In this document: positions 1 to 64,000 of the stretch, piece after piece
How the letters are laid out: each line of letters begins with the position of its first letter
Position numbering within the stretch: position 1 is the first letter of the stretch
DNA from: an uncultured Bdellovibrionales bacterium
GTDB taxonomy: Bacteria; Bdellovibrionota_C; UBA2361; SZUA-149; CALKYB01
Assembly: GCA_964510575.1 (NCBI GenBank)
Contig: CAZECN010000001.1
Coordinates: 2,131-66,130, forward strand
DNA length: 64,000 bases
Reading direction: 5' to 3'
Notes under the pieces: model-generated
The model's input: the letters and a program-made list of their open reading frames with translations, nothing else
Databases searched by the model: none
Told to the model about the DNA's origin: nothing
Position numbers and translations under genes: made by a program

Positions 1-148
1 TGATAACACCGTCTACTGCCGGAGAATTTAGAGCTTGATGAATTATTGCAATTTGAATTGATTTCGAGCGGAAAAGTTTCCAATCAGAGCTATTTCTCTG
101 GTTTAGTTTTCTCAACAGCGACTTACGGCAAATAGAATCTTCAGACAT
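1..148 (-). CDS. Partial ORF running off the left edge (N-terminal 49 codons, MSEDSICRKSLLRKLNQRNSSDW...), unknown product
   Basis: Open reading frame on the reverse strand from an ATG at 146-148 to position 1 with no stop. It is not in the ORF track because it is short and truncated. No recognisable motif. Confidence 0.2.
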   Translation of the reverse strand, partial: MSEDSICRKSLLRKLNQRNSSDWKLFRSKSIQIAIIHQALNSPAVDGVI

Positions 149-456
149 GTTGCTCTTTAGATTGCTCAATAAGGAGAACCAATGCTGCCCGGATAACCTG
201 TGTTTTAGAAAACTAGAAAACGAAAATTTTTGAGAATCCTAAAAGAGGAAACCAAATAAAAACAGCTGGGAGGCTAAAGTTATCCAAGTTGAAAGTACTA
301 CAAATCAATTCAGAAATTAAAATTGTTGTTTGAAACCTTAGAATAAAGATTATACTGGCTTGCCCTTAGTCTAATCAATGTTGCCATGGGGCTGAAATTG
401 TTTGGGAAAGCACAATTTAGGGGTACCCACGTACTAGCCTAACTTGGGGGCAGCAC

Positions 457-1566
457 TTAGTTCTGGGTCAATCGACTGAAAACCTTTTCCCATTTTTTCA
501 AGGAAGGCTCAGGGGAGAAGTTTTCAACTACTCTTTTACGGGCCGCTTGTCCGATAGTGGCTCTTAAGTTTGGCTTTTCAAGAAGCTTGCAAATCCTAGA
601 GCTGATTTGCTCTGAGTTTTTGGCTTCAACTAGGTAGCCTGTTTCTTCATCGATAATTATTTCAGGAATGCCACCAACTCTTGAGGCAATGACCGGAACA
701 CCACTAGCCCCTGCCTCTATATTTATGTAGCCGAAAGGCTCGTCTAAAGAAGGCACGACTAGCATGTCCAGAGATGCCATAACCCCTGGAATATTCGTAC
801 TATGCCCTGCGAAATGAACTATCTTTTCGATTTTTAGCTGCTCACAAAGGTTTTGAAGTTTTTTTAGAAACCCTTTTTCCTTTTCACCACCGACTATCAC
901 AAAGCGGGCAGAGGGATGTTTCTCGAGAACTGCAGGAATAGCTTGGATAAAGTACTCGATTCCTTTTATTGGGTGGAGCACCCCAACAAAACCAATGACA
1001 GGGGAATTTTCCTCAAAAGGCCAACTAACTGGTTTGGCTTTGAAGTCTTCTGGATTAATAAAGTTATGAATGACCTCTAGTCTTTCTCCCAGACCGGCTT
1101 CAACAAAAGAGCGACCGGTTTCTTTGGAGTTGGCGACGAACAGGTCGAGCTTTGATAAAAAGCCTCCAAAGGCTGCACCTTCCTTGTAAAAAGCTATAAA
1201 AGCCACTGTTGGAATTCTTTGAATTTTAAGTGCTAGGATTTCTGCGGGTTTCCAGTAAATGTAGTCCATTATGTAGGCCAGCTGAAATCTGTTTTTTCTG
1301 CAAAAAGAGAGCATCCAAAATAGAGACTTAATATAGGCTAGCAGGCCGTTATTTTCAGTCAGGTTCCGTTCAATCAGGTTTACTGGGAGTTCTTTGCAAA
1401 CCTCCAGAAAGGGCCCGCCGCCTTCGCCAAGTATTAGAAATATCTCAAAGTCTTCAGAAAAGTGATTTATTTGAGCAATAGCTCTATTAACAAAGCTACC
1501 AGCCGACTTAGGGTTGTAATAGATAAAAAGAAGCTTTGGTTTTTCGCTGCTGGGATTGCCGGGCAC
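457..1566 (-). CDS. Glycosyltransferase, GT4-like (GT-B fold)
   Basis: 369 aa. The C-terminal half has the typical GT1/GT4 signature EAGASGVPVIASRVGGIPEII and an EX7E-like context. It is same-strand with, and immediately downstream of, the Fic-like gene. Confidence 0.75.
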   Translation of the reverse strand: MPGNPSSEKPKLLFIYYNPKSAGSFVNRAIAQINHFSEDFEIFLILGEGGGPFLEVCKELPVNLIERNLTENNGLLAYIKSLFWMLSFCRKNRFQLAYIMDYIYWKPAEILALKIQRIPTVAFIAFYKEGAAFGGFLSKLDLFVANSKETGRSFVEAGLGERLEVIHNFINPEDFKAKPVSWPFEENSPVIGFVGVLHPIKGIEYFIQAIPAVLEKHPSARFVIVGGEKEKGFLKKLQNLCEQLKIEKIVHFAGHSTNIPGVMASLDMLVVPSLDEPFGYINIEAGASGVPVIASRVGGIPEIIIDEETGYLVEAKNSEQISSRICKLLEKPNLRATIGQAARKRVVENFSPEPSLKKWEKVFSRLTQN

Positions 1567-1644
1567 GGTGGGTTCCTTTGTTAAGGCTCTAACTCTAATG
1601 TAGATTCTAGCAGCCTGACTGACAAACCCTTTTCTACTGTCATT

Positions 1645-2721
1645 CTATACTTGGTGCTCTATCTCTTTACATTTGGGCCGGGAAGAAACAGACCAAGAAG
1701 TCGAGCGACCCCCACCAGTACGCACCAAGAAGCCCTTGTCAGCAAGTTGAGTAAGGCTGTATTTAACGGTTGAAGTTTTAAAACCAGTTTCTTTTATGAT
1801 TTGGTCACGACTGGCATTGCCTCGAGTCTTAATGATTTCGAGGATTTCTAGCTGACTGCTTGGTAGTGCTTGAACTTTGGCGTTCAACGAACTTTTACCT
1901 TCCAAATTGATTGAAAGTTGGAAAAGGCAAGAGCAGAAGAACTCTAGCCAAGTATTGAGTCCTGCGCATGAGCCGGGACATGTTCTTTCTGCCTGTCTTA
2001 AAGACGAAAAGAACTTCTCCTGCTCTCTGAATACTACTTCCCCAAGAGATTCACTTTTAAGCACAAAGTATCCAGCTTCTATCAGCCTGGCTCGGGTGAT
2101 AGAGAAAGCAATAAATTGGTTTAATCGGTTAAACGGGCTGATCTGGAGAAATTCTAGATGAAGGATAGCCGCTTTCACAACTGGATGGAGTTCGTCTTTA
2201 TTCTCTTCTAAAGCCCAATTAAGGTGCTTTTTTAGCTTAGATGCTACTACCAAATGCTCTAGTGTTTGAAAGAGGAAGCTTCCCGAAGCGGTCTGAAGAG
2301 GGACCCTACAGTTTCTAGGGAAATCAACTTCTAAGTCTTTGGCAATTTCACTTGGAGAAATGACAGATGGTGAACTGTTCAGGTTAGCCTGTGTCGTTTT
2401 CAGAAATTCAACAAATCTAGATGCAATCGGAAAGGAGGGCGTATTGCTAAGCCCACCCAGTTTAGTGGGAAGCGATTTATTTTCTGTGAATAACTTTAGT
2501 TGGCTAGAATCTAGATTGCTTTGACAGCCATCAAGGAGAAGAAAATACCTAGCCTCTTTTTCCAACAACTCGTCAGGGGGATTGGCCTCTGCGAGAGGGC
2601 TGCTTGCTAGCCGGCCGCAAAGGTATTCTAGCTCAGCAATCTGATTGAAAAGCTTTGGTCCAGGTCTGAAGATGAAATTGCTCATTAAGGGCAAGATACC
2701 AAAGAAAAATAGGGCGCACAT
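1645..2721 (-). CDS. Fic/DOC-family protein with a degenerate active-site motif and a C-terminal winged-helix domain
   Basis: A Fic core pattern is present: HPVVKAAILHLEFLQI followed by SPFNRLNQF where canonical Fic has HPFx(D/E)GNGR. The C-terminal 60 aa look like a winged HTH (IIKTRGNASRDQIIKETGFKTSTVKYSLTQLADKGFLVRTGGGRST). The likely true start is MSNFIF at 2685. Confidence 0.55.
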   Translation of the reverse strand: MCALFFFGILPLMSNFIFRPGPKLFNQIAELEYLCGRLASSPLAEANPPDELLEKEARYFLLLDGCQSNLDSSQLKLFTENKSLPTKLGGLSNTPSFPIASRFVEFLKTTQANLNSSPSVISPSEIAKDLEVDFPRNCRVPLQTASGSFLFQTLEHLVVASKLKKHLNWALEENKDELHPVVKAAILHLEFLQISPFNRLNQFIAFSITRARLIEAGYFVLKSESLGEVVFREQEKFFSSLRQAERTCPGSCAGLNTWLEFFCSCLFQLSINLEGKSSLNAKVQALPSSQLEILEIIKTRGNASRDQIIKETGFKTSTVKYSLTQLADKGFLVRTGGGRSTSWSVSSRPKCKEIEHQV

Positions 2722-3077
2722 GCTGGATTGTCGCTTCCTGCCTTAGCTTTGCTCTAAACCCCAAATTTGGCCAATGTTTAGCAAGTGGAAAGAGGGGCTA
2801 TCTTTCTGAAATTAAACAAACTTTTCTTAAGCTCTGATATCTCAGGGTGCTGCTCTTGACCCCAGCTGCGTATATCGAGATAAGAGGTGCCGAAAACAGG
2901 CTATTTAGTCAGTTCTATTGCTTTTAAGCTTTGTCCGTTTACCATGTGGCCCAGCATTAGATACTCCGCGTAGGGCTACTCGGGGCAGAGATATCTAGAG
3001 TGGCCCGATAGGTTGTTAGAGCTGACAGTTAAGCCCGAGATTTACAGGCTTTTTCTTGACCCCCTGGTCTGAGGATT

Positions 3078-3530
3078 ATGGAAATAAAAGGTATATACTA
3101 CATTCATCTACTGCTCTCTGCTGGAATCTTTGTTCTCCTTTGGAAAGTGGTTGGCGAAGGATTGATGAAGCCTTTCTTTGATATGCTAGCCGAGCGTGAG
3201 CAAAAAACGGTTGGGGATGAAAAGAAAGCGCAGAAAACTTTGGAGCTTAGTGCGCAGGTTGCCTCTGATATCGATTCTGAGTTGCTGGAAGCCAGAGTTG
3301 AAGGAGTAAAACTTAGAGAAGAACAGCTCGCTGCAGCTCGTGGGGAAGTTACAAAGGTCACAGATAAAGCGAGTAAAGAGGCAGAAGCAACTCTTACCGC
3401 CGGTCGTGAAGAGATTAATATAGTCGCTTCAAAAGCTCGCTCCGATTTGGAAAAAGAAATTGATGGTCTGGCTGAAGTCTTAGTCTCTAGGGTTCTTGGA
3501 AAAGAGTCAGCGGGAAAGACGGTACATTAG
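3078..3530 (+). CDS. atpF2: FoF1 ATP synthase subunit b' (second b-type subunit)
   Basis: 150 aa with an N-terminal TM helix followed by a long charged coiled coil (EAEATLTAGREEINIVASKARSDLEKEIDGL). It sits directly upstream of atpF-atpH-atpA. Confidence 0.7.
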   Translation: MEIKGIYYIHLLLSAGIFVLLWKVVGEGLMKPFFDMLAEREQKTVGDEKKAQKTLELSAQVASDIDSELLEARVEGVKLREEQLAAARGEVTKVTDKASKEAEATLTAGREEINIVASKARSDLEKEIDGLAEVLVSRVLGKESAGKTVH

Positions 3531-3564
3531 AGTTTTGAGTTTTCTAGAAAGAGGAAAAGGCTTT

Positions 3565-4158
3565 ATGCATATTCGAAATCGTGGACTAAAGGAGCTTTTG
3601 TTCGCCAGTTTGCCTTTTCTTATTATCGCGACTCCAGCTCATGCCGCGGGCGGAAGCGCTGACCCAGTGATGACTTTTGTCTGGTCTATAATCAACTTTG
3701 CGCTTTTCTTCTTTTTGATGCTTGCTGTGTATAAGAAGAACATTGCCCGCTTAATTAGAGCGAGAAGTGCTAAGGTGGCTGAGCATCTTCAGCGTTCCCA
3801 GAATGCCCTGGCTGAGGCAGAGCAGGAGTATGGAGCTCTTAAAGAGAAACTAAATAACATCGAAGGGGTGAAAAAGGATCTTTTCGATCGTTACAATGAA
3901 GAAGGTCGAAAACAGTCTACTTTGCTGATTGAGTCCGGTAATACTAGTGCAGCTCGTATTCAGGCCGATGCTGAGCGTCAGGTTGGAACCGAGCTTTCTC
4001 AAGAGTCCAAAAAAATTAGAAAGGAAGTTGTAACGACCGCTGTAGGTAAAGCGACCAAGCAGTTGCAAAGTTTAAGCAAGGACGATGATGTCAAGCTTAG
4101 AGCTGATGCACTTCAGAGATTTCTCAATCAAAGCAGTGCGGCTCGACCGTCGGCGTAG
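3565..4158 (+). CDS. atpF: FoF1 ATP synthase subunit b
   Basis: An ATG at 3565 is preceded by the RBS GAGGAAAAGG. TM helix then a coiled-coil b-subunit pattern (AEAEQEYGALKEKL...). The track ORF starting at 3496 (TTG) would overlap the preceding gene, so the later start is preferred. Confidence 0.75.
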   Translation: MHIRNRGLKELLFASLPFLIIATPAHAAGGSADPVMTFVWSIINFALFFFLMLAVYKKNIARLIRARSAKVAEHLQRSQNALAEAEQEYGALKEKLNNIEGVKKDLFDRYNEEGRKQSTLLIESGNTSAARIQADAERQVGTELSQESKKIRKEVVTTAVGKATKQLQSLSKDDDVKLRADALQRFLNQSSAARPSA

Positions 4159-4173
4159 TTAGGAGATATAGTT

Positions 4174-4740
4174 TTGGCAAAAAAATCAGGAAAACTGGCA
4201 TCTAGGTATGCGCGAGCTCTTTTAGCTTCAGTTGAAAAAGAGCTTGGAGTGAGTGGTTCACCAACTCCGGCTCAAAAAATAGCTGCCGAGCTTCAGCAGT
4301 TTTCCACTATCTGGAAAAATGACCAGGAGCTTTCAAACGTATTGCTCAGCCCAATGTTTGCTAGAGAGCAGCGAACTGCTGCCTTGGAGTCTGTTGTTAA
4401 AGAAGCTGGGCTCACTGAAGTAACTAGAAAGTTTCTCAAAGTGGTTTTCCTGAGAGACCGAATAGCGGCATTGCCAGAAATAGCCGAGGCTTTTTCAGTT
4501 GTTGCTGATAGAGCAGCCTCAGTTGTTAGGGTGACTGTAAGCACAGCCAGAGAAATTGATAAGGTCGAAGCTGAAGGTATTGAAAAGGCCGTAGCTGGAA
4601 AGGTTGGCGGCAGCCCAGAGTTTACTTGGAATATTGACCCCAAGCTTTTAGGTGGCTTGGTTATTGAATATGCTGGGCAGATCTTCGACGGATCGTTGAG
4701 TGGTCAATTAGGAAAAATTGAAAAAGAACTTACTCCATAG
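4174..4740 (+). CDS. atpH: FoF1 ATP synthase subunit delta (OSCP)
   Basis: 188 aa, N-terminus YARALLAS, typical delta/OSCP size and position between b and alpha. TTG start with an AGGAGA RBS. Confidence 0.8.
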   Translation: MAKKSGKLASRYARALLASVEKELGVSGSPTPAQKIAAELQQFSTIWKNDQELSNVLLSPMFAREQRTAALESVVKEAGLTEVTRKFLKVVFLRDRIAALPEIAEAFSVVADRAASVVRVTVSTAREIDKVEAEGIEKAVAGKVGGSPEFTWNIDPKLLGGLVIEYAGQIFDGSLSGQLGKIEKELTP

Positions 4741-4809
4741 TGGCCCTACTGGTTGCTTGGAATAAACATAGATTTTACTGAAATAAGGAAAAACGGAGAA
4801 GAGATAGAG

Positions 4810-6387
4810 ATGGAAATCAAAGCTCAGGAAATTAGCAGAATTCTTAAAGAGCAGATCCAGGACTATGATGCCGGAGTTGAGCTTGCTGAAGTGGGAAGTG
4901 TGCTTTCGGTCGGTGATGGTATTGCCAGAATACATGGCCTTGAAGGCGTTGCCGCCGGTGAGCTGCTTGAGTTCCCGGGAGAGGTTATGGCAATTGCCCT
5001 TAACCTTGAAGAAGACAACGTCGGAGCCGTTTTAATGGGTGAGACTTCCTCGATTAAAGAAGGGGATATCGTAAAGCGAACCGGAAAAATTGCTGAGGTT
5101 CCAGTCGGTGAGGCCTTGGTCGGGCGTGTGGTCAACGCTCTTGGTCAGCCAATCGATGGTAAGGGTCCTATCGAAGCTAAAGAAACTCGAAGAATTGAGA
5201 TTAAGGCTCCTGGTATCATGGCTAGAAAGAGTGTTCATGAGCCTCTTCAAACTGGCCTTAAGGCTATCGACACGATGGTTCCAATTGGTCGTGGCCAGAG
5301 AGAGCTAATCATTGGAGACCGTCAAACTGGCAAGTCGGCGGTTGCCCTGGACACAATCATCAACCAAAAGGGTAAAGGCGTTACATGTATCTATGTAGCT
5401 ATCGGACAGAAGCGTTCTAGTGTCGCCCAAGTAGTGGACAAGCTCCGTGAAGAAGGAGCTCTGGATCATACAATTATTGTTTCAGCTTCAGCTTCTGAGC
5501 CAGCTCCTCTTTCCTTTATTGCTCCTTATTGTGGTTGCACAATGGGCGAATACTTCCGGGATAACGGTAAGCATGCTCTCATTGTTTACGATGATTTGTC
5601 TAAGCATGCTGTAGCTTACAGAGCTATTTCGCTGCTTCTAAGAAGACCTCCAGGACGTGAAGCTTATCCTGGAGATGTTTTCTACCTTCACTCCAGGTTG
5701 CTAGAGCGTGCTGCTAAAATGAGTGATGAGCAGGGAGCAGGATCGTTAACTGCCTTGCCTATCATTGAAACTCAGGCTGGAGATGTGTCTGCTTATATTC
5801 CAACTAACGTAATTTCGATTACTGATGGTCAGATATATTTGGAGTCGGACCTTTTCTATTCTGGTGTCCGCCCAGCTATTAACGTTGGACTTTCAGTTTC
5901 TAGGGTTGGTGGTTCTGCTCAGGTTAAAGCTATGAAAAAAGTAGCTGGAACATTGAGGCTAGACCTTGCCCAATATCGAGAAAAGCAGGCTTTTGCTCAG
6001 TTTGGTTCAGACCTTGATGAATCTACTCAAGCCCAGCTTTCAAGAGGTGAAAGGTTGGTTGAAGTTTTGAAGCAGGGACAATACGAGCCGATGGAAGTTG
6101 AGCTGCAAATTGTTTCAATTTTTGCTGCTAACAACGGATTCCTTGACGAGCTGGAAGTTGCAGATATTGGTGAATATGAAAAAGAATTACATCAATACGT
6201 TCAAGCCAACGCTAAGGAAGCTCTAGACGCGATCAGAGAAAAAGGTGCCACTAACGACGAACAGAACGCGGCGTTGAAGGAAGCAATTGGTAGTTTTACT
6301 AAAGACTTCTTGGCTACTAAAGGAGCAGCTCCGGCAGCTTCAGCAGCTAAGTCTTCTTCTGGGTCTGCAGCAGGAGCAGCGGCGTAA
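4810..6387 (+). CDS. atpA: FoF1 ATP synthase subunit alpha, with an unusual Ala/Ser-rich C-terminal tail of about 20 aa
   Basis: Walker A GDRQTGKS, conserved alpha blocks ([39 protein letters not shown]). ATG at 4810 follows the RBS GGAGAAGAG. The tail [24 protein letters not shown] is non-canonical. Confidence 0.95.
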
Positions 6388-6420
6388 CACTTTTTATCCT
6401 AGAAGGGAGAAGGCTTATAA

Positions 6421-7323
6421 ATGTCTAATCTAAAAGAAATCAGGCGCCGGATTGGCTCGGTGAGTAATACGAAACAGATTACTCGAGCTATGAAACTAGT
6501 TTCTGCAGCCAAGCTTAGAAGGGCTCAGGATGCAGCAACTGGTGGACGTGATTTTTCAAAGAGACTGGATCGAATTCTTGCTGAGCTAATGAGTAGTTTG
6601 CCTGAAGATTTTTCGCATCCTCTTTTGGAAAAAAGAGAGGTTATTAAGAAGCGAAGGCTAGTTGTTGTCTCTGGAGATAGGGGTCTTTGTGGGCCTTATA
6701 ATACCAACGTTCAAAAGGCAGTAATTAAGGAACTGGAAGCTTCAGAAGCTGAGAATGTAGAAGTAGACATGATTGCAATCGGTCGACGTGCTGTGTCTTC
6801 TGTTAATGCACGAGGATGGAACCTTGTGGAAGGCTATGAATCTCTCGCGACTGATCCAACGGAATGGCCAATTTCAGAGATTACAACAAGATGTGGAAAT
6901 GACTTTGAAAGCGAAGACTGCGACGAAGTTATTTTGCTTTATACTCATTTTCACTCGGCAGTTAGTCAGGAAGTGACCAGAGTTAGCTTGATACCATTTG
7001 AAGGTACCCCTGTTGGAACTGAAGCAGAGGATCAGTCCAAGGACGAAGAGCCTGCGTCGCTTAATAAGACAAAATGCGATCCGGATGCGGAGTCTATTGT
7101 CTCAGAGTTAATTAATGTTCTGATTTCTTCTAAGCTTACTCAAGCTATTTTAGAATCTAGAGCTAGTGAGCATGCAGCGCGAATGACTGCGATGGATGCT
7201 GCTACAAATAACGCTTCTGATTTAATAGGAAAGCTTAAGCTTACCTATAACAGAGCACGTCAAAGTGCGATTACAACAGAACTAATTGACATTGTGGGTG
7301 GTGCAGAAGCCACCAGTGGATAG
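6421..7323 (+). CDS. atpG: FoF1 ATP synthase subunit gamma
   Basis: N-terminus MSNLKEIRRRIGSVSNTKQITRAMKLVSAAKLRRAQ and C-terminus ITTELIDIVGGAEA are diagnostic for gamma. Confidence 0.9.
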   Translation: MSNLKEIRRRIGSVSNTKQITRAMKLVSAAKLRRAQDAATGGRDFSKRLDRILAELMSSLPEDFSHPLLEKREVIKKRRLVVVSGDRGLCGPYNTNVQKAVIKELEASEAENVEVDMIAIGRRAVSSVNARGWNLVEGYESLATDPTEWPISEITTRCGNDFESEDCDEVILLYTHFHSAVSQEVTRVSLIPFEGTPVGTEAEDQSKDEEPASLNKTKCDPDAESIVSELINVLISSKLTQAILESRASEHAARMTAMDAATNNASDLIGKLKLTYNRARQSAITTELIDIVGGAEATSG

Positions 7324-7337
7324 TTTTTATTATTTAA

Positions 7338-8819
<1,482 letters not shown>

Positions 8820-8826
8820 AATTTTT

Positions 8827-8858
8827 AGAGGTTCCTAAAAGGGGCCTCTAATTTTTTA
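8827..8858 (+). terminator. Hairpin plus T-run between atpD and atpC (candidate attenuator or partial terminator)
   Basis: AGAGGTTCC-TAAAA-GGGGCCTCT followed by AATTTTTT. Confidence 0.35.
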
Positions 8859-8895
8859 GTTTTAGAGTTATTACGAGACAGAGAGAAACCTCACC

Positions 8896-9315
8896 ATGAG
8901 TGCAGAATTCGAACTTGAAATTCTAACCCCAGGCAAAAAACTATTTGGAGAAAAAGTCTCCGAAGCGATAGTTCCTGCTTGGGATGGTGAGACTGGTATT
9001 CTTGCCAACCATGAAAACTTTGTTGGAAAGCTAGGAACTGGCGCTCTTAAAATTGTTCAAGAAGGTAAAGATTTTTGGTACATGGTTAGTGGCGGAGTTT
9101 ACGAAGTCCGTGACGGAGTTGTCTCTGTTTTAGCTCAAGTCGCTGAAGAAGCCGCTCAAGTTGATATCGAATCAGCTAAGGAAATAGACGAAAAACTTTC
9201 CTCTGAACTTCCTAAAACCAATCTTAACACAATTGCTGGTCAGAATATGACTATGGAATTGGAGAGGGCGAGGGCAAGGCTTGAAGTCTATAACCGAACC
9301 AAGTCCGTCCATTAA
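8896..9315 (+). CDS. atpC: FoF1 ATP synthase subunit epsilon
   Basis: 139 aa. N-terminal beta-sandwich pattern (LEILTPGKKLFGEKVSEAIVPAWDGETGILANHE) and position after atpD. Confidence 0.85.
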   Translation: MSAEFELEILTPGKKLFGEKVSEAIVPAWDGETGILANHENFVGKLGTGALKIVQEGKDFWYMVSGGVYEVRDGVVSVLAQVAEEAAQVDIESAKEIDEKLSSELPKTNLNTIAGQNMTMELERARARLEVYNRTKSVH

Positions 9316-9652
9316 CCCAGGCCTATTAGATTTAGGATTTTCTTCATCGCTCTGTAACGTGGGTTTCAGAAATGCTCCATTTCAGCCCCATTCTACTACG
9401 TCTTGCGCCTGCTGGGCGGGTGGTACACCTTCACTCTTCGACCAGATTTAGATATCCGCTTTAGGCTTTAATTCTTCTAAAGTCTTTGCTTTGCCCTACC
9501 TCTCCTTCTGTAAGTGAAGTTGTTGATGGTCGTATGTTGGCGCTGAGGGTATACTTGTGTTGAATAAGTTCTTTCCTAAGAGGCGGTTGAGTAATTCGAT
9601 ATACTCCCCCTAGTGATAGGAGGAGGATCCAGAAGATGGCTAGAAAAGAGCA

Positions 9653-11476
9653 ATGCTAAGACTAGTAGTCATACCAGCCTATTTGGCTATATTTCACTTA
9701 AGTCTTGAATGGCTTTTTTTGGCAACAAAACCCTCATTTCTATCGAGGCTTTCTTACCTTGATCAATTCTTGGTTTATTTTAATTCTCTTGGCTTACCAA
9801 TTATCACTATTGTTTTAGTTTTTACAGTTCTTGTAGCTATCACCAAGGTCTTGTTTAAAGGATTCCCAATAAATTGGAGCAAAATAGTCTGGTGTATTCC
9901 TGCTGCCGCCATATTGGCATCCTTATGGTTTCTTCTTGCTAATACGTTCACTTATAACTTGTTTGGTCAGAGCATATTAGTAGAGCAAGGACGAGGTAGA
10001 CTAGTATACCTGCTTGTATTTGCTTTACTCTACACTTATTCCTTTAGTGTTTTGAATAAATTGATTAGAGAAAGTTTTTGGAAATACTATGAAAGAAAGT
10101 TACTGCTAGTTTTAGTGACTTTAGCCTTAGTATCAGTATGTTCCTGTCTCATAAGTAATCGACATTTAGAGGCTTCTTTAGACGATCTGAAGTTTGACTT
10201 GGATGCTAAAAGCGAACTACCTGATATTATTTTACTCTCTTCAGACGCTTTACTTTCATCTCATATGTCGGTTTATGGTTACGAAAGAGAGACTACACCC
10301 TTTTTAGCCAGTGATGATGACAGTTGGCTGATTTATGAAAATGCATTTTCTAACGCCAATCGCTCAGCAGGCTCAGTGCTTGCAATGCTGACTGGCCGGT
10401 CTCCACTTCACACTAAGATAATAACTTATCCTGATATTCTTCGTGGGCAAGATTCCCTCAGCCATTTTGTTGGACTGATTAGAAGTAAAGGCTATCGAAC
10501 CTTAGACATAAGTATTCGTGATTACGCTGATGCAGTAGATCGAAACATGTGCCTTGGCTTTGATTACGCCACTGGACGTAAATTGGATCAAGGCCTTTAC
10601 TCTATTCTAAGGAACTATCCTTCTTTACTTTGCTCAGATGAATTCTTTTTTCTTTCAAGAGTCTTTAGAAGATTAAACGAGCATTTGAAGCACACGCTTT
10701 ATCTAAAAAAAGTATCACTGTCCTGGCATAGTGTGACTAAAAAAGTTGATTTTTTTGAACAAGATGTAAAAAAGATGGATCGTCTTATGGAGTTTATTGA
10801 AAGCTCTAAAAAGCCGATATTTGCCCATGTGCACCTGTTGGGAACTCATGGACCGATGTATAGCCCTAAAAGCGAAGCCTTTTCAGGTGGACGTGACCAA
10901 AGTGAAGATCGAGAAATAGATTTCTATGATGACGCGATCAGAGACTTTGACCACCATATTGAACGGCTTATTTCGAGTCTGAAAGAAATAGGTAAACTAG
11001 AACAAACCTTAATAGTTATTCACTCTGACCATGATCGACACTTTAGAGTGGGTGGTCGTATACCACTTATGTTTAGATTTCCTAGGAAAGAGTTTATTGG
11101 TCGAAAACATCTTAACGCTCAGCTGTTAGATATCGCCCCTACTATTTTAGACTATCTTGGATCGGCAGAGCTGGACTGGATAGATGGGGAGAGTCTTTTT
11201 AATACTGACCTTGAGCCTGATCGTTTGTTGGTTGGCCTATCAGATATTTACCCATTTAAGCATTACTATTCAGCAGAACCTCCCTTTTTTAATATTGACT
11301 CTATCGAGCTTATCAGATGCGATAGACAGCTCTCCTATTCGGTTGACTCGAAAGAGATTACTGAAAGGCGTATTAAGGGGCATACCAAGCCATGTGAGAG
11401 TAATCCTTGGGATCGACCCGGGCAAGCTATGCGAGACATAGAGCAGCAAATTTCTATTTTTCTAAGCTCTGACTAA
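9653..11476 (+). CDS. Membrane-anchored alkaline-phosphatase-superfamily enzyme (LtaS/EptA/OpgB-like sulfatase-fold phosphotransferase)
   Basis: About 180 aa of N-terminal TM helices, then a sulfatase-fold domain: SAGSVLAMLTGRSP (Ser/Thr-nucleophile variant of the C-x-P-x-R region) and HLLGTHGPMY. The architecture matches LtaS/EptA-type transferases. Confidence 0.7.
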   Translation: MLRLVVIPAYLAIFHLSLEWLFLATKPSFLSRLSYLDQFLVYFNSLGLPIITIVLVFTVLVAITKVLFKGFPINWSKIVWCIPAAAILASLWFLLANTFTYNLFGQSILVEQGRGRLVYLLVFALLYTYSFSVLNKLIRESFWKYYERKLLLVLVTLALVSVCSCLISNRHLEASLDDLKFDLDAKSELPDIILLSSDALLSSHMSVYGYERETTPFLASDDDSWLIYENAFSNANRSAGSVLAMLTGRSPLHTKIITYPDILRGQDSLSHFVGLIRSKGYRTLDISIRDYADAVDRNMCLGFDYATGRKLDQGLYSILRNYPSLLCSDEFFFLSRVFRRLNEHLKHTLYLKKVSLSWHSVTKKVDFFEQDVKKMDRLMEFIESSKKPIFAHVHLLGTHGPMYSPKSEAFSGGRDQSEDREIDFYDDAIRDFDHHIERLISSLKEIGKLEQTLIVIHSDHDRHFRVGGRIPLMFRFPRKEFIGRKHLNAQLLDIAPTILDYLGSAELDWIDGESLFNTDLEPDRLLVGLSDIYPFKHYYSAEPPFFNIDSIELIRCDRQLSYSVDSKEITERRIKGHTKPCESNPWDRPGQAMRDIEQQISIFLSSD

Positions 11477-11589
11477 AGTTCCTTTGGTCTGTTTGGCTTA
11501 ATGAATATACTGAAACCAGTTTAAATTCCGTGTCTGGCAGTGCTACGCACTTTATACCCCTTTACGACAGGTACAGAAAAAGCCAGAAT

Positions 11590-11925
11590 TTAAAGTAGAC
11601 GGGGTATATACTGCGCCTCATTTAAATTTCGGTTTAGCTAGACTAAGCATGGGCGCAGTATAAAGCCGAACTTTTAGTTCTGCCAAAAGACCATAGACTC
11701 AACCTCCAAGTATGCTTTTCAAGGCCTTTAGGCCTTGTCTGATTTTACTATCATTCAGAAAAACATGGGTAGGGTATTTGAACACTCTACTGGAAAAACG
11801 CTAGTCGCGTTTTACAGAGTTTTAGACGCAGTATCTGTCTTATGGCCATGCTAGCGCATGGCCGATATACTCAACCCTGCTAAACGCATAAAGGACCAAA
11901 TTTAAATCAGGTTGAGTATATAAGT
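11590..11925. repeat. Copy A of a roughly 330-bp noncoding repeat element, in an intergenic leader upstream of the 12024 gene
   Basis: Aligns block by block with the reverse complement of 19215-19535 at about 85% identity. Contains TATATACTGCGCC (11605-11617) / GGCGCAGTATAA (11652-11663), the perfect 20-nt palindrome GGCCATGCTAGCGCATGGCC (11844-11863), and TATACTCAACC (11866-11876) / GGTTGAGTATATA (11910-11922). Confidence 0.8.
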
Positions 11926-12023
11926 TTAAAGTCTTTTACCGTTGCCAAAACTTTGGCCCCATCTGATATTGACTATATCCAGTGGTTTAATTGAGCAGTG
12001 ATAAATAAGAGATAGGAACTTTT

Positions 12024-13322
12024 TTGAATTTAGCTTTAACTGATAGTTTTATCACGGATCTAGTTAATTCTAAGCGTTTGATTTATCGCTTTGTTCGAAT
12101 TTTACTGTTCTTACTATTTGCAGCACTGGCAATAGATAACTTTCGAGCTGGGATGGATTCCCTGCAAGAAAGACATGTGTTTGGAAAAGATTTTTTGCAA
12201 GAGTACTTGCTTGCTGTTGCTACTGTTAGAGGAGAGGATCCATATCAATCAGTTTCACAATTAGAGAAAAAGTTTCTTAATATTGCAGGAGAGACCAATG
12301 TTTTTCCACATGCGACCCCTCACCCTCCCTCTTTAATTCCTTATATTCTTTGGATGGAGAAGTTTGATTACTTCACCATGGCTAGTTTTTGGATGGTAGC
12401 AGAGGTTTTAATGACTTTTACTTCTGTCTTTTTTTGTTGGAGATATCTTTCTTTGACGAAGATTAGCCCATATTCACTTTTTTCTTTCCTCGCCTTTGTT
12501 GCAGGCTCTCAAGTCTTTAGAAGTGAATTAATATCTGGCCAACTAAATTCCGTCTTATTGCTTCTTGTTACAGGAATGCTGATCTTTGAAGATAGAAAGA
12601 AAGATCTTCTAGCTGGCACTTGTTTAGGCTTATGCCTTTCAATAAAATTTTTTGGAATTGCTTTTCTCGTATTCTACTTGCTTAAGCGTAAATTTAAATT
12701 AGTTATTGTTAGCGTATTAATTTTCTTATTTAGCTTGGGAGTGAGCTCTGTTCTTATTTCAGTGGAGACAACTTTTGATTATTTTATTTCAATTGCTCCT
12801 CAAGTCTCCAAGCTTTACCAAGGAGATAGTCATAATTTTTCTCCACTAGTTCTTCCTCAAAGAATATTTGAAGGAACCCATTCGCTAGTATCTACGAAGA
12901 ATAAGGCAATAGAACCGTTGGTTTTATTGCCTAGCCTAATTGAACCACTAAAATATCTTTTGGCATTATTTTTACTACTTGTCTCTTTATTACAAGCTGT
13001 CAGTGAAAAAGAGAGAAGGCTTCAAATTCCCAGCTTGATAGTTGGAAGTTTGGCGGTCTTCCCTAATCTTTGGGAGCATAGTCTCCTTGTTTTAATTCCA
13101 GTTTTATTGCCGACCTGGTCGAATAGCTCAAGAATCAAGCTAAGTGAAGTTTTAATACTAGTTCTTTTCTTTTTTGGTAACTTTGGTTTGTATTTTTATG
13201 ATAAAAGTTCACTTGGTTTTTGGGAAGGCTTGGTGACTTTAATTCCAACTGCTATTCTTATAGCTGTTATCCTGAATAGATCGGAAACCTTTTTCAGAAA
13301 TGAAAAAGATATTATCTCTTAG
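12024..13322 (+). CDS. Polytopic membrane protein, possibly a GT-C-fold glycosyltransferase (DUF2029/PMT-like)
   Basis: 432 aa with more than 10 predicted TM helices. TTG start. Sits in the island with LtaS-like enzymes. No diagnostic motif could be verified. Confidence 0.4.
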   Translation: MNLALTDSFITDLVNSKRLIYRFVRILLFLLFAALAIDNFRAGMDSLQERHVFGKDFLQEYLLAVATVRGEDPYQSVSQLEKKFLNIAGETNVFPHATPHPPSLIPYILWMEKFDYFTMASFWMVAEVLMTFTSVFFCWRYLSLTKISPYSLFSFLAFVAGSQVFRSELISGQLNSVLLLLVTGMLIFEDRKKDLLAGTCLGLCLSIKFFGIAFLVFYLLKRKFKLVIVSVLIFLFSLGVSSVLISVETTFDYFISIAPQVSKLYQGDSHNFSPLVLPQRIFEGTHSLVSTKNKAIEPLVLLPSLIEPLKYLLALFLLLVSLLQAVSEKERRLQIPSLIVGSLAVFPNLWEHSLLVLIPVLLPTWSNSSRIKLSEVLILVLFFFGNFGLYFYDKSSLGFWEGLVTLIPTAILIAVILNRSETFFRNEKDIIS

Positions 13323-13498
13323 CTTGCGAGATACTTTTCTATTTTTCGCTTTTTATTTCCTCGACTTAAACAGGCTCTTTTAGGTATTCTTTGTAGTAAG
13401 GCTTAAATGCTCTATGACTGAAGACTTGTCTCTAAGCTAATGCGGTCTTATGGCAAAAAATCACTATTCACCTCAATTTTTTAGTCTTTCTGATCGTT

Positions 13499-14725
13499 AT
13501 GAGTGAGCTTCATCTATTCAAACTAAATATCGAAAACAGAGAAACTAGTATTCAGGCAGTCTTATTGTGTTTATTCTACTTAGTCTTAAGTTTTTTCATC
13601 TTACGCGCGAAAACTGTTACCCAGGACACTTATATTCCCAAAAATCCCAGAGGACAGCTGGTTAAAACAGCTATTTCTTTTGCAGATGGCGAGGGTCTTT
13701 ATCAGAAAAGATTTCAAGACTTAGATAAAGCTTTATCAACTTATACCTCAGGCCCTGGTCAGTCTTATCTCCAGAGTGAACTACCATTTAATAGTTCTCC
13801 CTCAACTTGGGAGCCAAGTTTGTATCAAGATATATTTTCTGTTTCCACTAGTGGAAAACTAACTCCGAAACATCCTTGGTTTGTTTCATTAGTAGCCAGC
13901 CCTTTTTACTCAATTGCAGGTCTTCCAGGGGTTTGGTTTTTTAACCAGCTTTTGCTAGCAGGTTTTTTTGTTTCTGGCTTTTTACTTCTTCGTGAGCACG
14001 ATAAAAGTCTATTTCCTTTCATCTTTGCTTTTTCTTTCCCTTTACTTTTGTTTCAAACAGTTTTTTTTGCGAGGGCTGGACTTAGTCACGATTTGTTCGC
14101 AGCTTTTACAATTGTCTTAGCTTTTGCCGCAGTAAGAACATGCCCTTCTTTAGCGATGTTATTATTTGGAATTAGTGCTTATTGTAGAGTAACTAACTTA
14201 TCTTTCTTGCCTTTTTTGTTGATTTATAATCATTTCGGAGAAAATAGATCACTAGCCTCTTTGCACCAGAAATTAAGAAGTTTCACTGTATTGTTCATTG
14301 TAGTTTTACCATTATTTCTAACCAACCTAATCATTTGGGGTTCACCGATTTCAGGGTCTTATTCCAGACTTCCAGTTTATGAACATGGAGAGAGAGTTTT
14401 TGGTCACTCAAAGAATGACCACTTTTTTGATTTTAAAATCGCGATAGATCATGGGATGTCCAGGGTCACAGAGGGGAGGGATGGTCTTTTAAGAAATTTG
14501 CCGATTTTCATTTTTACCTTTCCTTTGGCTATGCTTCTTTTTTGGCTTGGTAAAAAGCGGGATTTTTATCTCCTTTTTGGGGCGGCAGTGTTTCAAAGCT
14601 TACTTTATTTGAGCTTCAACCACTGGGAGGGTGCTGTCGGATGGCGTTTTGTTTTAGTGGCTGGAATGTTTATGGCTGTGGTACTCGGTCGATGCATTGG
14701 GGATATTTGTTCTTCTAGAGTCTGA
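13499..14725 (+). CDS. Polytopic membrane protein of unknown function (possible GT-C-like)
   Basis: 408 aa, multiple TM helices, same strand as and downstream of 12024..13322. Confidence 0.4.
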   Translation: MSELHLFKLNIENRETSIQAVLLCLFYLVLSFFILRAKTVTQDTYIPKNPRGQLVKTAISFADGEGLYQKRFQDLDKALSTYTSGPGQSYLQSELPFNSSPSTWEPSLYQDIFSVSTSGKLTPKHPWFVSLVASPFYSIAGLPGVWFFNQLLLAGFFVSGFLLLREHDKSLFPFIFAFSFPLLLFQTVFFARAGLSHDLFAAFTIVLAFAAVRTCPSLAMLLFGISAYCRVTNLSFLPFLLIYNHFGENRSLASLHQKLRSFTVLFIVVLPLFLTNLIIWGSPISGSYSRLPVYEHGERVFGHSKNDHFFDFKIAIDHGMSRVTEGRDGLLRNLPIFIFTFPLAMLLFWLGKKRDFYLLFGAAVFQSLLYLSFNHWEGAVGWRFVLVAGMFMAVVLGRCIGDICSSRV

Positions 14726-14976
14726 AGCAGCACAAAATAATTGTAGGTGAAAAGTTGGTTTTCGTTTTGATTTCTTAGTATTACTTTAACATTACATTTT
14801 TATAAAATAACTCGTGAGCTTTTGGCTAAGGGTGCCGTCGGTATTACCTTCTTTGATTATTTTGTTATCAATTATAGTTAAAAACAGCCATTCCTCGTTG
14901 ATAAATCAATAGAAATAAAAATCGTACCTTATGTAAATGAATAGAGGGTAAAAAATCAATTCAGTAGATCGGAGAA

Positions 14977-17001
14977 CTATTCACTGAAGCTTGGTTTCTC
15001 CACCGCCACAATAGAATTGTGTTGAGGAGGAAAGTAGTTTTTCCTTTCAAAGACAGGCAAGTGTTTGTAGTATGTCAGTTGCTTATTTTCAAACAAAGTG
15101 AGTATTTCGGATAACTTCTCATATACTTCTGGGTTCTTTAGTTGATTTCTTTCGTGAGGATCTGAGGCTATATTGAATAAACGCTCACCTCGCCCTCTAT
15201 AATTCCTAGTTAACTTGAAAGGATAGTAAATTAGAGCTGACTCATCGGTGATTGATTGATTCGTGGTATAAATCGTCCTAGCCGGCTTTGCTTGCTGATC
15301 TGCTTCTCTTAAGAGACTTTGTCCTTGATGGTTTGGATGAGGCTCAAGACCTGCAAGATGTAATATTGTAGGAGGTAAGTCTATATGCCCGACTGGGAGA
15401 CTTACCGTGTGTCGAGGTTTAAAGTTGGCTGTGCTGCTAAATATTATGGGCACGTTAATTGCTTCTTCATAAAGGTAAGAAGCATGGTTTGCAATACCAT
15501 GCTCGTTGAACATGCTTCCATGATCTCCAGTAATCAAAAGAATTGTATTGGAAGGCAGTGTTCGAGCGAACTTTTCTATGATTTCATCTAGGTAGTTTAA
15601 ACAGTTCCAGTAACGGTTTTGCATTGTAGCTGTAAGTCTATCGGGATAGTAGACAAAGCCAGGAATTCTTGAAATTTCGGTTGGTTGAAAATTAGTTCTA
15701 CTAGTTCTATTTTGATTGAATGGAAAATGAGTTGAGTACAAATATGCCATAGCAAATACAGGCTTGTTTTCTGAACCGCTCTCTTTAACGAAGTCCTGGA
15801 TTAAGCTTAGCTTTTTTTCGTCAGAGCCTGCTAAGTCTTGTCTATGAGTTTCCTCAGCAGAATGCCCTTTATCCTGCCCCCTAGTTTTTTCTTCAGTTGA
15901 AATAGTAGGATCGAAATATAAATTTAATCTAGGAGAATCTGTAACTCGCCGAGTAACTTGCCACTGTTCAGCGAGAAGGGCTGAGTTATACCCAGATTCA
16001 CTAAGAAGGTCGTATATCCGGGTAAAAGGATAGTCTAGCGATAAGTGGGCATCCTTTTTTATATCTTTGAGTGGATATAGACCGGTGATCAGAGTGGTAA
16101 AACTATCCCCTGTATCAGCTGCTTGAGAATATCCTTTTGGGAAAAAAAGTCCGGTTTGAGAAAGTTTATTTAGGTAGGGCATTATATCTTGCCCTTCTAC
16201 CTTTTTACCTATGACGTCAGCACGTAAAGCCTCAACAACTAAAAATATAATATTAGGCCTGTTTTCAAAGGGGATTGATGGAGAGTAACTATATTCTTTG
16301 TTTGCGGGCACTAAATCTAGATTGACAGTTTGAATTTTTCGACTAGAGCTATCGTAAAGAAATTCTCCAAATAGGCTAAGGGAAGGGAGAGAGTAGTGAT
16401 TTACTAAAAGTCCGAGTTGGCCAATTTGGTTGGGAGACATTCTCGACTTATTATTTTGGATAAAAATTAAATTAGTTGCTAGAAGAGTAACCAAAAGAAA
16501 AATCTTTGGTTTTAGTGAGCTGTTCTTTTTCGAAAAAAAACATGAAAAGTAGACTAGGGTAACCGCTGTTAAGGGAATGGTCAGTGCGAATAATATTTCT
16601 CTCGCAGATAAAAGATCGAGTAGTTGGCTAATATCCAGCAGAAATAAAGATAAGAATAAGTCGCTTTGATGTAGAAAGCTTCCTGAAAAATACCACTTAG
16701 CCCAACTTGCCCAACTAGTTATAAGCCAAAGGCACATAATTATAGCGGGAAAAAGACCTACTATCTTGACTAAAAAGCCTTGGGAGTCCTGTAAAAGTTT
16801 TTTTATTATAGAAGCTAGAATCGATAGAAGGAGTAGTTCAATCACTAGAGCGGTGAATACATGATTATGGCACGCAAAGTAGGCTTTGGCTTCTATGGCC
16901 AACCAGCTTGTTTCTTCTAGTTGTTGCTTTCTAAACCAGATGGATGGCAAGAGTGTTGCTGAAAATAAAACGAGATACTTTAGGTAGGTCTTAGTTCTCA
17001 T
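14977..17001 (-). CDS. Membrane-anchored alkaline-phosphatase-superfamily enzyme (LtaS/EptA/OpgB-like)
   Basis: About 230 aa of N-terminal TM region, then a sulfatase-fold domain: NIIFLVVEALRAD, TGDSFTTLITGLYP (Thr in place of the FGly Cys), LLITGDHG. Confidence 0.7.
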   Translation of the reverse strand: MRTKTYLKYLVLFSATLLPSIWFRKQQLEETSWLAIEAKAYFACHNHVFTALVIELLLLSILASIIKKLLQDSQGFLVKIVGLFPAIIMCLWLITSWASWAKWYFSGSFLHQSDLFLSLFLLDISQLLDLLSAREILFALTIPLTAVTLVYFSCFFSKKNSSLKPKIFLLVTLLATNLIFIQNNKSRMSPNQIGQLGLLVNHYSLPSLSLFGEFLYDSSSRKIQTVNLDLVPANKEYSYSPSIPFENRPNIIFLVVEALRADVIGKKVEGQDIMPYLNKLSQTGLFFPKGYSQAADTGDSFTTLITGLYPLKDIKKDAHLSLDYPFTRIYDLLSESGYNSALLAEQWQVTRRVTDSPRLNLYFDPTISTEEKTRGQDKGHSAEETHRQDLAGSDEKKLSLIQDFVKESGSENKPVFAMAYLYSTHFPFNQNRTSRTNFQPTEISRIPGFVYYPDRLTATMQNRYWNCLNYLDEIIEKFARTLPSNTILLITGDHGSMFNEHGIANHASYLYEEAINVPIIFSSTANFKPRHTVSLPVGHIDLPPTILHLAGLEPHPNHQGQSLLREADQQAKPARTIYTTNQSITDESALIYYPFKLTRNYRGRGERLFNIASDPHERNQLKNPEVYEKLSEILTLFENKQLTYYKHLPVFERKNYFPPQHNSIVAVEKPSFSE

Positions 17002-17208
17002 AAAAGAGTTAAGGCAGATTAACTAATAATATATCAACCTAGCTTATATTTCGCTTTTCAGAGGTCTGGTTGAGGGTACAATCAATGGGTCAGCACTGCT
17101 ATTAGATAACTATACTTCGTCAAAAGATGCTGCAAGTCTAAAGGACTTGGCAAGAAAAGGGTTTTTTATTGGAGAAAAGTCACTATATCACTCGTAGCGA
17201 GTTTTTCT

Positions 17209-17781
17209 TTATCCTATTTTATAGTTTAGGCACATTTTTCTACTTTTAAATTTTTTTTGAAGAGAAACTTTAAAACCGTCTTTCTTCAACTCTAGTGTCT
17301 CCTGGTGGTCGGATTGACTATGCTCCCAAACCAAGTGGACAGGGTAGGCTAGTGATATTTCTTTCATAAAACCCTCTTCCCTAAAATTTAGTAAATACCA
17401 CTCCCACTCCAGCCGAGCTAACTCTGGCAGATAGAACAAAGACTTAGCCTCAGGTCTAACTTCAGTCAGCTCTTCTAGGTAGCTTTCAAATCGATCACCG
17501 TATTGATTTAGATCAGGCTCATCTGGGGGAAATTTATGAAAGTAGTCTGCCGCGATTTGTTTGAAGTAATCTTCTCCAACAACTTTGCAGCAGGCGGGAA
17601 AGGTATCTTTTAGCGCTCCATAAAGGTTGGAGCGAACAGTCTGGCGATAGATGCTGATTTGTTTTTGAGGAGAACGCTTTCCTCCACTGGGAAAGAGGTC
17701 TAGCACTCCTGTCTCCTCATTAAGCCTGGGAGAGACAATAGCTCCTTTAATAAGAGCTTGGATTTCAGCCAGTCGCTTCAT
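17209..17781 (-). CDS. DUF2063-family protein (BufC/MbnC-like partner of MNIO enzymes)
   Basis: The N-terminal domain matches the DUF2063 pattern (IQALIKGAI...YRQTVRSNLYGALKDTFPACCKVVGEDYFKQIAADYF). Overlaps the upstream DUF692 gene by 17 nt. Confidence 0.6.
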   Translation of the reverse strand: MKRLAEIQALIKGAIVSPRLNEETGVLDLFPSGGKRSPQKQISIYRQTVRSNLYGALKDTFPACCKVVGEDYFKQIAADYFHKFPPDEPDLNQYGDRFESYLEELTEVRPEAKSLFYLPELARLEWEWYLLNFREEGFMKEISLAYPVHLVWEHSQSDHQETLELKKDGFKVSLQKKFKSRKMCLNYKIG

Positions 17782-18631
17782 GAAGCAGAGGCTGAGGGTT
17801 TAGTATCTGGTCTGCCTTGGAAGCTTCACAAGCGAGCACTGAAAATTCAGGAATATCGTTGTCCCACTCAATTAAAGAAGGAGTATCCCCACAATGTTCA
17901 ATTGCTGCTCTGTATATCTCCCAAACATCGTCTGGAACTTCCCGACTGTGAGTGTCGAGCATATAACCATCTCGCTCTTCTCCACCAGCTAAGTGAATCT
18001 CGCCAACCCTTTCTGCTGGGATGGAGCGAATATAATCCATGGCTTTGTCTCCATGGTTATACTGGCTAACGTAGATATTGTTTACATCTAGCAAAATACC
18101 GCAGTCAGCTTTTTCAGCCACGGCAGAGATAAACTCAGCCTCAGGCATTTGAGACTCTTTAAAAGTTAAGTAACTTGAAACGTTTTCAATCAATAACTTA
18201 CGTCCGAGAAAATCCTGAATTTCAGAGATTCTACCAGCAACGTGATTGATCGTCTCTTCAGTGTAGGGCAGGGGAAGTAGGTCATGAAAGTTGACCCCAT
18301 GGGCAGATGTCCAGCAAAGGTGTTCTGAGACCCATGCGGGTTGGAAGCGGTCAGCTAGAGCCTTTATTTTACCAACATAGTCCCAGTTTATAGGGTCAGT
18401 TGAGCCAACTGACATACCAACGCTGTGCATGGTAATTGGATAATGAGAACGTATTTGTTCAAGGTCAGCTAGAGCTTCACCTTCCGGGCCAAAGTAATTA
18501 TCAGTGAGAACTTCAAACCAGTTTATGTCTGGCTTATGCTCTAAAACGAAATCTAAGTGTTGGGGGCGCAGACCGATACCGGCTCCCGATACCGGCCTGC
18601 TTGATAATTGGTAATGAGTATTATTCTTCAT
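17765..18631 (-). CDS. DUF692 / MNIO (multinuclear non-heme iron oxidative) enzyme, BufB/MbnB-like
   Basis: GAGIGLRPQH... WVSEHLCW... LLPLPYTEE... LLIENVSSY... GCGILLDVNNIYVS... EIHLAGG... LIEWDNDIP. These are the full set of conserved DUF692 blocks. Confidence 0.8.
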   Translation of the reverse strand: MKNNTHYQLSSRPVSGAGIGLRPQHLDFVLEHKPDINWFEVLTDNYFGPEGEALADLEQIRSHYPITMHSVGMSVGSTDPINWDYVGKIKALADRFQPAWVSEHLCWTSAHGVNFHDLLPLPYTEETINHVAGRISEIQDFLGRKLLIENVSSYLTFKESQMPEAEFISAVAEKADCGILLDVNNIYVSQYNHGDKAMDYIRSIPAERVGEIHLAGGEERDGYMLDTHSREVPDDVWEIYRAAIEHCGDTPSLIEWDNDIPEFSVLACEASKADQILNPQPLLHEATG

Positions 18632-18649
18632 TACTAAGGATTGACTAAT

Positions 18650-19075
18650 TTACTTAGTCATATCTCCCATTATTTTGTCAGACATTTTATCGACCATGTC
18701 AGTTGTTTTATCTGCCATTTTGCCGGTCATGGCTTTAGTTTTATCAGTCATGGCAGCAGCTTTGTCGGTCATTTTATCAGCCATGCCTGCAGCAGGTTTT
18801 TCCCCTACAACTTTAGCTCCAACGATCTTGTCGCAAGCGCCTTTAGGAAGATAAAGCCATTCAGTTGGGTCGGAGTCCTTGTCAGCTTTACCAGAGCAGC
18901 TGTGACGGCCATCAGTTGAGCCACAATCGTTTTTTCCAGCCTTAGAGACACCAGCGCATTTTTCCCATGCTGTTGGAGCACCTGGAACACCAGCTTGAGC
19001 TTCACCAGCAAGAGATAAAGTAAGGGCTCCAGCAGCTGCTAGTCCTAGAAGAGTTGAGTCTTTTTTAATAGTCAT
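18650..19075 (-). CDS. DUF2282-family (bufferin-like) RiPP precursor: Sec signal peptide, 4-Cys core, C-terminal Met-rich repeat tail
   Basis: Signal peptide MTIKKDSTLLGLAAAGALTLSLAGEAQA. The core WEKCAGVSKAGKNDCGSTDGRHSCSG...DPTEWLYLPKGACDKIVG matches the DUF2282 consensus. The tail GMADKMTDKAAAMTDKTKAMTGKMADKTTDMVDKMSDKIMGDMTK has 9 Met in 44 aa. The gene lies 19 bp upstream of the MNIO gene. Confidence 0.75.
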   Translation of the reverse strand: MTIKKDSTLLGLAAAGALTLSLAGEAQAGVPGAPTAWEKCAGVSKAGKNDCGSTDGRHSCSGKADKDSDPTEWLYLPKGACDKIVGAKVVGEKPAAGMADKMTDKAAAMTDKTKAMTGKMADKTTDMVDKMSDKIMGDMTK

Positions 19076-19214
19076 TAAATTTATGCTCCAAAAGTGGTGA
19101 GTGCTTGCTATTCAGAACACCCACTTCAAATTAGCCAATATATTACTGCTTTGGACGATTACTTCGTAAGGTTAGTTAACCCGTTATAAGTTAATTTTTC
19201 AAATTTTTAAGCTC

Positions 19215-19535
19215 TTCAGGTGATATACTCAACCTACTTTAAATTTCGTCTTTTAAGGATGTGACCGGGTTGAGTATATTCGCCATGCGTTAGCATGGCC
19301 AAGAGACCAATACTGCGCCTGAAGCTCTCTAAAACGCGACCAGCGTTTTTCTATTAGAGTCTCCAAATACCTCGATTCTCTGGATTAGTAATTAATTTAG
19401 ACAAGACCTAAAGGTCTTGAAAAGCATATTTAGAGGTTGAGTATATGGTTTTTTGGCCTCGCCTGCGCTCGGCTCTATACTGCGCCTATCCTCAATCTAT
19501 CAAAACCTAAATTTCAATGAGGCGCAGTATCTTTG
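19215..19535. repeat. Copy B (inverted) of the roughly 330-bp noncoding repeat element, upstream of the bufferin-like operon and downstream of pstB
   Basis: Reverse complement of copy A. Motifs: GATATACTCAACC 19222-19234, GGGTTGAGTATAT 19267-19279, palindrome 19282-19300, ATACTGCGCC 19309-19319, GGTTGAGTATATGG 19435-19448, TATACTGCGCC 19486-19496, GGCGCAGTATC 19521-19531. Confidence 0.8.
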
Positions 19536-19565
19536 TTGAGCCGTACGAATCAAGGGTTTATGGCC

Positions 19566-20423
19566 CTAGCCTCGAACGCCTTGTAGATAATCCTTAGTCA
19601 GTTTCTCAGCAGGGGCGGCAAATATTTCCGATGTTTTTCCGGTCTCAATAAGGCAGCCAGAGCCATTTCTAACCCAGCAGACTAGTAGGTTGTCAGAGAT
19701 TCTCTTGGCCTGCGCCAGGTTATGAGTGACCATTAAAACAGTATAATTGTCGCGAAGGCTCAAAATAAGTTGTTCAATTTTCTCAGATGAAACTGGGTCT
19801 AGGGCACTGCATGGTTCATCCATAAGTAGAAGCTCTGGCTTTAGGCTAAGAGTTCTAGCAATACAAAGGCGTTGTTGTTGTCCACCAGATAGATTGCAAG
19901 CTGATTGTTTCAATCTAGTTTTTACTTCATCCCACAAGCCAACATCTTTTAGCGATTGCTCCATTCTTTCATCCCTAATAGAGCTTTTGGAAACTCCATG
20001 CTCTTTAAGAGGAATATGAAAATTTTTTCTAATTGAAAAAGGAAAAGGAGCTGGTCTTTGGAATACCATGCCAATCTTTCGCCTTAGTTCTATCAAATCG
20101 CATGATGGAGATAGGATATCTGTATTGCCAAAACTAAGTTCACCCCTGAGTTTCGAGCCGGGGATTAAGTCTACCAAGCGATTTACTGAGTTTAAGAAAC
20201 TAGTTTTTCCGCAACCAGAGGGCCCAACCAATGCAGTAATCTTACAAGGTTCAATCTCAATGTTTACATTGTCGTAAGCTTTGAAGTCTCCATAGTGAAG
20301 GCTTAGGTTTTTAGCTTTTAAGGAAGCACAAACACTACCTGGTCTTTCAGAACAGTCAGAAACCTTAGTTAAAGCACTACCGTTATTTGAATAGTCTTTT
20401 TTTAGTTTTACTTGTCCCGACAC
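19566..20423 (-). CDS. pstB: Phosphate ABC transporter ATP-binding protein
   Basis: Walker A GPSGCGKTSFL, signature LSGGQQQRLCIARTL, directly downstream of pstA. It has an N-terminal extension of about 30 aa, so the true start may be internal. Confidence 0.9.
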   Translation of the reverse strand: MSGQVKLKKDYSNNGSALTKVSDCSERPGSVCASLKAKNLSLHYGDFKAYDNVNIEIEPCKITALVGPSGCGKTSFLNSVNRLVDLIPGSKLRGELSFGNTDILSPSCDLIELRRKIGMVFQRPAPFPFSIRKNFHIPLKEHGVSKSSIRDERMEQSLKDVGLWDEVKTRLKQSACNLSGGQQQRLCIARTLSLKPELLLMDEPCSALDPVSSEKIEQLILSLRDNYTVLMVTHNLAQAKRISDNLLVCWVRNGSGCLIETGKTSEIFAAPAEKLTKDYLQGVRG

Positions 20424-20431
20424 ATCAGCCT

Positions 20432-21262
20432 CTATGTTTTAGCACCCAGGACTTTTCTGGTTAGAAAAGTGGAAGTTAAGTTTATTACAATTAATGCGAC
20501 TACTAGAACCACAGCTGTGCGGTAGGCATTTTGATTACCACCAGGTACGTTCATAGCTAAATCGAAAATATGGACTGACATGCTTCTACCAGAGTCCATT
20601 ACAGACTCAGGCATTCTCAATAAGTAGCCGCTGGTAAAAAGTAAGGCGGCAGTTTCTGATAAGGCCCTTCCGATACCCAGGACCAGCCCAGCTGAAATAG
20701 TATTTGTTGAAAGAGGTAGAATTATTCTTCGTACTTGAGCTGTTCTTGAAAGTCCTAGTGAAGCACCAGTCAGTTTAAATTGACGATAGTTTTCGGATAT
20801 TCCTTCTTCAAAAATTCTAATTAAAAAAGGTAAAACCATGAAAGCTAGAGTTAAACCACCTGCCAGTATCGAAAAGCCAAATCCTAAGTATATAACAAAA
20901 AAAGAGTAACCAAAGAGTCCAAAAACAATAGAGGGAGTTGCAGCCAAGGTATCCAAAGCAGTCGAAATTAGGTTGTGCACTAAAGGATTTTTTTCAGAGA
21001 AAACAGCCAGAAATACAGCCGTAGCAATTGAAAGTGGGACTGATACCCCAAGGCAAATGGATAGGATTAGAAATGATGAATTAATTACTTCAAGAATTCC
21101 TCCAGCTCTACCTGCTTCACTTGAAACAGTTGTCAGAAACTCAAAGCTTAAAGCTCCTGATTGGTAAATTAAACTAGATAGTATTAGAAAAAATATGCCG
21201 CAGAAAAATAAAGCAGAGATAAAAGATAGGCCTTTCAGGATATATTCAGATTTAAAGCTCAT
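20432..21262 (-). CDS. pstA: Phosphate ABC transporter permease
   Basis: Polytopic permease with an EAA-like loop (GIGRALSETAALLFTSG). Operon position. Confidence 0.85.
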   Translation of the reverse strand: MSFKSEYILKGLSFISALFFCGIFFLILSSLIYQSGALSFEFLTTVSSEAGRAGGILEVINSSFLILSICLGVSVPLSIATAVFLAVFSEKNPLVHNLISTALDTLAATPSIVFGLFGYSFFVIYLGFGFSILAGGLTLAFMVLPFLIRIFEEGISENYRQFKLTGASLGLSRTAQVRRIILPLSTNTISAGLVLGIGRALSETAALLFTSGYLLRMPESVMDSGRSMSVHIFDLAMNVPGGNQNAYRTAVVLVVALIVINLTSTFLTRKVLGAKT

Positions 21263-22158
21263 CTGACTGGCTCCTCTTGAGTTTTTAAAAATAACCGGCC
21301 AGTGATGAAAACAGTTAAAACACTAAGGAGCAGTAAAAACCCTGATAAGAAAAGAGCACTTTGATGGCTGCCATAGGCGTAACCCATTTCCAGTGCAATA
21401 TTCCCTGTTAACGTTCTTACGGGGTCAAGCATACTTTCGGGCATTTGAACTACGTTCCCGCACACCATGACCACCACCATTGTTTCACCCATTGCTCGAG
21501 CAAGGGCTAGGACCAAACCAGTGGAGATTCCTCGAGATGCTAATGGAGTGGCAATTTCCAGAATAAATCTAGCCTTTCCAATTCCTAGGCCTTTCGATGT
21601 CACTCTAAGTTCTGAGTTTAGATTCTGATAAGCTGAAACGGTGCTTACAACGATGGTAGGTATGATCATTATTGCCAGAACAATCGCCCCAGCAAGAACG
21701 CTGAGACCTGGAGCCCTAATATTTAAAAGCAATGGAACTAAAACGACTAAGCCCCATAGACCAAGAACGACAGAAGGTAAGCCAGCTACAATTTCTGTAA
21801 CCCGATGAAGAAAAAGTCGAGAAACTCCTTTGCAAAAAAAGTGAATATAGACTGCAGTAAACCAGCCTATAGGAGCTGCAATAATAAGAGCTAGGATTGC
21901 CACAGTGACTGTAGCTATTATCATCTCTAACAATCCAAACTGTCCTTCAGCTAAATTTAATTCGGGAGCCCAAGTTGAATCTGAAAAAAACCTAGAGCCG
22001 CCAATTTGGCTTAAAGCCATGGAAGACTCTTTAAGTAGGAAATAAAAGATAAAGAAAATTACAAGGACTGAAAGGCTTGAAGCAAAGCCGAGTAGCGTTT
22101 TTGTGAAACTATCTTTTGAGCTGGCTGACAAAATACTTCCTGAACTTAGAATAGGCAC
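21259..22158 (-). CDS. pstC: Phosphate ABC transporter permease
   Basis: Polytopic permease with an EAA-like loop (ALARAMGETMVVVMVCG). Overlaps pstA by 4 nt. Confidence 0.85.
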   Translation of the reverse strand: MPILSSGSILSASSKDSFTKTLLGFASSLSVLVIFFIFYFLLKESSMALSQIGGSRFFSDSTWAPELNLAEGQFGLLEMIIATVTVAILALIIAAPIGWFTAVYIHFFCKGVSRLFLHRVTEIVAGLPSVVLGLWGLVVLVPLLLNIRAPGLSVLAGAIVLAIMIIPTIVVSTVSAYQNLNSELRVTSKGLGIGKARFILEIATPLASRGISTGLVLALARAMGETMVVVMVCGNVVQMPESMLDPVRTLTGNIALEMGYAYGSHQSALFLSGFLLLLSVLTVFITGRLFLKTQEEPVR

Positions 22159-22164
22159 CTGACT

Positions 22165-23025
22165 CTATTGTGGAGCAACAAAAGCCATTCCTTCGACTAA
22201 GTCTTTAACTTGGCTCGAAACCGCAAACTGAACAAATTCTTTTGAAGATGGTGAAAGCTCCTTTTTTGTTATTAAAACCAAAGGTCTAATGATTGGAAAG
22301 GAGCCGTTTTTTACATTTTCGGCAGTGGCTGCAACCCCAGATAGGGGCAAGGCTCTTATCTTAGAACTTCTTTTCTGTTCGAATTCAGTAGTTCCGATTG
22401 AAAGGTAAACCAGGGCACCTTGATTCCCCTCCAATAGTTTTACGCACTGTTGGTTTTCACCAGCTACTACGTCAGGCTTATAGGCAGCAGCCTTTATACC
22501 AAGGTAATCTTTTACTAGCTCTTTTTCAGAGCGACCTTTGGCTCGGTCAATAACTGTGATCTCAAGGTCTTGGCCACCAAGTTCTTTCCAGTTTGAAATT
22601 TTTCCGCTGTAGATATTGGCAAGCTGAGCTTGAGATAATTCTTTGACTGGGTTTTTACTGTTAACGACAAACGCTACACCATCCAAGGCCACTGTATGAC
22701 TTTTGACGATGGCCTCTTCTTCAGGAAATAAGGCTCTGGAGGACATTCCCACATCAGAGAGTCCTTTTATTACATCGGTGATTCCTTTCGAAGAGCCTCC
22801 GGTTTGGACATCCACTCGCAGAGAGGAGTCAGACTCTTCTAGCCTTTTAGCTATTTCTGCGGCCAAGGGTGCTAATGTGCTTGAGCCAGATACTGAGACC
22901 TTGGTGCTTTCAGCTTGAGCCGCAAAAGGTAACAGAAATAAAGAGCTTAAGATTAAAGAGAAAAATGAGATTGTTTTAACTTTCTTCATAAAAGCCTGCT
23001 TTCGGTATTGAAAATAAATTTGCAA
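22165..23025 (-). CDS. pstS: Phosphate-binding periplasmic protein
   Basis: Signal peptide then a PstS-family fold (SGSSTLAPLAAEIAKRL...GTTEFEQKRSSKIRALP). The likely start is MKKVKT at 22989. Confidence 0.85.
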   Translation of the reverse strand: MQIYFQYRKQAFMKKVKTISFFSLILSSLFLLPFAAQAESTKVSVSGSSTLAPLAAEIAKRLEESDSSLRVDVQTGGSSKGITDVIKGLSDVGMSSRALFPEEEAIVKSHTVALDGVAFVVNSKNPVKELSQAQLANIYSGKISNWKELGGQDLEITVIDRAKGRSEKELVKDYLGIKAAAYKPDVVAGENQQCVKLLEGNQGALVYLSIGTTEFEQKRSSKIRALPLSGVAATAENVKNGSFPIIRPLVLITKKELSPSSKEFVQFAVSSQVKDLVEGMAFVAPQ

Positions 23026-23151
23026 GATTAGCTACGACGACCGCCGCTAAATGTTACAGTAAATCCGTAATAATGGAAAAATTCAACCTTGAAACAGGCT
23101 TAAATTATAGTATTTAGGCTTTTAGAGGGGGGCGCCAAGGAAAGATTAAAC

Positions 23152-23412
23152 TTAAGATTCTTCGTCTTCAGGAGACTCTTGTTCTTTCACGATTTTGTCG
23201 TATTTTCTGCGCTTATAAATAACAAAGAGAACTACGCATACGCATATTCCAATAATGTAGATTTGAAGGAACCAGAGGAAGCTATATTTCTCAGATGGAA
23301 AAGCCTCCTTCAAGCCAATCAGTACTAACATGAATACAGCCCACCAAGCACCGAGATGAGGCTCATTTTCTTTTGGGTTTTGATAATCTATGTCTGATCT
23401 TTTACGAGACAA
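23152..23412 (-). CDS. Small 2-TM membrane protein, unknown function
   Basis: 86 aa with two hydrophobic helices and an acidic C-terminus. Confidence 0.35.
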   Translation of the reverse strand: MSRKRSDIDYQNPKENEPHLGAWWAVFMLVLIGLKEAFPSEKYSFLWFLQIYIIGICVCVVLFVIYKRRKYDKIVKEQESPEDEES

Positions 23413-23447
23413 AACGGGTACCTTGAAAATTAGTTGTCTTAGTTTAC

Positions 23448-24077
23448 TTAGCTTTTTTTAGCCACAGCCTTAACTACTGCTTTACCATTCTTCATAACAA
23501 TTTTGTAGCTTAGTTTTTTTACCCCCTTTTTTTTCAGGGCCTGAGCTTGATTCACCAAACTTTTCTTAAATGAGCCGTAGTTCAGGTCTCCGGCGTTACC
23601 ACCAGATTTTTTGATAGCTTTTTCATAACTATCAAAAAGCTGCTGAAAGCCCTTTTCTGCAGCGCCTGCCTGAGTATTGGCTTTGGCGGCCTCTGCCAGC
23701 TCCTTTTCCCGTAATTCAGCCTTGAAAACATCTCTTTGGTATCGTCCCTCTTCCCTGGCTTTTAAAGTTCTAACCCAATAAGTTTCATAGGTTTGTAGGC
23801 GCGTAACAAGTTGGCGCAGCCTGAAGGTATGGGATGAGTGTTTAAAGGGGGCTGCAAGTAGAGCTCTCTTCATTTTTGTTACTTCTTTGTGCTCTTTGTC
23901 TGGAGCTATAGTAATTATGTCGATGAAGTATTGCTCATAAATTATGCGCAACTCCTCAACCCGCCTTTCAAAAAGATCGATTTGGAGATCCAGTTTTCGC
24001 CTGTTCTCAGCACCTGATCTCAGACCTTTTGGCTCTGCCCTTTTTTTCTTCTTGTCGGTCTCGCCTTTCTTGGCCAT
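23448..24077 (-). CDS. Lys-rich basic coiled-coil protein with a histone H1-like C-terminal tail, unknown function
   Basis: 209 aa. N-terminus KKGETDKKKKRAEPKG, C-terminus KKKGVKKLSYKIVMKNGKAVVKAVAKKS. No enzyme motifs. Confidence 0.45.
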   Translation of the reverse strand: MAKKGETDKKKKRAEPKGLRSGAENRRKLDLQIDLFERRVEELRIIYEQYFIDIITIAPDKEHKEVTKMKRALLAAPFKHSSHTFRLRQLVTRLQTYETYWVRTLKAREEGRYQRDVFKAELREKELAEAAKANTQAGAAEKGFQQLFDSYEKAIKKSGGNAGDLNYGSFKKSLVNQAQALKKKGVKKLSYKIVMKNGKAVVKAVAKKS

Positions 24078-24541
24078 CAGGTGTGTCCAGCTTTACAATT
24101 ATTGTTTTCAGCAATCAAAGAAACGAGGGGTTTTGCTTCGCTAGTCAAAAACAAAGCTTCTCCTCAGATAAATTATGATGAGATTGCTCTAGCTTTCGGT
24201 CTGTACTTTTTTCTAGGAATTCAGGCTGGAGGCCCTACCATCTTTATTGGTCGTAATAGGGGAATCTTAAAGAACATGTTTTAGGCTTGATTTAGGTAAG
24301 TTTTTAGTTAAGAGCCAGAGGAACGAGTTGTGAATTAGGATATAGTTCAATAACTACAGGGGGTTAATTGCAACAGTGAAAGAAATTCAAATTTTGCAGT
24401 TTTTTGACTAATTCATTGATTGATTGTAAACAGGCGACGGGCAATCTGTGGAGTATTCATTCAACAGTTGATGGCCCCTAAGTTTAATTGTTTAACGGAT
24501 TAGGCCTTTCAATGGCCTGTCAGCGTTTAGATCACCTAATT

Positions 24542-25903
24542 ATGAAGATTCAAGCTATAGTTCTGGCTGCGGGTATGGGAACCAGAATGAAATCCTCCCT
24601 ACCAAAAGTTCTGCATAGAGTTTGTGGGCAGTCGCTTGTTGAAAGAACGATTCGAGCCCTTAATGAAGCGGGCGTTGCAAAAACCACCGTTGTGGTCGGC
24701 TCTGGGCGTGAGCAAGTTGAACAGGAGCTTTCCAAAATTGGTATCGACGGAGTAGACACCGCTGTTCAGAAGTCTCAGAATGGAACTGGTGATGCTGCTA
24801 AAGCCGCCCTTCCAAACCTTACGGAGGAAATAGCTGCAATCCTTCCTGGGGACATCCCTCTTCTTTCGGCTGACGTTTTGAAAACAGCTGTAGATTCGAT
24901 TAAGCCTGAAACCCCGCTTTTGTTTGTGAGCTTCAAAGCTGAAAACCCCAAGGGTTTTGGAAGAGTTATTCGGGATAGCAATGGTTCAGTGGTGTCAATT
25001 TGTGAAGAGAAAGACTGTAACGATGAGCAGCGAAAAATAGATGAGGTTAACGCAGGAATTTATTTTTGCTCTAAGAGTTTTCTGGAAGAGTCACTTAATT
25101 CACTAAATACTGACAATGCTCAAGGAGAATACTACCTAACCGATATAGTTAGTTATGCCTGTGAAAAGGGCCTAGCTGTAGAGGCTATTTGTGTAGAACC
25201 AGCCATAGCTCTTCAGGGGGCTAACTCTAGAAAAGACTTAAGTGCCCTAGAAATAGTGAGGCGTAGCCAAATAGCTGAAACGCTGATGGATAATGGGGTA
25301 ACACTGGAAGACCCAGCTCAGACTTATGTAGATGAAGGCGTAAAAGTTGGTAAAGACAGTTGGCTTGGTGCTGGAACTCGCCTTAAAGGTAATACAGTTT
25401 TGGCAGACAATGTGGTGGTTGAGGGAAACTCAATCATAGAAAATTGCACAATTGGGTCCGGTAGCCACATCAAAATTTCATCAAGTCTTGAAGATTCAGA
25501 AGTCGGCAAGAACACGGCTATTGGTCCCTGTGCTCACTTGAGGCCAGGAAGTAAGATCGGCAACAACTGTAAGGTTGGAAACTTTGTGGAAACTAAAAAG
25601 TCAGTTTTGCATGATGGTGTAAAAGCTGGACATCTTAGTTACCTTGGAGATGCTGAAATTTTTCCTGAAGCTAACATAGGTGCTGGGACAATAACTTGTA
25701 ACTATGACGGAACGAATAAGCACAAGACTCAGATTGGTGAGAAAGCTTTTATTGGCAGCAATACCTGTTTGGTTGCTCCAGTTGAAGTTGGAGACAATGC
25801 CTATATAGGTGCTGGTTCTACCATTACTAAGAAAGTACCTGATCGTGCTCTTGGCCTAGGAAGGTCAAGACAAACGAACAAGGAAGGTTGGAACAAGGAT
25901 TAG
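24542..25903 (+). CDS. glmU: Bifunctional UDP-N-acetylglucosamine pyrophosphorylase / glucosamine-1-phosphate N-acetyltransferase
   Basis: N-terminal AIVLAAGMGTRMKS nucleotidyltransferase motif and C-terminal left-handed beta-helix hexapeptide repeats. ATG at 24542. Confidence 0.9.
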   Translation: MKIQAIVLAAGMGTRMKSSLPKVLHRVCGQSLVERTIRALNEAGVAKTTVVVGSGREQVEQELSKIGIDGVDTAVQKSQNGTGDAAKAALPNLTEEIAAILPGDIPLLSADVLKTAVDSIKPETPLLFVSFKAENPKGFGRVIRDSNGSVVSICEEKDCNDEQRKIDEVNAGIYFCSKSFLEESLNSLNTDNAQGEYYLTDIVSYACEKGLAVEAICVEPAIALQGANSRKDLSALEIVRRSQIAETLMDNGVTLEDPAQTYVDEGVKVGKDSWLGAGTRLKGNTVLADNVVVEGNSIIENCTIGSGSHIKISSSLEDSEVGKNTAIGPCAHLRPGSKIGNNCKVGNFVETKKSVLHDGVKAGHLSYLGDAEIFPEANIGAGTITCNYDGTNKHKTQIGEKAFIGSNTCLVAPVEVGDNAYIGAGSTITKKVPDRALGLGRSRQTNKEGWNKD

Positions 25904-25946
25904 AGTTTTAAATCTGTATTACTGAAAGAATAAGGAAAACTGAAAA

Positions 25947-27806
25947 GTGTGTGGAATAGTTGGATACCTAGGACCTAAAAAAGCAGTACCTATTTTGGTT
26001 AATGGCCTCGAGAAACTTGAGTATAGGGGTTATGACTCTTCAGGGGTTGCTACTATTGGCACAGGAAGCTTTGAAGTTTTTCGAAGCGAAGGGAAACTTG
26101 AAAACCTTAAGAATGTTCTTCGTGAGAACGAGAAGCTTAACGGAGAGGTTGGTGAGGATGCTGGTGTAACAACAATTGGCATCGGACACACCCGCTGGGC
26201 AACTCATGGTAAGCCTTCAGAGACAAATGCTCATCCACACGTTGCTGGAGATATTTGCGTCGTTCATAACGGTATTATCGAAAATTTTAGTATTCTTCGT
26301 GAAAAACTAGAAAAGGAAGGCTGTTCAATAGTCTCTGAGACTGACTCTGAAATTGCAGCTCACCTAATCAACGCTCACCTGCAGGAAAAGGGAGACCTTT
26401 TCCAAGCTGTTAAAGCTGCCATTGCTGAGCTGGAAGGAAGTTACGCTCTGGTAGTGATGTCCCTTAAGGATCCTAACAAGCTAATCGTTGCCAAGAATGC
26501 TACTCCGGTAATTCTTGGAGTCTCCGAAGGAGAGGCTTATGTTGCCAGTGATATTCCAGCGATTCTTGATTACACGCGTAAAGTGATAATCCTTGAAGAC
26601 GGAGATCTCGCTGAAGTTACTTTGGATGATATTAAAGTTGAGTTCAATGGCACAGAGACCAAGAGAGAAGTTACCAATATCTCTTGGGATCCGATTACTG
26701 CTGAGAAAGGTGGCTTTAAGCATTTCATGCTTAAAGAAATATACGAGCAGCCACAGACAGTAGCCGAGACTTTTGGAGGTCGAATTGACAAGCATACAGG
26801 GAAAGTTACCCTGACAGATGTCAATATTAGCGACGAAGACTTTAAGAAAATCAACCGAATCTCCGCTGTGGCTTGCGGAACTGCCTGGCATGCAGCTTTG
26901 GTAATGAAGTTCTATATTGAGAAGTACGCCGGTATTCCTGTCGAAGTTGATTACGGCTCAGAGTATCGCTATCGACCACAGTTAGGTGACGAAAACACTT
27001 TGTTTATCGCAGTTAGTCAATCTGGCGAAACAGCTGACACTCTTGGTTCTTTGAATTTAGCGAATGAGTCGGGGTGTAAAACACTAGCTATCTGTAATGT
27101 TGTTTCCTCTTCAATCGCTAGAAAGGCTGGAAATGTTTTATACACTCATGCCGGTCCTGAAATCAGTGTAGCTTCGACTAAAGCTTTTACAGCTCAGGTT
27201 ACAGCAGCTTTTGTCCTGGCGCTTAGAATGGGACAGGCCAGAGGCACGATTACTGAAGAAGAGTCCAAGCAGGCTATTGAAGAGCTGGTTCATTTACCTG
27301 CGCACATTACCAAGGCGATTGAGTTCGATAAGGAGCTTGAGAAAGTTGGTAGAAAATACGGAAAAGCTGAGCATTTCATGTTCCTCGGAAGAGGGTCACT
27401 TTATCCTATCGCCCTTGAAGGAGCTTTGAAGCTTAAGGAAATTTCGTATCTTCACGCAGAGGGATACCCTGCGGGAGAGATGAAACATGGACCAATTTCT
27501 CTTATCACTGAGGAAACTCCTGTTTTGGTTGTATTTGGACATGACGGAGTTAACTATGAGAAGGCAATGTCTAACCTTAAAGAAGTAGAGTCTCGTGGTG
27601 GAAGAATTATTGCTATTACGGACTATGCTGAGCCAGTGCTCAAAGACCTTGCATGGGAAACTATCGAAGTTGGAAAAGTTCCAGCTTCAATGCTACCTAT
27701 CGTGTTGACTATACCTCTTCAGCTTTTTGCCTACCATGTCGCAGTCTATAAAGGGACAGATGTGGATCAACCAAGAAACTTGGCTAAAAGCGTAACAGTA
27801 GAATAG
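25947..27806 (+). CDS. glmS: Glutamine--fructose-6-phosphate aminotransferase
   Basis: Ntn Cys start (M)CGIVGY and two SIS domains. GTG start. Ends ...AKSVTVE. Confidence 0.95.
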   Translation: MCGIVGYLGPKKAVPILVNGLEKLEYRGYDSSGVATIGTGSFEVFRSEGKLENLKNVLRENEKLNGEVGEDAGVTTIGIGHTRWATHGKPSETNAHPHVAGDICVVHNGIIENFSILREKLEKEGCSIVSETDSEIAAHLINAHLQEKGDLFQAVKAAIAELEGSYALVVMSLKDPNKLIVAKNATPVILGVSEGEAYVASDIPAILDYTRKVIILEDGDLAEVTLDDIKVEFNGTETKREVTNISWDPITAEKGGFKHFMLKEIYEQPQTVAETFGGRIDKHTGKVTLTDVNISDEDFKKINRISAVACGTAWHAALVMKFYIEKYAGIPVEVDYGSEYRYRPQLGDENTLFIAVSQSGETADTLGSLNLANESGCKTLAICNVVSSSIARKAGNVLYTHAGPEISVASTKAFTAQVTAAFVLALRMGQARGTITEEESKQAIEELVHLPAHITKAIEFDKELEKVGRKYGKAEHFMFLGRGSLYPIALEGALKLKEISYLHAEGYPAGEMKHGPISLITEETPVLVVFGHDGVNYEKAMSNLKEVESRGGRIIAITDYAEPVLKDLAWETIEVGKVPASMLPIVLTIPLQLFAYHVAVYKGTDVDQPRNLAKSVTVE

Positions 27807-27816
27807 AGCTTTAGAA

Positions 27817-28200
27817 GTGTCAGAAAATACAAAGAAAAAACCGGTGACTAACATCATTCCTCTCCGTGACAGTGGAGATAGAAACGTCAAGAATGTAAGC
27901 CCGATCGGAATGAGAGTTTTGGTTCGCTTGCAAAAAGACGACAACCAAACTGATGCCGGACTATACCTCCCCGAGGGTGCTAAAGAAGAGCAGGCAGAGT
28001 CTATTCTTGCTGAAGTAGTCGAAGTTGCTTCGGCTGTGGACGAAGACACTGATGAAGAAGCTAATATCAGTGGTATTCCGATGGGAGCTACTGTGCTTAT
28101 CGCCAAGGATGCTGGAGTTAGTGTGCCTTGGGATGATGCTTTGCGGATTGTAGATACGGGTGAAGTATTAGCCCTAGTCGAAGAATTCCACCTCTCCTAA
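27817..28200 (+). CDS. GroES/Cpn10-like protein with acidic insertions and no adjacent groEL
   Basis: 127 aa. IIPLRD...RVLVRLQKDDNQTDAGLYLPEGAKEEQAESILAEVVEVA...GATVLIAKDAGVSV...GEVLALVEE aligns to GroES (IRPLHDRVIVKR...GGIVL...GEVLAVG...GDIVIF...ILAIVE). Confidence 0.5.
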   Translation: MSENTKKKPVTNIIPLRDSGDRNVKNVSPIGMRVLVRLQKDDNQTDAGLYLPEGAKEEQAESILAEVVEVASAVDEDTDEEANISGIPMGATVLIAKDAGVSVPWDDALRIVDTGEVLALVEEFHLS

Positions 28201-28329
28201 GGCGCAAGCTTCGGCTTTCTCTTCGTTTCCTTCAAACCCTTCGTCAGTGGAGACGTGCACTAGTACGTCTCCCTCCTCAAGGTTTGAGAGCCTCGATAAG
28301 CACAAACTAAAAGGCTTAAGCTTGATTGG

Positions 28330-29934
28330 TTAATTTAAAGCTTCCCAACCAATCTGCCAGTTTTCCTTTCTCATCCATTCGAGCGAAGTTCTAATATCGT
28401 TTGGATATAAGCCAGGTGTGAGACTGATCGGAACGCTTGAGTCTCGTTTTTCTAGAGTCTTTAGCCATGTTTTGTTTTCGATCCCCTTGGAAGTGAAATC
28501 CTGATAACTGCTAACTAAAGTTAACTGCATAAAGAAATAGAAACAGCAGAAGATTTGCGCAGACCAATAAACTGCAGGTTTGTTCAGATGCTTAGCAAAT
28601 AGAGCGAGCAACGGTATGATAAAAATACATAAGCCCGGCAGAGCAGTATATTGATACCTTAAGGTTAAAGAGTTGTGATATCCCCAAGCTGACCGTCCGT
28701 AAGTGAGAAGCAGAAAAGCAGCAATCATCCAGATTTGACCAGTGAACCAGAGCGAGAGTGAGCTGTCACCCGGGCGATACCTTCTAATTAGAATCAACAA
28801 CGAACCGAGTGAGATATATACTCCTAGGTAAAAGAATAGATTCTCTGGATCTTTAAAATTACTAGTTGGGTTAAGGAGAGGGGTGTCTTTGGCTGTATCA
28901 AAAAACTCTCTTGAATCACCATATAAAAGGCCTGGATAGAGACCAAGGCCTCTAACAACAGTTCCTAGTTGAGTTCCATAAACCAGATACTTTGCTACTT
29001 GTTTATTGGATTGAATTGGTGCAACTACGCCTAAGCCATGACCTTCTGAGCTGCTTTGAGTACCTACGTAAAGACCAACTGGGATAAGCATGGCTAAAGA
29101 AGAAGCAATAGCCAGATTCTTTATTTCCCTAGTGAGAACTCTACCTGCATGAAGATATTCTCTCAGGGCAATGCAAAAAATAAACAGGATAACGATGAAG
29201 CCGTTACCAAAACATAGTGGTGCCAGGGCAGAGGATGTCATAGACCAAACAAGATTTTTCCCTCTACCAGTTTGGGTGTATTCCAAGCCATGAAGTACAG
29301 CTAAAAAAGTGAATGTAGCTGAAATAAGTAGACATTGCTCGAACGCCCAGTGCAGAGCTTCTGAGTGAAGGGCACTGAGAAGAAATAGAAAGGCAATGGT
29401 TCTTGAGACCTGTTCAATTTGTTTAAAATTTCTACCTAATATCCTTAGTATTTTAAGTAGTAAAACAGAGTTTAGGGCATGGATGGCCGAAGAAATATAT
29501 AGAAAGAAACAGTAGTCATCTCCAAACAACTTGAGTTGAAAAAAGTAACTTAGAAAAGAAATTGGGATGAAGTGTTCGTTGTGTCCAATAAAAGCAGCGC
29601 TGATACCGTCGTTTTTAAATCTTTCGATGAGGTGCCATTCATCCCAGAAAAAGAAAAGAGAAGCTTTGTAAAACACGAGTACTGAGAAGCAATAAAAGAG
29701 CAAAGTCATTGCGGTATCGGAAATTTTCTCTTTGAGAAAAAATCTTAGCCAGACAGCTAGAGTTAGCGAAGCGCAAAGCGCAGTCCAGGACCTTGAAGAA
29801 GCTAGATCTAGATTCGTAGCCGAGAGATAGGCTGAGTCGTGAGAGAGAAAAGATAAAAGCCCTAGTATGGCAAAAGAAATTAAAGTTAGAAGTCTGAAGA
29901 TAAGAGAGTTAGACATTAACAGGGAAGCTTGCAA
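28330..29934 (-). CDS. Polytopic membrane protein (possible GT-C-like; DE motif in the first loop)
   Basis: 534 aa, more than 10 TM helices, FFFWDEWH in an early loop. Downstream of and same-strand as the FG-GAP gene. Confidence 0.45.
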   Translation of the reverse strand: MQASLLMSNSLIFRLLTLISFAILGLLSFLSHDSAYLSATNLDLASSRSWTALCASLTLAVWLRFFLKEKISDTAMTLLFYCFSVLVFYKASLFFFWDEWHLIERFKNDGISAAFIGHNEHFIPISFLSYFFQLKLFGDDYCFFLYISSAIHALNSVLLLKILRILGRNFKQIEQVSRTIAFLFLLSALHSEALHWAFEQCLLISATFTFLAVLHGLEYTQTGRGKNLVWSMTSSALAPLCFGNGFIVILFIFCIALREYLHAGRVLTREIKNLAIASSLAMLIPVGLYVGTQSSSEGHGLGVVAPIQSNKQVAKYLVYGTQLGTVVRGLGLYPGLLYGDSREFFDTAKDTPLLNPTSNFKDPENLFFYLGVYISLGSLLILIRRYRPGDSSLSLWFTGQIWMIAAFLLLTYGRSAWGYHNSLTLRYQYTALPGLCIFIIPLLALFAKHLNKPAVYWSAQIFCCFYFFMQLTLVSSYQDFTSKGIENKTWLKTLEKRDSSVPISLTPGLYPNDIRTSLEWMRKENWQIGWEALN

Positions 29935-30022
29935 AGTCAGGGTTACGAAGTTGGGCTACTATAGTCTTTACTTTCAGAGAGAGCAAAGAGATACCTTTGG
30001 AACTCGACTGTGGATCTAAGGG

Positions 30023-32881
30023 TTAGGGAATTAGGTAGCCCAAGTTTTGCATTACCTCTCTGGAGCCTGTGCAAAGTGGCCAATCATTAGGAAATCCTCC
30101 GTGTTGGATTACTCGGATTTGGGCATCAGAAGATTGTTGGTAGAACCAATATCCTCCAGCGGGTCGATAGACGGCTAAGTCCAAAGTTCCATCTCCATCA
30201 AAGTCACCTCTGATTGGAAAATCGCCTGGCAGGCCGAATTGAGTAACTTGGAGGGAGTTCAGGCAATCAAAATTTGTTTGAGAAGGGCAAACAAACCAAT
30301 GCCCGCTGGATGGTCTGTATACAACGAGATCTGATACACCATCTCCAGTATAGTCCCCAACCATAGGTGAATCTCCTGGTAAGCCAAACTGTCGATAGAG
30401 GACATCTTCAGGGGCCGTGCTGTTGTTCTTAGAAGATTGTAGAATCCACCAGAAACCATCACTAGGTCTCCAAACTGCTAGGTCGTCTCGATTGTCGCCA
30501 TCAAAGTCGGAGGGAACAGGAATATCACCATTAAGTCCCCAGCTAAGTCCAATAGCCCCTTCAGCGCTTCTTATGCTCCAAAACTCTCCGCTGCTTGGTC
30601 TAAATACCGTGGGATCGTCAACGCTATCACCATCTAGGTCTGTGACAATCGGAACATCTCCCAAGACTCCCCAGCCTTGCACCCTTTGTTCTTCAAGGCC
30701 TGATAAGTTGGCAACGAAGGAAGTAAAGGGATCCACTCTACCTCGAAATATTAAGGGGTCAGTGAGCTGATCGCCGTTTAAATCAGCACCAATAAAAATA
30801 TCCAGGTTAGCGAATCCATAAGGAAAAGAACTAACTGAATCGATCGAACTGTTTCTAATAAACCAATGGGCTTCTTGAAAATCTCCACCGCCTCTTACTA
30901 CGGCAATGTCAGTTTTTAGGTCACCATCAAAATCACAAGGAGCACGAGGAGCTATTTCAGGAGCTGGGGGCAAGGCAATTGCTCGAACCTCAACCTCAAC
31001 GTCTGAATAAAAGTAGCTGGTATTTACCCCATCTCCAATTACGGCGTAAATATAGTAGTCACCTTCAGGAACCTCTTCCGCGTTCCACTGGAAACTAGAA
31101 GCTCCATTTGATAGCCCTTCGATAGAGCCAATTGAGACCCCGTTAAAACCTTCTCTGTCAGTGTCGTAGAAAAATTCTACTTCCATTGTTTGAGACTCTG
31201 GATCATTTAGTTCGAAAGTAATTTGATAAGACCTGTCTTCAGAAGTGATGTTTTCTGCATAGAGGCCAGCCCAGTCGATTGCGAATGGAGTAATATCTCC
31301 AGCTTCTAAGGGGTCAAAACGAACCAAATCGATGCTTTCCATCTGAGTCCAAGGGATTCCTGATTCAAAAGACTCTGGATCCCAAAGATCGATGCAAAAA
31401 TCCACAAAACCATTTTCGTAGTCAGGAAAAGTTTGAGAGCGTTCGATAAGCTCATGAGCTTTAGTACTACCAAGTTGTCCATTGCTACGATTCAACCAAA
31501 CTAAACGAGCTACCCAACCTGCTCGATTCAATTCAACAGGGTCGCCGTCCCTTACTAATTCGACCGGATCGACCTGCATGCTGTAACAGAAATATCGATA
31601 CTTATTTGGGTCAATTGGTTTATCAGTTGGAACTGAAAAATGGACTTGAGTATCGACAGTGCCGAGGTCTCTATCAAAATCAGTTTTAGCCTGAAAAGTT
31701 CCATTTTCAATTTTAGGATCATGAAACCCTCGAAAGAGAGAGTCTTGTAAACTACCATCAGGGTTAAACACATTAACTAGGTCGCTGAAGCTACTCATGT
31801 CCCAAGGATCACCTCGCTCTGAGTTAGCGTATTCTTCGCCACCCATTCTTGAAGGTGATTTGAATTTAATGGTGGGCTTTCCGTTGATTACTATCGGTCC
31901 AATATAATTACTTTGTGAAATAGTACTTGGACCTTCAAAACTGTCGTTTTCAAGTTGAGCGTAAAAATAGTAACTGCCCGGAGGAAGAATACCAGACTTT
32001 ATCGAGAAGTCCCCGCTACCAGTAATTAAGCCTCTCTGGATTATATCTCCATCATAGCCTGAGGAGTTTTGGTCCACGTAAATTACAACATTGTTTCCTG
32101 TGGAGTTAGGTAACTCTCCAGTGGTAGACCAGCTTAGGTTTATTGAAGGAGAAGTGTTTGGATCTATAATTCTAAACCAGTCGTAAGCTATTGAACCGCC
32201 TGCGGGCTGAATTAAGGTTGTAAAAAGAGAAAGCCCTCTAACTTCCCCAGCCCAAGGGTGATCAAGTGGAGCTGAGGCTTTCAAGTCATTGGTCTTAATA
32301 CTGAGAGTGTTGGGAGAGTTAGGAAAGAATGTATTTAATCCAGTGAGTTGAAAACCATCAAAAAATTCACTTCCCAAAAAGGCAAAGCTATTATCGAGGG
32401 ACCATAGAACAGCGTATTGACTAGGATTTGAGGTAGAATTTCTAAAAGACAGTAGGCTATATTTGTCGGCGTTTAGAGGGAGATGGGCCCCAAGGCGACC
32501 GCAATTTTCTCTGTAGGCTAGTTGAGAGCCTAAGGTTGGTACCGGCATTATACCAACAATCGGTTGTCCAATTTCTGGGTGAGTTCCATTCCAAATGCCG
32601 GCGGAGATAGTTTCCGGTTCGAAGTGCCAACCGTCGAAACCAATATCACAGGTATCGTTAAAATTTTTCCCTTGGCCCCAGACATCAGTAAAAAAATCTT
32701 CAGCATCAGGCAGTTCAAGATTGGAGGGGCCTGATAGTGCAATCGACTGTGCCAATGAGAGGCGTGGGAGCGTTATTGAGAATAGAAGGGCAAATACAGC
32801 AAAAATCGAGAGTCTGATCGTAGAGAAGCCTTCGATCTTTAGTTTTCTTTGCGGTAATTTGGGAGCTTCATGGTTGAGCAC
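30023..32881 (-). CDS. Large secreted protein with C-terminal FG-GAP/VCBS beta-propeller repeats
   Basis: Signal peptide. At least 7 repeats of the D-x-D/N-G-D-x-x-x-D...R(P)xxG-x-W type (DFDGDNRDDLAVWRPSDGFWW, DYTGDGVSDLVVYRPSSGHWF, DFDGDGTLDLAVYRPAGGYWF). Confidence 0.7.
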   Translation of the reverse strand: MLNHEAPKLPQRKLKIEGFSTIRLSIFAVFALLFSITLPRLSLAQSIALSGPSNLELPDAEDFFTDVWGQGKNFNDTCDIGFDGWHFEPETISAGIWNGTHPEIGQPIVGIMPVPTLGSQLAYRENCGRLGAHLPLNADKYSLLSFRNSTSNPSQYAVLWSLDNSFAFLGSEFFDGFQLTGLNTFFPNSPNTLSIKTNDLKASAPLDHPWAGEVRGLSLFTTLIQPAGGSIAYDWFRIIDPNTSPSINLSWSTTGELPNSTGNNVVIYVDQNSSGYDGDIIQRGLITGSGDFSIKSGILPPGSYYFYAQLENDSFEGPSTISQSNYIGPIVINGKPTIKFKSPSRMGGEEYANSERGDPWDMSSFSDLVNVFNPDGSLQDSLFRGFHDPKIENGTFQAKTDFDRDLGTVDTQVHFSVPTDKPIDPNKYRYFCYSMQVDPVELVRDGDPVELNRAGWVARLVWLNRSNGQLGSTKAHELIERSQTFPDYENGFVDFCIDLWDPESFESGIPWTQMESIDLVRFDPLEAGDITPFAIDWAGLYAENITSEDRSYQITFELNDPESQTMEVEFFYDTDREGFNGVSIGSIEGLSNGASSFQWNAEEVPEGDYYIYAVIGDGVNTSYFYSDVEVEVRAIALPPAPEIAPRAPCDFDGDLKTDIAVVRGGGDFQEAHWFIRNSSIDSVSSFPYGFANLDIFIGADLNGDQLTDPLIFRGRVDPFTSFVANLSGLEEQRVQGWGVLGDVPIVTDLDGDSVDDPTVFRPSSGEFWSIRSAEGAIGLSWGLNGDIPVPSDFDGDNRDDLAVWRPSDGFWWILQSSKNNSTAPEDVLYRQFGLPGDSPMVGDYTGDGVSDLVVYRPSSGHWFVCPSQTNFDCLNSLQVTQFGLPGDFPIRGDFDGDGTLDLAVYRPAGGYWFYQQSSDAQIRVIQHGGFPNDWPLCTGSREVMQNLGYLIP

Positions 32882-33077
32882 TGGTCTGCTAATGTCGGAT
32901 ACTGTTTATAAAAAATTGCAAAAGGGGTTTAACAGGCCATTTCCCTTGAAAAATAGCCAGATCTACAGCAAAATACTAAGTCCGTCTATTGGTAATTTGT
33001 AGTTGTTCGTTTTTAGCAAACTGGCTCAGGGTTAGTTTTTTGTTTTAACATCTTACTGTGGTTACCAACATCTTTTC

Positions 33078-34835
33078 TTGGAAAGAGCGATTTTGATCGA
33101 AACTATACTGCTATCGAGCCTAATTTATCTTCTGGTGACCCTTTTTCCTTTGTCCCTGGGTCATTGCTTGTTCGGAAAAATTGTCCCAGGCAGCGCTGGC
33201 CTAAAGATATCGCTGGAATTTTGTTTAGGGGTCTTTTCTTTGTGTCTTCTAACGACTGTCCTTACCTTATCCGGTTTGGAGCATGCATCAATTCGGATTT
33301 TGCTTATCCTCCTTATGGGCCTTTCCTTTTTTCTGAGTTTTTCAGGGGATAGGTTTTTGGCGGACTGTAGGAAAGGTCACTTGGCCGGCTATCTGCTTGG
33401 ATTACTTTCTACTTTAATATTTTCTCTTTATCTCTGTTTCCCAAATGGCCTTGTAGGGGAAGCGTTGGTTGATACATCGATGATGATTACGGGACTGCCA
33501 GTGGATCTAATCATTCCATATAATTTTTCAAGAATCATGCTTGAGGGAATTGATCCCAATAGCGTTGATATAGTTCCCGGATGGGGTGCGGGAGATAGAG
33601 GGCCCATCGCTGCCATATTGAACAGCGCGGTTTTCTATATGGCTGGTCTAAAAGAGAGTGCAAACTGGATGGGCTCCAGCCAAGGCCTGTTCTTTCTGTA
33701 CCAAACTCTGGTTATTGCTCTAAACTCTCTTGGCTTAGTAGTAGTTTGGTTTTTTACTTATGAACGCTATGGCTCTCGCGCTGCGGCCTACGCTTCTGTA
33801 GCTCTACTAAGCTGTTACTTTGTCGCCCTTAATATGATGTTCGCTTGGCCAAAGTTTTTTATGGCAGCAATTCTGATTGCTTCTTTGTGGTTGTGGTTTG
33901 AGCATAAGCGGTGGTTTCTTTCAGGGTTAATTGCTGGTCTTGCGATGTTAAGTCACGACTCCGCAATCTTCACCATTGCAGCTTTCGGAGCTTTTGCCTT
34001 TGCTTTAAAAGTTTATGAAGTTTTAAAAATAAAGAACGTGCCGCTGTTTGGTGCGATACGTGACTTAGCAATTTACCCTATAGGCTTTTGTTTTGCACTT
34101 TCTCCATGGCTAATTGCCAAAGCAGTTTTCTTCAAGAGTTCTCCTCGTCTGCTTTATATGCACCTTTTCTGTTATACGGACGAGAATTTAGAGGGAGTGA
34201 CTCTATCGTCCCTGGCTAGAGACTATTTCCAGGAAAATGGTTTACTAGGGGCTCTCAAGATCAGGCTTGATAATATGGTTTACCCTTTTGACTACAGGCC
34301 TGTCTTTGAGGCTGTTTCTGAAAGTGGAAGCGGTCTTTACAGTTTTATTGGATATATTTCACCTTACCAATTTCTACAGGCGGGTGTTTCATTCGGCCCT
34401 TTTTTGCTGCTGCTTTTTGTTTTATCGATTTTTCAACAATGGCAAGGTCGGGACCTTCAGCTGCTAATGCTCAATCTGGTTGCTTTTTTGTCCCTTTTCT
34501 TTGTTTCATTAATTTCGGGCTGTTCAGGTAACACAGTTAGCCATATCTGGGCCTATCCAGCCTTCTTAACATTTGCTATTGCCTTGGGCAGTCTGCTCAA
34601 AGATGGAAATGGAATAATACAGCTTTTATTCTCTCTTGGGGTGGGTATTAACGGAGCTATTGCCTATATCTATTTATTTTACCGCTCTGGTACTAAACCT
34701 TTTCTTCATGGTTCATATCAATGGTACGCAGGGTTGATTGGACTTGCTGTGCTGATCCTTATTTTATTGGTATGGGGAGCAGTAGATGAAAATAAATTCA
34801 CAAACGTAGGGACGTGCAAGAAAAATCGAGACTGA
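33078..34835 (+). CDS. Polytopic membrane protein of unknown function
   Basis: 585 aa, more than 12 TM helices. Divergent from the 30023..32881 gene and upstream of the second FG-GAP gene. Confidence 0.45.
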   Translation: MERAILIETILLSSLIYLLVTLFPLSLGHCLFGKIVPGSAGLKISLEFCLGVFSLCLLTTVLTLSGLEHASIRILLILLMGLSFFLSFSGDRFLADCRKGHLAGYLLGLLSTLIFSLYLCFPNGLVGEALVDTSMMITGLPVDLIIPYNFSRIMLEGIDPNSVDIVPGWGAGDRGPIAAILNSAVFYMAGLKESANWMGSSQGLFFLYQTLVIALNSLGLVVVWFFTYERYGSRAAAYASVALLSCYFVALNMMFAWPKFFMAAILIASLWLWFEHKRWFLSGLIAGLAMLSHDSAIFTIAAFGAFAFALKVYEVLKIKNVPLFGAIRDLAIYPIGFCFALSPWLIAKAVFFKSSPRLLYMHLFCYTDENLEGVTLSSLARDYFQENGLLGALKIRLDNMVYPFDYRPVFEAVSESGSGLYSFIGYISPYQFLQAGVSFGPFLLLLFVLSIFQQWQGRDLQLLMLNLVAFLSLFFVSLISGCSGNTVSHIWAYPAFLTFAIALGSLLKDGNGIIQLLFSLGVGINGAIAYIYLFYRSGTKPFLHGSYQWYAGLIGLAVLILILLVWGAVDENKFTNVGTCKKNRD

Positions 34836-34952
34836 TAACTTTGATTTTGCAGAGTTGGGTGGACAAATGCTAGTCGCATTTGTAGTCTTGTGTGAATTTA
34901 TACTTGTCTTCTGGCCTGATTTTACAAGTAAAATCAGGCTGGCGGGTATTCG

Positions 34953-36785
34953 GTGCTTTCCCTGTTCATAATGAATACCGTGATTCGTTGCAGCAGCTTT
35001 AAATTCCCTCTCTCTTTGATCCTATCAGTATTACTGGTCGTAGCACTGATATTGCCTCTTAGTTTTCGTCTAGTTGATGACAATAAGCATCCTCAGCCAG
35101 GTCACTCGAGGCTTGCTGATTTAGAAGATTTGCAAGATTTAAAGACTAAAATTCAAATACATTCGGTTTCATCTAGTGGTGATAGGCTTGTTGGAGTTTT
35201 GGAGGAAGAAAACCGCAAACCAGTTTTGCTTGAAGCCTCTGGAGCTCAGACTCTTGCTGACCGGAGTTTTGACGTTAGGGGTAGAATTGCTACCGATGGA
35301 AACGTTAATAGAATAGCTTTTTTTAATTCTCTTGATGCTGAAAATAGTGAACTAGTTGTTTGGGAAGCCGGCTTTGGAGTTCAAACTATTTCTGAAGCTA
35401 AATTTACTTCAGGATGGAATTTGGATTTCTCCGAATCAGGTCGAGAACTTAGAATTTGGAAAACTGATTCTAAAGCTGAATTAAATGGAGGAAAGTTTGG
35501 CGAGCTAGGATCTTCTCTAGCTTATAAAGTTATTCTCAAAAGAGGGGGGACTCAAAATTCACACAAGTCTCGTGTTGAAGATTCAGACTGGAAATTAGCA
35601 GTTGATATTTTACCTTTGACCTTCGCTAAAGAATCTACAAGTACAGCCGGTGAAAAACTTAAAGATTCCTTTTCTTGGCATGGTGAATTTGCAAGCAAGG
35701 CAGGCGAGATAGCGAGCAACACTTTTGTTAAAGATGATGTGGATGGAGATCGCATTTCGGATTTAGTTCTATTTGGGCCAGGTGATCAACTTCCCTATTG
35801 GCAAGCTATTATGCTTGGCGGATTTGATGGTTCTTCAAAAAAAGTAGCAGGTAAAAAGGGAAGAAGAGGCACTTGGCGGTTGGGAAAGAATTCTGCCGTA
35901 CCACTTTCGGCTGATTTTGATGGAGATGGTTTTTTAGATATTGCCACCTACTTACCTCAGAACAATGTCTTGTCTGAAGGGGACTCTTCAAATTGGGAAG
36001 TATATTTTAGCTCAGGAAAAAGATTAGCTAATCAGCCATTATGGCCGCAGTCTAAGAAGTTACTTTATGGTTTCGGAGATATGCTCGCTGTCACGGGAGA
36101 CTTTGATGGCGATAAAATTTCCGATATTGGTTTGTATCAAGTGAACACTGGAGACTGGCGTATTCTTTACGCCAGTGGACGTTTTAATCTTTTTAAGGGT
36201 GTTCAGGGAGACGCTAGTTTTGGGAAAGAGCTAGTTTTTTCACCCGGGGGAATTCCAATAGTTGGCGATTATAACGGCGATGGTTTTACAGACCTGGCCA
36301 CTTACCTTAGAGCTGCAAACGGCGATGGAGTTTGGGATCTAAAGTTTCTTGGTCCCGATAAGCCAAGAGGAAGAAGAAGTATTCTTTTTGGAAAAAAGGG
36401 AGACGTGCCAGTTCCAGGTGATTTTAACTGTAATGGTAAAACTGACCTAGTGGTTTTCAGGGAAAGTAGCTTTGAGTGGGTTTTTCGCTTTGGAGCAAAC
36501 AAGGTCAAAACCTTAAAGTGGAAGCCTGAGGAGATTGATGATGAGAAAGTTTACCCACTTACTGCCGATTATGACGGGGATGGTTGTAGCGATTTAGCTT
36601 ACTTTGTCCTTAGGGAGGGCTTGCCAGGAAAGTGGTTCATTTTACCATCAGGTTTTTCTGAGAAAGCATTGAAGGAGACCTATCCGCGAGGCCACAATAT
36701 CGTTATTAGTAAATCTTTTGGTCGAGAAGAGGATCTTCCAGCTCAGGTATTGCTAGGCTTTCACCATGGTAGACTGCTCAGATAG
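34953..36785 (+). CDS. Membrane-anchored or secreted protein with FG-GAP/VCBS repeats
   Basis: N-terminal TM/signal region. Repeats DVDGDRISDLVLFGPGD, DFDGDGFLDIATY, DFDGDKISDIGLYQVNTGDWRILY, DYNGDGFTDLATYL, DFNCNGKTDLVVFRESSFEW, DYDGDGCSDLAYF. Confidence 0.7.
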   Translation: MLSLFIMNTVIRCSSFKFPLSLILSVLLVVALILPLSFRLVDDNKHPQPGHSRLADLEDLQDLKTKIQIHSVSSSGDRLVGVLEEENRKPVLLEASGAQTLADRSFDVRGRIATDGNVNRIAFFNSLDAENSELVVWEAGFGVQTISEAKFTSGWNLDFSESGRELRIWKTDSKAELNGGKFGELGSSLAYKVILKRGGTQNSHKSRVEDSDWKLAVDILPLTFAKESTSTAGEKLKDSFSWHGEFASKAGEIASNTFVKDDVDGDRISDLVLFGPGDQLPYWQAIMLGGFDGSSKKVAGKKGRRGTWRLGKNSAVPLSADFDGDGFLDIATYLPQNNVLSEGDSSNWEVYFSSGKRLANQPLWPQSKKLLYGFGDMLAVTGDFDGDKISDIGLYQVNTGDWRILYASGRFNLFKGVQGDASFGKELVFSPGGIPIVGDYNGDGFTDLATYLRAANGDGVWDLKFLGPDKPRGRRSILFGKKGDVPVPGDFNCNGKTDLVVFRESSFEWVFRFGANKVKTLKWKPEEIDDEKVYPLTADYDGDGCSDLAYFVLREGLPGKWFILPSGFSEKALKETYPRGHNIVISKSFGREEDLPAQVLLGFHHGRLLR

Positions 36786-37009
36786 TAGCAAGCCTGCACT
36801 TGGCTCTGCTCTTCGTTTCTTCAAACGCCTCCTCGCTGCGGAGTATAGTCAATACGCCTCACTCGTCGGCGTTTGGGCTTATATTCTTGCGGCTTGATAA
36901 GAACCAAGTAAAGCCTAGCTATATTGTCTCGAGCTTTCGGATAGTTGCTTGTGCGGTGGGTGGTGCCGGAGTAGGCTGCCTTCTAGCATAACAACAAAAG
37001 GGAAAAGTT

Positions 37010-37747
37010 TTGGATTACCTGCTTCTGGTGGTAGTCGGAATTGTGGCCGGCGTAATGGGTGGAATTATTGGCGGTGGTGGGCTGCTGACGATGCCTCTTT
37101 TGTTCTTCCTTGATCTCGACGCTTCTTTAGTTATTGGAACTTCGTCTGTAGCTTCTCTTACCACTTGCCTTTCAGCTACTGGAGTTTTTGCTAGAGGGGA
37201 CAAGATAAAATGGAAAACATCAGCGCAATTCACTGCTCTGGCCATTCCAGCTTCTCTAATAGGATCCTGGCTGGTCTTAGTATCCAAGCCTGAAGATTTA
37301 AAAAAATATGTCGCGATTGTAATTTTGCTTTGTGTGCCTCTTCTCTTTAAAGATGAGAAGTTTGGCTTGGAAAGAAAAGAAGTCAGCAAAGCAAAGTACG
37401 CTTTCGGCATGGTTCTCTACTTCATGGCGATGATCAACGCGACAGTTGTTCCAGCTGGTGCTGCTCTTGTGACAGCTATCTTGCTGATAGGTTTTATGGG
37501 GATGAAAATCATCGAGGCTCACGCGACCTCTCTTCCTGCTAGGGTAGTTTTGCTTTCGATTGCCTGTACGGTTTTCTTTCTAAACGATAAAGTGTTACTC
37601 CCCTACGCACTCGTTTTAGGGGCAGCTTGCTTTGTAGGTGGAATCCTAGGCGCTAGAATTGCCATGAAAATGGGTAACAAATGGGTTAGAACTGCTTTTG
37701 TTTGTGTAGTTCTTACTGCCGCATTTAAGATGATTTTCGAACTATAG
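37010..37747 (+). CDS. TSUP-family (TauE/SafE) sulfite/anion exporter
   Basis: 245 aa with 7-8 TM helices and a G-rich first helix (VVGIVAGVMGGIIGGGGLLTMPLLFFL). Apparent TTG start. Confidence 0.7.
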   Translation: MDYLLLVVVGIVAGVMGGIIGGGGLLTMPLLFFLDLDASLVIGTSSVASLTTCLSATGVFARGDKIKWKTSAQFTALAIPASLIGSWLVLVSKPEDLKKYVAIVILLCVPLLFKDEKFGLERKEVSKAKYAFGMVLYFMAMINATVVPAGAALVTAILLIGFMGMKIIEAHATSLPARVVLLSIACTVFFLNDKVLLPYALVLGAACFVGGILGARIAMKMGNKWVRTAFVCVVLTAAFKMIFEL

Positions 37748-37765
37748 AAACTTTTAGGAAGTAAC

Positions 37766-38320
37766 ATGTCCACCATCGTAGCCGTCCAACGCGGAGAAGA
37801 AATCGTAGTTGGTGCTGATACCTTGACTAAATACGGGGAATCAAAAGAAACAGCAGAATTTAAAATAGACTACTCAAAGATCATCGAAGTTGGAGATAGT
37901 CTTTTTGCTTTTGTTGGTCATGCTTCTTTTGGCTTGGTTCTTCAGTCTTATGTAAAATCCCTGCTTGAGGTTCCTTCTCTTGGTAGTAGGCTTGAAATAT
38001 TTCAAATGGCTAGGACTATGCATCCAGTCTTAAAGAAAGATTATTTTATGGTTGCTAGTGAAGAGGATAGTTTTGAGGGATCGGATGTTGATTGTTTGGT
38101 AGTAAACAAAAGCGGTATTTATGGTGTTTACTCAATGCAGAATGTGCATCAGTTTAGCAAATACTATGCCTTTGGTTCTGGCAGTCAGTATGCGATGGGA
38201 GCTATGCACGCTCTATACGAAAGTGGAGCAAGTGCTAGAGAGGTTGCAGAGGCAGGTTTGTCTTCGGCGGTCTCTTTTGATGATGCCTCGGATGGACCAA
38301 TAGAGATTCGTTCGGTTTAG
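37766..38320 (+). CDS. HslV-like Ntn-hydrolase (proteasome beta-type peptidase homologue) with no adjacent hslU
   Basis: MSTIVAVQRGEEIVVGADT... vs HslV MTTIVSVRRNGHVVIAGDG.... FAFVGHASFGL vs AGFAGGTADAF. YYAFGSGSQYAMGAMHAL vs LIAIGSGGPYAQAAARAL. 184 aa. RBS AGGAAG. Confidence 0.6.
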   Translation: MSTIVAVQRGEEIVVGADTLTKYGESKETAEFKIDYSKIIEVGDSLFAFVGHASFGLVLQSYVKSLLEVPSLGSRLEIFQMARTMHPVLKKDYFMVASEEDSFEGSDVDCLVVNKSGIYGVYSMQNVHQFSKYYAFGSGSQYAMGAMHALYESGASAREVAEAGLSSAVSFDDASDGPIEIRSV

Positions 38321-39864
38321 CTCTCTCTTAGAAAACTAACTAGCGCTCTTACCGGAAAGCCTGTGGCTCCTTTTTGATAGATGCCTCTTCTTCCATCCAA
38401 AAAGGCAGGTCCTGCAAGGTCAATATGAGCCCAGTCTGTATTGTTAGGAACAAACCTTCTCAAGAACAAAGCTGCAGTAACGGCTCCAGGGCCAGGGTTG
38501 CCAATATTCTTAACATCAGCAATGTCGCTGTTTAGATAAGCATCGTATTCTTCAGCTAAAGGTAAGGGCCATAGGTTATCCCCTGTTTCTTCACCGTGCC
38601 TATGAAGAGCCTCCGCTAAAGTACTTTCATTGCTAAAAAGCCCAGCGTAACGATCTCCAAGAGCTGCCACACATGCCCCCGTCAGAGTTGCGAAGTCTAT
38701 AGTTTTGTCAGCTTTAAGTTTTTTGCTGTAGCAAAATGCATCGGCAAGAATCAGTCTTCCCTCCGCATCTGTATTCAACACTTCTATAGTTTTGCCATCC
38801 ATGGCTTTCACTACATCACCTGGGTGAGTGCTATTAGCGCTGACCATATTTTCACAAGTCGGGACAAGCGCGTGGATTCTGCATTTTGGTTTCGCAGAAG
38901 CTGGTAGTTTAGCGATAGCTTCCATGATTCCCAGTACAGCTCCTGCTCCGCCCATGTCGCACTTCATAGTCATCATACCGCGGCTAGACTTTATGCTAAG
39001 TCCCCCAGAGTCGAAGGTAATGCCTTTTCCAACCAGCGCTATAGTTTCCTTAGCCTTTCTTTTCGGCTTGTAATCCATGTGAATTAGGTAAGGCTCAGTA
39101 GAACTTCCAGCAGTAACTGATAGAAGAGAACCAGCTTTCATTTTCTTTAAAGCTGACTTACCAAAAACCTTAATACTCATTTGAGAACTAGTTCCCCGAG
39201 CAATTTTTTTAGCAGCTTGTACAATCTCTTTAGGACCCATATCTCCCGCAGGAGTATTAACTAAATCTCTAGCAAGGTCTTGACCTGAGTTTATTGCGTA
39301 AGCTTCTTTTACAACTGCTTTTAGTTTTCCTGTGGGCTCTGATTTTAAGGCGATCTCGACAACTCTTTTAGGAGCTTTAGATTTACTCTTTTTGTACAGT
39401 TTGAAGCTATAGCTTCCTATTAGTACACCTTCAGCAACGGCCTTGATGTAGTCTTGTAAGTTTGAATTTTTGATATGAGCTAGGCTCAGACAACTATGCT
39501 GCTCCGAAGATTTAGCCAAGCTAGCGCCCAGCTCTCTTAGTTGTTCTTTGAGTTTGGCTAGGTCCTGGTCCTCTTTTCTGTAGGCAATCAAAGTTATTGA
39601 ACAAGCTTTGGATTTATTCGTAACTAAAACCGTGCAATGCTTGCCCTTACTTGGTTTAAAGTCTTTCTTTTTTAAACCCTTAACTAGCTGGCCATTTAGT
39701 TTGGAGTCTAGTTTTTCGATTGCTTTCCAGGAACTAGAAGCCAATTGGGAGTGGAGCGACTTGCCAGGCTTTTCAGCTGAAAATACCGGAATAACGGTTG
39801 ACTCTGATAGTGTCGATGGGCTTTGTTTAGTAAGTTTGATATCCATATTTAGTAAGTAATTCAT
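38317..39864 (-). CDS. pepA: Leucyl aminopeptidase (M17 family)
   Basis: NTDAEGRLILADAF signature and the metal-ligand context of the M17 C-terminal domain. Confidence 0.9.
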   Translation of the reverse strand: MNYLLNMDIKLTKQSPSTLSESTVIPVFSAEKPGKSLHSQLASSSWKAIEKLDSKLNGQLVKGLKKKDFKPSKGKHCTVLVTNKSKACSITLIAYRKEDQDLAKLKEQLRELGASLAKSSEQHSCLSLAHIKNSNLQDYIKAVAEGVLIGSYSFKLYKKSKSKAPKRVVEIALKSEPTGKLKAVVKEAYAINSGQDLARDLVNTPAGDMGPKEIVQAAKKIARGTSSQMSIKVFGKSALKKMKAGSLLSVTAGSSTEPYLIHMDYKPKRKAKETIALVGKGITFDSGGLSIKSSRGMMTMKCDMGGAGAVLGIMEAIAKLPASAKPKCRIHALVPTCENMVSANSTHPGDVVKAMDGKTIEVLNTDAEGRLILADAFCYSKKLKADKTIDFATLTGACVAALGDRYAGLFSNESTLAEALHRHGEETGDNLWPLPLAEEYDAYLNSDIADVKNIGNPGPGAVTAALFLRRFVPNNTDWAHIDLAGPAFLDGRRGIYQKGATGFPVRALVSFLRES

Positions 39865-39872
39865 TAACTGCC

Positions 39873-40898
39873 ATGAAACAACTCTTTAAAAAATTATCAG
39901 CTGGCCAATCATTAGACGAGGCTGAAACCCTTTCAGTGTTCGAGGGAATGATCGGGAGCGAAGCTGAAATATCAGATGCAATGATAGGCGCTTACTTGAT
40001 GGCGACTGGAGGTAGACTACCCACGGCTGATGAGTTGGTTGGAGGAGCTTCAGCTTTAAGAAAACACATGAACAAAGTCGAGTTAAAAGACTTCGATTTT
40101 GAAGGTGGCGTTGTTGACACCTGTGGTACTGGGGGAAGTGGTTTAGATACATTTAGTGTTTCCACTGCGAGTGCTTTTGTTGTGGCCGGAACCGGTCAAA
40201 AAGTTGCGAAGCATGGTAACAGAGCTTCGACCAGTCGCTCGGGTAGTGCTGACGTGCTGGAAGCCCTCGGGGTTAGGCTAGATATATCCTCTGCTCAAAT
40301 TGCGAAATGCATTGATAAAGCTAATTTTGGATTTATGTTTGCTCCAGGGCATCACCCTGCAACTAAGAGAGTTGTTGGAATACGAAAAGAACTCGGTTTT
40401 AGAACTATCTTTAATTTTCTGGGTCCGCTTTCTAATCCAGCGGGAGCTAGGGCCCAGGTACTAGGAGTTAGCGAGAAAGAGATGTGCCGACCCATGGCGG
40501 AAGCTTTATCGAGACTTGGGGTAGAACGGGCAATGGTAGTACATGGGGAAGATGGCCTCGATGAGATCACTCTTACTGGTAAAAGCTTTATTGCTGAAGT
40601 TAAGCAGAAAAAGATTATTGAATATGAAATATCTCCTGAAGAGTTTGGATTAAATCGAGTAGAGTTTGCTCAAATTCAGGGAGACGTTCCAGAAAACAAC
40701 GCTAAGCGGATTAGAGAAATCCTAAGTGGAGAACCTGGGCCTTATCGTGACTTGATAGTAATAAATGCTGCTGCTGCACTTTATGTTGCAGGTAAGAGTG
40801 AATCACTTAAAGAAGGTGTGGCCACTGCTGGAGTATCAATTGATAGTGAGTGGGCAAAAGGTGTATTAGAAACGGTAATTGAAATAACGAATTCCTAA
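39873..40898 (+). CDS. trpD: Anthranilate phosphoribosyltransferase
   Basis: VDTCGTGGSGLDTFSVSTASAFVVAGTG and NFLGPLSNPA motifs. Confidence 0.9.
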   Translation: MKQLFKKLSAGQSLDEAETLSVFEGMIGSEAEISDAMIGAYLMATGGRLPTADELVGGASALRKHMNKVELKDFDFEGGVVDTCGTGGSGLDTFSVSTASAFVVAGTGQKVAKHGNRASTSRSGSADVLEALGVRLDISSAQIAKCIDKANFGFMFAPGHHPATKRVVGIRKELGFRTIFNFLGPLSNPAGARAQVLGVSEKEMCRPMAEALSRLGVERAMVVHGEDGLDEITLTGKSFIAEVKQKKIIEYEISPEEFGLNRVEFAQIQGDVPENNAKRIREILSGEPGPYRDLIVINAAAALYVAGKSESLKEGVATAGVSIDSEWAKGVLETVIEITNS

Positions 40899-40904
40899 AA
40901 CGAT

Positions 40905-41534
40905 TTGTCACAACCTAAGATAAAAATTTGTGGAATAACTAACTTGGAAGATGCTGAGCTTTCGCTAGAGGCGGGGGCGGCGTTTCTAGGTTTTAATTTT
41001 TATCAGAATTCAAAGCGTTATATCGAGCCAGAGAAAGTAAAGGAAATAGTAGCGGCGCTTCCTTCCGATAAAAAATACTTCGGGGTGTTCGTAAATCATA
41101 GTCGGGAAGAGGTTGTTGAGATTGCAGCAATTTCGGGAATCTCTGGCTTACAGTTCCATGGCGATGAGCCAGACAGTATGCTTGAAGACTGGTCTGAATT
41201 TGAAGTTATAAAAGTCCTCAGGCTTAAGGCCCTTCCCGAAATCTCAAAATTAAAAGCTTTGCTGGAGAAAGCAGATTATCTCTTGTTCGATAGCTTCAGT
41301 GATAAAGAATATGGTGGAACTGGTAAGACTATAGCTGGCGATATACTAGAAGAGCTTACCGATAAAAATATACTACAAAGACTATTTATCGCAGGTGGTG
41401 TTACATCTTCGAACATAAAATCCATTTCAGACTTATCTCCATTCGCCATAGATTTAGCCAGTGGCGTTGAGTCTGACAATCCACGAAAGAAGTCTCTAGA
41501 GAAGATAAAAACCCTATTCAGAAACTTAGAGTAG
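40905..41534 (+). CDS. trpF: Phosphoribosylanthranilate isomerase
   Basis: KICGIT N-terminus, (beta/alpha)8 PRAI pattern, immediately after trpD. Confidence 0.85.
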   Translation: MSQPKIKICGITNLEDAELSLEAGAAFLGFNFYQNSKRYIEPEKVKEIVAALPSDKKYFGVFVNHSREEVVEIAAISGISGLQFHGDEPDSMLEDWSEFEVIKVLRLKALPEISKLKALLEKADYLLFDSFSDKEYGGTGKTIAGDILEELTDKNILQRLFIAGGVTSSNIKSISDLSPFAIDLASGVESDNPRKKSLEKIKTLFRNLE

Positions 41535-41918
41535 AATGAGTACTCGGTCTGTTAAGTCGTTTTTTAGCTCCATATAGATGATTTTCGGCTCAAATTAATG
41601 TATGCTTAATTCATCTTGCTTGAAGTCAGATTACTCTGGCTGGATTTTTTAGGGTGAAAAATTAGGTTGGTTGTCTGTTTTAAAGCGATTTTCTGAACTT
41701 TTTTCATGCCTTCATCGGGCTTAAAGTAAAGTTAAGAGCTTAAAAATAATTGTTACAAAATCAGTCCTAGCTTCATACATCCCGGTGACAACCCGCTGGA
41801 CCATTACGTGGATAATCTCAATTGTAGGGAGGTCGTCCATTTGCAAATTGGAACACTGCCTAAGTAATGGGAAAGCAATGGACCGAAGATTTAATAGTCT
41901 TCGGGAGGGAGAATAAAA

Positions 41919-42365
41919 ATGACTATAGAAATTACTGATAAAGAATTAGTTGAAAAAACTGCAATGGGAGACTTGTCTTCTGCTGAGGTCTTGATTGGCC
42001 GGCATGAAGTTAAAGTTTACTCCATGGCTATGCACTTAACTAGCGACGAAGAAGAGGCTGCAAGGGTTACAGAGCAGGTTTTCGTTCAGTTGATTAGTAA
42101 TATAGTTGAAGGAACTCAAGAAGAATTCGAGAACATGTTGCACCGCGTAACTTATGAGTTCGCGATTGCCAGTTTGCTAGGCAGAGTGGAGCAGCATACT
42201 CGTGACGTCAGAGCGCTTTGTGAAAATATCACAGGGATGGAGCTAATTGATAGTCACTATGAAGAAACTGGAGACCCTCTTCAAGAGGCTCGCTGGAGAT
42301 TGATGGATTCAGGGGACAATCTGGATGCTACTGATGATGCTCTAGAAATTATCGAAACAGATTAA
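41919..42365 (+). CDS. Protein with only a sigma-70 region 2 domain (ECF-sigma N-terminal homologue lacking region 4)
   Basis: LVEKTAMGDLSSAEVLIGRHEVKVYSMAMHLTSDEEEAARVTEQVFVQLISNI matches the ECF sigma region 2.1-2.2 pattern. The acidic C-terminal half has no HTH. Followed by a strong terminator. Confidence 0.4.
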   Translation: MTIEITDKELVEKTAMGDLSSAEVLIGRHEVKVYSMAMHLTSDEEEAARVTEQVFVQLISNIVEGTQEEFENMLHRVTYEFAIASLLGRVEQHTRDVRALCENITGMELIDSHYEETGDPLQEARWRLMDSGDNLDATDDALEIIETD

Positions 42366-42394
42366 GTAAATATCAAATATATCAAATTCCTTTT

Positions 42395-42428
42395 AAACCC
42401 GGCTTTTAGTTTTAAGCCGGGTTTTTTT
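42395..42428 (+). terminator. Rho-independent terminator
   Basis: AAACCCGGCTT-TTAGTTTT-AAGCCGGGTTTTTTT. Confidence 0.8.
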
Positions 42429-42559
42429 AGTTTGAACGTTTAGCTGGAGATTTGGTGCTGATTCGTTGACCAGCGGGTTCTTTACTTCTATCGGTTTCGG
42501 GTATAGTTTTCTGCCGTATTTCAATAAGAAATCTCGATTTATTTAGAAAGGAATTTGAA

Positions 42560-43078
42560 ATGAACAAGTCTAATCAGAGTATTACTTTTAAAGGTAACCC
42601 AACCCCGGTTCATGGCAGTCAAGTTAGCGAAGGGGAGAAAGCTCCTGGTTTTAAACTAACTGGAAACGACATGGCTGATGTCCAGCTTACGGACTACGAC
42701 GGTAAGGTACTGGTTCTTCTATCTGTGCCTAGTGTTGAAACTCCAGTTTGTCAGACCGAGACTCGACGTTTCAATGAACTAGCGACAGACTTGTCTGATG
42801 ATATCAAAGTTCTAGCCGTAAGCGTCGACCTACCTTTTGCTCAAAAGCGTTGGTGTGGAGCTGAGGGAATTGAAGCAGTTAAGACTGCCAGTGATTATAA
42901 ATACAGAAAGTTTCAAGAAGACTATGGAGTTTATGCTTCTGATTTAGGTCTTCTAGCGCGTGCTGTTTTTGTTATTGGTAAAGATGGTAACGTTAAGCAC
43001 GTTGAATACGTTGGCGAAATTGCTGAAGAGCCTAACTACGATGCTGCACTTGAAGCTGCCAAGGGAGCTCTTAACTAG
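42560..43078 (+). CDS. tpx: Thiol peroxidase (atypical 2-Cys peroxiredoxin)
   Basis: VLLSVPSVETPVCQTETRRFNE is the Tpx peroxidatic-Cys motif. 172 aa. Confidence 0.85.
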   Translation: MNKSNQSITFKGNPTPVHGSQVSEGEKAPGFKLTGNDMADVQLTDYDGKVLVLLSVPSVETPVCQTETRRFNELATDLSDDIKVLAVSVDLPFAQKRWCGAEGIEAVKTASDYKYRKFQEDYGVYASDLGLLARAVFVIGKDGNVKHVEYVGEIAEEPNYDAALEAAKGALN

Positions 43079-43257
43079 TTGAAACCTTACTAGTTCCTCC
43101 AATGTTGGAGGTTTAACTGGAACTCCATTATATTGCCTTAAACTTTATAAGAGTAGACAGGCTTTAGGTTACAGGAATGGGTGATCAGAGTTTAAAAACT
43201 TTGGTCACCCATTTTTTGTTTTTTTGGCAGACTTCGCCCTTACCTGAGGAAATACCA

Positions 43258-43887
43258 ATGAAAGTTTTTCTTTCGATTTGCCTAGTCGCAGTTTGTTTTA
43301 GTGTTTTTAACCCAGCTTTAGCTTCAGAGGTTCAGTGTCAGGAACCTAAAGTAAATATAAATACCGGCTCAGATACTAGTCCAGAGCAGGCTATCAATCT
43401 GGAATCGGAAATAATTAAATTGTCAAAAGTGCTCTGCCAAGAAGGTCTAGAAATTTATTATAAAATGGTCTCAAATCTCTCTATTGATTTCGTAAATAGA
43501 AAAACGGCATTTTGTGGCACTTTTCATAGTGAACCTGACCCGAATGGTAAATCTAAAACGACGTTACTCATTGACAATAGATATGTTTGGAGCGCCGCTG
43601 ACTTGAGTAGATGTTTTGTTAATATTCTAGAGGGAGCGAAGTTCCTTTCCGCAGGTGGCGATCAGAGGAATACTTGTTCACTCGCTGAATTAGCCGTAAA
43701 AAAAGTAGATTTCTATTCCGATATCTATAAAGGCTTTAAGCTGACTTACCCAGAAGATGAGCTGAATATGGAGACCTTTGCTTATCACTCAATGCATATG
43801 CAAACTAATAAAATTGACTCAGAGATTTTGTGTAATGATTTTAAAGATCGACGACGGCCACCTAAAAAGAGCGGCTTAGAGATTTAG
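43258..43887 (+). CDS. Secreted Cys-containing hypothetical protein
   Basis: The signal peptide MKVFLSICLVAVCFSVFNPALASEV follows the RBS GAGGAAA. The track ORF starts earlier at 43177. Confidence 0.45.
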   Translation: MKVFLSICLVAVCFSVFNPALASEVQCQEPKVNINTGSDTSPEQAINLESEIIKLSKVLCQEGLEIYYKMVSNLSIDFVNRKTAFCGTFHSEPDPNGKSKTTLLIDNRYVWSAADLSRCFVNILEGAKFLSAGGDQRNTCSLAELAVKKVDFYSDIYKGFKLTYPEDELNMETFAYHSMHMQTNKIDSEILCNDFKDRRRPPKKSGLEI

Positions 43888-44165
43888 ATCAAGAATCGAG
43901 TAATCAGGTTTAATCTAACCAACTGTTTTCAGCCTGCCTACTCGATTCCAACCTTTTTGGAAGCCATGAATTTAAGCTTCTTAATAATCCTTTTAAAACA
44001 GAAAACGCCATTTTCGCCTAGATTCAGTCTAATTCCATTAGTCTTTAAAGCTGTTTTTTTGAAGCTGTCTATTTAGTTGTCCTTAGTTTTTTCCGATAAT
44101 TATCTTATTCCAAATCTTTTTGATTTAAGTTGAGCAACTTTGTTTTGTGAAAAAGGTATTATCGC

Positions 44166-44639
44166 ATGGATAAAATGCTATTTCGCCTAGAGATGAATTT
44201 CTACTTAGGTAATGTCAGCGCTTCGCTTGAAATAGAACCCAATCTGTTTTCTAAGTTATTTGAAGAACGAGATGAGCTAATCGAAGAAGACCCAGATCTC
44301 TGGGAAGAACAAGCTATTGAGGATGTTTTTTCTGAGCACCGGTTTGAACTAATTAATAGCATGGCTTCGGTTAAACTTGATGATAGTTTGGATGCGAAAT
44401 CAAGTGGCAACGTATTAGTTAGAACTATCGTTTCCAGGCAAACGCCTGAGATTTACGCTACTCTATTGATTCAATTAGGTTTTCTAGAAGAGAGTGTTGG
44501 TTTTGATTCGGAAAATCCTTTTGCTCAATACGACCCTCGACGATGGGAGAGTTCAATAGACTTACTGGACTTGGGGTCAATGATAATAACACGACAAACC
44601 CAAACTGAGTCAGGGTCACTAGTCTCATTTGAACTTTAA
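44166..44639 (+). CDS. Acidic hypothetical protein
   Basis: 157 aa ORF with no recognisable motifs. Confidence 0.3.
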   Translation: MDKMLFRLEMNFYLGNVSASLEIEPNLFSKLFEERDELIEEDPDLWEEQAIEDVFSEHRFELINSMASVKLDDSLDAKSSGNVLVRTIVSRQTPEIYATLLIQLGFLEESVGFDSENPFAQYDPRRWESSIDLLDLGSMIITRQTQTESGSLVSFEL

Positions 44640-44826
44640 GAAATTAAGATTTCACTTCGCTGTTTTGTTTACAAACCTTCATTTTAGATTAGCTCTAAGT
44701 CTTTAAAACCAGTTAATTATTTTGGTCTGATTTACTTCATTAAGGATTTTTCTTATTCTTAAGGCAGGCTTTGAGGAGCCTTAAGTATTTAAAATGTCTA
44801 CGTAGTACCCCTTCTTGGAGTAAAAG

Positions 44827-45768
44827 ATGAAAATAATAGAGCGCCTAATATTTACAATTATTCTAGCCTCTTCACCAGTCTTCGCTTTCGATCAGACTAA
44901 TTGTGTGCCTTTCGGGGGATCGGGCTTTTTCAAGCCCCGTGATGCGCGTTCTGCTGTGTTTGTTCAAAAGTTACGAGTTATTACTCCTAATGTGAATGCA
45001 GAGGTGTTTTTAAGAAATAATCTTGCCTGGCAAGACAAGGTTGGAGTCGCCTTTAATCGTTTAGAAACCCTGACCATGGAGCTTGAAACAAAAACAACCT
45101 GGTCCCCATGGATTAACGAACAGGGACTTGTGTTTTTCAGAGGCATTGAGTTTTTGTCCTGTCGAAAAAGGGACACTGATGAAAGCTGCATTCAGGACTG
45201 GCGCGCACGCCAGGAGATCAATCAAACTTTACTTGATACCGGAGCCTATCTCTCCGAGATAACTGCGAATGTTAGGCTTGTTGATTATGCGGACTTTTTT
45301 AAGGATTACAATCAAAGACGTCTGGATAATGGGCAACCATATCCCTTTGGTACTTTAGCAAGCTGTCACACCGGCTCCGATGGTAACGCCCCTTTTATGG
45401 GGATCAATTTTGAATTTATCCGGAGTTTGACACTTAGTGGTAATAGAGAAAAGTCGTTTTCCGACGAAGGTTTAACAACCAACAATAGGAATAACCAGCA
45501 CGTATTTTTATCTCAAGCTGAAGGAAGTTTATCCGAGACCGCTGGAGCTAATGCCATTATGACAGGGACACTGAGTAATGGTTTGCCCTGGGAATGGTCA
45601 GCTTTAGGTACTCCTTCCGGTAAATTTGCGCTAAGAAACCTTCGTGATTCTGAAGGTAGCTTTGTGGACTGGAGGGTCAATAAATCCCTTTACCAGGATG
45701 GCACTTCTTCCGTGACACTGGAAAGAGCTACTATAAGAAATGTTGCCAGCATGTACTTGGAAGAGTAG
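44827..45768 (+). CDS. Secreted hypothetical protein
   Basis: Signal peptide MKIIERLIFTIILASSPVFAFD. 313 aa. Followed by a strong terminator. Confidence 0.5.
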   Translation: MKIIERLIFTIILASSPVFAFDQTNCVPFGGSGFFKPRDARSAVFVQKLRVITPNVNAEVFLRNNLAWQDKVGVAFNRLETLTMELETKTTWSPWINEQGLVFFRGIEFLSCRKRDTDESCIQDWRARQEINQTLLDTGAYLSEITANVRLVDYADFFKDYNQRRLDNGQPYPFGTLASCHTGSDGNAPFMGINFEFIRSLTLSGNREKSFSDEGLTTNNRNNQHVFLSQAEGSLSETAGANAIMTGTLSNGLPWEWSALGTPSGKFALRNLRDSEGSFVDWRVNKSLYQDGTSSVTLERATIRNVASMYLEE

Positions 45769-45780
45769 GTTTGGCCAAGC

Positions 45781-45816
45781 GAGGCAAAGCCGAGCCGACT
45801 TTGCCTCCTTTTTTGT
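45781..45816. terminator. Rho-independent terminator, probably serving convergent genes
   Basis: GAGGCAAAGC-CGAGCCGA-CTTTGCCTC followed by CTTTTTTG. It sits between the 44827 gene (+) and trpA (-). Confidence 0.75.
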
Positions 45817-45871
45817 AGGTCTTTGACTTTCTAGCCTGCGTTCAAGACCCTGTCTTAATAGTAAATTCGAA

Positions 45872-46663
45872 TCACTTTTTTGATAGAATTTGGATAAATT
45901 TTGAGACTTCGGTTAGCGGATTTTTACTTTCTTTAATCACGTTAATAACAGCACTTCCTACAATTGCAATTTCGGCATTCCCTTGTAGTTGCTGGATGTG
46001 AGCGCGTTCAGAAATTCCGAAACCAAGAGCTCGAGGTACTGGAAAGTGTTTCTTTACATTTTCCAGATAAGAAGGAAGTTCTTCTGGCAGCTTATCTCGC
46101 GCACCAGTTGTTCCTGTAGTTGATACGCAATAGACAAAAGGTGCGGAAGTTGAATTGCTAGCAATTTGCTTCATACGAGTTTCAGAAGTTATTGGGGAGA
46201 CTAGAGGAATCACTGGTAAACTTTCAGATTCACATTCAGTGAAAAAACTATCTTTAGACTCTCCTGGAGTAATATCTGGAACAATTAAACCCTCACAACC
46301 GGCATCTGACGCAGCTTTGGCAAAGCCTTTCTGATTTAAAACCAGATTGTAGTAGCTCATAAACAATAGTGGAGTATCTATTTTGCTTGAAAGCTTGGAC
46401 ATAGCATCTAAGCAATGCAAAGGAGTGACTCCCTCAGCTAGAGCATGCTCACAAGCTCCCATAATACTTGGGCCATCAGCCATGGGGTCAGAAAAAGGAA
46501 TTTGAAGTTCTATGATCGCCGCCCCGTTCTCGGCCATGATTTGAACAAGCTCAATGCTTTTTTCAAGACTTGGGTAACCCAAGACTACATGGGTCATCAA
46601 GGCCGGGTAGTCTCCAGGCTTGATTGTCGCCAATGATTTTTCTAAGCGAGACTTAGTTGCCAC
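45872..46663 (-). CDS. trpA: Tryptophan synthase alpha chain
   Basis: TIM-barrel TrpA pattern (MSYYNLVL, GFGISE) immediately downstream of trpB. Confidence 0.9.
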   Translation of the reverse strand: MATKSRLEKSLATIKPGDYPALMTHVVLGYPSLEKSIELVQIMAENGAAIIELQIPFSDPMADGPSIMGACEHALAEGVTPLHCLDAMSKLSSKIDTPLLFMSYYNLVLNQKGFAKAASDAGCEGLIVPDITPGESKDSFFTECESESLPVIPLVSPITSETRMKQIASNSTSAPFVYCVSTTGTTGARDKLPEELPSYLENVKKHFPVPRALGFGISERAHIQQLQGNAEIAIVGSAVINVIKESKNPLTEVSKFIQILSKK

Positions 46664-47909
46664 CTTCTTTCAACTCCTCAGCATACCGTTCAATAAACTC
46701 TCGGAAACTATTACTTGAGAGATGTCTGCCGAATATAAACAAGTCTTTCTCGCCTCGACCGGACAAATTAACGACGATAGTCTTGTCGGTAGCCAAGCTA
46801 GGTGCAAGCCTTATAGCTTCAACCAATCCATGAGCTGATTCGAGAGCTGACAGAATACCCTCTGTTTCGGCCAGGGTTTTCACAGATTCAAGTACTTCCT
46901 TGTCTGTGGCTGAGGTGTACTTAACTCGCCCTTGGTCATGAAGAAAAGCATGGAGTGGCCCTATACCCGCATAGTCCAGTCCGGCGGAAATACTTACTGT
47001 ATCCTGAACTTGTCCATGCTCGTCTTGCAGCCAATACGATTTATAGCCTTCAACTACGCCTACACGTCCACCTTGAAATCTTGCGGCATGTTGACCGACC
47101 TCAGGGCCTTGGCCACCAGCTTCAACGCCAATTAGTTGCACAGACTCTTCATCAAGAAACTCGTTGAAAGCACCAATTGCATTACTTCCACCACCTACAC
47201 AGGCAATGACGTAGTCAGGTAGTGTGCCCTCTTGCTCAGCAAGCTGATTTTTTATCTCTTCACCAACCACTTTTTGAAAGTAGCGATTAATCTCCGGAAA
47301 GGGATGAGGTCCCAAACAAGAGCCTAGTAAATAGTGAGAATCTCGAACATTGGTTATCCAGTCTTTTAGAGCTGCGTTTACGGCGTCTTTCAGTCTCTTC
47401 CCGCCGTGGTGAACTGGAGTGACCTGAGCGCCAAGAGTTTCCATCCAAAACACATTCGGTCTTTGACGATCTGCGTCTCTTGCTCCCATATAAACATGGC
47501 AGTCCATCCCATATCGAGCACAGACAGAAGAAGTTGCCAGTCCATGCTGCCCAGCACCAGTTTCAGCAACGATTCTTTTCTTCCCCATGCGTTTAGCTAG
47601 TAGTATTTGCCCAACGCAGTGATTGATCTTGTGCGCTCCAGTATGAGCGAGACCTTCATTTTTTAAATATATCTTTGCCCCACCTAGTTTTTTACTAAGG
47701 TTCTCCAGGTAGCAAAGGGGGGTTGGTCGCCCAATATAGTTTTTCTGAGCCTCTTTAAGCTCTTCGATAAACCCAGGGTCTTTTTTAGCCGACTCGAAAC
47801 ACTCTTCCAGCTCTTCAAGAGCAGGTATAAGAACCTCAGGGGCGTAGCGACCGCCATACTCTCCGTAGTAGCCGTATTGGTCAGGCTTGTATTTTTTACT
47901 CTCTGCCAC
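46653..47909 (-). CDS. trpB: Tryptophan synthase beta chain
   Basis: LAHTGAHKINHCVGQILLAKRMGKKRIVAETGAGQHG (PLP Lys) and GGGSNAIG motifs. Confidence 0.95.
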   Translation of the reverse strand: MAESKKYKPDQYGYYGEYGGRYAPEVLIPALEELEECFESAKKDPGFIEELKEAQKNYIGRPTPLCYLENLSKKLGGAKIYLKNEGLAHTGAHKINHCVGQILLAKRMGKKRIVAETGAGQHGLATSSVCARYGMDCHVYMGARDADRQRPNVFWMETLGAQVTPVHHGGKRLKDAVNAALKDWITNVRDSHYLLGSCLGPHPFPEINRYFQKVVGEEIKNQLAEQEGTLPDYVIACVGGGSNAIGAFNEFLDEESVQLIGVEAGGQGPEVGQHAARFQGGRVGVVEGYKSYWLQDEHGQVQDTVSISAGLDYAGIGPLHAFLHDQGRVKYTSATDKEVLESVKTLAETEGILSALESAHGLVEAIRLAPSLATDKTIVVNLSGRGEKDLFIFGRHLSSNSFREFIERYAEELKEGGN

Positions 47910-48765
47910 TGTCTTTACCGTCTTCCAGATTTGAATTTTCTTGGCATGTTTCTATCAATCTTTTCAGCAGATCAGGTTCCCTCATTAGAGATTCTCCAAT
48001 AAGAAATCCCTTCGCGCCAGCCTCGCTTAGTTCAGCGATATCGGAAGGCTCGAAGATACCTGATTCAGAGACCACAGCAAGGCTCAAGTCTGAAATCTTC
48101 TGCTGATTATTAGCAATTAAGGTCTTAGTAACCCCTAGAGAGGTTTCAAAGGTACTAAGATTTCTATTGTTGATTCCAAGGAGGACTCTATCGGAAAAAT
48201 CCGGAATAGCATGTTTTAAAGTTAGTTGCTCTAGTGCTTCAAAAGCTGAATCCATTTCATCTTGATTATGAACTTCAAGAAGAACATCTAGATTCAACCT
48301 CAGTGATTCTTGAAGTAGGCTGCAGAGTTTTTCGGTATCCAGAGCAGCAGCGATTAGAAGAACAGCATCGGCACCACTGACTCTAGCTTCTAAAATTTGT
48401 AAAGGATCGATAATAAAATCTTTTCTTAAAGCAGGAATTGAGCACTCTGCATCTATCTCCTTTAGAAAGTTGAGATCTCCTTGAAAATAATCTTTATCAG
48501 TTAGAACTGAAATACAAGCTGCGCCATCGCTCTCGTATTTTTTGGCTATTTTTATATGGTCAAAGTCTTCTAGAATCACTCCTTTTGATGGAGATGCTTT
48601 TTTTACCTCGGCTATAATTGCTGGTTCTTGGCTAGAGAGAAGCGAACGAACGAAATTCTTGGGAGCAGGTAAGCCGTTCAATTTAGCCTTAAGATCTGAT
48701 TCGAGGGTTTTAAGCTCTAAACATTCCGTCTGCTTAGTTTTAAGTATTTTTTCTAGAATAGACAT
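47896..48765 (-). CDS. trpC: Indole-3-glycerol phosphate synthase
   Basis: IAEVKKASPSKG and ILLIAAAL patterns of IGPS. Overlaps trpB by 14 nt. Confidence 0.9.
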   Translation of the reverse strand: MSILEKILKTKQTECLELKTLESDLKAKLNGLPAPKNFVRSLLSSQEPAIIAEVKKASPSKGVILEDFDHIKIAKKYESDGAACISVLTDKDYFQGDLNFLKEIDAECSIPALRKDFIIDPLQILEARVSGADAVLLIAAALDTEKLCSLLQESLRLNLDVLLEVHNQDEMDSAFEALEQLTLKHAIPDFSDRVLLGINNRNLSTFETSLGVTKTLIANNQQKISDLSLAVVSESGIFEPSDIAELSEAGAKGFLIGESLMREPDLLKRLIETCQENSNLEDGKDSGRE

Positions 48766-48960
48766 TTGTAGTGTTTGTTAAAGAAACTTTGGAGATTCAT
48801 AGCAGAAATCAATCTGTTTTGCATGAGCACAGCGAGATCTTTACCTGGCATTGAAGACCCAGAGAGTAGTGGTTGTGAAGCGTTGCAAGCCCCTATTTTC
48901 TGTGAAAATATGCACCACGGAGCCTATTTTAACTTCTCCGAGAATCTAGAAGGTCAAATC

Positions 48961-50055
48961 ATGAAATTCCCAAAATTTTTTATAGTTCCAGCCTTAGCAC
49001 TAACTTTTAGCTTTGCTTTGGTGGCATGTAACAACTCTAAAGAGGTCGTTTCGGAGAACGGTGACTCAACCAAAGATTTAAATGTGTCAGAGGAGGCCAA
49101 CCAAACAAGCGATAAGTCGAAGGAGGCAGTTTCAGCTCCTAAAGCATTGTCTAGTTTTAGTTCGGAGCAGCAGGGTGCTGTTAAGATTCTAAGAGAAACT
49201 GAAGTGGGTAACGGAATCACAGTGGTAAATTCAGGTAGTGGCGAGAAAAAAGTTTACTCCTACACTATCCCAGAAAACTCTACGGCGAATGCCGAGATGA
49301 AAGTTAAAATGGGTTCTAGCAATGTAATTAATGGTCAGCAAGTTCCATCGCCTCCGATTCCAGCAATTGTGACTCCTATGGAGTTTAAGACAGGAAAAAA
49401 TGAGCAAGGTAAAGTTAAGGTAGAAGCCACTTACTTGCAGGCTAGAATAGAAGAAGACGCAAGTGTGCCGGATTTCTTGAAAGAGGCTACTTTGAATCAA
49501 ATGAATCGTCTTAAAGATATTACTATGAGCTGGAATGTAAATCCCCAGGGGAGTATTTCTAATGTTAGCTTTCCTGATAACCTTCCCCCAGATTTAAAAT
49601 CTCTTTTTGAACAAACTCAACGCAGTATTGGTAATATGTTTGTCGGTTTGCCGACTGAAGCTATTGGAAAGAATTCCTCTTGGATTCTAGGAATAGATAG
49701 TTTTAACATTGGTGGAATAGAACAAAAGCTCAGAATACTATATCAATTGAATAGTATTGAAGGAGAAACTCTTTCGCTTGATATGACTACTAGAAGTCTG
49801 ATTGAGGATCAGGAATTTGATCTTCCTGGGTCAGAGGCAAAAGCAAGTGCCAAGGCTGCTGAAAACTTTACTTTTGGAAAGATGAAAGTAAGCTTATCTA
49901 GTTTGATTCCCAATTCTGAAGTCTCGGGAGATTCTAGGATAGTTATAGAAATCCCAGGATCTGGCCAGACTATAGAGGCTACTACTTCCATTGAAATGGA
50001 GTTTAAAGAATTGCCTGCGGAAGCCGTTATGGAAAAGAAGGCTGTTAATTCATGA
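48961..50055 (+). CDS. Lipoprotein of unknown function
   Basis: MKFPKFFIVPALALTFSFALVAC has the lipobox LVAC. The ATG at 48961 is preferred over the track start at 48775. Confidence 0.5.
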   Translation: MKFPKFFIVPALALTFSFALVACNNSKEVVSENGDSTKDLNVSEEANQTSDKSKEAVSAPKALSSFSSEQQGAVKILRETEVGNGITVVNSGSGEKKVYSYTIPENSTANAEMKVKMGSSNVINGQQVPSPPIPAIVTPMEFKTGKNEQGKVKVEATYLQARIEEDASVPDFLKEATLNQMNRLKDITMSWNVNPQGSISNVSFPDNLPPDLKSLFEQTQRSIGNMFVGLPTEAIGKNSSWILGIDSFNIGGIEQKLRILYQLNSIEGETLSLDMTTRSLIEDQEFDLPGSEAKASAKAAENFTFGKMKVSLSSLIPNSEVSGDSRIVIEIPGSGQTIEATTSIEMEFKELPAEAVMEKKAVNS

Positions 50056-50260
50056 TTTAGCTACCGACCTCTTATTTCTCTAGTCTCAAAGTGAAAATAA
50101 TTCAGTGTTATTTGGGTACTCGCTAAACTCAGTGATTTGCCATCTAGTCAGTCCTAGTTATGCTAGGTATAGTCGACCTGGGCTTAGCGATGACTAAAGC
50201 TATTAGTAGAGCAGATGGTTTAAGCTAAGGTTAGGATTTTAATTACAACGACCATTAATT

Positions 50261-50686
50261 TTGGAGAAAACAATGGACTTGCTTTCAATCGGAAAACAAC
50301 TTTTAGGTGCACAAATGAGCCAGCAGCTTGGCAACAAGGCTGGTGGAATTTTGCAAGCGGTCACTAGACTGACTGAAGGAGAGGGTCTTAACCTTTCAGG
50401 TCTTTCTTCTATGCTTGAGCAAAATGGCTTGGGTGAGCAAGTAAAGTCTTGGCTAGGTGATGGCGAAAATCAGGAAATCAGTTCTGAGCAGCTTCAAGAA
50501 GCTATTGGTGAAGAGAAGATTGCAGAAGTTGCATCGGAGCTGGGTGTTGAACAAGGAGATGCTTTAGAGTCCTTGAGGAGCGCACTTCCAAATATCTTAA
50601 ATAATGCCAGTGAAGGTGGATCCATACTGGATCAATTTGGTGATGTTGGGGGACTTTTAGGAAAAGCAAAGAACCTACTTTCCTAG
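50261..50686 (+). CDS. YidB-family (DUF937) protein
   Basis: LLGAQMSQQLGNKAGGILQAV...QVKSWLGDGENQEISSEQLQEAIGEEKIAEVASELGV...ALPNILNNASEGG matches the YidB pattern. Confidence 0.55.
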   Translation: MEKTMDLLSIGKQLLGAQMSQQLGNKAGGILQAVTRLTEGEGLNLSGLSSMLEQNGLGEQVKSWLGDGENQEISSEQLQEAIGEEKIAEVASELGVEQGDALESLRSALPNILNNASEGGSILDQFGDVGGLLGKAKNLLS

Positions 50687-50710
50687 GCTTTAGACAATCA
50701 TTAGCAGTGA

Positions 50711-50750
50711 AAGAGGCTCAGCGGATAATTTCCTGCTGAGCCTTTTTTCG
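50711..50750. terminator. Rho-independent terminator between yidB-like (+) and purT (-)
   Basis: AGGCTCAGC-GGATAATTTCCT-GCTGAGCCT followed by TTTTTTCG. Confidence 0.8.
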
Positions 50751-50762
50751 TTTAGCTTTTGT

Positions 50763-51959
50763 TTAGAGTTTTACTTGGACAGTTTTAGCAGTTTTTATGG
50801 CTTGATTCTTGGCTGATTCAGGGGTCGTCGACTTAGCTAGGGCTACTGCCATTCTTCTTTCCCCCTTAACTTCAGGTTTGCCAAAAAGTCTCAGTTCAGT
50901 GTCTGGCTGCTCCAGAGCTTTATCAAGATTTTCAAAACTGACTTTTTTAGATTCACCCTCAACTAAAATCACAGCACTAGCGGCTGGACTTAGTAGTTCG
51001 ATTTTAGGAATGGGTAGACCCAAGATTGCCCTAGCATGAAGTGCGAACTCAGATAAGTTTTGAGACAAGAGAGTGACCAGTCCTGTGTCATGTGGTCTGG
51101 GAGAGACTTCACTAAAATAAACTTCATCGCCTTTAATAAATAGCTCAACTCCAAAGACGCCCCAGCCCCCTAAGTCATCTGTGATTTTTTTGGCGATATC
51201 CTGTGCTCGCTTCAAAGCTTGACTGGTCATTTCTTGAGGTTGCCAGGATTCTCGGTAATCACCTTTCTCTTGTCTATGTCCGATAGGCTCGCAAAAGGAA
51301 GTGCCGCCTTTGTGCCTGACAGTGAGCAGTGTAATTTCATACTCAAAGTCCACAAAGCCTTCCACAATGACTCTTTCAGACCCCTTTTTGGCAGACTTTC
51401 CACGACTACCTTGTTGAGCATATTCCCAAGCGGGTTCTATATCTATTTCCTCTCTTAAGGTACTTTGACCTTTACCCGAGGAACTCATCACAGGTTTAAC
51501 CACAGCCGGTAGTTTAATTTCTTTAACCGCTGCCAAATATTCTTCTTTGCTGCTAGCAAATCTGTATGGAGAGGTGGGGAGTTTTAGTTCCTCAGCCGCG
51601 AGACGTCTAATTCCTTCTCGGTCCATAGTTAGCTGAGTAGCTCTAGCTGTAGGAATTACCCTAAAGCCCTCTTTCTCTAGCTCGACCAACTTATCGGTCG
51701 CAATTGCTTCAATTTCAGGAACTATTAAGTTGGGCTTTTCTTTTCGAACTATTTCTTCCAGCTCGCTACCGTTAGTCATGTTGATAACATGAGATCGATG
51801 GGCTACTTGCATTGCCGGTGCTTCAGGGTAACGGTCAACTGCAATTACCTCTACACCGTAGCGTTGAAGTTCGATTACTACTTCTTTGCCTAGTTCTCCG
51901 GCGCCGCAAAATAAAACTTTGGTCGCAGATTCAGAGTTTGGAGTTCCGATGGTTGTCAT
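50763..51959 (-). CDS. purT: Formate-dependent phosphoribosylglycinamide formyltransferase
   Basis: ATP-grasp. N-terminus [14 protein letters not shown], PurT-length (398 aa), C-terminal pattern. Confidence 0.9.
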
Positions 51960-52156
51960 AGCACTATTGAAAGAAATTTTAATTTTTCAAGACTAGATAA
52001 AGCATTTAAAGGGATCTTTTGCCATAAAACCGCGATGGTTGATCGGAAAACAAGCTGTTGGCGGTGAAACTTGAAGATTAGCTAAAAGAAACTTATAAAT
52101 TATCTCTCCGCTTAGTCTTTGTTTCACTTTATACGCTGCATCCACTTTATACCCTG

Positions 52157-52885
52157 ATGATAAGAGCCTCGAAGCTAAGTAAAAGTTTTGCTGACTTGGA
52201 TGCGGTTAACAGTCTTTCTTTTGAGATCCCGGAGAATCAGGTGACTGGCCTGCTAGGGCCCAATGGAGCTGGTAAAACAACAACTATTAGAATGTTGACG
52301 ACTTTTCTTTCTCCAGACTCAGGAGATGCTGAGGTAGCTGGCTATAGTGTTACTAAAGAAGCAGATAAGGTCAGAGAAAGCATCGGATACCAACCGGAAA
52401 CTCCCCCTCTTTATCCTGAAATGACGGTGCTAGAGTATTTGGGGTTTGTTGGGAAAATTAAGAAGCTTAGATCTAATGAACTTAGAGATAATATAGCCAG
52501 GGTCTTGCATCGTTGCCTGCTTGAGGATGTTGCCCATCAACCTTGTTTTCAGCTTTCAAAAGGATACAGGCAACGAGTAGGTTTGGCTCAAGCCATTATT
52601 CATAATCCTGCTGTAATAATTCTTGATGAACCGACCAGTGGATTGGACCCTTCTCAAATTATTGAGATCAGAGCTTTGATTAAAGAACTGGGTGATAGTC
52701 ATAGTGTGGTCATTAGTAGTCACAACCTGGCTGAAGTTGTGGCCACTTGCTCACAAGCTTTAATATTATCCAAAGGTCAGTTGGTATCTAGTCTAGAAGT
52801 TTCAGAAGATAGTGATAGTTCCTTGTTAGAGCAGGAGTACCTTCGTGCAGTTTCTGGTATGGAACCGGCAGGAGAGTCTCAGTGA
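52157..52885 (+). CDS. ABC transporter ATP-binding protein (GldA-like)
   Basis: Walker A GPNGAGKTTT, signature LSKGYRQRVGLAQAI, Walker B ILDEPTSGLD. Confidence 0.8.
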   Translation: MIRASKLSKSFADLDAVNSLSFEIPENQVTGLLGPNGAGKTTTIRMLTTFLSPDSGDAEVAGYSVTKEADKVRESIGYQPETPPLYPEMTVLEYLGFVGKIKKLRSNELRDNIARVLHRCLLEDVAHQPCFQLSKGYRQRVGLAQAIIHNPAVIILDEPTSGLDPSQIIEIRALIKELGDSHSVVISSHNLAEVVATCSQALILSKGQLVSSLEVSEDSDSSLLEQEYLRAVSGMEPAGESQ

Positions 52886-53646
52886 GTAATGTTTTAACTA
52901 TAGCCTCTAGAGAACTTAAAGCCGGGTTTCGAACACCCTTGGCTTGGGTCATTTGTAGCGGCTTTTTGCTATTAGCCGGTTTCTTTTTTTATGGAAGAGT
53001 CCAGTGGTTTAACGCAGCGCTGCAGCAGTCGGCTTTGCTCTCTGGTAAAACTCCTACTCTCAATGAACATGTAGTTGCTCCCTACTTTCAAACAATAGAG
53101 ATTATTCTTATCTTCTTAATTCCCGTGCTCACAATGCGAGCTATTGCCGAAGAGCGAAGAAGTGGCACTTTTGAAATGATGATTACATCTCCTGTAGGCA
53201 TAATGGAGCTAGTGCTTGGTAAGTTTCTAGGAATCGCGGGAATCGTCCTGGTTATGCTTTCAACTTCCTTTATCTTCCCGTTGGCTTTAGGATCATTTGC
53301 GGCACTGGAAATGCCCCCGATCCTAGTAGGACTGCTTGGGCTTTTTCTTTTTACTCTTTGTTTTGTCTCCCTTGGAATTGCAGTGTCAGCTTGCACCTCT
53401 AGCCAAACTGTGGCCGGAGTCGTTAGCGTAGTTTTGTCTTTAGGATTGTATGCGATCAACCTTCCTGCTAGCTCTCTGGGTGGTGTCGGTTCTGATATAC
53501 TTGATTACGTTTCTCCTCCTCTCCATTCTCTTAATTTTTATCGAGGGGTGATTGATAGTGCAGATATTATTTATTTTATTTCAGTAATTGCTGTCGGCCT
53601 ATTTTTTTCGGCCAGAGTTCTAGAAGGAGCACGTTGGCGACAGTGA
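52882..53646 (+). CDS. ABC-2 type permease (GldF-like)
   Basis: 6-TM ABC-2 permease, 4-nt overlap with the ATPase gene. Confidence 0.7.
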   Translation: MSNVLTIASRELKAGFRTPLAWVICSGFLLLAGFFFYGRVQWFNAALQQSALLSGKTPTLNEHVVAPYFQTIEIILIFLIPVLTMRAIAEERRSGTFEMMITSPVGIMELVLGKFLGIAGIVLVMLSTSFIFPLALGSFAALEMPPILVGLLGLFLFTLCFVSLGIAVSACTSSQTVAGVVSVVLSLGLYAINLPASSLGGVGSDILDYVSPPLHSLNFYRGVIDSADIIYFISVIAVGLFFSARVLEGARWRQ

Positions 53647-53656
53647 GCATTGGTAG

Positions 53657-55195
53657 ATGAATAATTATACTAATTTTTTTGGCTGGGCTGCCCTAGTTGC
53701 ATTCGTATTTGGAGTGGTTTCTTGGTTTTCCCTTGGCTCCGGGCAAAACTACTTATCGATCATTCATTTTGTAGTGGCCCTAGTGTTTCTTATTTTTTTC
53801 GTTTTAGGTGGAGGCAGAGAAAGCTTATTTAGTAGTAGTGCTAAAAGAAAAGCTGGCTTTGGTTTTGCAGCAGGACTTTACTCGGCTATGTTTGTGGCTA
53901 TAGTTGCTGGCCTTAATTATCTTTCTTACCACAATAACTTTTTTCGCTACGACTCTTCCGAGCAGAAGGTATTTTCCTTAGCTCCTCAGACTGAGCAGGT
54001 TATTGGAAAACTAAAGGATAGAATTGAAATAAAAGGATTTTTTCTAGGAGGCGTAGTGACCAAGACTTCTGTTACGAGTCTTCTAGAGTTATTAGAACGT
54101 GAGTCTGGATTGATAGACTTTGAAATATTGGATCCTGAAAAAAATCCACTTGTTGCCGATCGTTACGGGGTTAGTGAGAATGAAACTTTGGTTTTTAAAT
54201 ACTCTGACGGATCCGTTGATCGTCAGACTAGAATTGTCGGCGACATTACCGAACAGAGGGTCATAAATGCTTTAATCAAGCTTGAGAGAGGCGAGGGAAA
54301 GAAGGTTTACTACTTAACTGGTCACGGTGAACCTTCTCTTAATTCTCAAACGGAGGAGGGATATTTATTTCTCGCAGAGGCGATACGAGGCGAGAATATC
54401 CAACTTGAGCGCTTACTTCTTGATGCTGGGAAAGCGGTTCCCCCTGATGCATCGGCATTAATCATTTCTTCACCCGAAAAGGATTTAATTGCAGGCGAGA
54501 AACAGGCTATTTTAAGTTACATAGAGGCTGGTGGAGCGCTATTGGTACTTATGGAGCCTAGGAGTCCAAGTAGTGTTGTAGAGATTAGTGAGCTTCTTGG
54601 AATTTCCGGAGGCCAGTCTGTGGTTGCGGAGAACGTTGTCAGTGTTTTAGACGGAAATAAAGTAGGGTTAGTTCCTCGCGCTTTAAAATATGGCCGTCAT
54701 AAAATAACTGAAAAATTTTTAAAGCCTACTATTTACGAGATAGCCACCTCTCTTTCCACGTCAGCCAAGACAATTCCCGACGCTAGCTACACAAGACTGG
54801 CTTTTAGTAGTGATAAAGCTTGGGGTGAAACTGACCTAGACGGTCTTTTTGAAGGAGAGCTAGAGTCCAGTAAAACAGAGTCAGATCTAGCTGGCCCACT
54901 AACACTTGCTTTGGCTGTCGAAAATAAAAAGCAGAGAGCAGTAGTTTTTGGTGATGGGGACTTTGTTCGTAATCGCAATATTAGAAAATTATTTAATAGA
55001 GACTTTTTTCTTAACTCCTTAAACTGGGTTATTGATGAGGATGAGGGCATTGTTATACGTCCCAAAACAATGAAGCAGTCGGTTTCAGGTATTAGTCAGA
55101 ATAGCCTATCCTATCTTTTTTTCTCGACTGTAATTTTGTTACCAGAATTGATAATTCTTTCAGGACTATTCTTTTGGAGAAGAAGGATCTCTTGA
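53657..55195 (+). CDS. GldG-like ABC transporter auxiliary component
   Basis: N- and C-terminal TM anchors with a large periplasmic domain. Gene order ATPase-permease-GldG. Confidence 0.65.
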   Translation: MNNYTNFFGWAALVAFVFGVVSWFSLGSGQNYLSIIHFVVALVFLIFFVLGGGRESLFSSSAKRKAGFGFAAGLYSAMFVAIVAGLNYLSYHNNFFRYDSSEQKVFSLAPQTEQVIGKLKDRIEIKGFFLGGVVTKTSVTSLLELLERESGLIDFEILDPEKNPLVADRYGVSENETLVFKYSDGSVDRQTRIVGDITEQRVINALIKLERGEGKKVYYLTGHGEPSLNSQTEEGYLFLAEAIRGENIQLERLLLDAGKAVPPDASALIISSPEKDLIAGEKQAILSYIEAGGALLVLMEPRSPSSVVEISELLGISGGQSVVAENVVSVLDGNKVGLVPRALKYGRHKITEKFLKPTIYEIATSLSTSAKTIPDASYTRLAFSSDKAWGETDLDGLFEGELESSKTESDLAGPLTLALAVENKKQRAVVFGDGDFVRNRNIRKLFNRDFFLNSLNWVIDEDEGIVIRPKTMKQSVSGISQNSLSYLFFSTVILLPELIILSGLFFWRRRIS

Positions 55196-55228
55196 GTTTA
55201 TTTTCTCAGGAGTTTCTGCGAGAACGCG

Positions 55229-56656
55229 ATGAGTAGAACCGGATTTATTTCTCTATTTTTAATTCTCTTGATCACATCAGGGGTAGTCTACAAGCATAGT
55301 CAGGAAAAATTATCTTATGATAAGAAGGAAAGCTCAGAGGGGTTGATTGCTGAATCTCTTTTGAGATCGGCTACTGAACTGAGACTCTCTCATTCCGATG
55401 AAGAAATAGTTTTTTCCAGAACCAATCCAGGTGAAGACTGGGTGATCACCGAACCTTTCGAAGTTCCACTTGAAAAGGCTGCTTTTGATAAAGTCTATGG
55501 TTCGATTATTGAGCTACGATCTTTAAATAGTGTTGAGATTTCGAAAGCTGATAAAGATGTCAAAGCCTATGGTTTCGACACAGGGGAGTTTTCTTTTTCT
55601 CTTTCGGACTCAAACGGAAGAAAAGAAAGCTGGCTACTTGGTAAGAAGACCAACTTTAGCGAAAAGCGATATATTATTAAAGACTCAGAGAAAACAATTC
55701 ATTTGGTAGATGACTCATTGGCTCTTAATTTGATGAAGCGTCTTTCCGACTTTAGGGATTTGAGTCCTATCAAGTTTGACCCTGAAAAAGTTTTTAAAAT
55801 TAATCGTAGAATAGGAATGGAAGTTGATACGATCGAAAAGCTGGGAGAGTCCTGGTTTTTTCAAGGTGTCGTTGAAACTATTCCAGTTGATTCTGCCTTA
55901 ATAGAGTCCAAACTAAGTAAATGGCGTAAGCTTGAGGCAGAAGAAGTGATTGCCGGAGGTAAGCTTGACCTTAGTAAGTATGGCTTAGAGTCGGGGCTAA
56001 TTACGATTACTCTCCATCAAAAAGGAGAAAAGCCACTGATTATGCTGTTTGGGGAGTCGGTTGAGATGGACCCCGAAGGAACTGCGTCGAAGAGATATTT
56101 TTTCCGGCTTAATCGAGAGGAAGGAATTTTTAGAACTCGTTTGCCAAGCTATCGAGATTTTCTTCAACCCTTAGAGCTTTTAAGGGATAGAACTCCCTTT
56201 GATGAGTTAGACCGCAGCTTATCAGCCAAAATAGTGGTGTCTAAGAATGGTCAAAATAGTGACCAATCTTTAGAGTTTTCAAAAGCTGGCTCGGGCTGGT
56301 TACTAAGTTCCGCAAAGAATCAAGAGGAGCTGGTAAAAAAGGAGACAGTCAGCCTTCTACTATCGAGGTTCCATGATGTTAGAATTTTGACCTGGCTAGA
56401 GGAAAATAGGTTTAATCAGTCCAAGTTTAAGAAAGATGAAGCCCGGCTTTCTTTAGAAGTTTTCGATGGCCAGGAGCGCTCCAAGGGGAAAATATACTTT
56501 GGACGGCCTGTGGAGACCCAGCAGGTTCAAAACATAGGTAATTTAGGGCCTCCAGTCTACGGGGCTGTTCAATCAGATAATGGTGCGATAATTCCTGCGG
56601 TGATAAGTTCAGGTGAGTTCGAAAGCCTACAATCATTACTTGAGGCCTTAGAATAG
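55229..56656 (+). CDS. DUF4340-like periplasmic protein (usual partner of GldG)
   Basis: N-terminal TM anchor, 475 aa, follows the GldG-like gene. Confidence 0.5.
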   Translation: MSRTGFISLFLILLITSGVVYKHSQEKLSYDKKESSEGLIAESLLRSATELRLSHSDEEIVFSRTNPGEDWVITEPFEVPLEKAAFDKVYGSIIELRSLNSVEISKADKDVKAYGFDTGEFSFSLSDSNGRKESWLLGKKTNFSEKRYIIKDSEKTIHLVDDSLALNLMKRLSDFRDLSPIKFDPEKVFKINRRIGMEVDTIEKLGESWFFQGVVETIPVDSALIESKLSKWRKLEAEEVIAGGKLDLSKYGLESGLITITLHQKGEKPLIMLFGESVEMDPEGTASKRYFFRLNREEGIFRTRLPSYRDFLQPLELLRDRTPFDELDRSLSAKIVVSKNGQNSDQSLEFSKAGSGWLLSSAKNQEELVKKETVSLLLSRFHDVRILTWLEENRFNQSKFKKDEARLSLEVFDGQERSKGKIYFGRPVETQQVQNIGNLGPPVYGAVQSDNGAIIPAVISSGEFESLQSLLEALE

Positions 56657-56709
56657 TTTTTCAGCTTTAGCTCATCGAGTCTTTAAAGCCAGCATTAAAA
56701 GAGTTTGAA

Positions 56710-59103
56710 TTGAAGAAGTTTTTTAAATTTTGTCTGATTACCGGCATTGTGCTGGGCTTGCTTAGCTTGGTCGTCGGCTTGGGTGCAGGAATGTATTACT
56801 ACATTCGGCTAACTAGAGATCTGCCTCAAATTTCTAGAATTGGTGATTACCGTCCTAAAGGAGTTACCGAAATCTATTCTGAAGATGGTGCTTTGCTGGC
56901 GGAGCTTTATGATGAGAAGCGTTATCCAGTTAGCTTTGAAGAGATCCCCCTTGTCGTTCGCAATGCTTTTCTCGCTGCGGAAGACTCCAATTTCTATGAA
57001 CACCCTGGTATTGATGTAATTAGTATTTTTCGAGCTGTCTATACTAACCTGCGGCATAAGGGTAGCAAGAAGCAAGGAGCTTCTACTATTACTCAGCAGG
57101 TTGTTAAGTCGCTACTGCTTACACGTGAAAAAACTTATACACGAAAAGCTAAAGAGGCGATTCTTGCTTACAGGTTAGAGAAAGCTCTTACTAAAGACGA
57201 AATTCTTACAATTTACTTGAACGAGATATTTCTTGGTCAGACAGCGCATGGTGTCAAAGCGGCAGCCAAGGTTCACTTTGGTAAAGAGTTAAATGAATTG
57301 ACGATAGGAGAGTCGGCTTATATGGCGGGGCTTCCACAAAGACCCAGTTATTATGCTCGACCTAGGAACAGACAAGCGGCGGTTGAAAGGCAGGGGTATG
57401 TTCTAAACCAAATGCTGCGGAATAAAATGATTTCTCGGCAGGAATATGACTCCGCAAGAAAGCAAGAGCTAGAAATATTCCCACCTAAGTCCAACACTTT
57501 TCATAAAATGCCTTACTTTGCTTCGCATGTAGCAAAGGTTTTGGAAGAAAAGCTGAAGACCATATCTCCAGGTTTAACCGCTACGAATCCAGGGGGATTT
57601 ATAGTTGAGACAACAGGTAGTTTAGAGGCTTACGACCTGGCTCAGAAATCTCTACGCAAAGGTTTGAGAGAAGTTGATAGGCGAAGGGGTTGGCGTGGTC
57701 CTATCGAAGCATTGGAAGGTAAAGAAGCTATTGAGGAATTCCTTCGGAAACAGGAATCCGAAATAGGAGAAGAACTACTACCTGATAAAATTTATAAAGG
57801 TGTTGTTACTAGTTTAAATTCTGGAAAAAAATCAGTTGGAGTCCAAGTTGGAGCCTTTGAGGGGACTATAAGTTTAGCAAAAGCTAAGTGGGCTGCTCTA
57901 AACCTAATACAGAATAAGAAAAACGGACGAGAGCGCACTAGGAGAATTTCACCCAGAAGACTAATGAAAAGAGGTTCGGTTTTAGAAGTCTCCCTTGATC
58001 CTCAAGCTGTTCGAGAAGAGCCCTACACCGATGTCGGTGGTAAAACTCCCTTTGTATTGGATCAAACTCCTCAGCTTCAAAGTGCTTTTTCGGTTTCTAA
58101 TGCTCTTACTGGTGAGATTAAAGCTCTGATTGGAGGGTTTGATTATGAGCAAAGTGTTTTTAATCGAGCGACTCAGGGACAGCTACAACCTGGTTCAGCT
58201 TTTAAACCTTTTATATATTTGGCTGCGGTAGACACTCTTGGTTACACGCCAGCAACCATCGTTCCTGACTCACCTATTTCTATGCGAGATGGAACTGGAG
58301 AATTTTGGACTCCCAAGAACTACGATCATAAATTTTTAGGACCTATTACTTTAAGAACTGCTTTGCAGCGATCACGAAATGTTGTTTCAGTTCATCTTCT
58401 TCGCAAAGTAGGAATTGACCGAGGAATTAAATATGCACGAGATCTAGGAATTAGCACCAGAATCGATAGAAATATGTCTATTGCTCTGGGTACCCCTGAA
58501 GTTAAGTTGGTTGAGCTAGTTCATTCCTATAGTGCATTTGCTGGGGGGGGATATCTTCCAGAGCTCATGGTAATCAAGTCTGTAAAGGACAGAGATGGCA
58601 ATGTCATTCTTGAGCAATTTCCAAAGCATAAACAGGTAATCGATGAAGAAAGCGCCTTTATCATGGCTAACATGATGAAGGGTGTAGTTGAGCGAGGAAC
58701 AGCTCAAATTTTGAAAAAATTGGAACGACCTGTTGCAGGTAAGACCGGAACAACCAACGAACAAATGGACGCTTGGTTTGTTGGTTACACCCCGGAATGG
58801 GTTGCCGGCGCTTGGGTTGGTTTTGATAGAAAGAAAACAATTGGCCGTTGGGAAACGGGAGGTAAGGCTGCAGCTCCTATATTCTTATATTTTATGCAGG
58901 AGTTTCTTAAAGACGAGCCGGAGCTTGATTTTGAAATACCTAATGGAGTTATTCCTTTGAAGGTTAATCCTTACACCGGGAGACTGGTTTCTCAAGATGA
59001 CCCTGATGGCTTTTTAGAATATTTTAAAAGTGGAACGGAACCAACATATTCTGCTGCAGATTTGGAAATTCCAGGGGATTACTTAGCTTCTGATGAGTTC
59101 TAG
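56710..59103 (+). CDS. mrcA: Penicillin-binding protein 1A (bifunctional transglycosylase/transpeptidase)
   Basis: Glycosyltransferase motif EDSNFYEHPGID. Transpeptidase motifs SAFKP and KTGTT. TTG start. Confidence 0.9.
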   Translation: MKKFFKFCLITGIVLGLLSLVVGLGAGMYYYIRLTRDLPQISRIGDYRPKGVTEIYSEDGALLAELYDEKRYPVSFEEIPLVVRNAFLAAEDSNFYEHPGIDVISIFRAVYTNLRHKGSKKQGASTITQQVVKSLLLTREKTYTRKAKEAILAYRLEKALTKDEILTIYLNEIFLGQTAHGVKAAAKVHFGKELNELTIGESAYMAGLPQRPSYYARPRNRQAAVERQGYVLNQMLRNKMISRQEYDSARKQELEIFPPKSNTFHKMPYFASHVAKVLEEKLKTISPGLTATNPGGFIVETTGSLEAYDLAQKSLRKGLREVDRRRGWRGPIEALEGKEAIEEFLRKQESEIGEELLPDKIYKGVVTSLNSGKKSVGVQVGAFEGTISLAKAKWAALNLIQNKKNGRERTRRISPRRLMKRGSVLEVSLDPQAVREEPYTDVGGKTPFVLDQTPQLQSAFSVSNALTGEIKALIGGFDYEQSVFNRATQGQLQPGSAFKPFIYLAAVDTLGYTPATIVPDSPISMRDGTGEFWTPKNYDHKFLGPITLRTALQRSRNVVSVHLLRKVGIDRGIKYARDLGISTRIDRNMSIALGTPEVKLVELVHSYSAFAGGGYLPELMVIKSVKDRDGNVILEQFPKHKQVIDEESAFIMANMMKGVVERGTAQILKKLERPVAGKTGTTNEQMDAWFVGYTPEWVAGAWVGFDRKKTIGRWETGGKAAAPIFLYFMQEFLKDEPELDFEIPNGVIPLKVNPYTGRLVSQDDPDGFLEYFKSGTEPTYSAADLEIPGDYLASDEF

Positions 59104-59160
59104 CAAATCTTCAGGCTGTGTTCCGCTTCTCAGTATATTCTTGCTCGCTATAGATAAAAA

Positions 59161-59739
59161 ATGAACGCCTTGAATTGTTACAGCTATTCAAAATTAATGC
59201 TCCTATTGCTGGCTACAGTGTTCTTCTCTTTACCAGCGCTAGCTGAGCAGAAACTGCCTTTTAAGATACCTACTAACCCTGGCCAGTTATATGGTAGTGC
59301 CTTGATTGAGACTACAAAAGGGCCAATTGAAATTGAGTTTTACCGAAAAGAAGCTCTGGTCACGGTCGCTAATTTTCAATATTTAATTAAGAAAGGTTTT
59401 TATAATAATCTGACCTTCCATCGATATGTTGAGGGTTATGTGCTGCAAGGGGGAGACCCAGAGGGAAACGGTCGTGGTGGCCCCTCTTATTTTCTTCCAC
59501 CTGAATTCTCATCAATTAAGCATCGATTAGGAACCTTTGGAATGGCTAGAAAGCCAGATCCGGTAAATGAAGAAAGGCTTTCAAATGGGAGTCAATTTTA
59601 TGTTACTCTGGATCGGGCTGAACACTTTGATGGCTTGTACAGTGTATTTGCTAGAGTTATTAACGGCATGGAAAACCTTCTTAGGCTAAGAGAAGGGGAT
59701 AGAATTATTAAAATACTTCTTCCTAAGAGCAATCGATGA
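59161..59739 (+). CDS. Cyclophilin-type peptidyl-prolyl cis-trans isomerase, secreted
   Basis: FHRYVEGYVLQGGDPEGNGRGGPSY matches the cyclophilin core. Signal peptide. Confidence 0.85.
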   Translation: MNALNCYSYSKLMLLLLATVFFSLPALAEQKLPFKIPTNPGQLYGSALIETTKGPIEIEFYRKEALVTVANFQYLIKKGFYNNLTFHRYVEGYVLQGGDPEGNGRGGPSYFLPPEFSSIKHRLGTFGMARKPDPVNEERLSNGSQFYVTLDRAEHFDGLYSVFARVINGMENLLRLREGDRIIKILLPKSNR

Positions 59740-60419
59740 GTAAACACTTAAAAATATTATTTGCCGTTTTGGTGGCTACATATTCAGCCACTGTCGCTTG
59801 GGCTGATTCCACAAATTCGTTCCAATTGAAATTGGAGCAAGACAGGGCCGAAGAGCGGTGGGTGATCAAAGTTCCTAAAAGCTTGGTGTCTAGAGAAGAC
59901 CTACACGTTGAACTTGATATACGTGCTGATAATAGCCAAGAACCAGTTAGTTATTTGGCCTGGGAAGATAATTTTAATATTGGCTGTTATTTCGTAAAGT
60001 TCAACCAAGTTAATTTAAAAAATTATTCTGCCCGAGCTCGAGTCTCAAGCAAAGATAAAGAACTTAGCCTGATTAGTGGTGAGTCGAATTGGATGAGTCT
60101 TGACTCAGTTAAGACCGCCGCTCCGGCTGAAGTAGCTTCCATCCCAGAGCAACGGAGTAAAACTTTTGCTAGAGGAATGATTTTATTTGGAGCTATCTTT
60201 TGTTGGATGTTGCTTTTGAATTCTTGGCTGTCTCTCAGAATTAGAGAGTTAAAGAGAAGTGCTCGTGCGCCTAGCGCTTACTCCAAGGAAGTTAGTCCTG
60301 AGCTAAAGTTCGAAGTGGAAAATTTAAGAAACTATTCTGGACTTGCGAATAGACAACTTAGTGATGATGAAAAATTGCTTTTCGAATCTAACCTTGATGA
60401 TTTAAGAGAGGGGCTATGA
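59736..60419 (+). CDS. Hypothetical bitopic membrane protein (signal peptide, periplasmic domain, TM, cytoplasmic tail)
   Basis: ATGA start/stop overlap with the PPIase gene. Confidence 0.4.
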   Translation: MSKHLKILFAVLVATYSATVAWADSTNSFQLKLEQDRAEERWVIKVPKSLVSREDLHVELDIRADNSQEPVSYLAWEDNFNIGCYFVKFNQVNLKNYSARARVSSKDKELSLISGESNWMSLDSVKTAAPAEVASIPEQRSKTFARGMILFGAIFCWMLLLNSWLSLRIRELKRSARAPSAYSKEVSPELKFEVENLRNYSGLANRQLSDDEKLLFESNLDDLREGL

Positions 60420-60835
60420 TCTGGGTAGTTTTAACATTACTTTTAGTAATCGCCGGATTTGTCTTTTTTTATGTGAAGATAAAAATCCACTCTGTTGGTG
60501 CTTTGAGAAAAAGCTTACTTTCTAGGCCTGATATTAGGGCGAGGGTCTTGTTGTTGAAAGAAATGGGTGGGGTGGCCGCTTCTTATCAAAAACCCAGTGG
60601 GGTTGCTCTAGAGACGGTTCCTTTAGGTGGTGGACGAGTAGAGCTTAGAGAAGTGGAGGTCGAAACTGCGGTAGAACTTGAGGAGTCATCCGAGATTGTA
60701 AAAAAGCTTGATAGCATGGTGGATAACTTATCTTTAGAGGCATGCGCCGAACTGTCCAAGCACCAAAAATTTTTCAATGATTATCAAAAATCAATTGCCA
60801 GACTTCGTTCTGCTCTTAAGGAAGTCTCATCTTGA
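60416..60835 (+). CDS. Hypothetical protein with an N-terminal TM helix
   Basis: ATGA overlap with the upstream gene. 139 aa. Confidence 0.35.
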   Translation: MIWVVLTLLLVIAGFVFFYVKIKIHSVGALRKSLLSRPDIRARVLLLKEMGGVAASYQKPSGVALETVPLGGGRVELREVEVETAVELEESSEIVKKLDSMVDNLSLEACAELSKHQKFFNDYQKSIARLRSALKEVSS

Positions 60836-61938
60836 GCCAACTTGTTTTTGAGCGCAGTGAAGGTGCTGCTCTAATCAAAGGAAGTGAAATTTTCACTTCT
60901 TTTTGTTCAACTGATTTTTTAGGTTTTTCACAAGATAATAGAGTTTTTCAAGCAGTTCGAGATGGTTTAAGTCGAGAAAATGAACTTTTAACTGGTCGTC
61001 GAGATACCTGCGGAGCTAGACCCTATCATCAGCGATTAGCTAAAGGCGTCTCTGCTTTTAGGGCCTCAGAAGAGGCCAGGCTATTCTCTTCCTTCGAAGA
61101 AATGTTGTTTGCTTTGATTTCTAACTCCAAGCAAGCCTTTTACAGTAATGTATTTATTTCATCTTCAATCCAGCGACAGGTTTGCGAAGGATTTTCCTTT
61201 GCTGGACTTGAGTTAAGTAACTTCGATTCAGCTGAGCCAGACCAATTAGAGGAGAAGTTAAGTAGGGTACAGAATTCAGAAATAGACCGGAAGGTCTTAG
61301 TTTTAATTGAAAGCCTCTCACCAATTAATGGTCGAGTTGCCCCACTCAGGGCTTTTTTGAAAGTTTGTGAAAAAGCCCAGGCCACCATGTTGGTTGATGA
61401 TAGTTTTGGTTTAGGTGTTTTAGGACTGTTGGGTAGTGGGGGGTTGGAAAAAGCAGGTATCCTTGATGAGGGTGTAACGTCTTTCTTTGATTTTAAACAT
61501 ACTCTTGGCTCGGTTGGAGCTGCGGTGGTTGGTTCTCGATTGGAAGTTGAGGGTCTTTTGGGTGAGGAAAAGGATGCGTATTTACTTCCTCTTTACTCAG
61601 TGTATGGAGTCGAGGCTGCCCTTGAGCTAACTGAGTTAGAGGTTCGTTCTCGAAGTAAACTTCGAGCTAAAGCACTCAGAGTGAGAGATGGTTTGATTTC
61701 AATGGGCTTAAGGGTGGAAGGAGATCCCGTTTCACCTGTGATTTTAATTAAGCTTGAAGATCCGTTGATAATTTCTGAAATTGTAAGAGGTTTATTCGAA
61801 AGAAAAATAGTAGTCGATAAAGACTCCAGCGGAGTTAGGATTGTTATTAGATCGATCCATACACCAGCTCTGATAACAGCACTTTTGCAAGCTGTTGATG
61901 ATGTTGGAAAGAAACTTGGATTAATTTCCTCCCTCTAG
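60832..61938 (+). CDS. Alpha-oxoamine synthase (BioF/AONS-family) homologue with substituted PLP-site residues (possible pseudoenzyme)
   Basis: Family blocks are present: [26 protein letters not shown] vs BioF [39 protein letters not shown] vs [26 protein letters not shown] vs TFGKGFGVSGAAVLCS. The conserved His and the Schiff-base Lys positions are changed. TTG start with a TTGA overlap. Confidence 0.5.
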   Translation: [368 protein letters not shown]

Positions 61939-62028
61939 TTTGCAGTCAGCTATTGATTGCCTAGTAAACTGGACAATTTCCTCACCTGCGGTTATGTCCT
62001 ACCGGTCTTCGTAGCCGGGTAGTTCATT

Positions 62029-63438
62029 ATGAGTAATACAGTCAAGAAAGCAGGCGACAGTCTGGTCCAGTCCCGTTCAGAATGCCTTCGTCAAATTGAC
62101 TTTGACCATATCTGGCACCCTTTCACTCAAAGCAGCCAGTGGTTTGCTGATTGTCCACTAATAGTCGATCGGGCCGAAGGTTTTTACCTTTATGACCCTG
62201 AGGGTAAAGACTATCTGGATGGGGTTTCATCTCTTTGGTGTAATGTTCATGGTCACTCTCATCCTGCTTTTACCAAGGCCGGTAAGGACCAAGTTGAAAA
62301 CCTAGTGCATTCTACGATGCTTGGCTTGAGTCATAGCCCAATTATTGAATGCACTGAAAGGTTAGTAAGTTTACTACCAGCTCACCTTAGTAGAGTTTTT
62401 TATTCCGACAGTGGAACATCCGCGGTTGAGGCTGCAATTAGAATTTCTTTAGAATGGTGGCAGAAACAAGGTGGAGAGAAAGGTAGGCAAAAAACAAAAT
62501 TACTTTCCCTAGCAGGAGCCTATCACGGTGACACCTTGGGTGCTGTAGGGATTGGATTTCTAGACTTCTTTCATGGAGCTTTAAATAAAAGCGTTGTTCA
62601 GTCTCATCGAGTTAGAACTCCTCATATTTTTAGATTTGAACAAGGCTGCTCGGAGTCTGAAGCTTTGGAGAAAAGTGTCTCTGAATTGAAAGAATTTTTA
62701 TCCCAAGAAGGTGATTCGATCGCGGCTTTTTTTGTGGAACCGCTTGTTCAAGGTGCTGCGGGAATTTGGGTTTATCCACCGGAGTATTTAAAAGAAATAG
62801 AGACTCTTTGTCGAAAACACGACATTCACCTGATTATAGATGAAGTTGCCACCGGCTTTGGAAAAACAGGACAAATTTTTGCTCACCAGATTGCTGGTGT
62901 TGAGGCGGACCTGTTGGTTATGGGTAAGGGATTAAGCGGTGGATTGCTTGCGATTTCAGCGGTTGCTTGTCGAGAAGAAATTTTTAGAGGCTTTCATGGA
63001 AAGCCTTCTGAAGGAAAAACTTTCTTTTATGGGCAAACTTTTGCTGGAAACCCATTGGCTGCCAGATTTGCTGAAGTAAACCTTTCTTTGTTTCAAGACC
63101 CTACCTTGATGGATGGAGCTCGAAAGCGAATAGATAAATACACAGGCTTGCTAGATCGAAAATTGAAAACCTTAGAGTGGGTGGATGAAGTTCGACAGCT
63201 AGGTTTTATGACAGGCATTGAGCTCACTTCAAAGCCAGGTTCAAGAGCTGCTTGGAAAAGCGACCAGCAAGTTGGTGTGAAAATTGTGAAAGCGGCTCGG
63301 GATCGAGGAGTTTTTATTCGACCTCTAGGTAACGTAATTGTTTTAATGCCGGCTATAGCCATGCCCGAAGAGGATCTTGAAAAACTAGTTCAAGTGACTG
63401 CTGAAGCCATCGATGAAGCTTGTAGTTCCGAGAGTTAG
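62029..63438 (+). CDS. bioA: Adenosylmethionine-8-amino-7-oxononanoate aminotransferase
   Basis: Class-III aminotransferase. DEVATGFGKTGQIFA (PLP Lys). BioA length and blocks. Confidence 0.85.
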   Translation: MSNTVKKAGDSLVQSRSECLRQIDFDHIWHPFTQSSQWFADCPLIVDRAEGFYLYDPEGKDYLDGVSSLWCNVHGHSHPAFTKAGKDQVENLVHSTMLGLSHSPIIECTERLVSLLPAHLSRVFYSDSGTSAVEAAIRISLEWWQKQGGEKGRQKTKLLSLAGAYHGDTLGAVGIGFLDFFHGALNKSVVQSHRVRTPHIFRFEQGCSESEALEKSVSELKEFLSQEGDSIAAFFVEPLVQGAAGIWVYPPEYLKEIETLCRKHDIHLIIDEVATGFGKTGQIFAHQIAGVEADLLVMGKGLSGGLLAISAVACREEIFRGFHGKPSEGKTFFYGQTFAGNPLAARFAEVNLSLFQDPTLMDGARKRIDKYTGLLDRKLKTLEWVDEVRQLGFMTGIELTSKPGSRAAWKSDQQVGVKIVKAARDRGVFIRPLGNVIVLMPAIAMPEEDLEKLVQVTAEAIDEACSSES

Positions 63439-63439
63439 T

Positions 63440-64000
63440 GATGTTAGCTAAGAGCGACTATATAGACCTGGATGTTATTGCTGAGGCTGGGCACTTACTT
63501 GTAACAGGAACTGATACAGGAATCGGAAAAACTTGGACTACCGTTAAGATTATCGAAGAGCTTAAGAAGAAAGGTCAGGAGGTTTCGGCCGCTAAGCCTA
63601 TCGAAACAGGTTGTGAAAAGAATGGAAGTGGAGAACTAGTTGGATCTGATATAACCGAGATTGCAGGGGCACTAGGTGTTTCTAGGCAAGATCCTGAGTA
63701 TAAAAACCTTTTCTTTAAACTTTACCACTCTCCGGTTGCGCCCTCAGTGGCTGTAGAAAGAGAAGCTTCTTCTTTGACTTGGGAAGAACTAGTTGATTGG
63801 CTTAACCAACGGAAGGCAGCTAAAGAGACTTTTTTAGTTGAAGGAGCCGGTGGGCTACTTGTTCCAATTGTAAACAGTCAGACTTTTGCAGAATTGGCTC
63901 AAGAGACTGGGTTGAAAGTTTTGGTTGTTTTTGGTTCGCGTTTGGGTGCAATTAACCAAGCGGCTTTAACTTTTGAAGTTCTTAGGTCAAGAGGCCTTCC
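63440..64000 (+). CDS. bioD: Dethiobiotin synthetase, partial (runs off the right edge)
   Basis: P-loop LLVTGTDTGIGKTWTT. Starts 2 nt after the bioA stop. Confidence 0.8.

What the first reader, a model, noticed from the sequence alone, without database searches (positions are those of the whole stretch)
18650..18790. Met-Asp-Lys repeat tail appended to the bufferin-like precursor
The last 44 residues of the DUF2282 protein are GMADKMTDKAAAMTDKTKAMTGKMADKTTDMVDKMSDKIMGDMTK. That is 9 Met at i+3/i+4/i+7 spacing with alternating Asp/Lys. Typical DUF2282 proteins are much shorter, to my recollection. Met-rich MxxxM-type motifs are classic Cu(I)/Ag(I) ligands (CopC, CusF, CueO insert, Ctr1). This looks like a fused low-affinity Cu(I)-capture tail on a Cys-derived copper-binding RiPP. 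The DNA here is a degenerate tandem repeat (tttatc/gtcat units).
Basis: partly seen in the sequence, partly recalled or inferred. Interest (0 to 1): 0.7.

Follow-up and report, generated by a model that had tools for sequence, protein, structure and literature searches.

The report
Methionine-rich helical tail on a bufferin
A copper-binding peptide precursor (bufferin BufA1) in one uncultured bacterial lineage carries an extra 45-residue, methionine-studded tail that is real and under selection; it most likely adds weak copper(I) capture sites or acts as an oxidant sink, but this needs experiments.

Summary
ORF 18650..19075 (-) encodes a 141-aa DUF2282/BufA1 precursor. Its last 45 residues hold 9 Met, 9 Lys and 8 Asp in MxDK units. 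It is followed by bufB (MNIO) and a short bufC.

Typical family members are 68-93 aa and end about 16 residues after the last Cys; this one runs on for 60.

The tail is not an artefact. The identical protein occurs in three independent assemblies, and four diverged relatives keep the tail. Its dN/dS is 0.13-0.23, and AlphaFold2 predicts one long helix with the Met lined up on one face.

The tail is restricted to one small clade; the next relative lacks it. However, unrelated Met-rich and His-rich C-terminal tails recur sporadically, and apparently independently, elsewhere in the family. The bufferin papers I could search do not mention them.

The Cu(I)-capture reading is plausible but unproven. 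A strong rival is an MrpX-like sacrificial methionine sink, which has the same composition, the same compartment and belongs to the same SigF-type regulons as bufferins.

Verdict: a new variant of a known kind, of moderate interest.

The parts
18650..19075 (-). bufA: 141-aa BufA1/DUF2282 bufferin precursor, including the stop codon
   Evidence: ORF list and translation. Pfam PF10048 E = 2e-21. Four invariant Cys: C40, C51, C60, C81. The exact protein lies on 4 contigs from 3 assemblies.
18992..19075 (-). Predicted Sec signal peptide, aa 1-28, cleaved after AQA before GVP
   Evidence: Read from the sequence: Lys-rich n-region, hydrophobic LLGLAAAGALTLSLAG, then AQA|G. The position is conserved in the alignment. 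No signal-peptide predictor was run.
18815..18967 (-). DUF2282 core domain, aa 37-87, with the four conserved Cys
   Evidence: Pfam match to profile positions 1-51 of 53. AlphaFold2 pLDDT is 84-96 with three strands. dN/dS is 0.04-0.08 for the mature region before the tail, aa 29-95, which contains this domain.
18653..18787 (-). Met-Asp-Lys tail, aa 97-141: units MADK/MTDKAAA/MTDKTKA/MTGK/MADKTTD/MVDK/MSDKI/MGD/MTK
   Evidence: Composition and spacing. Predicted single helix 96-140, pLDDT 75-84. Met stripe: resultant 0.71 at 98.2 degrees per residue, shuffle P = 0.002. dN/dS 0.13-0.23. Absent from the nearest non-clade relatives.
17765..18631 (-). bufB: MNIO (DUF692) bufferin maturase, 288 aa, starting 18 nt after the bufA stop
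   Evidence: Pfam MbnB_TglH_ChrH E = 2e-106. NCBIfam NF050167 MNIO_BufB equivalog, 364.5 bits against a cut-off of 310.
17209..17781 (-). bufC: short DUF2063/HvfC_N partner protein, 190 aa, overlapping the end of bufB
   Evidence: Pfam DUF2063 E = 3.5e-19. NCBIfam HvfC scores only 39.6 bits against a cut-off of 142 and covers profile positions 22-115 of 237. The partner is equally short in relatives, 186 aa in L001 and L006.
19163..19187 (-). Candidate ECF-type (sigma-F-like) promoter ATAACG-N15-CGAA, about 90 nt upstream of the bufA ATG
   Evidence: The motif (G/A)TAAC(A/G)-N15-CG(T/A)A is conserved in L005 and L001 while the flanks diverge. It resembles the Caulobacter sigma-F site GTAACC-N16-CGAA in front of buf1 (PMC3511200). 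This is inference only; the spacer is 1 nt shorter.

Best explanation
The tail is a genuine, translated and selectively maintained C-terminal extension of a BufA1 bufferin precursor.

Shown here:
- It is appended after the family's normal C-terminus (...GEKPAK).
- It is confined to one small uncultured clade.
- It is built of MxDK units with 0 or 3 spacer residues.
- It is predicted to form one 45-residue amphipathic helix, with its first seven Met on one narrow face.

Inferred from bufferin 1 of Caulobacter:
- The precursor is modified by BufB/BufC on its two central Cys, which become thiooxazoles.
- It is exported by Sec and its signal peptide is cut.
- The mature peptide then sits in the periplasm with the tail still attached. 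C-terminal tags did not disturb modification of Buf1.

Proposed mechanism (inference): the thioether stripe provides several weak, oxidation-tolerant, Cu(I)/Ag(I)-selective sites. These would be MxxxM pairs on one helix face, possibly completed between helices. They would collect cuprous ions and either hand them to the very tight thiooxazole site or raise the capacity above one copper per peptide. The Met-rich segments of CueO, SilE and PcoE are thought to work this way.
For: The locus is a bufABC cluster.

The tail is real and functional.
- It is present in three independent assemblies and in diverged relatives.
- Its dN/dS is 0.13-0.23 at dS 0.3-0.7.
- AlphaFold2 predicts a helix over residues 96-140 with pLDDT 75-84.
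- The Met periodicity fits an 11/3 helix face, P = 0.002.
- Met is enriched 13-fold over the rest of the window.

Ligand-rich tails recur at the family level.
- Met-rich tails of unrelated sequence occur in P0217, P0222, P0224, P0111, P0134 and P0194. Short MMMDKM-type caps occur in P0101, P0155 and P0160, with other short Met clusters in P0152 and P0190.
- His/acid-rich tails occur in P0106, P0131 and P0189.
- For most of these Met-rich proteins the nearest neighbours by domain identity lack a Met-rich tail (P0155 and P0222 are each other's nearest). This suggests several independent acquisitions.

Literature.
- Buf1 binds one Cu, with KD about 7e-20 M for Cu+, and it tolerates C-terminal tags (PMC11626156).
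- On CueO's Met-rich helix, Cu7 is held by M364/M368/M376, and the domain recruits Cu+ (PMC11494321).
- SilE is a disordered periplasmic Met/His 'sponge' (PMC5008109).
Against: - No binding experiment exists for this tail.
- Canonical MxxM/MxM or HxxM motifs are almost absent: there is one MxxM and no His or Cys.
- An isolated MxxxM pair gives only two thioethers.
- No copper-homeostasis gene was found in the 64-kb window.
- Two stripe Met are replaced by Val or Leu in close relatives.
- The helical Met stripe is not shared by the other Met-rich BufA1 tails.
- The same composition is found in MrpX, a protein shown to act as an oxidant sink (PMC4436054).
- The core site is so tight that it is unclear what a weak antenna would add.
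Confidence: 0.42

Rival explanations
1. MrpX-like sacrificial methionine sink. The tail's exposed Met are oxidised by hypochlorite or copper-generated oxidants in the periplasm. This would protect the oxidation-sensitive thiooxazole thiols and other envelope proteins. The Met would then be re-reduced by periplasmic MsrP/MsrQ (YedYZ). On this reading the protein fuses a bufferin to an MrpX-type module. This is not exclusive with copper binding.
For: - Azospira MrpX is a signal-peptide-bearing periplasmic peptide with 20% Met and 44% charged residues, rapidly oxidised by hypochlorite. It belongs to the SigF/NrsF regulon together with yedYZ (PMC4436054).
- The tail has 20% Met and 38% charged residues. 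The UPEC homologue c3568 (L090:26948-27190) has 17% Met and 40% charged residues in its mature part, with MDK/DKM motifs.
- In Caulobacter the SigF regulon contains both buf operons and yedY (PMC3511200).
- A sigma-F-like ECF motif is conserved upstream of bufA here.
- Buf1 shows a labile S-S form of its modified residues.
Against: - There is no alignable similarity to c3568 (BLASTP E = 0.18).
- No msrP/msrQ, sigF or nrsF was found in the 64-kb window.
- MrpX is thought to be natively unfolded with irregular Met spacing of about 5. This tail has a helical Met stripe that a pure sink would not need.
- His-rich acidic tails on other BufA1 proteins point to metal binding rather than oxidant scavenging.
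Confidence: 0.3
2. Structural helix. The Met stripe is simply a flexible hydrophobic seam. It lets the tail self-associate as a coiled coil, dock back onto the bufferin domain, or lie on a membrane or a partner protein. That would retain or organise the small peptide in the periplasm.
For: - A long helix is predicted with moderate confidence.
- Hydrophobic-moment and Met-angle clustering are typical of amphipathic helices.
- Stripe Met are replaced by Val or Leu in P0001 and L005, which keeps hydrophobicity but not ligand chemistry.
- The tail gives weak sub-threshold profile similarity to YtxH-type helical stress proteins.
Against: - The stripe is one residue wide and almost purely Met. An ordinary amphipathic or coiled-coil seam would use Leu, Ile or Val.
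- Six of the nine single-base changes of ATG give hydrophobic residues, so the two substitutions carry no weight.
- Other BufA1 Met-rich tails lack the helical periodicity.
- The YtxH score is 16 bits against a cut-off of 37.5.
Confidence: 0.13
3. The tail is a nearly neutral low-complexity expansion produced by slippage of a 12/21-nt unit. It would be tolerated because the C-terminus of BufA1 is free, and it would have no specific function.
For: - The DNA is a degenerate repeat.
- Indels occur at unit boundaries between relatives, and P0003 has only four units.
- Many BufA1 proteins carry other low-complexity tails, such as PA-rich or TE-rich ones.
Against: - dN/dS is 0.13-0.23 with substantial synonymous divergence.
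- Length is stable at 141-143 aa across several strains.
- Seven of nine Met are retained at 81% overall identity.
- Met enrichment recurs in unrelated tails.
Confidence: 0.08
4. The tail is a recognition or follower sequence for the maturation enzymes. It would compensate for the short BufC, which lacks most of the RRE-type C-terminal domain.
For: BufC here is 190 aa and matches only the N-terminal half of the HvfC model.
Against: The tail-less relative L006 has an equally short BufC of 186 aa. The short BufC therefore does not co-vary with the tail.
Confidence: 0.04

Closest known systems
Bufferin 1 (BufA1, DUF2282/PF10048) of Caulobacter vibrioides and its bufABCD cluster (PMC11626156; PMC12452194)
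   Same: Sec signal peptide, DUF2282 domain with four conserved Cys, and adjacent MNIO (BufB equivalog) and DUF2063 (BufC) genes in the same order. A candidate ECF-type promoter lies upstream.
   Different: It has a 45-residue Met/Asp/Lys helical tail after the normal C-terminus. There is no DoxX (bufD) gene, BufC is short, and no sigF/nrsF lies nearby. The papers searched list fusions to cytochrome c, FGE-sulfatase, MerC and a second Buf1 domain, but no Met-rich tails.
MrpX, the periplasmic methionine-rich peptide of Azospira suillum (Dsui_0158) and UPEC c3568 (PMC4436054; PMC8550376)
   Same: Periplasmic location. About 17-20% Met and about 40% charged residues. MDK/DKM-type motifs. Membership of SigF/NrsF-type stress regulons that also include bufferin operons in Caulobacter.
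   Different: There is no detectable homology (E = 0.18). MrpX is a stand-alone peptide encoded next to yedYZ (msrPQ), has His and Cys, and has irregular Met spacing of about 5. The tail is fused to a bufferin, has no His or Cys, and shows i+4/i+7 helical spacing.
Met-rich domain of the multicopper oxidase CueO (PMC11494321; PMC12041951)
   Same: A periplasmic, Met-dense segment that includes a helix on which Met at i, i+4 and i+12 bind Cu(I). It is proposed to recruit Cu+ for a tighter site.
   Different: In CueO it is an insert in a large enzyme, next to a catalytic Cu5/T1 site, and it contains Asp/His ligands and MxxM clusters. Here it is a free C-terminal helix on a 12-kDa peptide.
SilE/PcoE periplasmic metal 'sponges' (PMC5008109)
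   Same: Small periplasmic proteins that are Met-rich and highly charged. They are disordered to helical and bind several Ag(I)/Cu(I) ions with modest affinity.
   Different: SilE/PcoE use paired His and Met (HxxM/MxxH) motifs. The tail has no His. There is no sequence similarity, and the sil/pco genes are absent.
MxxxM motif of the Ctr1 copper transporters (from my own knowledge of the family, not checked here)
   Same: Met at i and i+4 on one helix face. In the Ctr1 trimer these form stacked Met rings that hold Cu(I).
   Different: In Ctr1 this is a transmembrane helix in an obligate trimer. Nothing here shows oligomerisation.

Membership tests
BufA1 / DUF2282 bufferin precursor | Match to Pfam PF10048 above the gathering score | tested here: met
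   76.1 bits against a cut-off of 22.4, E = 2e-21, aa 37-87.
BufA1 / DUF2282 bufferin precursor | Four conserved Cys (CysI-IV) | tested here: met
   C40, C51, C60 and C81 are invariant in a 73-sequence alignment.
BufA1 / DUF2282 bufferin precursor | N-terminal Sec signal peptide | tested here: met
   By inspection only: KK n-region, hydrophobic core, AQA|G site, conserved among relatives. No predictor was available.
BufA1 / DUF2282 bufferin precursor | Adjacent MNIO maturase of the BufB type | tested here: met
   NCBIfam NF050167 equivalog, 364.5 bits against a cut-off of 310. The gene starts 18 nt after bufA.
BufA1 / DUF2282 bufferin precursor | DUF2063-RRE partner protein (BufC, about 250-260 aa) | tested here: inconclusive
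   The DUF2063 domain is present (69.3 bits). However, the protein is 190 aa and falls below the HvfC NCBIfam cut-off (39.6 against 142).
BufA1 / DUF2282 bufferin precursor | DoxX (BufD) gene in the cluster (frequent, not universal) | tested here: not met
   The next gene downstream is a sulfatase-family protein. There is no room for another ORF in 17001-17209.
BufA1 / DUF2282 bufferin precursor | Thiooxazole modification of CysII/III and 1:1 copper binding | not testable with these tools
   Known only for Caulobacter Buf1 (PMC11626156).
MrpX-type periplasmic Met-rich peptide | About 20% Met plus about 40% charged residues, exported to the periplasm | tested here: met
   The tail has 20% Met and 38% D+K and sits behind a signal peptide. 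MrpX has 20% and 44% (PMC4436054).
MrpX-type periplasmic Met-rich peptide | Encoded next to yedYZ/msrPQ | tested here: not met
   No molybdopterin oxidoreductase or cytochrome b partner was found among the larger ORFs of the 64-kb window (53 ORFs of 86 aa or more scanned). The rest of the genome was not available.
MrpX-type periplasmic Met-rich peptide | Sequence similarity to a known MrpX | tested here: not met
   BLASTP against mature UPEC c3568 gives E = 0.18 over 11 residues. The family is itself described as poorly conserved.
Canonical Met-motif Cu(I)/Ag(I) binders (Ctr1 N-terminus, CopC, PcoE/SilE) | Clusters of MxxM/MxM or HxxM/MxxH motifs | tested here: not met
   There is only one MxxM (MGDM) and no His. 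The spacings are 4,7,7,4,7,4,5,3.
Canonical Met-motif Cu(I)/Ag(I) binders (Ctr1 N-terminus, CopC, PcoE/SilE) | Measured Cu(I)/Ag(I) binding | not testable with these tools
   Needs ITC, BCA/BCS competition or native MS.

The most novel reading that the evidence does not exclude
The protein is a natural fusion of a bufferin with an MrpX-like methionine module. That would indicate that thiooxazole metallophores and periplasmic Met-rich peptides are two arms of one SigF-type envelope defence against copper and chlorine/oxygen oxidants.

In this reading the Met stripe acts as a redox- and metal-responsive switch. When reduced it is a helical Cu(I)-binding seam, possibly forming Ctr1-like Met rings between helices and holding several Cu(I) per peptide. 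Oxidation would make it polar and unfolded, and MsrP would reset it. Stand-alone MrpX peptides could then also be copper-handling proteins.
Probability: 0.15. Interest if true: 0.7.

Novelty: new variant of a known kind. Interest (0 to 1): 0.5.

Why it matters
Bufferins were described only in 2024. They are among the most numerous RiPP families, yet how they meet copper in the periplasm is unknown, as is whether they deal with oxidants as well as metals.

A clade-specific, selected Met-stripe helix fused to the core gives a simple experimental handle: full-length against tail-less peptide, tested for Cu(I)/Ag(I) stoichiometry and for HOCl sensitivity. So does the wider pattern of sporadic Met-rich and His-rich tails in the family.

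The compositional match to MrpX suggests a testable functional connection between two periplasmic stress systems. So does the shared SigF-type regulation of bufferin operons, msrP and mrpX in other bacteria. To my knowledge that connection has not been drawn.

Tried and rejected
- **Tail-only search of the 5.8-billion-protein collection.** It returned no candidates because of the word filter, so it was uninformative and cost one search.
- **Tail against Pfam.** Only sub-threshold YtxH (16.4 bits against 37.5) and MT0933 matches appeared. I rejected these as compositional.
- **Tail against PDB sequences and NCBIfam.** Nothing.
- **Motif scan of all window ORFs.** I searched for HMA, P1B-ATPase, multicopper-oxidase and Met motifs. 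Only chance CPC matches appeared, without DKTGT.
- **Pfam annotation of 53 window ORFs.** They are housekeeping genes: ATP synthase, pst, glmSU, trp, PBP1 and glycosyltransferases. None are copper, Msr or SigF/NrsF genes.
- **Sigma-70 promoter and terminator scan.** Not above shuffled expectation.
- **Rfam on the upstream intergenic region.** Nothing.
- **JGI metagenome scan.** It found no further tail-bearing relatives; 0 of the 16 loci with a recognisable domain have the tail.
- **Test of Met against non-Met conservation in the tail.** Too few sequences to be significant. The two Met-to-Val/Leu changes are uninformative, because 6 of 9 single-base changes of ATG give hydrophobic residues.
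- **Idea that the tail compensates for the short BufC.** Rejected, because the tail-less relative L006 has the same short BufC.
- **Organism identity.** It could not be established.

Full report
**What is there.**
- Residues 1-28 look like a Sec signal peptide: a KK n-region, a hydrophobic core and an AQA|G cleavage site.
- Residues 37-87 match Pfam DUF2282, now named BufA1 (E = 2e-21). They carry the four family-invariant Cys: C40, C51, C60 and C81.
- The gene is followed 18 nt later by an MNIO enzyme. It passes the NCBIfam equivalog cut-off for the bufferin maturase BufB (364.5 against 310 bits).
- Next comes an overlapping DUF2063 protein, BufC.

This is a bufABC cluster of the kind described for Caulobacter (PMC11626156). 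It has no DoxX gene, and BufC is unusually short at 190 aa.

**The tail.**
- Residues 97-141 (window 18653..18787) read GMADKMTDKAAAMTDKTKAMTGKMADKTTDMVDKMSDKIMGDMTK.
- They hold 9 Met, 9 Lys and 8 Asp and no His or Cys. The Met spacings are 4,7,7,4,7,4,5,3.
- The sequence parses into MxDK units followed by 0 or 3 spacer residues.
- Met is 1.5% of the other ORFs in the window. The chance of 9 Met in 45 residues is about 2e-8, and no other 45-residue stretch exceeds 6.
- At the DNA level the repeat is degenerate. Tandem Repeats Finder reports only a 21-nt period with 2.6 copies and 72% matches.

**Is the tail unusual for the family? Yes.**
- A domain-only profile search hit the 8000-candidate ceiling. 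The 116 newly returned proteins among its best 120 hits are 68-93 aa (median 89). They have 8-23 residues after the last Cys and 0.3% Met there.
- In 218 homologues from the first two searches, the median length after CysIV is 16 residues, against 60 here.
- I picked 80 GTDB loci by BufB similarity, so the choice was blind to the tail. Only the window's own clade has the tail (L005, BufB 94% identical). The next relative, L006 (BufB 80%), ends ...AEKPAKS.
- Of the 18 JGI metagenome loci returned, the 16 with a recognisable domain have no such tail.

**Is the tail real and functional?**
- The identical protein is encoded on four contigs from three independent assemblies.
- Near-identical strains give 141-143-aa variants.
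- P0002 (81% identity) keeps the tail with one 4-residue insertion and two small deletions. P0003 (74%) has a short version, AAMADKMVDKMADKMAK.
- Nei-Gojobori estimates give dN/dS of 0.13, 0.23 and 0.21 for the tail at dS 0.28-0.72. The mature region before the tail (aa 29-95, containing the DUF2282 domain) gives 0.04-0.08. The tail is therefore translated and under purifying selection, though it is looser than the core.
- AlphaFold2, run with a 73-sequence alignment, predicts a confident beta-rich core (pLDDT 84-96). It predicts a single helix over residues 96-140 with pLDDT 75-84.
- On an 11/3 helix (98.2 degrees per residue) the Met vectors have a resultant of 0.71 (P = 0.002 by shuffling). 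The first seven Met fall within a 60-degree arc. The clade members share this stripe. Independent Met-rich tails do not.

**A wider pattern.**
The exhaustive search of 50%-identity representatives found 1010 family clusters. Several divergent ones carry ligand-rich C-termini.
- Long Met-rich tails:
  - P0217: 9 Met and 4 His.
  - P0222: 8 Met.
  - P0224: KMDGKMMD-type repeats.
  - P0111, P0134, P0194 and P0226 also have them.
- Short caps such as GGMMMDKM: P0101, P0155 and P0160. P0152 and P0190 carry other short Met clusters.
- His/acid-rich tails: P0106, P0131 and P0189.

The ranking of that search was partly driven by the query's own tail. I therefore counted only the 122 representatives whose match ended before the tail. 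Six of them have at least 3 Met in a 12-residue window, excluding one BufA-BufB read-through. In the domain-only sample the count is 0 of 113.

Such tails are therefore rare, roughly 0-5% of clusters, but they recur. For most of these Met-rich proteins the nearest neighbours by domain identity have no Met-rich tail (P0155 and P0222 are each other's nearest). This argues for several independent gains. Where context was available, these genes also sit in buf-like clusters. In L088 an ECF sigma gene precedes two tandem bufA genes.

Term searches of the two bufferin papers found no mention of methionine or Met-rich sequences, and the captophorin preprint has no occurrence of 'methionine'.

**Mechanism.**
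Caulobacter Buf1 binds one copper through two thiooxazoles. Its KD is about 6e-15 M for Cu2+ and about 7e-20 M for Cu+. It is still fully modified when C-terminal tags are added (PMC11626156). A C-terminal extension should therefore be compatible with maturation and would end up in the periplasm attached to the core.

I see two concrete functions.

(a) Copper(I)/silver(I) capture.
- Thioether-only sites are oxidation-tolerant and selective for soft ions.
- On CueO's Met-rich helix, M364/M368/M376 hold Cu7, and the domain helps recruit tightly chelated Cu+ (PMC11494321).
- SilE is a Met/His-rich periplasmic sponge (PMC5008109).
- Recurrent His-rich and Met-rich tails on a copper-binding domain fit a metal-handling theme.

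(b) An MrpX-like sacrificial sink.
- Azospira MrpX is a periplasmic peptide with 20% Met and 44% charged residues. Hypochlorite oxidises it and YedY/MsrP recycles it. It belongs to the SigF/NrsF regulon (PMC4436054).
- The tail has 20% Met and 38% charged residues.
- The UPEC homologue c3568, which I retrieved from CFT073, has 17% Met and 40% charged residues in its mature part, with MDK/DKM motifs.
- The Caulobacter SigF regulon contains both buf operons and yedY (PMC3511200).
- Upstream of bufA a motif (G/A)TAAC(A/G)-N15-CG(T/A)A is conserved in three diverged loci. It resembles the sigma-F site GTAACC-N16-CGAA.

Points against (b):
- There is no alignable similarity to c3568 (E = 0.18).
- There are no msrPQ genes in the window.
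- The tail has a helical periodicity that a pure sink would not need.

Points against (a):
- Canonical MxxM/HxxM motifs are nearly absent.
- There are no copper genes in the window.
- There is no binding data.

I rank (a) first at 0.42 and (b) second at 0.30, and the two are not exclusive. Lesser rivals are:
- a purely structural amphipathic helix (0.13);
- a near-neutral low-complexity expansion (0.08), which the dN/dS values disfavour;
- a recognition element compensating for the short BufC (0.04), contradicted by the equally short BufC of the tail-less relative L006.

**Context.**
The window is an ordinary chromosomal region with ATP synthase, pstSCAB, glmU/glmS, trp genes, PBP1 and glycosyltransferases. 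The organism could not be named. The closest genomes are 'uncultured bacterium' MAGs, after which BufB identity falls to 55% across scattered phyla.

**Verdict.**
The identity, rarity and reality of the tail are right, and copper(I) capture is plausible but untested.
- The feature is a new variant of a known kind: a BufA1 bufferin with a Met-stripe helical tail. It is of moderate interest, mainly because it offers a clean experiment and hints at a link between bufferins and Met-rich periplasmic peptides.

Noticed in passing
window 19222-19565 and window 11590-11940: A dispersed intergenic element of about 344 nt is present twice in the window, at about 80% identity and in opposite orientations. 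Each copy lies just upstream of a gene and in that gene's orientation (bufA, and a GT87 glycosyltransferase). It contains perfect 11-12-bp inverted repeats 32-33 nt apart (ATATACTCAACC and ATACTGCGCCT; 6 hits each against 0.3-0.6 expected). The copy between pstB and bufA is absent from the close relatives L005 and L001, so it is an insertion, MITE/REP-like. It has no Rfam match.
   Followed up: partly
window 17209-17781 (-); L001:11244-11804; L006:4813-5373: BufC is only 186-190 aa in this whole lineage, against the roughly 250-260 aa reported for DUF2063-RRE partners. It matches only the N-terminal half of the HvfC model, so the RRE-type domain seems truncated or missing. This is independent of the tail.
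   Followed up: partly
window 14977-17001 (-) and 9653-11476 (+): Two paralogous large membrane-anchored sulfatase-family proteins (LTA-synthase/phosphoethanolamine-transferase-like) are present. One lies directly downstream of bufC, where a DoxX gene is often found. The cluster has no bufD.
   Followed up: no
L001:10447-11260: In the locus of the tail-bearing relative P0002, bufB is called as two ORFs of 212 and 76 aa. This is either a frameshift or a sequencing error, so that cluster may be decaying.
   Followed up: no
P0009, P0010, P0079-P0081, P0092, P0099, P0127 (protein ids); P0088: Several relatives have two DUF2282 domains in tandem in one protein. P0088 reads through from BufA into the start of BufB, which is either a fusion or a frameshift artefact.
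   Followed up: no
P0106, P0131, P0189, P0176 (protein ids): Other BufA1 proteins end in His/acid-rich tails (EEEEEEEHDDHHH; DDVDDGHDDHDDH; EEKHDDHAAE). One ends in an extra Cys/His repeat (MMMEEKHTCAGKNSCAAGEEKHSCSGKNSCA). These suggest that different metal-ligand tails were added to the same core.
   Followed up: partly
L088:77-1655 and L087:750-1491: In L088 an ECF sigma gene and a 62-aa Cys-containing ORF precede two tandem bufA genes. Only the second bufA carries a Met-rich tail. In L087 a 93-aa lipoprotein-like ORF rich in Cys, His and Ser (…CSGSKHKSGDTSECGCDHKCGKPHH…) sits just upstream of the Met/His-tailed P0217.
   Followed up: no
window 18641-18919 (+) and 18675-18854 (+): Antisense ORFs of 92 and 59 aa overlap the tail. 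The 92-aa one is His-rich because CAT is the complement of ATG. They are mirror artefacts of the repeat; selection acts on the bufA frame.
   Followed up: yes
window 41919-42365 (+) and 42560-43078 (+): A 148-aa ORF gives a weak, sub-threshold Sigma70_r2 match (E = 0.005). It lies next to a peroxiredoxin (Redoxin/AhpC-TSA) gene and may be a divergent ECF-type sigma factor.
   Followed up: no
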